From NCBI GenBank assembly GCA_018650165.1, contig JABIGM010000003.1, forward strand, positions 1 to 28,601: DNA of 28,601 nt, read 5' to 3'. Positions 1 through 28,601 of this stretch are shown one piece after another. Each line of letters starts with the position of its first letter. Position 1 is the stretch's first letter. Source of the stretch: Methanobacteriota archaeon (GTDB lineage: Archaea > Thermoplasmatota > Poseidoniia > Poseidoniales > Poseidoniaceae). The translations under genes were made by a program, and so were the position numbers. The notes under the pieces are model-generated. The model was given only the letters and a program-made list of their open reading frames with translations. It was not told where the DNA came from and did no database searches.

Positions 1-762
1 AAGGAATACTATTGTTACTGCAGATTTTGGAATGTGTTTTATTGCATATTTTGCTCCAAAAAATGCAGATAATAACGCCATTGGCAGGATAATAATTATT
101 GGTAAAATACCTATTGTTTCAATCATTTGCCCTATGTTTTTATCGAGAATAATATGGCTCAATAGGGCCACTGGAACGATTGTGGCACTGATCAAATAAC
201 TAGTGCCCGCTGCTTTGTTTGCATCCATTTTCAACAATGAACGGTTAAGGGTTACTAGAATTGCTCCTCCTCCAATTCCCAACATTCCAGCTGAAGTACC
301 AGCAAAAGCTGCTCCCAATCTATATTGGTTGGTTTTTGTCGAAATTGAAATTTCTTCTTCCCTCGCCTCATCTCCTGAAATCATTCTACGAATTGTTCTT
401 TCAAAGACAAATGCTAGAATTAAAGCTGCTAATATTTTGACTCCTATTTCGCCTACACTGTGTATGAAATATCCAGAAATATATGTTCCAAGAATTGCGG
501 CGGGAATTGCGGTAATTCTCCCAGTGTTTGCTACCGTGTTATCTGCATAGCCATCTTTTGAATGTGCCAAACTACTCCCTAAAGCGACCATGAAAACTAA
601 GCTGAGTGATGCTACAACTGCATCTTGTATATCCCAACCCAATAGATAGTAGATGATTGGGACGTATAAGACGCCCCCCCCTAGACCTAATGGGCTGAAA
701 ATTAGTGCGACAAATAATAATGAAAACACAGCAACTAGGCTAATAATTTCCAAAAATATCAC
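1..762 (-). CDS. Sulfite exporter TauE/SafE (TSUP) family membrane protein, 3' end truncated by window edge
   Basis: Absent from the ORF track (no stop in window). Manual translation from GTG 762 (or in-frame TTG 753 after a GGAGTGA SD-like site) gives MIFLEIISLVAVFSLFIVALIFSPLGLGGGVLYVPIIYYLLGW...AGMLGIGGGAILV, i.e. the two GxGGG repeats and multiple hydrophobic helices typical of TSUP. Confidence 0.85.
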   Translation of the reverse strand, partial: MIFLEIISLVAVFSLLFVALIFSPLGLGGGVLYVPIIYYLLGWDIQDAVVASLSLVFMVALGSSLAHSKDGYADNTVANTGRITAIPAAILGTYISGYFIHSVGEIGVKILAALILAFVFERTIRRMISGDEAREEEISISTKTNQYRLGAAFAGTSAGMLGIGGGAILVTLNRSLLKMDANKAAGTSYLISATIVPVALLSHIILDKNIGQMIETIGILPIIIILPMALLSAFFGAKYAIKHIPKSAVTIVFL

Positions 763-813
763 TCCTTATCCAAAATGAAATGTTCTGATTTTGAAATGGT
801 TACGAGTATTTCT

Positions 814-1092
814 TCATTGGAAGAATTCTGCGTGTTCACAGTGTGGACAGGCGATTGTGTATTTTGCCTTCTTTGGTTTTGGAACTTTCATTATTGTTCC
901 GCACATTTCACATTGATGTTTGATTGTGTCTGGGCCTTTTGGTTTAGCGGAAGCCTCGAGTGTTCGACCAACATCGGTTGACCAACCGACCGAATCAGAA
1001 TATGAATCGGTCTTCTTCATTTTCTTACTCTTAAGTGAAAGTTTTAGCTTCCTCTTCTTCCGACCTTTGCCTGGTGGGGCCTTGCTTGCCAT
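814..1092 (-). CDS. Small lysine-rich protein with C-terminal zinc ribbon (CxxC...CxxC), function unknown
   Basis: 92 aa; basic N-terminus (KGRKKRKLKLSLKSKKMKK); CEMC and CPHC pairs; lies between two same-strand genes. Confidence 0.75.
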   Translation of the reverse strand: MASKAPPGKGRKKRKLKLSLKSKKMKKTDSYSDSVGWSTDVGRTLEASAKPKGPDTIKHQCEMCGTIMKVPKPKKAKYTIACPHCEHAEFFQ

Positions 1093-1138
1093 GATTACCG
1101 CTATGCGTCACTATATTCAATCACTTCGGCTATTTTCA

Positions 1139-2452
1139 TCAATTGATAATTGTAGATTTTCCGTTAATTGGTGTGTGCACGGTGTGCCCGTTTTTTTCTA
1201 ACTCTTCAACGAGTGGTGGGCGCGCGTGGTTAGGATCTGTGTGATAGACGATGACTGTTTCAGCCTCGCATTGCTTTGCGAATTCAACAATCTCTGATTG
1301 GCCTGCGTGGGTTGAAAAAGAAAATTGACTAACTTCCAATTCGATCGGTGTTTTTGTATTCCATATGGGAACCTGTTTTTCATCCAATAACATTCGTCCA
1401 CCGGTGCCCGATGCTTGATAGCCCGTAAGTAAAATTGCATTCTTAGGGTCTTCTCTCAATCGATTAAGATACCAAATAGATGGTCCGCCTTCCATCATTC
1501 CAGAGGTCGAAACTATACAATCTGCATTCAATGCCTTTTTCTTATCAGATTTTGATGAAACCCTCCTACACCATTTCCAGGCATCGTCTAAGGCTTGGGG
1601 GTCCCTAAGGGCGTCAGGGTGTTCTTTCTGTAATTTTGCAACGTGTTTTCCCATTCCATCAACATGTACGTCTAAATCTGGTAGGTGTTTATGTAAAGTC
1701 ATCACAATGTCCTGAGTTCTTCCATTAGCAAATGCTGGAATTAATGCAGTCCCCCCTCTTTCAGTTACCTCAACAACTCTATCGATAAATGCTTGAATTG
1801 TTTCTTCTTTGGGTGGATGATCTCTTCCTCCATACGTACCTTCAACGAAAAGCGCATCGCATTTTTCTGGTTTGGCGCCTGATGTTAAGGGGGAATCTCG
1901 AGTATCAAAATCTCCCGTGAATAGAAGTTTATGTGTATCGGTTTCTACGTTGAGCATTGCTGCTCCAGGAATATGCCCAGCCTTTGTTAATTTTAATTTC
2001 CAAGATTCATTTTCCCATGTTTCACCAAATGAATGTGTACGCCATGATGATATCGCTTCATCGATATCTCTTTTGTCCCAAGCCAATGGATACCCTTCTA
2101 TTCGGCTTACTTTGTAACAATCGTTCCACATCATTTCGCTTAGTTTTGCAGTTAATGCCGTCCCATGTAATCTAGTTCTATGATTAGAACATAACCATGG
2201 AGCCATTCCAAGATGATCGATATGAGAATGAGTAATTACAGCATCTTTGATACTTGGTGCTTCTCTAGGATATCTTGGTGGATTTGTTGGAGCTAATCCA
2301 TAATCAAGTAACATCTTAGTGCCTTCTTTGTCTTCAAAAACACAACCAACATTACCAACTTCATCTCCTCCTCCGAGATAATGGTATCTTATTCCATTCT
2401 CTGGAGGATTTTCAGGATAAGAGGTTGTTCGTCCTGGAGAATAAAACACCAT
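1139..2452 (-). CDS. Metallo-beta-lactamase / beta-CASP ribonuclease (KH-less, aCPSF2-like)
   Basis: Motifs DYG, THSHIDH, AGHIPG, FTGDF, EGTYG, PAFANGRTQ, SGMMEGG, TGYQ and STHAG; no N-terminal KH domains. Confidence 0.9.
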   Translation of the reverse strand: MVFYSPGRTTSYPENPPENGIRYHYLGGGDEVGNVGCVFEDKEGTKMLLDYGLAPTNPPRYPREAPSIKDAVITHSHIDHLGMAPWLCSNHRTRLHGTALTAKLSEMMWNDCYKVSRIEGYPLAWDKRDIDEAISSWRTHSFGETWENESWKLKLTKAGHIPGAAMLNVETDTHKLLFTGDFDTRDSPLTSGAKPEKCDALFVEGTYGGRDHPPKEETIQAFIDRVVEVTERGGTALIPAFANGRTQDIVMTLHKHLPDLDVHVDGMGKHVAKLQKEHPDALRDPQALDDAWKWCRRVSSKSDKKKALNADCIVSTSGMMEGGPSIWYLNRLREDPKNAILLTGYQASGTGGRMLLDEKQVPIWNTKTPIELEVSQFSFSTHAGQSEIVEFAKQCEAETVIVYHTDPNHARPPLVEELEKNGHTVHTPINGKSTIIN

Positions 2453-2488
2453 GTTGCTTCGTTAAAACAATCTGCAATGAAGATGTCG

Positions 2489-2813
2489 CACCCCTGTGTT
2501 TCCATTGGAGTTATTTTTAAGGTTCTAATTATCGATTTACTTTAGTTATACTTATGGACTATACGCGAAAAACATCAATGGGTCTTACTTCGTATAGGTG
2601 ATGAATACATCATTTCCTACTTCATCACAACCATCTAATATCTTCTACAGTGGAAATTAGGGGGTCTGTGAACATACAACCTTCTTTCTGTAAAAAACTT
2701 AAATTATTTTTCTTATGGAATAATAATCCAAATGAAAATCCAATAAAATATTTTAAAATTATTAATTCCAGTAGCAATCCGCCGAAGCAGCAATGTGTAT
2801 GTGTCCACTGCAA
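2489..2813. other. Putative archaeal replication origin (ORB-like boxes plus AT-rich unwinding element)
   Basis: ORB-like CTCCAATGGAAACACAGGGGTG (-, 2489-2510) and CTACAGTGGAAATTAGGGGGT (+, 2645-2665); degenerate mini-ORBs TTCCAGTAGCAAT (+, 2766-2778) and TTGCAGTGGACAC (-, 2801-2813); 2691-2770 has 11 G+C in 80 nt; flanking genes point away on both sides. Confidence 0.65.
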
Positions 2814-2818
2814 CAAAT

Positions 2819-3022
2819 ATGGCGGAGGCTAAAGTACCAATTTTTGTGGTAGACGAATATCTCTGCTATGGGTGTGGAGCATGTATTGCACTTTGTCCAA
2901 CCAACGCTTTAGATTTAGTTAACAGATTAGCTATAGTCAAACAAGAAAGTTGTACTTTATGCGAACACTGTATCCCTTCTTGTCCGGTTTTTGCTTTACG
3001 AATCGAGGATGTGAAAGCATGA
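2819..3022 (+). CDS. 2[4Fe-4S] ferredoxin
   Basis: 67 aa from ATG 2819; two CxxCxxCxxxCP motifs (CYGCGACIALCP, CTLCEHCIPSCP). Confidence 0.93.
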   Translation: MAEAKVPIFVVDEYLCYGCGACIALCPTNALDLVNRLAIVKQESCTLCEHCIPSCPVFALRIEDVKA

Positions 3023-3645
3023 TCGAAATAGCAGGGTGTGGCCTTACGGGAATCTCCTGTGCCTTGGAATTGTTAGAAAAAAAACTACCAGTTACAATTT
3101 ACGAATCAAGGCAAGAAATCGGCAATCCAACTAGATCACCAGGAATAATCAAAACTTTAGATTCGAATTTAATCAAACCAACCGTTGCAAAACCAACAAA
3201 ATACGGCTGGGCGTTACGTAGAGAATGGCTTGAGAAGTCATTAGCTCAAAAAGTTGTAGATTTAGGTGGAATTATTAGATTAAAAACCAAAGCACCACCA
3301 AATTCAGTAGATTGCACCGGAGGGAAATCTTCTGCTCCAGGATGGCCTGTTGCCGGAACGAAAGAAAATCTTGTAAAATGGAGGGGCGGCATTGTGATTA
3401 AAACAGATATACCAAGCGAATTTATTCTAAATAAAATGAGCGAAGATAGATTTTGTTTCGAAAGAGGAGACGAACTAGTAGAATGTTGGATTAGAGGGGA
3501 ACTACCTCGTCCAAAACAAGGATGGTTGGAAATTTTAGAAGGCGAACATCCTTACAACGTGGATGAGATTTGGGCTGACGAATCAATAGCAGAAGGTAAG
3601 AAAACCGCCCAAAACATCATTCAATCCCGGCTGGAGGTTTCATAA
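3019..3645 (+). CDS. Short (208 aa) FAD-dependent oxidoreductase, geranylgeranyl-reductase-like
   Basis: ATGA overlap with the ferredoxin stop; Rossmann IAGCGLTG; YESRQEIGNPTRSPG, GWALRREWLEKSLAQ and VDCTGGKS resemble GGR segments, but the protein is about half the usual length. Confidence 0.7.
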   Translation: MIEIAGCGLTGISCALELLEKKLPVTIYESRQEIGNPTRSPGIIKTLDSNLIKPTVAKPTKYGWALRREWLEKSLAQKVVDLGGIIRLKTKAPPNSVDCTGGKSSAPGWPVAGTKENLVKWRGGIVIKTDIPSEFILNKMSEDRFCFERGDELVECWIRGELPRPKQGWLEILEGEHPYNVDEIWADESIAEGKKTAQNIIQSRLEVS

Positions 3646-3646
3646 C

Positions 3647-4465
3647 ATGCTTCCAGATGAAGGGCTACTCAACTATATTGTTGACAGATCACATGGGTGC
3701 AGACACGTTACACTAATCGACCCCGGAAAACAAAGCGCAGAAGAAGCCACAAAACGCTCGATTGCAGCAATATCGGCAGGGTCGCGGATGATATTCATTG
3801 GTGGTTCAACAGATACACCTGATGAGGTAGTACACGAAACTTGTAAAATGATACAAGAAGCATTAGAATTGCAAATATTCGCATCAAGCCAAGACCCTGC
3901 ATCGGACGAGGATATATGGAGAGTACCAGTCGTATTATTCCCAGGAGGGGCGCACGCACTATCTCCAGCGGCAGATGGAATAACTTTCATGATGCTAATG
4001 AATTCTCAAATCCGTAGATTTCTTATCGAAGAGCAACTAAAAGGCGCCCCCTATTTACACAAATTCGGTGTAGAAGCAATACCTACTGGATATCTTGTAT
4101 TTTCACCCGGTGGCAAAGTTGGAGAAGTAGGGGAAGCAGATTTGATTGAACCCACACAAACAGAATTAGTAAATTCCTATGCGTTAACAGCCAAGATGTA
4201 TGGATTCCAAATTCTCTATCTAGAGGCTGGTAGCGGGGCTAGCACGCAAGTAGATTCCAAATGTATCGAGGCTGCAAGAGAAGTGGACGAAATTTGTTTA
4301 TTTGTAGGAGGGGGGATTCGTTCTTCCGAACAAGCAGCAAAAGCCGCAAACGCAGGAGCAAATTGGATTGTTACAGGAACACTTACTGAAGACGCAGCAA
4401 ATCTTCAAGAACTTAGTGAAAGAATCTCTAAAGTTGTAGCCGGAGCTCAATCTTCTTCATCATAA
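3647..4465 (+). CDS. Geranylgeranylglyceryl phosphate (GGGP) synthase, group II
   Basis: HVTLIDP, IGGS, LFPGG, TGYLV, YLEAGSG and VGGGIRS motifs of the GGGPS TIM barrel; starts 1 nt after the upstream stop. Confidence 0.92.
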   Translation: MLPDEGLLNYIVDRSHGCRHVTLIDPGKQSAEEATKRSIAAISAGSRMIFIGGSTDTPDEVVHETCKMIQEALELQIFASSQDPASDEDIWRVPVVLFPGGAHALSPAADGITFMMLMNSQIRRFLIEEQLKGAPYLHKFGVEAIPTGYLVFSPGGKVGEVGEADLIEPTQTELVNSYALTAKMYGFQILYLEAGSGASTQVDSKCIEAAREVDEICLFVGGGIRSSEQAAKAANAGANWIVTGTLTEDAANLQELSERISKVVAGAQSSSS

Positions 4466-5739
4466 AGAACAGGATCTCCTGTTCCACCAGGCGACTCTGG
4501 GCGAGTACTTCCATCAACATCCATTCCTTTTTCAATAACTTCAAGGGCGGAATCAAGGTCTATTGTTCCACCTTCTGCTAACGTTTGCATATCGTCTGCA
4601 GTTGGCGTAGAAATTTTTCTTTCTACATCTGGAGTATTGGCATAAACCTCTTTCTTCAGTTCTCTTTCATCATGACTTCTAACTAAAGATAGCGAATCTG
4701 CAAAGACCCGACCTACAACTTCACGAGTACGTTCAGAGCGCTTTGCACCATCTAATTCATGAACAGCAGTATCTCGTTGAGATTCCAACTCTCTCACTTC
4801 AGACGTACGGTCTGTCAATGCAGCCTCTAAATCACCAATTGTAAGGGACATTTGCTGAACCCTTTCATCTCTTTCAAAGACATCATTATGTAATCGGCGT
4901 TCACGCCTTCTAAGGGATTCATATTCTCTATTTCTTTCAAGCAACCGGCGTTTTAATTCTTCAATTTGCTCAACCAAATAATCATGTTCAGCTGAAACAG
5001 AACGGGGACCCTGCATCACCCGTTCTAGTTGCTCTTCTAATTCACCCAGCCTCTTATCTCTAGCATCTAACAAACCACGTAATCTATCAGCAATATCTCT
5101 GAGACGCTGTCGCTCTTCTTCTAAAGCGTCATTAGCAGCCTTTTCAGCACTAAGTTCACCAGATAGAATATCTGCCTGAGATTTTAATGCACGAACTTCA
5201 TCAGCCGTTACACTTGTTAAACCAGCATCGGCAGCTCTTTCCAAAGCCGCAACCATTTGGGCCATACGGCCTTCCATTTCTCCAATAACATCATCCTGTT
5301 GAGTTGTTAGTTCTCTAAGTTGCATAGTTTCATTTTCTAATGAAGCACGCTCTTCAGCAGAAAGGCCCGATTTACTTTCACCCAACTCTTTTCTTGTATC
5401 TTCAAGTAAACGCTCTAGATGAACAACCCTCGCCCCGGCTTCTTCGAGATGGCCTTCTGTAGCCCGTAGTTGCGCAACCTCTGGTGCAACTTCGTCCTTA
5501 CGCTCTGCTAAATCTAATTCAAGAACACGCAGACGTTGCTTAGAAGTTACAAGATCTTCGTTTCGATCAGCCAACTCTTGCCAGGCAACCAAGACCTCTT
5601 CGACCAGTTGATCAACAGGGTAAGCGCGCAACATTCCTTCAAGGGCTGCGCGCTCATCTCCCGTACTATCTGAGATGCGATGAATACCACCTGAGGTTGA
5701 TCTACCGAGCGTCATTGCACACATTCGTGCAACAACCAT
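4447..5739 (-). CDS. Long coiled-coil protein (430 aa) with acidic tail, function unknown
   Basis: Long heptad-like E/L/R/A-rich helical region; AGGTTGA SD-like site before ATG 5739; 50 nt downstream of the actin gene on the same strand; 3' end overlaps GGGPS by 19 nt. Confidence 0.85.
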   Translation of the reverse strand: MVVARMCAMTLGRSTSGGIHRISDSTGDERAALEGMLRAYPVDQLVEEVLVAWQELADRNEDLVTSKQRLRVLELDLAERKDEVAPEVAQLRATEGHLEEAGARVVHLERLLEDTRKELGESKSGLSAEERASLENETMQLRELTTQQDDVIGEMEGRMAQMVAALERAADAGLTSVTADEVRALKSQADILSGELSAEKAANDALEEERQRLRDIADRLRGLLDARDKRLGELEEQLERVMQGPRSVSAEHDYLVEQIEELKRRLLERNREYESLRRRERRLHNDVFERDERVQQMSLTIGDLEAALTDRTSEVRELESQRDTAVHELDGAKRSERTREVVGRVFADSLSLVRSHDERELKKEVYANTPDVERKISTPTADDMQTLAEGGTIDLDSALEVIEKGMDVDGSTRPESPGGTGDPVLYDEED

Positions 5740-5789
5740 TATTCAACCTTTCATTGGTAGATGGCCCTAAAGGGCCCATTACAAGACCC

Positions 5790-6794
5790 TTAGTTGATAG
5801 CGGTGTATTGCTCATCAGGCATGTCTTGGGCAAGTGCCATAGCGCCTGTAGCGACCTTTTCAATAGGATCTTCAACACAAACTACAGTGACATCACCAAT
5901 ATCGGCAATTTCGTTTGCGATGGCGTCAGCAACTCCTTCGATTAAAGAGCCGCCGCCAGATAGAATGATATTGTTACGAAGAATTGGTTGATATTCAGGG
6001 TCAGCAGTTGCAACAATTGACTTAATTGCTCCACCCACCTTTCCAACAATCATTGCGCATGCCGACTTGACCAAATCACCAATATCGACTTCTTGCTTCT
6101 TTCCGTCTACAGATAATTCAACGACATGTTCGCGGTCATCCCCACTCAAGTACGAGAATTCTTCTTTCCACTTTCGCACCATGTCCTTAGTAACCTGAGC
6201 GCCAGTATACTTTTTCTTTACAAGAGTCATTAATTGGATATCAATCCAATCTCCTGCTTCTTGGATAGTTAGCTGATCCTCTTCACTTGGGAACACACCG
6301 TAAAGGCGAGCAATGTCTGTTGTACCTGCGCCAATATCAACACATATCGAACCAGCGATTTCACCAATTCCATATGCAGTAGCGAATGGTTCTGTTACAA
6401 CCATGATGGCATTTACTTGTCCACGTAGTGTTGCGACCAAGTTGCTTTTGTCAGTAAAAGATACATGTGATGGTGAGCATATTACACCAAACACTTCATC
6501 ATATTCTTCAGGACCTACGGTTTCGATTAGGTGAGTTACAAACGCCTTTGCAGCAGCCAGGTTTGCTTCATCATCTTGAGCAACACCAGCGGCCATTGGA
6601 CGATAGAGGTTACATGCTAATTTGTTCTTTAACGCATCATTTCCAAATAATACATCGCGCTTAAGCATATTTCTAGCAATGGGGTCTTTAGGTCGGCCAA
6701 CCACTGTTTCGATAGTTTCTATTGTTCCAGCACTACTTGCAATGGTAGATTGGTAGGTTCCCAAATCAATTCCAACATAGAGTCTCTCGCTCAT
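5790..6794 (-). CDS. Actin-like ATPase, MamK/salactin-like (MreB/Mbl superfamily)
   Basis: 334 aa from ATG 6794 (SD GGGTGAG). Phosphate-1 GIDLGT, connect-1 VTEPF, phosphate-2 VDIGAGTTD, adenosine LSGGGS; segments VVGRPKDPI, PSEEDQLTI and PEYQPILRNNII resemble MamK rather than MreB. Confidence 0.88.
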   Translation of the reverse strand: MSERLYVGIDLGTYQSTIASSAGTIETIETVVGRPKDPIARNMLKRDVLFGNDALKNKLACNLYRPMAAGVAQDDEANLAAAKAFVTHLIETVGPEEYDEVFGVICSPSHVSFTDKSNLVATLRGQVNAIMVVTEPFATAYGIGEIAGSICVDIGAGTTDIARLYGVFPSEEDQLTIQEAGDWIDIQLMTLVKKKYTGAQVTKDMVRKWKEEFSYLSGDDREHVVELSVDGKKQEVDIGDLVKSACAMIVGKVGGAIKSIVATADPEYQPILRNNIILSGGGSLIEGVADAIANEIADIGDVTVVCVEDPIEKVATGAMALAQDMPDEQYTAIN

Positions 6795-6871
6795 TTTTCT
6801 CTCACCCTTGTCCTTCGGACATAATGGCCATGGAGTCACCCGCCTTGAATGTTCACTCGCGCTTAAGCGGT

Positions 6872-8926
6872 CTATTCTTCTTCTCTAAAAGGCGGAAGAA
6901 CACCTTCAAACACTCGTTTTTCAAAACCTCTAAACATAATACCGGCAGCCACAATTGCACCAATAACGATTCCACCAACACCCCACAATAATACCCTATT
7001 ATGCTCAGTTTCAGAAGCATCTTCAATTACTGGCGCGACCCCCTCCTTTTCTAACATAGGAGATTCCCACCAAATCGTAAAATTTCCAGTTTTAACAATA
7101 GAAATATTTTGAGAAGTCCAAATCGAGGAATTGTCATCAACAGCAACAATTTCAAAAAACCAGTCATGACGATTAATTGGCCTAGGAACCAATTCTTTAG
7201 AAAAATCAACATAACACAAAACAGTGGTTATATTTACACTAACAAAAGCACAATCCCCAAGGTCTACTGAAAAATTTGAATTGACCAACCTCATAACCGT
7301 TACAAAACCATCGTATTCTAAATCATATACTGTGACATTAATTGAAACATTATTTGTAAAGTTCTCCCCTTCTAAAGATCCCGTATTTATCACAACCACC
7401 GGCCCTTCATTTTGCACTAGGTCCGTTATCCCCGTTGCAGCAAGCCCAAAACCAAGCATAGAGCCATTAATTCCCAAATACCCATTTTTGGTTTCTGAAA
7501 TTATTGTTTTTGCTACAACCTCGATTTCTATCCACTCAACCCCAACCAAGGAACTTTCAGGTATTCGAATCATCACCGTTGTCTCATTAGAAGAATTGAT
7601 TTCTAATGGATGCTTCATAGATTCATACCAAAACGTGGAAAAACCAGAATTTGAAAGTTGATCATCCACCGCAAATCTTCCGTCAGAGGTTTTTACAACT
7701 AACCGAAGGTCGTCAATTTCCTGACCCATCGGCCGCGCATTATAGGACATAACAACTTCAACATCTTCACCAGCTATTGGCTTGAATAGATGACTCCACG
7801 ACTCATTTTCTGACAAGAAAGGACCAGCAGCACCAGAACCATTCCAAGGATTAGATTTTAGAGACTCTAAATCTCCTCCGCGGGATTGAATAATTTCCAT
7901 CCAATCTTCCACAGCGTAGGAATCGTGAACAAACACCCCACCTGTAAACGACTCAAGGCTTGGGCGGCCATAACCCTGTATGGAGTCGGGGTCAGCGCCT
8001 GTAAGTGGTTCAGCAGACACTGCTAGCAAAGACCTTAACAAAGGCGCAGATGGAGTAAAACCTTCATTTTCCTGAACCATTTGTTGTAATAATGCAGTAA
8101 ACGAAGCAGCCATGGGCGCGGCCATAGAAGTGCCAGTCATAGAATAGGATCCATTGTTCATACTATCTTGAATTCCATCCGCCCTTGCAGATAAAACATC
8201 AACCCCTGGGGCGGAAATCAACGTACCCCTTCGTCCATTCACATCCGGCCCGTGAGAACTAGAATGCCATATACTTCCATTTTCCTCAGAGTCACTAGCT
8301 GCTACTGAAACTACATTGTATGCATTTGAAGGCTCCAACATCATACCTCCATTTCCTGGCGCTACGAAAACCAAGGACCATGGGTTTTCAATAGTCCATT
8401 CATCAATAAGTCTACTTCTATCAGTATAATTGATAGAATTGTCTCCCCAAGACCAAGAGTTGATTACAGCACCATTGGACGATGCTTCAGCCAACAAGTC
8501 AGTAACATTTTCTGGCGGAGCCCACCCCGTAGAATCAACAATATCCTGTACAATCAATTTCACACCACTAGACATCGAACGGATATCATCGCCGCCTTCT
8601 AAAGGGTCACAAGCAAGAATTCCCGCAACATGCGTTCCGTGTTTGAATTGCTGATGGCCTTGGTTGTCCCAGTCATCGATTGAATCATTCAGTAATATCA
8701 CCTTTCTATGCGAATTTCCCGGAACCCCAACCTCCCCGGTTGAGTTTCTAAAACAATCATGGTCTAGGTCTATTCCAGTATCAGCGACTGCAATTACAAC
8801 ACCACTCCCATTTAATGCCCCCAAACCCCCTCCCTCTTCTTCAATATCCATTATATTGGACGAACTAGAAGCGCTAGACTGCGAGGCTACCATGAGCAGG
8901 AATACCAAAACCACTGGAACCCGCAT
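6872..8926 (-). CDS. Secreted, C-terminally membrane-anchored S8 subtilisin-like serine peptidase (KP-43-like subfamily)
   Basis: Signal peptide; catalytic motifs VADTG, HGTHVAG, oxyanion PGNG and GTSMAAP; HRKV, QDIV and QGYGR segments are KP-43-like; C-terminal TM helix LLWGVGGIVIGAIVAAGIMF. Confidence 0.92.
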   Translation of the reverse strand: MRVPVVLVFLLMVASQSSASSSSNIMDIEEEGGGLGALNGSGVVIAVADTGIDLDHDCFRNSTGEVGVPGNSHRKVILLNDSIDDWDNQGHQQFKHGTHVAGILACDPLEGGDDIRSMSSGVKLIVQDIVDSTGWAPPENVTDLLAEASSNGAVINSWSWGDNSINYTDRSRLIDEWTIENPWSLVFVAPGNGGMMLEPSNAYNVVSVAASDSEENGSIWHSSSHGPDVNGRRGTLISAPGVDVLSARADGIQDSMNNGSYSMTGTSMAAPMAASFTALLQQMVQENEGFTPSAPLLRSLLAVSAEPLTGADPDSIQGYGRPSLESFTGGVFVHDSYAVEDWMEIIQSRGGDLESLKSNPWNGSGAAGPFLSENESWSHLFKPIAGEDVEVVMSYNARPMGQEIDDLRLVVKTSDGRFAVDDQLSNSGFSTFWYESMKHPLEINSSNETTVMIRIPESSLVGVEWIEIEVVAKTIISETKNGYLGINGSMLGFGLAATGITDLVQNEGPVVVINTGSLEGENFTNNVSINVTVYDLEYDGFVTVMRLVNSNFSVDLGDCAFVSVNITTVLCYVDFSKELVPRPINRHDWFFEIVAVDDNSSIWTSQNISIVKTGNFTIWWESPMLEKEGVAPVIEDASETEHNRVLLWGVGGIVIGAIVAAGIMFRGFEKRVFEGVLPPFREEE

Positions 8927-9016
8927 AAACTACCTGAAAACCACATCACGATTGAACCTTCAGGCAAAAGGCTCCGCGCCAGCGCGTTTAAGACACATTT
9001 ACAGGTCGGCGGAAAT

Positions 9017-9289
9017 ATGCAAGCCTTCCGTATCTCCGGTACTGCCCCATTTGGCAGCCAACGACAGAAGTTCAGTATCGACTTAGTTGCAGACTCATCG
9101 GACGACGCAGAACACCGCTGTTATTCCATCATTGGATCACGCCACAAAGCAAACCGCCGAACCATTATGATCGAATCTGTTTCTGAAATAGACCCACGTA
9201 CATCTTCCGAACCACGAATTCTAAACGCATTCCGTGATCAAATTGCTGCAGCCGGTGGTATAATCGCCCCAGATGCCGAGGAAGAGTGA
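9017..9289 (+). CDS. rpl18a: 50S ribosomal protein L18Ae (LX)
   Basis: FRISG...AEHRCYSIIGSRHKANRRTIMIESVSEI matches L18a/LX; upstream of pfdA-ftsY as in the conserved archaeal operon. Confidence 0.88.
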   Translation: MQAFRISGTAPFGSQRQKFSIDLVADSSDDAEHRCYSIIGSRHKANRRTIMIESVSEIDPRTSSEPRILNAFRDQIAAAGGIIAPDAEEE

Positions 9290-9344
9290 ACTTCAACAAT
9301 CGTTGGGTTCTTGACGGGGGGGCAACTCCCATTGGGTGAGAGGC

Positions 9345-9845
9345 ATGGTTGATTCAAACGAACTTCAACGAATGGCCCGCCTGGTTGACATGAACAGGCA
9401 ACGACTTGAAGAGATTCAAATTCAAATAGAAAGAATCGAAGCAGTTCAACTCGAACATGACGATACAAGGCAGGCACTAAATGCATTATCTACAGGTTCA
9501 AGTGGACACATACCACTCGGCGCAGGAGTAATGGTTCCCATCCCCAAGGATGCAACAACAATTGTCGATTTTGGTAGTGGTGTTTTTGGTGAAAGCACAC
9601 CCGAAAACGCCTCCGAAATTGTGACTAAGCGCCTTTCAGACTTAACTGAATTAAAGATACAATTCGAAGCAGATGCAGCAACCCTCACACAAAGAATCGA
9701 GGAACTTGCCTCAACCTTTGAACGGGCCGCCAAAGAAATCACTACCGAAAAAGAGACAGTTGTAGAAGAAACGCCAACTGTTGCAGAACCCCAAACACGC
9801 CGAAGGCGGAGAGGCGTTGGAAGCGAATTAACGCTGGACGACTAG
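9345..9845 (+). CDS. pfdA: Prefoldin subunit alpha
   Basis: ATG 9345 after GGGTGAG; coiled coil - beta hairpins (IPLGAGVMV, IVDFGSGVFGE) - coiled coil; rplX-pfdA-ftsY context. Confidence 0.9.
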   Translation: MVDSNELQRMARLVDMNRQRLEEIQIQIERIEAVQLEHDDTRQALNALSTGSSGHIPLGAGVMVPIPKDATTIVDFGSGVFGESTPENASEIVTKRLSDLTELKIQFEADAATLTQRIEELASTFERAAKEITTEKETVVEETPTVAEPQTRRRRRGVGSELTLDD

Positions 9846-9853
9846 GTGAGGAC

Positions 9854-11224
9854 ATGGGGCTATTCGACAAATTTCGTAAAAAGGTGCAAGATGCAGCATC
9901 GGAAGCGGACACAGATTCATTATCTGTAGAAGCGGGCACAGAAGAAGCCTTAGAAGCAATCAATCAACACCAAGAAATTGAAATCGCCCAACCAGAAGAA
10001 TGGGAGGAATTGGACGAATCTGAAGAATTAGTTTTACCCACCCAGGCCGATGATGATTGGGAAGAATGGGAGGAAGACGACGACGACTTCGTCTTACCAA
10101 CCAAATTATCTCGCAAGGAAAAGAAAATATTGGCAAAACAATCCAAACGCGAAGCAACACAACGTAAAACTCACGAAAAAGAACTCAAGAAAAGAGGCGG
10201 TAAAGAAGTTAGTCGCCTTTCTGGAGCTAAGGTAGACCTTCACATGATGCGCACCACAACAGGACGGCAATTAGTGGAAGTCAAAGCGGCTCCAACCGGC
10301 GGAATTGGGTCTAAAGAAGAAGATGGATTTACCATCGACCTTGGTGGCGGGGTTGTAGAAACCGGCGGCCGAGTAATCAAACAAGGAGACGCACTATCCA
10401 ATCTATTGGAAGAACTCGAGTGGATTATGCTGGAATCTGACATTTCATCAGATGCAGTTTCTACTGTAATGGCCGCCCTTCAGAAAAACCTCGTCGGGCA
10501 ACGTCTGCGAAAAGGAGCAGACTTGTCCAAAGTTCTCGAAGCATCCCTAAAGAGGGCGCTACGCAGTATTTTACAGGCTGGATATTGGGACTTTTTCGAA
10601 AGTATTCAGAAATTTATAGACTCAGGAGATACGCCTGTTGTAATAATGTTTGTCGGCGTGAACGGAACTGGGAAAACAACCACGGTCGCTAAAATCGCTC
10701 ACCTATTACAGGAGCGCGGCAAAACAGTAATTGCGGCAGCAGGCGATACCTTCAGGGCGGGCGCCATAGAGCAACTCGAATCACATTGTGAGAAACTAAA
10801 CATCCGCTGTATCTCTTCTCAAAGAGGGGGAGATTCGGCCGCAATTGCTAGAGACGCCATCGAATCCGCTTCTGCAAAAGGCATTGACGTTGTGCTTGTT
10901 GATACCGCAGGCAGGATGCAAAACAAATCGAATTTAATGGCAGAACTTGAGAAGGTTAGAAGGGTTGCAAACCCCCACCTAACGCTCTTTGTTGGTGACG
11001 CTTTAGCTGGAAATGATGCTGTAGATCAAGCGCGCATATTCCAAGAATTATTGAAATTCGATGGAGCAGTTCTAACTAAATTAGATACCGATGCCAAAGG
11101 CGGCGCGGGCCTTTCGATAGCCCACGCCACCGGTAGACCGATTGTTCTATGCGGGGTTGGCCAAGAGTACAATGATCTGATACAATTTGATCCAGATTGG
11201 TTGTTGGAGCAATTATTCGAATGA
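9854..11224 (+). CDS. ftsY: Signal recognition particle receptor FtsY
   Basis: Acidic N-terminal region; GVNGTGKTTT, DTFRAGA, DTAGR, TKLDTDAKGG and GQEYNDL motifs; SD AGGTGAGG. Confidence 0.97.
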   Translation: MGLFDKFRKKVQDAASEADTDSLSVEAGTEEALEAINQHQEIEIAQPEEWEELDESEELVLPTQADDDWEEWEEDDDDFVLPTKLSRKEKKILAKQSKREATQRKTHEKELKKRGGKEVSRLSGAKVDLHMMRTTTGRQLVEVKAAPTGGIGSKEEDGFTIDLGGGVVETGGRVIKQGDALSNLLEELEWIMLESDISSDAVSTVMAALQKNLVGQRLRKGADLSKVLEASLKRALRSILQAGYWDFFESIQKFIDSGDTPVVIMFVGVNGTGKTTTVAKIAHLLQERGKTVIAAAGDTFRAGAIEQLESHCEKLNIRCISSQRGGDSAAIARDAIESASAKGIDVVLVDTAGRMQNKSNLMAELEKVRRVANPHLTLFVGDALAGNDAVDQARIFQELLKFDGAVLTKLDTDAKGGAGLSIAHATGRPIVLCGVGQEYNDLIQFDPDWLLEQLFE

Positions 11225-11233
11225 GGGATTGGC

Positions 11234-11605
11234 ATGGTAAACGAGTTTTTTGATGACGAAGGAAGCACACATCTCTTCCAATTAGTTCACATGATCCAAC
11301 GTAGTGCAATGATGCACATGGGGATGTTACCTGATAGTGAGGGGAGGGCACATTACAATCTAGGCGAGACCAAGGCAGCAATCGATACATTATCTATGTT
11401 AAAAACAAAAATGACAGGTAATCTTAACCCCAAAGAAAATACAATGTTGAATGGTATTATTTCCGAACTTCAATTACAATTCGTCAAAGCACCAGCTAGA
11501 CAACGCGCACTTGAAGACCAAGTCGCTGAATCTGAAGCAGTCCGTGAAACATTTACAAATCCCCAAGAAGGACCCGTGGAAATTATCACAGACGAAGAAG
11601 AATGA
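11234..11605 (+). CDS. DUF1844-like hypothetical protein
   Basis: 123 aa; NLGETKAAIDTLSMLKTKMTGNLNPKENTMLNGIISELQLQFV resembles the DUF1844 consensus; 9 nt after ftsY. Confidence 0.7.
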   Translation: MVNEFFDDEGSTHLFQLVHMIQRSAMMHMGMLPDSEGRAHYNLGETKAAIDTLSMLKTKMTGNLNPKENTMLNGIISELQLQFVKAPARQRALEDQVAESEAVRETFTNPQEGPVEIITDEEE

Positions 11606-11669
11606 GTGTTAACGCTAATTTAGAGCGGTTGTTTCATGAATATGAAGCCACTCACACACTTTGTTAGCC

Positions 11670-12320
11670 ATGACCCGAGTAACAGATGTTGATGACGAAG
11701 AAGCACCCACAGTGCTCCTGGTTGACAACAACCAAATGTCATTACACCGGCTTTCAATGATCTTTAAACAAAGAGAATTCAATGTTGTAACCTGTGATGA
11801 TGGCGACAAAGCCGTTGACGAATATATCCGCTTGGACCCAGAACTAGTAGTAATGTCTCTAGATATTCCTTCTATGGACGGCCACCTCGCAGCTTTAGAA
11901 ATGCGAGAACACGGTAAAGATTGCAGAATTTTATTCTGCGCCCCAAAACATCAAGCAAAGCTCGCACAAGACGCAACACATTCAGCGGGCGCTATCGGCT
12001 GGGTTGAAAAACCAATTACGGCAGCGTCAATCGAATCAATTTGGCACCTCGTTTTAGGACCAATTCCCGAAGCGCCCGGGCTTGAAGATTTGGACAAAAT
12101 CCATCCCGTAGAAGGGATAGTCAAAATAGAAGCAGACACAGAGCTAACCCCTTTCCCAGAAACACCCCTGGCTCTACCAATTAACCCACTGCCAGTGGCC
12201 GAGCAAATTAAACCAAAAAAGCGAACTAGTAAAACCAAGAGACTGTTTGTAGTATTACTGCTCTTTACTTCTCTTGGAGTCGCTGGGTGGTATGCGTGGT
12301 CGACTGGTGTACTCTCATAG
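11670..12320 (+). CDS. Receiver (CheY-like) domain protein, probably a pseudo-receiver, with C-terminal TM anchor
   Basis: VLLVDNN...PELVVMSLDIPSMDG...ILFCA...VEKP fits the REC fold with Ser at the phospho-Asp position; C-terminal basic patch followed by a hydrophobic helix. ATG 11670 preferred over TTG 11661. Confidence 0.8.
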   Translation: MTRVTDVDDEEAPTVLLVDNNQMSLHRLSMIFKQREFNVVTCDDGDKAVDEYIRLDPELVVMSLDIPSMDGHLAALEMREHGKDCRILFCAPKHQAKLAQDATHSAGAIGWVEKPITAASIESIWHLVLGPIPEAPGLEDLDKIHPVEGIVKIEADTELTPFPETPLALPINPLPVAEQIKPKKRTSKTKRLFVVLLLFTSLGVAGWYAWSTGVLS

Positions 12321-12615
12321 GCTGAGGGACAGCCATCACTGGAATCATTGCAACACGGCCATCTGGCAATCTTTGTTGAATATATCCGGGCATATTTTGA
12401 CTCGGAACCAAGGCGGCTATTTTTTCAACACGACTTCCAGCAGGTGCACGAATAACCTCTGTAATTTTGTAAGACGAAGATGAAAGCAAACCACTGTCTC
12501 CACTTCGCAGTCTAGCATCCAACGTTCTATTATTGTTCCAAACTAACCACAAGAATATGCCAACAGCTGCAGCAAGCGGGATTGCAACAATCCATACAAC
12601 GACAGCAGAACTCAT
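12265..12615 (-). CDS. Small single-TM hypothetical protein
   Basis: 116 aa; N-terminal hydrophobic helix; ATGA overlap with the pyrF stop suggests translational coupling. Confidence 0.6.
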   Translation of the reverse strand: MSSAVVVWIVAIPLAAAVGIFLWLVWNNNRTLDARLRSGDSGLLSSSSYKITEVIRAPAGSRVEKIAALVPSQNMPGYIQQRLPDGRVAMIPVMAVPQPMRVHQSTTHTTQRLQEK

Positions 12616-13439
12616 AGTTTCCTCTCAAGCAAAGCATTCCAAGAAACCGATGCGTATTTTTTTGCAGATTCGGCTGGATTATCGGAGCGATGTATTCCAC
12701 TCCCAACGATAATACAATCTGAACCGGCAAGAATAGCCGCGCGCGGATCACCATACCGTTGCCCCATTTCACCATCTCCTACAGACAAGTTAACCCCTGG
12801 TGTCCAAATCATCTTCGATTTACCAACTTTAGTGCGCAATTCGACCAATTCATCTGGCCTTGAGCCGTTTCCAATAAATCCGAAAACACCCCCGTGTTCA
12901 CGGCCTTTGGTTACAACCTCATCTGTATAATTTGGATTTAACAAATTTCCACGACTAGACATCTGCGCTAAAAGAAGAACCCCACCATTACGACCAACAT
13001 CAGACCACCCTGCCTGTAATCCATCTACAATGTCCGGGCCACTAATTAGGTGCGCTGTAACCAAATCACTCCAACTCCTAATGTCATAAGCACCAGCCAT
13101 TTGGTCACGACTAATTTTCCCAATATCGGCAAACTTCCGGTCTTCAAATATCAGCAAATCCGCTTGGTTAGCGCGGGCACAAAACTCCGCCCAAGCCTCA
13201 GGATTCCAATCATCAACTAAATCAACATGGGTTTTGAGAGCAGCGATATATGGACCAACAGAATCAATTAATTCGAAAAGACCATTCATCGTTCTTCTGT
13301 CTGCGGCCAGACAAACAAGAGTACACTTTCTTGTAGCGACTTCCATATAGCGACGAGCGATTTCAGAAGCAGAATCCGACCAACGTTCACCCCACACCCT
13401 ACCCGGCATGACCAAGGGCACACGCTGAGCCCCGTTCAA
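12612..13439 (-). CDS. pyrF: Orotidine 5'-phosphate decarboxylase (URA3/eukaryote-like subtype)
   Basis: LKTHVD, IFEDRKFADIG (DxKxxD), LLAQMSS, WTPGV and GQRY motifs; TTG start overlaps the upstream TGA (alternative ATG 13409). Confidence 0.93.
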   Translation of the reverse strand: MNGAQRVPLVMPGRVWGERWSDSASEIARRYMEVATRKCTLVCLAADRRTMNGLFELIDSVGPYIAALKTHVDLVDDWNPEAWAEFCARANQADLLIFEDRKFADIGKISRDQMAGAYDIRSWSDLVTAHLISGPDIVDGLQAGWSDVGRNGGVLLLAQMSSRGNLLNPNYTDEVVTKGREHGGVFGFIGNGSRPDELVELRTKVGKSKMIWTPGVNLSVGDGEMGQRYGDPRAAILAGSDCIIVGSGIHRSDNPAESAKKYASVSWNALLERKL

Positions 13440-14401
13440 TCTTGCGCTAATAGTGAACTAATAGAATCGGTAAGAGTTTTAGCAGTTTCATAATTTGGAA
13501 GCGAAAGAATAGAAAAAGAATCACCCACATCATATTTGACATGAGTCCCCAGCGTTCCACGCAACCTTTTAATCGAGAGTTTCGGGTGAAAAACAGCTAG
13601 CAAATACGCCAAATATCTCGGAAGTCTCTTCGTTGCGTACTTCCTTCCAGTAAGGGAAGTTAGAGCCCCACCCACCTCCTTCATCCACATTCCTTCTTTG
13701 TGAATAATGTGTCTAGAGCGGTCATCACCCTGTTCTAACGCATTTACATGAGCGCAGGCAACATCGCGAACATCAACAAAATTAACATGGATATCGAGAA
13801 CAAACGGCGGCCCCGTTGCAAAATGCTTGAGATATGACATAGAACCCTCCAAATGCCTTGTGTGTAAAATCGGACCAAAGACAACAGAAGGGTGGATTGT
13901 AACCAAACGAATAGGCCGATTTTCAGCCCAGGAGCGCATCAAACGCTCACCCTCTGCTTTAGCCAATCCATAGGGGTTAGATGTGATCGTAGCATCATCA
14001 CACCAATCTTGGTTTGTAAAAATCTGTCCATTTTCATATTTTGTGGAACGAATCGCAGCAACTGAAGAAGTATGTATTATTCGTTTTACATCATCCATTA
14101 CCGAACAGAGATTTTCAACTCCGATAACCGATGGATCAACAACTTCAGACTTCACATCCTTAGCCCCAACATATAGGGCAGCAGCACAGTGAATAATATC
14201 CTCACAGCCCCTCACAGCCTCTCGCAAAGACTCAACATCAAACAAGTCCATTTTTACACATTCAATATTCTCGAAACCTGCAAAAATACTGGAGTAACCA
14301 AGGTCTCTCATTCCAGCTCTAACAGAGTAACCCCTCCGGCTTAATTCCAAGACAACATGTGAGCCAATAAAGCCCGATGCCCCAGTTACTAGAACCGCCA
14401 T
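13436..14401 (-). CDS. NAD-dependent epimerase/dehydratase (extended SDR; aldehyde reductase/DFR-like)
   Basis: VLVTGASGFIG, IIHCAA, HTSSVAA, catalytic YGLAK, HPSVVFGP and VDVRDVA. Confidence 0.9.
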   Translation of the reverse strand: MAVLVTGASGFIGSHVVLELSRRGYSVRAGMRDLGYSSIFAGFENIECVKMDLFDVESLREAVRGCEDIIHCAAALYVGAKDVKSEVVDPSVIGVENLCSVMDDVKRIIHTSSVAAIRSTKYENGQIFTNQDWCDDATITSNPYGLAKAEGERLMRSWAENRPIRLVTIHPSVVFGPILHTRHLEGSMSYLKHFATGPPFVLDIHVNFVDVRDVACAHVNALEQGDDRSRHIIHKEGMWMKEVGGALTSLTGRKYATKRLPRYLAYLLAVFHPKLSIKRLRGTLGTHVKYDVGDSFSILSLPNYETAKTLTDSISSLLAQD

Positions 14402-14510
14402 GAAACGGGGATAGGCGGCGCGTGTTTGATGGTATCCACTATATTTTTTGAGACATTAAGCCAGAACGGCGAGTCGTCACATTCTTGCCTTATACTCACA
14501 CCCCAGCACC

Positions 14511-16301
14511 ATGGACAAGGCAGTATTTCTTGCAGGACTTGTCCTATTGACTTCACTTTCAGGATGTTTCGGTGACAACGAAAAGGAAGAAACCGACGAA
14601 GGAACACCGTATTATCCAGACATCAACGATCGTCAATACTTAGATTGGGAATGGAATGGAACATACTCCATGGTTTTCGAAAAGGGCCCATACACAGCAT
14701 TAGATGTTCAAGAAGCAACTTTCGAGGTGGACACTTCCGATATTTGGGAGACCGGCCCGCCAACCTCCAATGTACATCTATCCTACTGGTTACCCTCTAA
14801 CACAGAACTAGGCGAAAAGGTTCCAGTTATCGCAGTAGTCAGTCCGTACTTTTCTTTCGGCCAACCAGGTGATGAATCAGGCGCAACAAACGTAGTTGGT
14901 GCTGGAAGAGGCGAGTTCATATTCGACAATTATATTCCCCATGGTTATGCTTTCGCTCAAGTTTCAGTCTTTGGAACAGAAGAATCTAGTGGATGTTTCG
15001 ATTACAGAGGGGCAGGGGAAGGGCTTGGGATTCATCACGCGGTTGAATGGCTAGGCCAACAAAACTGGTCCAATGGAAACGTGGGGCTGTACGGTAAATC
15101 ATACGAGGGCGCAACCCAATGGGAAGCAGCTGCATTGGGCAGCGAACATCTCAAAACAATAGTTCCAATTTCAGGAACTACAGCATTACACCCCCTACTC
15201 TACAAGAACGGAAGCGCAGAAGCGAGAAGTCAAGTTATGCATATGAACTATTTCGGCAGCACAGTCGACTACAACGGCGACGATTTAGACAATATTTGCC
15301 CAGACATCGTTGAAGGAATATTCGCTGGACCGGTAACTTATGGGGCGGGAGAATTCGACCCATACATGTCCAATTACTATGACGAACGCAGCCACATAGA
15401 CAAAGCGTTTCAAAACTGGAACGGCTCAATTTATTGGGTTCAAGGAATGCAAGATTGGAACGTAGACCCCCACCAGGTATTCGGCGGACCACCGGGTACA
15501 AATTGGTATCTTGATTACTCAGCAGCGGGTTACGACGTCAGAGGAATGCTTGGTCAGTGGGAACACAATTACCCAGATCAGTGGACCAAACATAATGCTC
15601 AAGACTCAGGGTATGGCGGTGAAGCAATTCATAATATGACGCGATGGGATTGGGGCCAGGATTTGTTTGAGTGGTTTGAATACTATCTCAAAGGAGTGGG
15701 CCCAAAACCAGCTAACCATGCACAAATCCAGCGTAACGACGGCCAGTGGCGAATCGAGGAGGTATGGCCGCCACAAGATGCGACCTGGGAATCGATAGAT
15801 CTCTCATCCTGCACACAAGAAGGAAGCAACGTTGGAGGGACATCTGTAATCGGGGGGGGCCAACAAACCGTAGTCATTACATGTGACGGTTTTACTGAAA
15901 ACCTCTTGATAGCAGGCCTCCCGACACTCCACCTCGATGTATCTGCTGCCATGGATGGCGGACAGATATTCGCAGAACTACAAGACGCTGAAACCGGCAT
16001 GCGCCTGGGACACGCTACAATGGATATCAGGTATCACGCAGGAGGTTACGACCCCCAAACAGTATTACCTGGTCAAAGCCTTGTTATGCTCATGGAGTTC
16101 CAAGGTATAGATGCAATTTTACCAGCGGGACACGGCATAAAACTAGTCCTTACCGAAACCGGAGAAGACTACTTGGCCCCAGCGTGCGGAAACACCTGCC
16201 CAGTTACAGTAAACGGGGGAACATTCTCATTCCCACATGTAGCACGCGACGGAGCCAATATTCTAGTCACCCCGCAGAATTCTGAAGCTGCTAACAACTA
16301 A
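14511..16301 (+). CDS. CocE/NonD family hydrolase (S15 Xaa-Pro dipeptidyl-peptidase-like), lipoprotein
   Basis: Lipobox-like LSGC (Cys19); SPY; nucleophile elbow GKSYEG; GMQDWNV; GQWEH; C-terminal PepX_C-like region. Confidence 0.9.
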   Translation: MDKAVFLAGLVLLTSLSGCFGDNEKEETDEGTPYYPDINDRQYLDWEWNGTYSMVFEKGPYTALDVQEATFEVDTSDIWETGPPTSNVHLSYWLPSNTELGEKVPVIAVVSPYFSFGQPGDESGATNVVGAGRGEFIFDNYIPHGYAFAQVSVFGTEESSGCFDYRGAGEGLGIHHAVEWLGQQNWSNGNVGLYGKSYEGATQWEAAALGSEHLKTIVPISGTTALHPLLYKNGSAEARSQVMHMNYFGSTVDYNGDDLDNICPDIVEGIFAGPVTYGAGEFDPYMSNYYDERSHIDKAFQNWNGSIYWVQGMQDWNVDPHQVFGGPPGTNWYLDYSAAGYDVRGMLGQWEHNYPDQWTKHNAQDSGYGGEAIHNMTRWDWGQDLFEWFEYYLKGVGPKPANHAQIQRNDGQWRIEEVWPPQDATWESIDLSSCTQEGSNVGGTSVIGGGQQTVVITCDGFTENLLIAGLPTLHLDVSAAMDGGQIFAELQDAETGMRLGHATMDIRYHAGGYDPQTVLPGQSLVMLMEFQGIDAILPAGHGIKLVLTETGEDYLAPACGNTCPVTVNGGTFSFPHVARDGANILVTPQNSEAANN

Positions 16302-16496
16302 TGCAAAACAATTGAACAATTGCACATTTCTTAGTAAATCAGAGGGAGTTTACATAATAATATAAACACGACCCAGCCATATTATTGTGCATACGAATAG
16401 TATATACAAAATATTTTGAATATTTGCAACAGCAAAACACATCAAAACCGAGCGATTTAATAATATACCGCATTCCATACCATCCGTTCGATAACC

Positions 16497-17498
16497 ATGA
16501 AGGCAAAATTGGAGTACATCTGGCTAGACGGATACAAACCAACACAAAATATGCGCAGTAAAACCCTAGTTCGCGACAAGTTTGAAGGACGTTTGGATGA
16601 ATGCCCAGTTTGGTGTTTTGACGGCTCGTCAACACGCCAAGCAGAAGGCGGAGACTCGGATTGTTTGTTACAACCAATAGCAATTTTTCCAGACCCAGAT
16701 CGAATTAACGGATACCTCGTAATGTGTGAAGTAATGAATGCAGACGGAACCCCACACGCTAGTAACGGAAGAGCAACAATTGATGATGATGACGAAGACT
16801 TTTGGTTCGGATTTGAACAAGAATATTTCATCATGGATGCCGAAACACAACTTCCAGTTGGATTCCCAATGGGGGGATATCCTGGGCCGCAAGGGCAGTA
16901 CTATTGTTCAGTCGGAGGAAAGAACACACACGGGCGCGCGTTTGTCGAACAACACGCAGATCTTTGCCTAGAAGCGGGAATAAACTTCGAAGGAATTAAC
17001 CAAGAAGTAGCATGCGGGCAGTGGGAATTCCAAGTATTTGCAAAAGGTGCAAAAAGAGCAGGCGATGAATTATGGGTCGCTAGATATCTACTAGATCGCC
17101 TAACCGAAGATTACGGATATTACATCGAATATCATCCAAAACCGGTTCAAGGCGATTGGAATGGTTCAGGAATGCATGCTAATTTTTCAAACACTGCAAT
17201 GCGTGAAAGCGGTAAAGAGGAAGTTTTCACCAAAATTTGTGAAGCCTTTGGAAAGAACATCAAGAAGCATATGGATGTTTATGGGGCGCACAATGAAATG
17301 CGCTTGACCGGTCTTCATGAGACCCAAGCATTTGATCAATTCTCATACGGAATTTCCGACAGAGGAGCATCAATTAGAATTCCAATTTCAACAATCGACG
17401 ATGGATGGAAAGGCCGACTTGAAGACCGCCGACCCTCTTCTAATGGAGACCCTTACAAGATTGGCGCAGTAATTATTTCAACTACAAAATCGGCTTAA
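16497..17498 (+). CDS. glnII: Glutamine synthetase type II
   Basis: 333 aa; EYIWLDG, FDGSST, FGFEQEY, GPQGQYYCSVG, GQWEFQV, HPKP...DWNGSGMHANFS, RLTGLHET, DRGASIRIP and EDRRPSSN. Confidence 0.95.
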   Translation: MKAKLEYIWLDGYKPTQNMRSKTLVRDKFEGRLDECPVWCFDGSSTRQAEGGDSDCLLQPIAIFPDPDRINGYLVMCEVMNADGTPHASNGRATIDDDDEDFWFGFEQEYFIMDAETQLPVGFPMGGYPGPQGQYYCSVGGKNTHGRAFVEQHADLCLEAGINFEGINQEVACGQWEFQVFAKGAKRAGDELWVARYLLDRLTEDYGYYIEYHPKPVQGDWNGSGMHANFSNTAMRESGKEEVFTKICEAFGKNIKKHMDVYGAHNEMRLTGLHETQAFDQFSYGISDRGASIRIPISTIDDGWKGRLEDRRPSSNGDPYKIGAVIISTTKSA

Positions 17499-17761
17499 GA
17501 ATCGAGACTTCTTCGAATTTTTACAACGCCAACAATTACTGACAAAATCATCAGTAGAGCTGCCAAGTTGCTGTAGACAATAGCGTTAGAGCCATCCATG
17601 ATTCCGTAAATTAGCCATAGTGTTAGTGCTAAAGCAACAACTGCAAAGGTAGGTAGAGAGACACCGTCGTGCCTTTTTTCTATCCAAACAGTCTTGACTT
17701 GAGGTATCCACGCTATGATGCCTAAGATTCCAGCCGAATAACCAATTATCTCTAACATCAT
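17495..17761 (-). CDS. SemiSWEET / PQ-loop family small transporter
   Basis: 88 aa, three TM helices, WIPQV (PQ) motif, GVSL...LWLIYG; ATGA overlap with the NERD stop. Confidence 0.82.
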   Translation of the reverse strand: MMLEIIGYSAGILGIIAWIPQVKTVWIEKRHDGVSLPTFAVVALALTLWLIYGIMDGSNAIVYSNLAALLMILSVIVGVVKIRRSLDS

Positions 17762-18579
17762 CCCCACTCTGCCCTTGGGTTACTAAACTCTATTTTAGCA
17801 ATATTTGCGAACGGTATAACGCGTGAACCATCTTCTCCAACAATAGAAATCAACGGCCCCGATTGATCGGTCACCACCTGTCCAGTAGACAACCTACTCT
17901 TCGGGCCGGCCAATAGACCCAAGATTCCAGTGTGTTCAATAGAACAATCCTTCTTTGCGAAAGGATACTTGAGAATATCCCCAAAGACACTCATTCCGCC
18001 GTTAAGATGAATTGTATCCCACGTGCCAAAGCCCATGAGGGTTTCATACAACTCTTTGGAAGGAGGCGATTTTTTCATATTTTGAACCATATTAATGAAT
18101 CCCATTTCATCATATGCTTCAGCAGGAACCTCTTCTGGCAATTTTTCCCATTCTAGATTTTTATTTGAAAAAACCAAAACGGTTCGACCCGGAGGCGCCG
18201 CTTTATCAGTTCGATTTTCATGTAAGTCGCAAAGGATATCGCCCTTTCTAGCAGTCCACGATACGATATTTTTGTGCATCAGCGTCGAGCCATTTTTACG
18301 TTTTTGAAAAAAACGCCCCTCGCTCGTAATGGTAAAGGAACCCGACCAGTGTTTTTGCTCAACGAATAGAATTTCATCCCCGGTTGCAATCACCATATCG
18401 ATTTCACGCCGCCCACCTTCTTCCGGGTCAGGAATTCTTATTCCTTCAAGAACCAAAGCCGAACCAGCAACAGCATTTGTTAATTTCATCAACCGAAATT
18501 CAGCCAACCGTCCCGAAACCACGTGACCCTCTGGGTCAAAACGTAATCTCCGTGAGAGAAATTCTCCAATGCGGCCCAA
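17758..18579 (-). CDS. NERD (nuclease-related domain) protein
   Basis: REIDMVIA...ILFVEQKHWSG matches the NERD EID...VEvKnwsG pattern. Confidence 0.8.
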   Translation of the reverse strand: MGRIGEFLSRRLRFDPEGHVVSGRLAEFRLMKLTNAVAGSALVLEGIRIPDPEEGGRREIDMVIATGDEILFVEQKHWSGSFTITSEGRFFQKRKNGSTLMHKNIVSWTARKGDILCDLHENRTDKAAPPGRTVLVFSNKNLEWEKLPEEVPAEAYDEMGFINMVQNMKKSPPSKELYETLMGFGTWDTIHLNGGMSVFGDILKYPFAKKDCSIEHTGILGLLAGPKSRLSTGQVVTDQSGPLISIVGEDGSRVIPFANIAKIEFSNPRAEWG

Positions 18580-18583
18580 GTTA

Positions 18584-19360
18584 TCACCTCAGCAATTCAT
18601 CAACCGATTCAACTACTACGGCTACAGCCTTCCCAGATTCTGACAAATCGGAACGCGTAGCTTCACCAGAAAGAACGAGAACAGAAACACAGTCTGCTTG
18701 AATTGCCATTTCCATATCAGTATAGAGGCGGTCTCCAACCATTGCACACTCGGAAGGCAACAGCCCCAAATCATCGATTTTATGCATAATCATACCAGGG
18801 TTTGGTTTTCCCGTAATATGCACAGGATCGTGCCCCGTGGTCACCTTAAGCATAGCAAGATATGCCCCCACATCAGGCAACCCCCCGTCAGGCGAAGGGC
18901 AAACCATATCTGGATGGCTAGCAACCAAAGGCACCCCTTTGTGCATATGTATCGAAGCGGTTGAAATTTTATTGTAATCGATTTCAGTATCATATCCTAA
19001 GACAACAAACTGAGGGCTTTCATCACGAGTGCTGATTCCAACATCTTCCATCATTTGGCACATCCCAGTAGTTCCAATCGTCCACGTGCGAGTAACATTA
19101 TTCTCCTTGAGCCACGATAGAAGGTCGTGTGTTGAAAGCAAGACATCTTCAGGGCTACAAGGAATACCCATTGCATTTAATTTAGCAACATATTGGTCTA
19201 CCGATCTCGAAGAATTATTTGATAAGAAATAGCGCCTAATACCACGCTCTTGACACCTTGATAAAAATTCAAGAGCTCCGGGAATCAAATTACCACCAAG
19301 GTAAATTGTACCATCTAAATCTAAGAAAACCGCTTTAATTCCAGATAATCGTTTGTCCAT
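18584..19360 (-). CDS. HAD-IIA family phosphatase (NagD-like)
   Basis: FLDLDGTIY, LSNNSSR, GKPNP and MVGDRLYTD; ATG 19360 after a GTGGTGG SD-like site (the ORF-track GTG 19402 lies inside the upstream gene). Confidence 0.92.
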   Translation of the reverse strand: MDKRLSGIKAVFLDLDGTIYLGGNLIPGALEFLSRCQERGIRRYFLSNNSSRSVDQYVAKLNAMGIPCSPEDVLLSTHDLLSWLKENNVTRTWTIGTTGMCQMMEDVGISTRDESPQFVVLGYDTEIDYNKISTASIHMHKGVPLVASHPDMVCPSPDGGLPDVGAYLAMLKVTTGHDPVHITGKPNPGMIMHKIDDLGLLPSECAMVGDRLYTDMEMAIQADCVSVLVLSGEATRSDLSESGKAVAVVVESVDELLR

Positions 19361-19371
19361 ATTTCCACCAC

Positions 19372-20694
19372 TTAAAACAAGAGAGTCTTCACCAAGAACC
19401 ACTTTGAATGAAGGTTTTCTTGGGCTTCCTTACTCGCAATCATTTCTGTCATCATTTCTTGAATAACAGGTTTACGACTGGCTTTCCCAACAAACCAATT
19501 GAGGATCCACTTTCTTCGACTCATCTTTTGCATTTTGTAAGAATTTGTCAGTTCCGGTCCTAACGCCGCCCACAATTCCTCTTGGTAAGCACGCCCCCCA
19601 ACATTGTCAATCACGTGTCTCGCCGCCATTTCACCACTCACAAGAGCATTACCAACACCCTCTCCAGAAAACGGGTCAACCAAACTAGCCGCGTCCCCAA
19701 CGAGTAGAGCACCAGGTGCATAAGCGCGACGCGGTTGGTTTTTCTCACCTTTCCTCGGGCTGCCGAAGGGCAATTGCCACCCCTTTCCAGTTCCCGGAAT
19801 CATTTCAGCATCAGCAAACCTTTCTTTGAATAGTGGGTGGTTTGCGATAACATCTGCCTGCAGTGGCTTAAGCTTCTTTCTTTGCTTATCCATCAATCCA
19901 AGCACCATTCCAATTCCAACATTCACTCGTCCTCCACCAAGAGGGAATAACCAGAAGTACCCAGGAATGATGCTATCTACGAAGTGGATTTCAATATTTC
20001 CAGCGTTACCTTCACACCCCTTGACACCAGTCCAATATTCACGATATCCTCCACAGTAATGCATCTTATCGACTAAATTCTCCTTTGCTAAGTCCTTGAC
20101 AACCTTTCGTGCAACAGGGCACTGATAGCCCCCTGCACCGATAGTCCAAGGCGCACTATAATTTCGAATTTCGCCCCGCTTACCACCGATTCCGATTTCA
20201 ACGCCAGTGATCACACCTTCGTTGTCATGAACGGCCGTTACAGCGGCCCCTTGAATGACAGACCCACCGTTTTCAAGAACCAATTCAGTTGCTCTTTCAA
20301 AGAGCAACCAATCAAAGTGCTGGCGGGGAAGAGAATATCCTGCTTCCATTTTTTCCACATCTTCCTCAGGTAGAGGAACAGTTACTTCACTACCGTTGGG
20401 CGCAGAAAAAACAATCCCAGTAACCCTGAAATGTGGAGTCTTCTCGAGTTTTGACTTAACTCCTAACGCATGGACGTGACCTAGAGATTTACCGCCAACG
20501 GCATCGCCGCACACCTTGTCTCTTGGCCAAACCCCCTTTTCCACTAATAGCACCCGTTTTCCTGCCATGGAGAGGTATGATGCGGCCGCTGAACCACCCG
20601 GCCCGCCGCCAACAACAATACAATCAAATTCAGAATTGGAAGGCGGAATTTCTCCTGTTGCGATGGGCTGGTCCCAAAACGCCATCTCCGCCAT
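19372..20694 (-). CDS. Geranylgeranyl reductase family FAD-dependent oxidoreductase
   Basis: VGGGPGGS, PRDKVCGD, PGYFWLFP and GDAASLVDPFSGEGVGNAL. Confidence 0.9.
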   Translation of the reverse strand: MAEMAFWDQPIATGEIPPSNSEFDCIVVGGGPGGSAAASYLSMAGKRVLLVEKGVWPRDKVCGDAVGGKSLGHVHALGVKSKLEKTPHFRVTGIVFSAPNGSEVTVPLPEEDVEKMEAGYSLPRQHFDWLLFERATELVLENGGSVIQGAAVTAVHDNEGVITGVEIGIGGKRGEIRNYSAPWTIGAGGYQCPVARKVVKDLAKENLVDKMHYCGGYREYWTGVKGCEGNAGNIEIHFVDSIIPGYFWLFPLGGGRVNVGIGMVLGLMDKQRKKLKPLQADVIANHPLFKERFADAEMIPGTGKGWQLPFGSPRKGEKNQPRRAYAPGALLVGDAASLVDPFSGEGVGNALVSGEMAARHVIDNVGGRAYQEELWAALGPELTNSYKMQKMSRRKWILNWFVGKASRKPVIQEMMTEMIASKEAQENLHSKWFLVKTLLF

Positions 20695-20814
20695 ATTTCA
20701 CTCACACACGACCTAGCACAAGAGCGTTGGCGCATTAATGGCCGGTAGAACGCATACAAGATTGACAAGTGCTTCCACCACCATCATCAAAAACGACACC
20801 GAAGAGCGAAGTAC

Positions 20815-21759
20815 ATGGTCACAAGGCGTCAAGCAGCAACTGGCCTATTTTTTGTAACTCTATTATGGGGGGGAACATTTGTTTGGATGAAACAAGCAAT
20901 GAATTCCTTAGAGCCAGAATTAGAAGAATATTCTACGGCGGGAGTAGTCGGTATAATCGTTGCATCTCGGTTTCTAATCGCCTTTGTTGCACTATTGCCT
21001 TTCTCTAGCCGGGCAAGAGGGGCCCTCTCATCTAAAGAAGATTGGAAAGGCGGCCTAGTTCTTGGCGGTTTGATGTTAGTCGGATTCGTCCTACAAATGA
21101 TAGGAATTGGCACAGTTACACCATCGGTATCAGCATTTTTAACGTCCCTATATGTTGTATTTACCGCAATATTGTCGGTGAAAATAAGTGATCGCAAACC
21201 AACAAGAATGATGATTGGAGGGGTATTGCTTGCAACACTTGGGGCCGGTTTCATCGATGGACCACCCCATATCATATGGGGAGCGGGGGAACTTCTTACA
21301 GTAATTTGTGCACTCTTCTTTGCCCTCCATATTATTTACACCGACTCAATTACAAAAAAGTTAGACCCCCTGGCAGTAACTTCAACATCATTTGCAGTTT
21401 TAGTTGTAGGCGCACTAATTTTTGGATTTGCATCATCGGGCGGATTTTCAGTAGCAAAAATCGTTTGGAGCGATGGAGTATTGGTTCCATTATTGTGTTT
21501 AGGTTTATTTGGCTCACTAGCTTGTATTCTGATGCTAAACGCATTCCAAAAATATCTCAATCCCACCCACGCAGCCATAATTTACTCATTCGAGCCAGTT
21601 TGGGCGACACTATATGGGTGGTATGAAGGTATGATTTCCGTATCTATTTGGCTTACAATGGGACTACTTTTACTGGCTGGAAACATAGTGGTGGAGTTAG
21701 GCGAATCAGCAAAAGACGAACCCCGTCTTATTGAAGAACCAGACTCTAAGCAAATATAG
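20815..21759 (+). CDS. DMT/EamA family transporter
   Basis: About 10 TM helices; LLWGGTFV, SVSAFLTSLYVVF, GELLT and AAIIYSFEPVWA motifs. Confidence 0.9.
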   Translation: MVTRRQAATGLFFVTLLWGGTFVWMKQAMNSLEPELEEYSTAGVVGIIVASRFLIAFVALLPFSSRARGALSSKEDWKGGLVLGGLMLVGFVLQMIGIGTVTPSVSAFLTSLYVVFTAILSVKISDRKPTRMMIGGVLLATLGAGFIDGPPHIIWGAGELLTVICALFFALHIIYTDSITKKLDPLAVTSTSFAVLVVGALIFGFASSGGFSVAKIVWSDGVLVPLLCLGLFGSLACILMLNAFQKYLNPTHAAIIYSFEPVWATLYGWYEGMISVSIWLTMGLLLLAGNIVVELGESAKDEPRLIEEPDSKQI

Positions 21760-21875
21760 AACGAAGCAACCGTTCGAGGGCTTGCAATACCACCAATTAT
21801 TATCAACTACTAAGCCCACACCTCCAAGCGAATTGTTGATGAAGGATAGTCATAATCAGTAGATTGGGGAAGGAC

Positions 21876-23045
21876 ATGTCCGACAATAGTAAATTTTCAA
21901 CAAAAGCAGTTCATGCGGGGACCCAGCACATCGATGGGGCAGTAAATACTCCAATTTTTCAATCATCTACTTACAAACTAACCGATGAAAGATACGCCGG
22001 TTGGGCCGCAGGTGCTCAACACACCCTTCTCTACGCTAGACTTTCGAGTGTAAATTCAGAAGCGGTAGTTGAAAAAATATGCGCCCTCGAAGGCGCAGAG
22101 GACGGAGAATTATTCGCTAGCGGCATGGCCGCAATCTCTACGACACTAATGGGGCTCTTATCCCAAGGGGATCACATAGTTGCTAGTTCAGATGTATATG
22201 GCGGGACCTATGGTTTGATGACTGAAGAATTACCAAGGTTTGGAATATCAACTACAATGGCCGATATGCAAGACCCAGCCTCCTACGAAGCCGCAATACA
22301 AAACAATACCAAAATCCTCTATATTGAGACAATTACAAACCCCGTTATCAAAATCTGTGATATCGAAGCAATGGCCGAAATTGCAAAACGTCACGATTTA
22401 CTATTGATTATCGATAACACATTCGCCTCTCCATGGGGGTGCCAACCAATTTCAATGGGGGCAGATTTGGTTATCCATTCCACTACCAAATATTTAGGCG
22501 GCCACTCAGATATTATCGGAGGCGCAGTAGTAGGGAGGGCTGATTTAATCGCTGCTATGTTTATGAAAAAGGTTCATTTTGGAGGGTCGCCGGACCCGCA
22601 TAACTGTTACCTTCTGGAGAGAGGAATTAGAACACTGGCCGCTAGGATGCCGATTCACTGCTCTAACGCGGCAGATATTGCAAAGCGCCTAGAAGGCCAC
22701 GAATTAATTGATTTAGTTCACCACCCAAGCCTACCTTCTCACCAAGATTATTCAGTAGCAAAGCGAATTATCCCCAAGGGGACAGGCATGATTGCATTCA
22801 CAGTCAAGGGCGGAGACGCAGCAGCTTTGAAATTCATGCGCGGCCTTGAAATTATCTTCGAAGCAACCAGTTTAGGCGGCGTTGAAAGTTTAGTAGAATG
22901 CCCATTTAATTCTAGTCACATGGGAATTCCCGAAGATGTTAGAATTGCTGCAGGGCTCGGAGCAGGATTTGTTAGAATCTCAATCGGAATTGAAGATGTA
23001 GAAGACCTTTGGTCGGATATTTCAGGTGCTTTGAACAAACTTTGA
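21876..23045 (+). CDS. PLP-dependent Cys/Met metabolism enzyme (cystathionine gamma-synthase/lyase or methionine gamma-lyase family)
   Basis: TPIFQSSTY, YARLS, FASGMAAI, ETITNP, DNTFASP, PLP-Lys HSTTKYLGGHSD, SLGGVESL and RISIGIED; ATG 21876 after GGGGAAGG. Confidence 0.92.
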   Translation: MSDNSKFSTKAVHAGTQHIDGAVNTPIFQSSTYKLTDERYAGWAAGAQHTLLYARLSSVNSEAVVEKICALEGAEDGELFASGMAAISTTLMGLLSQGDHIVASSDVYGGTYGLMTEELPRFGISTTMADMQDPASYEAAIQNNTKILYIETITNPVIKICDIEAMAEIAKRHDLLLIIDNTFASPWGCQPISMGADLVIHSTTKYLGGHSDIIGGAVVGRADLIAAMFMKKVHFGGSPDPHNCYLLERGIRTLAARMPIHCSNAADIAKRLEGHELIDLVHHPSLPSHQDYSVAKRIIPKGTGMIAFTVKGGDAAALKFMRGLEIIFEATSLGGVESLVECPFNSSHMGIPEDVRIAAGLGAGFVRISIGIEDVEDLWSDISGALNKL

Positions 23046-24725
23046 TTATGGCAACTCTTCGATTTGTCCGCAAGCGCCTCTAAGTGTTTCAAGAGCAGCC
23101 TTGTAATCAATATCTTCGCCACTAACCAGTGCCTGTCCTGCCTTCCACACACCAATGGCCGCAGGACTCCAAGCACCACCGCGCTCTCTAGCATCAGAAG
23201 AAAACTGCCACTCTTGACCAGAAGATTTTCCAGAAGCTACTAGCCACGCCCATGCCGAAGCCTCGGCATCGATACCGCCTTTCTTTGAAAGGGCATCTTT
23301 CTCTGCTTTACCAAGTCCATCAACCAACCCTCGAACTGTTAAGTCGTGAATCATTCCAACCGGGCCCGGGATTTTACCTATCTTATATGGGAATTTTTGA
23401 ATTATACCAGCCTTGGATCTTTGAGATTCAATATCTTTTAGGAATTTACCGAAAGCCCGCTTCTTATTACATTGTAATAACCACAATTCTTCCGCCTCCT
23501 CATCCTCAATCCCAATTTGTTTCAATCCATCAAGACCATGATCTTCCCACAACGACGACAACACATCATTACAAGAACTGGCAGATATTTCCAAAGCACT
23601 ACCTTCTCTTTCGTGAACCCCTCCTCTCTGTGAAATACGAATTCCAGAACCGGCAGCAGAAATCATTAATTTTAACGCCAATTCTTTTTCAGCTGCCGAA
23701 CCATTCAATTCTTTGACAGCCCCTTCGGCTGTATCGAACCATTTCTCACCGACAATAAAACCCTCGTCGAGGTGATGTAAAACAGCCATCTTAACTCGTT
23801 TAGCGATGGACCCTTCGTTAAGGGTAAGTCCAATCCACGCATCTAATACGCGGTCTAAAGAATCCCTAGTGGAACTTCTAGTAGCGCCCTCTGGATACCA
23901 AATCGCATCGGGCTCCATAACCGTTGAGAGATTTGGCGGAAGCATGGATAATGCCAGGTCGTGAATAAACGAAGTTTTTCCTTTTACAGTACTCAATTTG
24001 TCAAAACCAATCGCTACTTTATCTCCACTAATGAAATTCATCAATAAGTAACCCTCGCCAGTCATTTCATCCTTTGAAATACTATCAAAATCTAATCCTG
24101 CAGTTGCCCAGATATTTCCTTGGTTTTTGAAATCGAAACGCGAACGAAGTAGGACATCCCCGAGCCACCCATCAGGTATAGTCGGGACGGGCCCACTACA
24201 GACAAAACCTCCACGCCAAGAGAAGAAGAAGTAACCACGGCGCGCATGGTCTTCCCACGGCAGCATCCTAAGAGTTGGCATATGGAAATTTTGAATTCCC
24301 GCTTGGTATGCGACTTTCCCATCGCCTTTACGAACGAAGGATGCCTTACCAAACGATTGGTGACTATAGTCGCCCACCAAAGAAATCTCTTCATCATGAG
24401 CCGCCAACAAAGACCCAGCAAACGCTTTACCAACACCATCACCGCGCTTTGCCATCATTCTTTTCGCAAGCCACCGAGTATCATGGCGCTTATCGAGAAT
24501 TTTACGTAATTCGCGCAGCGTTTTTGTCACAGGATCGGTCCTACCCCATTTCAACTTACCAGTCCACGTCATTGCAGGCAACAATTGTTCCCCTTCTTCG
24601 AGCAACCGATCAAGATTTTTTCTCAAACGCTTTTGAGTATCGGAATTGGCTTGTTTTGTACCACGCATACGCATACGTTGCTGCTTTTTCCCAGGAAATT
24701 CAACTTGAGAAGGACCCGCCATCAA
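23046..24725 (-). CDS. Large hypothetical protein (559 aa)
   Basis: Long ORF with protein-like composition, 24 nt downstream of dph5, abutting the convergent gene; no motif recognised. Confidence 0.8.
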   Translation of the reverse strand: MMAGPSQVEFPGKKQQRMRMRGTKQANSDTQKRLRKNLDRLLEEGEQLLPAMTWTGKLKWGRTDPVTKTLRELRKILDKRHDTRWLAKRMMAKRGDGVGKAFAGSLLAAHDEEISLVGDYSHQSFGKASFVRKGDGKVAYQAGIQNFHMPTLRMLPWEDHARRGYFFFSWRGGFVCSGPVPTIPDGWLGDVLLRSRFDFKNQGNIWATAGLDFDSISKDEMTGEGYLLMNFISGDKVAIGFDKLSTVKGKTSFIHDLALSMLPPNLSTVMEPDAIWYPEGATRSSTRDSLDRVLDAWIGLTLNEGSIAKRVKMAVLHHLDEGFIVGEKWFDTAEGAVKELNGSAAEKELALKLMISAAGSGIRISQRGGVHEREGSALEISASSCNDVLSSLWEDHGLDGLKQIGIEDEEAEELWLLQCNKKRAFGKFLKDIESQRSKAGIIQKFPYKIGKIPGPVGMIHDLTVRGLVDGLGKAEKDALSKKGGIDAEASAWAWLVASGKSSGQEWQFSSDARERGGAWSPAAIGVWKAGQALVSGEDIDYKAALETLRGACGQIEELP

Positions 24726-24749
24726 CCACGCGGAGGCGCCATCCCCTGT

Positions 24750-25598
24750 TCACTTCTTCGTCCAACGCTTCAGTGCCAAAACCTCAACATCGCTAGGTTC
24801 AGCAGGGATAACTAAGCAATGGAGGCGACCAATAGGCTCCTTTGGTAAATCGTTAATCGAAAGATAAGAAATCCGTTCTTCAGAAGTGCCCATATCACTA
24901 CACAGGACAACCATCATTTCAGAAACACCATCGCAAATATCTTCACACGCCTGCCGCTTCAATACAGCGAGAGGCGAATCAATTTCAAAATCATTTAGAA
25001 TCGAACTTAATTTTTCAGCCATGCCGATAATTGCAGTGGCTGCATCTACAGGTTGCATGGGCCTCTGGCCACCAACGCCTTCGCCAGTGGGGTCTAAATC
25101 TAACAGGGCCAGGGTGTGAAGGCCCTGGATCCTATTCAATGCAATCACTTCTAATGGCGAAGTAGCGATCCAACCGCCGTAAGGATATGTTAGGGTGGTT
25201 TGCCGCCCAAATCGGTAATTCGACAAACCAACAGCCCCGGTTACCAAACCAGTGATTGAAACGCCATGGATTACAGAACAGTCCACACCCGCTTCCCCAG
25301 CTTGTAATTGCAAATCGACATGTGTAGTCGCTTGCAAAGGGTCTCCAACAATTAGTAGTGCAACCACACTCTGTTTAGCAAGCGCAAGCAATTCAACAGG
25401 CTCTTCGACCTCAGGGCGCATCACGCGATGGATTTGGCCAATTTCATTTTCGAGAACGGTAAGGTCTTCGGCGTTCCACAAAGCAGTATAGGCCTCATAA
25501 CGCCTAAAGTCAGCATTTTTTGCAGCATTAATCGCAGCACGAGTCATCCCACCGATGCCTCCTGGGCCAATTCCGATTAGTATCAAACCAGCCGCCAT
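24750..25598 (-). CDS. dph5: Diphthine synthase
   Basis: MAAGLILIGIGPG, EAYTA, GDPLQATTH, IHGVSI, LSNYRFGRQTTL and LHTLALLD; ATG 25598 with an AGGTGG SD (ORF-track start 25712 overlaps the divergent gene). Confidence 0.92.
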   Translation of the reverse strand: MAAGLILIGIGPGGIGGMTRAAINAAKNADFRRYEAYTALWNAEDLTVLENEIGQIHRVMRPEVEEPVELLALAKQSVVALLIVGDPLQATTHVDLQLQAGEAGVDCSVIHGVSITGLVTGAVGLSNYRFGRQTTLTYPYGGWIATSPLEVIALNRIQGLHTLALLDLDPTGEGVGGQRPMQPVDAATAIIGMAEKLSSILNDFEIDSPLAVLKRQACEDICDGVSEMMVVLCSDMGTSEERISYLSINDLPKEPIGRLHCLVIPAEPSDVEVLALKRWTKK

Positions 25599-25635
25599 GC
25601 TCAAACCACCTGCTCCTGTGGGCTTGGCGAAGACT

Positions 25636-26667
25636 ATGCGCCATTTGAGCGTGCCGAGCAAAGAAACCTCTCTTTGGAGAGAGAAATTAGCCAGTAACGG
25701 CTGGCTTGCCAATGGGTGTGGAATTCACAATCTCGGAGAGATGCGCGCTATAGCGCTGAACGACAGGGCTCCCCTCGAAATCGAACCCTTTGAGATAATA
25801 GAATTAGAAGCGATTAGGCCAACTCCTAAGCATTGGACAGAACGCCTAGACGCGCAATTGTATAAACTACATGAATCGGACTGGCCAATGAGCCATGACC
25901 AAATTGGCGATGTAATAGTTGTAAAAATACCGCCGCAGATAACTTCGTTTTCAAAAGAAATTGGTAATGCATTACTCGAACAACATTCGAATGCACGCAT
26001 CATATGCGCGGATAATGGGGTCAAGGGCAAATTCCGCGTTAGGGACTTGACTATGATTGCCTGCAACGGGTTGGCGACGACCAGAACACAAGTCAAAGAA
26101 AACGGAAACCAGTTTTGGGTAGACCCGGGCGCTGCATACTATTCACCTCGTCTAGCCAATGAAAGGTCCACCACAATTGATTGTGCTGCAAATCTCTCTT
26201 CAACCCTAGGGCGAAAAATTTCGGTATGTGACCCATATGCAGGAGTGGGCCCCGCACTAGTCCCCCTTGCGAAAAGAGGAGATATTATCGAGACCATTTT
26301 TGGAAGCGATCTAAACCCCAAGGCTGTAAATCTTCTCGAACTAAACCTTCCAGGACATTGGACAGGGTGTATTGATGCCAGAGAACTATCGTCCGAGCTT
26401 GGAGAATGCTGCGATTTACTTCTGGTTAACCTACCTCATGATTTTATCAGCCATCTACCGGAGTTACTTGGATTGTTACAAAGAGGCCACGAAGTTGTCA
26501 TCAGAGGCTGGGCAATCCTCTCACTAGAGTCTCTAGATAATGCCGAGATACAGATACGAGACGTACTCTCAACCTGTGAGATCATATCGTTATCATTAGA
26601 GCCAAACCGCTCATATTCACCCAACGATACTTACGCCTGTATTGAAGTGCATCTTGTCATAGAATAG
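25636..26667 (+). CDS. Trm5/Met-10+ family SAM-dependent tRNA methyltransferase
   Basis: DQIGDVIVV, KGKFRVR, ENG...YYSPRLANER, SAM motif DPYAGVGP, DLNP and VNLP. Confidence 0.85.
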   Translation: MRHLSVPSKETSLWREKLASNGWLANGCGIHNLGEMRAIALNDRAPLEIEPFEIIELEAIRPTPKHWTERLDAQLYKLHESDWPMSHDQIGDVIVVKIPPQITSFSKEIGNALLEQHSNARIICADNGVKGKFRVRDLTMIACNGLATTRTQVKENGNQFWVDPGAAYYSPRLANERSTTIDCAANLSSTLGRKISVCDPYAGVGPALVPLAKRGDIIETIFGSDLNPKAVNLLELNLPGHWTGCIDARELSSELGECCDLLLVNLPHDFISHLPELLGLLQRGHEVVIRGWAILSLESLDNAEIQIRDVLSTCEIISLSLEPNRSYSPNDTYACIEVHLVIE

Positions 26668-26708
26668 CCGCCGCTGATTTCATCAATGACAACGGTTTAC
26701 CCCCATAC

Positions 26709-26834
26709 ATGCAGACCAAAGTCAAGTGTAAGTGTGGGGCAGAAAGCGATGTTTCCGGCGCCACACCCCGCCTCGGCGGCGTAGACGTTTATTGTACCGT
26801 TTGTGGCACCGTCACTAATCACGATATAGTCTGA
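26709..26834 (+). CDS. 41-aa zinc-finger microprotein (CxC...CxxC), below the ORF-track cutoff
   Basis: Manual translation: MQTKVKCKCGAESDVSGATPRLGGVDVYCTVCGTVTNHDIV*; same strand as and 41 nt after the trm5-like gene. Confidence 0.65.
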   Translation: MQTKVKCKCGAESDVSGATPRLGGVDVYCTVCGTVTNHDIV

Positions 26835-26958
26835 AACACCGTTATTCCGCCATTTAGATGGTATAACACTCGCAGCAGCGGCCATGGACCAGTTCATGCC
26901 AGCAGACGAGTGAAATTATTCACTTTAATCTAATTTGATACACCCTAACGGGACTTTG

Positions 26959-26996
26959 CCCTCATCGAGAGTTCGCTCTCGGTGGGGGTTTTTTTT
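26959..26996 (+). terminator. Stem-loop plus T8 tract (intrinsic-terminator-like)
   Basis: CCCTCATCGAGAG-TTCG-CTCTCGGTGGGGG: 13-bp stem (2 G-U pairs) followed by 8 T (26989-26996). Confidence 0.75.
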
Positions 26997-27015
26997 CGTT
27001 CAAAGTAATGCACGA

Positions 27016-28041
27016 TTATAACAAGACTTCTTCAGATTCTTCTCGCTTAATTGCTACTACGATTGCAGATAGAACGAGAATTTCCACTATACCTGCTGGG
27101 TACGGTAGGAAAGACGACTCATCCTCCCCCCCTTCAACTTCCTTTACAGATTCATCCGTATAATCTTCAATCATAATCATGGCCCAATCCAAATCTCTTG
27201 GTAAGTCCGCAGTAAGGTATTCATGCCCACCCGCATTTATTAAGAAATCATCTTCTAGCCTAATACCAAACCAATCGGGGTGATATATACCCGGTTCAAC
27301 CGTCACAGCGTCATAAATCATCAACGGTTGCTCATTGTAACTTAATCCAAATAACGGGTCCGACGAACCACTTGAAAGCAACGGAGGCTCGTGAACACAA
27401 ACTCCAAATCCATGACCTAGGCTGTGAATAAACAAATCACCATACCCCTGTTCGGTGATATGAGTTCGGGCAATATCATCGGGAACCCAAGCGGGTGTGC
27501 CAGCTTCAATCACAGGGAATGTTAGATTCTGGGCATCATAGACAGCCATGTATGAAGAAATGATAGTTGCATTTGTTGTTCCACCAACAATGTAGGTTCG
27601 AGTAACATCGCTAACCCAGTCGTTAACGCGAGCGCCTAAATCGACAACAACAACATCACCAACCTCTACAATTTTAGGGCCAGCACCCCTATTGTCTGGG
27701 TCGCCATGAGGTATTGCTCCATTTGGCCCAGAGGCAACAATTGTGTCGAACGACGGCCAATCTGGGTTTGAACCGTTTTCAATCATCGATCTGTCAATTT
27801 CATCTGCAATCTGCCTTTCAGTAAGTTCAACGCCTGTTAATACGCGCCATAATTGGAAGCGGGCAACTTCTTGACCAATAGAAGCAATTCGATTTGTTTC
27901 ACGAATCGACTCATCTTTGTCAGGAGATATGCCCGTCGGAGAAGGGAACCAGCCGTTTAGTGCCCTTTCGACCTCTGTTTCACACGCTGCAACCATTGGA
28001 CTCACCAAAATGAGTACGAACAGGTATGCTATTGCGCGCAT
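27016..28041 (-). CDS. M24 (Xaa-Pro aminopeptidase-like) metallopeptidase with signal peptide and C-terminal TM anchor
   Basis: AIPHG, DLGA, SDVTRT, HSLGHGFG..VHE, VEPGIY and GIRLEDD metal/substrate motifs; N-terminal signal; C-terminal LPYP plus hydrophobic helix plus KR. Confidence 0.9.
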   Translation of the reverse strand: MRAIAYLFVLILVSPMVAACETEVERALNGWFPSPTGISPDKDESIRETNRIASIGQEVARFQLWRVLTGVELTERQIADEIDRSMIENGSNPDWPSFDTIVASGPNGAIPHGDPDNRGAGPKIVEVGDVVVVDLGARVNDWVSDVTRTYIVGGTTNATIISSYMAVYDAQNLTFPVIEAGTPAWVPDDIARTHITEQGYGDLFIHSLGHGFGVCVHEPPLLSSGSSDPLFGLSYNEQPLMIYDAVTVEPGIYHPDWFGIRLEDDFLINAGGHEYLTADLPRDLDWAMIMIEDYTDESVKEVEGGEDESSFLPYPAGIVEILVLSAIVVAIKREESEEVLL

Positions 28042-28112
28042 GATTACCCCTATTCCTCTTCATTGAAGAATGATTCGTAGGGCCAAGATAAGCATTCAGT
28101 ACATCTTTTAGG

Positions 28113-28184
28113 CGCCCGTGCCGGGAATCGAACCCGGGTCGAGGCATCGACAACGCCTCATGATAACCGCTACACCACACGGGC
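28113..28184 (-). tRNA. tRNA-Asp (GTC)
   Basis: GCCCGTG/CACGGGC acceptor stem, AGGCG/TGCCT anticodon stem with loop TT-GTC-GA, CCGGG-TTCGATT-CCCGG T arm, G73 discriminator; no intron; followed by CC but not the terminal A. Confidence 0.95.
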
Positions 28185-28208
28185 AGCAAGTCGCCGAGTA
28201 ACAACCGC

Positions 28209-28216
28209 TATTTAAG
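28209..28216. promoter_or_regulatory. TATA-box-like element, possibly bidirectional
   Basis: CTTAAATA on the minus strand ends 25 nt upstream of the tRNA 5' end; reads TATTTAAG on the plus strand about 32 nt before GTG 28248. Confidence 0.55.
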
Positions 28217-28247
28217 CCGCGCTCTGTGGCCCCAACGGGGAGAGAAC

Positions 28248-28601
28248 GTGAGCGGTCCAAAAACGTCAGCAAAGAAGGCTCGAGAGGATGCCGAAAACGC
28301 TGCAGCAGATGATATGTTTGGGGGAGCGTTTGATGGCCTTGAAGGGCCGACTCCACCCATTGAAGAAGAAGTTGCAGAAATCGAAACACCAAACGAAGAG
28401 GCAAACGAATCTGAACCAATAGCCGAAGAGCCCCAAGATGAAATTTCTACTGACACTATCGAAGAGACCGAAGAAGTATCAGAGCCAACAACTCCTCCCT
28501 CTGGACCTCCAAGCGGCCCACCCTCTGGACCTCCAAGCGGCCCACCCTCTGGACCTCCAAGCGGCCCACCCTCCGGCCCTCTGTCACCCCCTCCTAACCA
28601 G
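28248..28601 (+). CDS. Acidic, Pro/Ser/Gly-repeat low-complexity protein, truncated by window edge
   Basis: GTG 28248 after GGGGAGAG; open to the window end: MSGPKTSAKKAREDAENAAADDMFGGAF...EEVSEPTTP(PSGP)x7... Confidence 0.75.
   Translation, partial: MSGPKTSAKKAREDAENAAADDMFGGAFDGLEGPTPPIEEEVAEIETPNEEANESEPIAEEPQDEISTDTIEETEEVSEPTTPPSGPPSGPPSGPPSGPPSGPPSGPPSGPLSPPPNQ
28497..28568 (+). repeat. Exact 3 x 24-nt tandem repeat encoding (PSGPPSGP)3
   Basis: CCCTCTGGACCTCCAAGCGGCCCA at 28497, 28521 and 28545, plus a degenerate half unit at 28569-28580; in frame with the CDS. Confidence 0.95.

What the first reader, a model, noticed from the sequence alone, without database searches (positions are those of the whole stretch)
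4447..6794. MamK/salactin-like actin operonic with a long coiled-coil protein: candidate undescribed archaeal cytoskeletal module
Seen: a 334-aa actin-fold ATPase with intact motifs (GIDLGT, VTEPF including the catalytic Glu, VDIGAGTTD, LSGGGS), followed 50 nt later on the same strand by a 430-aa coiled-coil gene with its own SD. From my recollection of Magnetospirillum MamK, the match extends well beyond generic actin motifs: VVGRPKDPI ~ VVGYPKDVI, VTEPFATAYG ~ VSEPFMVGYG, GVFPSEEDQLTIQEAGDWID ~ GTVPGPEDQVTLTKAGNYLD, KEEFSY ~ KEQFSF, PEYQPILRNNIILSGGGS ~ PEYQATVLQNIVFAGGGS, CVEDP ~ CVKDP, LAQDMP ~ LAEELP. Established: MamK positions magnetosomes with an acidic adaptor (MamJ); salactin, a MamK relative in haloarchaea, forms dynamic filaments linked to DNA partitioning. 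No mreCD or other mam genes occur in the window. Inference: a filament plus adaptor/scaffold pair that positions some cargo (DNA, pole or organelle) in this archaeon.
Basis: partly seen in the sequence, partly recalled or inferred. Interest (0 to 1): 0.88.

Follow-up and report, generated by a model that had tools for sequence, protein, structure and literature searches.

The report
Archaeal MamK-like actin with coiled-coil neighbour
A Marine Group II (Poseidoniales) ocean archaeon carries a filament-type actin related to the bacterial magnetosome actin MamK, next to a lineage-specific coiled-coil rod gene; this is probably an unstudied internal filament system, but binding between the two proteins is not shown.

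Summary
ACT1 (5790-6794, 334 aa) is a full-length actin-fold ATPase. Its best matches are MamK by sequence (PDB 5jyg, E 4e-58; NCBIfam MamK 329 bits) and by fold (5ljv, TM 0.91). It misses the MamK cut-off of 400 bits and sits outside the MamK and BeeR clades. It is not MreB (64-77 bits) or salactin (35 bits).

ACT1 has a sister paralog, ACT2, on another contig, paired with a zinc-ribbon gene. The nearest relatives are bacterial actins with long N-terminal extensions, then actins of other Thermoplasmatota that have a different partner family.

The downstream gene (4447-5739; likely true start 5715, 422 aa) encodes an acidic four-helix coiled-coil rod found only in Poseidoniales. It follows ACT1 in all three families sampled.

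"Operonic" is not supported. A 3'-end hairpin and a generic promoter-like box separate the genes.

Streamlined lineages that lost the actins keep only the N-terminal third of the rod at the same locus. This is the best hint of a functional link, and it is probably one event. Origin proximity, an archaellum link and a private shared motif were not supported.

The scan has reported this pair at least 15 times on other genomes.

The parts
5790..6794 (-). ACT1: 334-aa MamK-like actin-fold ATPase (stop codon included)
   Evidence: Translation. NCBIfam MamK 329 bits, BeeR 205, MreB 64-77, salactin 35. PDB MamK E 4e-58. AF2 model pLDDT 82.7, best fold match MamK filament 5ljv_A, TM 0.91/0.93. 17 orthologs have 80% mean column identity and invariant nucleotide-binding residues.
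6801..6807 (-). GGGTGAG Shine-Dalgarno-like element 7-13 nt before the ACT1 ATG
   Evidence: Sequence. GGTGA peaks genome-wide at -1..-20 from ATGs, 134 against about 28 per bin.
6844..6856 (-). GTGAACATTCAAG: BRE/TATA-like promoter box, about 55 nt upstream of the ACT1 ATG and just after the S8 stop
   Evidence: Conserved upstream of ACT1 in other genera and families. TT[CG]AAG is positionally enriched upstream of genes genome-wide. The extended motif occurs upstream of many unrelated ORFs.
5761..5791 (-). GC-rich hairpin directly after the ACT1 stop codon (terminator-like or 3'-end stabiliser)
   Evidence: Hairpins with lineage-specific stems occur at the same place in most orthologous loci; z was -2.0 to -2.65 in 7 of 12. 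The ungapped consensus fold was weak. GC-rich hairpins are 5-6 times enriched in the 60 nt after stop codons genome-wide.
5741..5753 (-).
   Evidence: The block is conserved upstream of CC in all families even where the ATG inside it is out of frame or followed by a stop. Its position falls in the genome-wide TT[CG]AAG peak at -21..-40.
4447..5739 (-). CC: acidic coiled-coil rod protein. The ORF is 430 aa from ATG 5739; the conserved start is ATG 5715, giving 422 aa
   Evidence: Translation. No Pfam or NCBIfam family above cut-off. AF2 predicts helices 42-125, 128-171, 179-243 and 248-367 with disordered ends. pI 4.7, net charge -37. Homologs were found only in Poseidoniales.
5227..5658 (-). 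CC N-terminal third (residues 28-171): the part kept in actin-less lineages
   Evidence: 149-164-aa ORFs next to PcrB in G036, G038 and G039 match HMM positions about 18-167, E 4e-24 to 6e-17.
4450..5226 (-). CC rear two-thirds (residues 172-430): lost together with the actins in streamlined lineages; candidate actin-related part
   Evidence: It starts at the invariant AGLTS linker.
4864..5010 (-). Near-invariant block, residues 244-292 (GPRSxSAEHDYLVEQ..ELKRRL..RNREYE..RRRER.LH..VF.RDE)
   Evidence: Invariant across three families although the rest of the protein is only 47-65% identical. AF2 pLDDT is about 95 here.

Best explanation
ACT1 is an ATP-hydrolysing, filament-forming actin. It belongs to a Thermoplasmatota/Poseidoniales branch of the broad MamK-like family and has nothing to do with magnetosomes. 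The neighbouring gene encodes a Poseidoniales-specific, acidic coiled-coil rod built of four long helices, probably a dimer. The rod most likely acts as a dedicated partner of ACT1 filaments, bundling, anchoring or regulating them. On this reading it contacts actin through its rear two-thirds, which carry the invariant 244-292 block. Its N-terminal third has a job that does not need actin. The two genes are adjacent and co-oriented, but each has its own promoter-like box, and a 3'-end hairpin separates them. The system is accessory: it is missing from the small-genome lineages of the order. It runs alongside a second, paralogous actin (ACT2) that has its own zinc-ribbon partner gene. Shown: family placement, fold, intact catalytic motifs, order-wide synteny, and the pattern of loss. 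Inferred: polymerisation, binding of the rod to the filament, and separate transcription. Unknown: the cargo or cellular role.
For: MamK-like actin: NCBIfam MamK 329 bits against MreB 64-77 and salactin 35. PDB MamK E 4e-58 over the full length, with E135 aligned to MamK E143. The AF2 model is closest to the MamK filament protomer 5ljv_A, TM 0.91/0.93, rmsd 2.1 A. Nucleotide-binding residues are invariant in 17 orthologs.

Placement (102 rows, BeeR outgroup): ACT1+ACT2 are sisters (100/99). Their sister group is a bacterial N-extended clade (98/93). Next come other Thermoplasmatota actins (93/90). All lie outside the clade scoring above 400 bits for MamK.

Partner: CC directly follows ACT1 in genus-level relatives and in families f1, f2 and f3, at 47-65% CC identity. 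CC has an invariant 49-residue block and invariant linkers.

Correlated loss: lineages lacking ACT1 and ACT2 retain only CC's N-terminal third at the syntenic site.

Analogy within the family: other Thermoplasmatota actins are each followed by a charged helical protein of another family. The bacterial sister clade carries coiled-coil/disordered extensions fused to the actin. MamK works with coiled-coil Mad proteins in Desulfovibrio magneticus RS-1 (PMC12748827). MamK-like actins outside magnetotactic bacteria polymerise: BeeR (PMC11929497) and saltatorellin (10.1101/817700).
Against: No direct evidence of binding exists. The whole neighbourhood is syntenic across the order, so adjacency is weakly informative. 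The correlated loss is probably a single evolutionary event, and S8 was lost with it. G025 keeps ACT1 with no CC downstream, and none was found in that 83%-complete genome. In G004 a 1229-aa surface-protein gene sits between the two genes. A hairpin and a separate promoter-like box argue against tight co-transcription. The apparently shared upstream motif is a generic promoter element, so it does not show co-regulation. ACT1 scores below the curated MamK cut-off (329 against 400).
Confidence: 0.5

Rival explanations
1. Long-standing neighbours only. ACT1 forms filaments on its own. CC is an independent intermediate-filament-like or crescentin-like scaffold, or another coiled-coil protein, whose position beside ACT1 merely reflects the strong gene-order conservation of Poseidoniales.
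For: The neighbourhood from bCASP to FtsY is conserved as a block. Separate promoter-like boxes and a hairpin lie between the genes. ACT1 occurs without an adjacent CC in G025, and a foreign gene is inserted in G004. A truncated CC survives without any actin. The nearest named clusters by language-model features are crescentin rod proteins (0.92, 143 shared features, a lead only). The rod is segmented, with head and tail.
Against: The part of CC lost in actin-less lineages is exactly the most conserved part. Actins elsewhere in this family also carry a helical partner, either next door or fused. The Pfam crescentin rod match is not significant (9.7 bits against a cut-off of 100).
Confidence: 0.3
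2. A chromosome or DNA partition machine of the ParMRC/AlfAB type, placed near a replication origin. The actin would push or pull DNA through the coiled-coil protein acting as adaptor.
For: Actin-plus-adaptor gene pairs are the rule in plasmid partition. Salactin, a MamK relative, affects DNA partitioning under low phosphate (PMC10746226).
Against: CC is very acidic (pI 4.7, net -37) and has no DNA-binding domain hit. In the closed relative G075 the same locus lies more than 400 kb from both orc1/cdc6 genes. In this genome orc1/cdc6 genes are on other contigs. The genes are chromosomal core genes, not on a mobile element. The system is dispensable in whole lineages.
Confidence: 0.07
3. An ordinary MreB-type shape determinant, as public annotations state ('rod shape-determining protein MreB').
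For: Pfam MreB_Mbl is the best Pfam hit (77.8 bits). JGI and NCBI name it MreB.
Against: NCBIfam MreB models score 59-77 bits against cut-offs of 293-515, while MamK scores 329. PDB MreB matches are E 1e-13 against MamK 4e-58. The tree places it in the MamK-like radiation. No mreC/mreD is in the window. Archaea lack the peptidoglycan machinery that MreB guides (established knowledge).
Confidence: 0.03

Closest known systems
MamK of Magnetospirillum (magnetosome actin; NCBIfam NF040964; PDB 5jyg, 5ljv, 5ljw) with its partners MamJ, McaA/McaB, or the coiled-coil Mad20/23/25/26 proteins of Desulfovibrio magneticus RS-1
   Same: Full-length sequence homology (E 4e-58, about one-third identity). 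Same catalytic Glu and phosphate-binding motifs. It is the closest solved fold (TM 0.91). No N-terminal amphipathic helix or extension. An acidic and/or coiled-coil partner is encoded nearby.
   Different: ACT1 scores below the curated family cut-off (329 against 400 bits) and falls in a separate clade. The host is an archaeon. No magnetosome genes are present. The CC protein is unrelated in sequence to MamJ or the Mad proteins. Polymerisation and partner binding are untested.
BeeR (Verrucomicrobiota, PDB 8r2n) and saltatorellin (Saltatorellota): MamK-like actins of non-magnetotactic bacteria
   Same: Members of the wider MamK-like radiation used outside magnetotaxis. Both were shown to polymerise or form filaments, which makes polymerisation of ACT1 likely.
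   Different: The BeeR HMM gives 205 bits against a cut-off of 530. ACT1 lacks BeeR's disordered N-terminal domain. BeeR is the outgroup clade in the tree. No coiled-coil partner is described for either protein.
Salactin (Halobacterium; NF053533, PF25229) and volactin (Haloferax): archaeal actins
   Same: Archaeal, chromosomally encoded actin homologs. MamK is reported as salactin's nearest family (PMC10746226).
   Different: The salactin HMM gives only 34.7 bits (cut-off 400). ACT1 is far closer to bacterial MamK than to salactin, and it has no charged N-terminal tail.
Crenactin with arcadins; ParM-ParR and AlfA-AlfB
   Same: The principle of an actin gene next to a gene for a small or elongated partner that binds the filament.
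   Different: There is no sequence relation. The partition adaptors bind DNA, and arcadin-2 acts through a C-terminal peptide. Neither was shown for CC.
Crescentin and other bacterial coiled-coil-rich (IF-like) proteins, as comparators for CC alone
   Same: A segmented coiled-coil rod with short unstructured head and tail. Crescentin rod clusters are the nearest named clusters by language-model features.
   Different: There is no significant sequence match (Rod_CreS 9.7 bits against 100). No self-assembly data exist. CC occurs only in Poseidoniales.

Membership tests
MamK (NCBIfam NF040964, strict sense) | Whole-protein HMM score at or above the curated cut-off of 400 bits | tested here: not met
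   ACT1 scores 329 bits and ACT2 360 bits. Representatives of true MamK clades score 420-508 bits.
MamK (NCBIfam NF040964, strict sense) | Actin fold with phosphate-1, phosphate-2 and adenosine motifs and the catalytic Glu (MamK E143) | tested here: met
   GIDLGT, VDIGAGTTD and LSGGGS are present. E135 aligns to E143. These residues are invariant in 17 orthologs.
MamK (NCBIfam NF040964, strict sense) | The closest solved structure is MamK | tested here: met
   Foldseek: 5ljv_A TM 0.91/0.93, rmsd 2.1 A, ahead of BeeR, actin and MreB.
MamK (NCBIfam NF040964, strict sense) | Branches inside the clade of magnetosome MamK proteins | tested here: not met
   ACT1/ACT2 form their own clade with bacterial N-extended actins and other Thermoplasmatota actins. 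This clade is separate from the one holding P0166 (508 bits).
MamK (NCBIfam NF040964, strict sense) | Encoded within a magnetosome gene cluster | tested here: not met
   The neighbours are an S8 protease, GGGP synthase, prefoldin, FtsY and others. No mam or mad genes are in the window.
MamK (NCBIfam NF040964, strict sense) | ATP-dependent polymerisation into two-stranded filaments | not testable with these tools
   This needs purified protein or expression with a fluorescent tag.
MreB | MreB HMM above cut-off, with mreC/mreD partners | tested here: not met
   TIGR00904 gives 64 bits (cut-off 365.75) and PRK13927 gives 76.9 (cut-off 293). No mreC/D is in the window.
Salactin | NF053533 above 400 bits; disordered charged N-terminal tail | tested here: not met
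   34.7 bits. Pfam Salactin gives 28.9 bits, just over its 27.1 cut-off but well below MreB_Mbl. ACT1 has no N-terminal tail.
BeeR | NF053558 above 530 bits; 30-50-aa disordered N-terminal domain | tested here: not met
   205 bits. ACT1 begins 7 residues before the first strand.
ParMRC-type partition system | A DNA-binding adaptor protein plus centromere repeats beside the actin gene | tested here: not met
   CC has no DNA-binding domain hit and is strongly acidic. No repeat search for a centromere was run. The locus is far from orc1/cdc6 in a closed relative.
Crescentin / IF-like coiled-coil proteins (for CC) | Rod_CreS profile match; self-assembly into filaments | tested here: not met
   PF19220 gives E 0.52, 9.7 bits against a cut-off of 100. 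Only the architecture resembles these proteins. Self-assembly is not testable here.

The most novel reading that the evidence does not exclude
Thermoplasmatota archaea possess their own branch of MamK-like cytomotive actins that work with interchangeable, lineage-specific partner modules. In Poseidoniales these are a coiled-coil rod for ACT1 and a zinc-ribbon protein for ACT2. In other orders the partner is a third family, in one case embedded in a chemotaxis operon. Together they would be the first cargo- or pole-positioning actin system of archaea, operating in the most abundant planktonic archaea of the surface ocean.
Probability: 0.3. Interest if true: 0.75.

Novelty: new variant of a known kind. 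Interest (0 to 1): 0.6.

Why it matters
Marine Group II archaea are among the most abundant microbes of the surface ocean, and they have never been grown in pure culture. Almost nothing is known of their cell biology. Public databases label this gene 'MreB' or 'hypothetical'.

The family scores, fold and tree place it in a distinct archaeal branch of the MamK-like actins. That branch has two paralogs, each with its own partner gene, and the whole system is missing from the streamlined lineages. This gives archaeal cell biologists a defined, testable system: two small soluble proteins that can be expressed in Haloferax or E. coli.

The finding also widens the known range of MamK-like actins beyond magnetosomes, alongside BeeR and saltatorellin. 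It raises the question of what these filaments position or shape in a tiny planktonic archaeon.

Tried and rejected
1. Complex prediction of ACT1 with full-length CC, each given as an alignment, returned 'no answer' (ipSAE 0.00; controls were not run). This is neither evidence for nor against binding.

2. A Foldseek search of the CC model against the PDB found nothing (best E 7.5, apoA-IV).

3. Pfam and NCBIfam searches on CC and on its N-terminal, central and C-terminal pieces gave only generic coiled-coil noise. The precomputed PF24161 tag could not be reproduced or named with the library on hand.

4. Archaellum link: archaellin genes do not follow the actin's distribution. G026, G028 and G034 have actin but no archaellin; G035 and G040 have archaellin but no actin. 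Rejected for Poseidoniales.

5. Origin proximity: orc1/cdc6 lies at 1.83 Mb and 0.70 Mb in closed genome G075, against ACT1 at 0.185 Mb. In this genome the orc1/cdc6 genes are on contigs C27 and C38. No support.

6. 'Shared private regulatory motif' (a lead from earlier notes): the motif is present upstream of both genes. However, TT[CG]AAG is a genome-wide promoter-position signal, and the extended motif precedes many unrelated genes (52 hits against 29 in shuffles). Rejected as evidence of specific co-regulation.

7. My own first reading of the block before CC, as SD plus start codon or as a 5-codon upstream ORF, was dropped for the same reason.

8. RNAalifold on the ungapped intergenic alignment gave a weak consensus (-0.84 kcal/mol). 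Single-sequence folds and genome-wide statistics were used instead. One DNA alignment used wrong minus-strand coordinates and was discarded.

10. No homology was found between CC and the N-terminal extensions of the bacterial sister-clade actins, the zinc-ribbon partner of ACT2, or the 'family B' partners. No family B homolog was found in this genome.

11. A related-loci scan of genome contigs, run to name the bacterial sister clade, returned only a 40%-identical Parabeggiatoa hit. The clade is called bacterial from gene context only.
Full report
**What is there**

The window is contig C21 of a 1.75-Mb, 80%-complete archaeal genome. Homologs carry the names 'Candidatus Poseidoniaceae/Poseidoniales archaeon', so the organism belongs to Marine Group II. 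Both genes of the finding lie on the minus strand.

ACT1 is 5790-6794, 334 aa from an ATG preceded by GGGTGAG. The second ORF is 4447-5739, 430 aa, and starts 50 nt after the ACT1 stop. Pfam scans of the other window genes show an S8 subtilase upstream, and GGGP synthase, a small flavoprotein and a beta-CASP nuclease downstream. Prefoldin and FtsY lie further upstream of the S8 gene, and the rest of the window holds housekeeping enzymes. There are no mreC/D or magnetosome genes.

**The actin**

- NCBIfam scores are MamK 329 bits (E 3e-98), BeeR 205, MreB models 59-77 and salactin 34.7.
- Pfam offers only MreB_Mbl (77.8 bits), which explains the public 'MreB' label.
- Against solved structures the best sequence match is MamK of Magnetospirillum (5jyg/5ljv, E 4e-58, residues 3-330), then BeeR (3e-35) and MreB (1e-13).
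- An AF2 model (pLDDT 82.7, pTM 0.78) is closest to the MamK filament protomer 5ljv_A (TM 0.91/0.93, rmsd 2.1 A).
- Nucleotide-binding residues are invariant in 17 orthologs.

ACT1 is therefore a MamK-like actin. It scores below NCBI's MamK cut-off of 400 bits.

**Placement**

The genome has a second copy, ACT2 (G000:C37:5138-6163, 44% identical). A search of 1.84 billion representatives gave only 116 clusters at E<=1e-30. I built a careful ML tree of 102 sequences rooted on the BeeR clade. Its main groupings are:

- ACT1+ACT2 are sisters (100/99).
- Their sister group is a clade of 523-1232-aa proteins with the actin at the C-terminus (98/93).
- Next is a clade of actins from other Thermoplasmatota (93/90; joined at 90/88).

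The long proteins are bacterial by gene context: UvrC, D-Ala-D-Ala ligase, Por_Secre_tail and DUF5686. Their N-terminal parts are coiled-coil plus disordered linker. Representatives of the clades that reach the MamK cut-off (420-508 bits) and of BeeR lie elsewhere in the tree. The refutation condition 'branches within ordinary MreB' is not met.

**The coiled-coil protein**

No family reaches any cut-off. AF2 predicts four long helices (42-125, 128-171, 179-243, 248-367), broken at the conserved AGLTS and GPRS linkers, with disordered ends. Heptad positions are well occupied. The protein is very acidic (pI 4.7, net charge -37).

Foldseek finds nothing. The nearest named clusters by language-model features are crescentin rods, which is a lead only. 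Homologs were found only in Poseidoniales. Across three families the protein is 47-65% identical overall, but residues 244-292 are almost invariant.

**Synteny and phyletic pattern**

CC follows ACT1 in the same-genus genomes where the locus is assembled, and in families f1, f2 and f3. The entire block bCASP-DAO-PcrB | CC-ACT1-S8 | Pfd-FtsY is conserved, so adjacency alone is weak evidence.

There are two exceptions. G025 has S8-ACT1 followed by an unrelated convergent gene, and no CC was found in that genome. G004 has a 1229-aa surface-protein gene between ACT1 and CC.

Both actins, CC and ACT2's zinc-ribbon neighbour were not found in the 1.3-1.6-Mb genomes of six genera of f3, which are over 90% complete.

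It is 149-164 aa long and matches only CC's N-terminal third (E 4e-24 to 6e-17). ACT1 and S8 are replaced there by other genes. The rear two-thirds, which hold the invariant block, went with the actins. This is the best indication of a functional link, but it is probably one evolutionary event.

**Are they an operon?**

Right after the ACT1 stop most orthologous loci can form a GC-rich hairpin with lineage-specific stems. The z-score was -2.0 to -2.65 in 7 of 12 loci. The ungapped consensus fold was weak. Genome-wide, such hairpins are 5-6 times enriched in the 60 nt after stop codons.

Next comes a block conserved in all families, TGAAAGGTTGAAT in this window. ATG 5739 lies just after it and is not a conserved start: there is an in-frame TAG in G018 and G024, ATA in G001, and the block is out of frame in other families. 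A similar block, GTGAACATTCAAG, lies about 55 nt upstream of ACT1.

Three genome-wide counts bear on these blocks:

- TT[CG]AAG peaks at -21..-40 from start codons (73 against about 26 per bin).
- GGTGA peaks at -1..-20 (134 against about 28).
- The extended motif precedes many unrelated ORFs (52 hits against 29 in shuffles).

I read these blocks as ordinary BRE/TATA-like promoters. On this reading each gene has its own promoter. CC probably starts at ATG 5715 (422 aa) on a short-leader or leaderless mRNA, and the shared motif is not evidence of private co-regulation. Transcript data could not be obtained.

**Tests of proposed roles**

- Origin or segregation: in the closed relative G075 the same locus is more than 400 kb from both orc1/cdc6 genes. 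In this genome they are on other contigs. CC is acidic and has no DNA-binding domain.
- Archaellum: archaellin presence does not follow the actins.
- Division: two FtsZ genes and a third tubulin-family gene are present, so division probably rests on FtsZ.
- The complex prediction gave no verdict (listed under Tried and rejected only).

**Context from relatives and literature**

In other Thermoplasmatota the actin is followed by a different helical, charged partner family with no Pfam match. In G155 the actin and that partner sit inside CheB-CheA-CheC-CheD-actin-partner-CheC on one strand.

Several published systems are relevant:

- MamK-like actins outside magnetotactic bacteria form filaments: BeeR (PMC11929497) and saltatorellin (10.1101/817700).
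- MamK and coiled-coil Mad proteins form an interaction network in Desulfovibrio magneticus RS-1 (PMC12748827).
- Salactin's nearest family is MamK (PMC10746226).

No paper in the held library describes an actin of MGII/Poseidoniales.

**Verdict**

- Supported: a MamK-like actin with an order-wide, lineage-specific coiled-coil neighbour, undescribed in the literature.
- Not supported: 'operonic', 'salactin-like' and the DNA-partition idea.
- Open: whether the two proteins interact.

I rate 'filament plus dedicated coiled-coil partner' at 0.5, 'neighbours only' at 0.3, a partition system at 0.07 and MreB at 0.03. The finding is a new variant of a known kind (an actin with an elongated partner). 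This scan has already reported the same pair on at least 15 other genomes.

Noticed in passing
L014 (G000:C37) 5138-6163(-) and 6261-7334(-): A second MamK-like actin (ACT2, 341 aa, 44% identical to ACT1) lies directly downstream of a 357-aa protein with N- and C-terminal zinc ribbons. A convergent zinc-ribbon membrane protein sits on the other side. The array IPK-x126-KptA | ZnR-ACT2 | TM-CoaBC is conserved in all three families. The zinc-ribbon gene has exactly ACT2's phyletic pattern.
   Followed up: partly
L037 (G155:C15) 3407-10395(-): In another Thermoplasmatota family the MamK-like actin and its 318-aa partner lie inside a chemotaxis operon, CheB-CheA-CheC-CheD-actin-partner-CheC, all on one strand. 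G198 shows the same actin-partner pair beside a CheA-like gene by sequence inspection.
   Followed up: partly
L033, L034, L035, L037, L038 (gene downstream of each actin): This is a partner family with no Pfam match. Its members are 318-618 aa long, share an N-terminal domain of about 250 aa, and have a charged helical remainder. It follows the actin in five non-Poseidoniales Thermoplasmatota genomes and was not found in this genome.
   Followed up: partly
L032 4160-11326(+) and proteins P0125-P0139: The bacterial sister clade has actins with 190-900-aa N-terminal coiled-coil/disordered extensions. In one contig the long form is followed by a second, short actin, three Roadblock/LC7 proteins and an Arf/Ras-like small GTPase. 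This looks like a polarity module.
   Followed up: partly
protein P0167 (768 aa): A single protein fuses FtsZ (tubulin GTPase plus the FtsZ C-terminal domain) to a MamK-clade actin. It lies inside the strict MamK clade.
   Followed up: no
whole genome G000; examples at window 6844-6856 and 5741-5753: TT[CG]AAG, not TTTAWA, shows the promoter-position peak at -21..-40 from start codons. GGTGA shows a strong Shine-Dalgarno peak. GC-rich hairpins of the CCCC-GTA-GGGG type cluster in the 60 nt after stop codons.
   Followed up: partly
L021 (G004:C26) 3455-7144(-): A 1229-aa repeat-rich surface protein with a C-terminal membrane anchor is inserted on the same strand between ACT1 and CC in one congener.
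   Followed up: no
L039 (G191:C339) 3515-5701(+): In this archaeal genome bin, the gene downstream of the MamK-like actin combines a bacterial DnaA ATPase domain (E 5e-74) with DUF835. The bin has 980 contigs and 3% contamination.
   Followed up: no
relatives, e.g. G001:C44:7893-8033, G015:C29:74543-74686, G018:C2:23506-23646: Small ORFs resembling residues 278-326 of the zinc-ribbon partner of ACT2 (a faint TerB-like stretch) lie about 6-7 kb from the archaellin genes in many same-genus genomes.
   Followed up: no
The orc1/cdc6 genes of this genome are on contigs C27 and C38. In a closed relative with the same local gene order they lie more than 400 kb away. The ORB-like boxes themselves were not examined.
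   Followed up: partly
window 23046-24725(-): A 559-aa ORF has no Pfam family at E<=1e-5.
   Followed up: no
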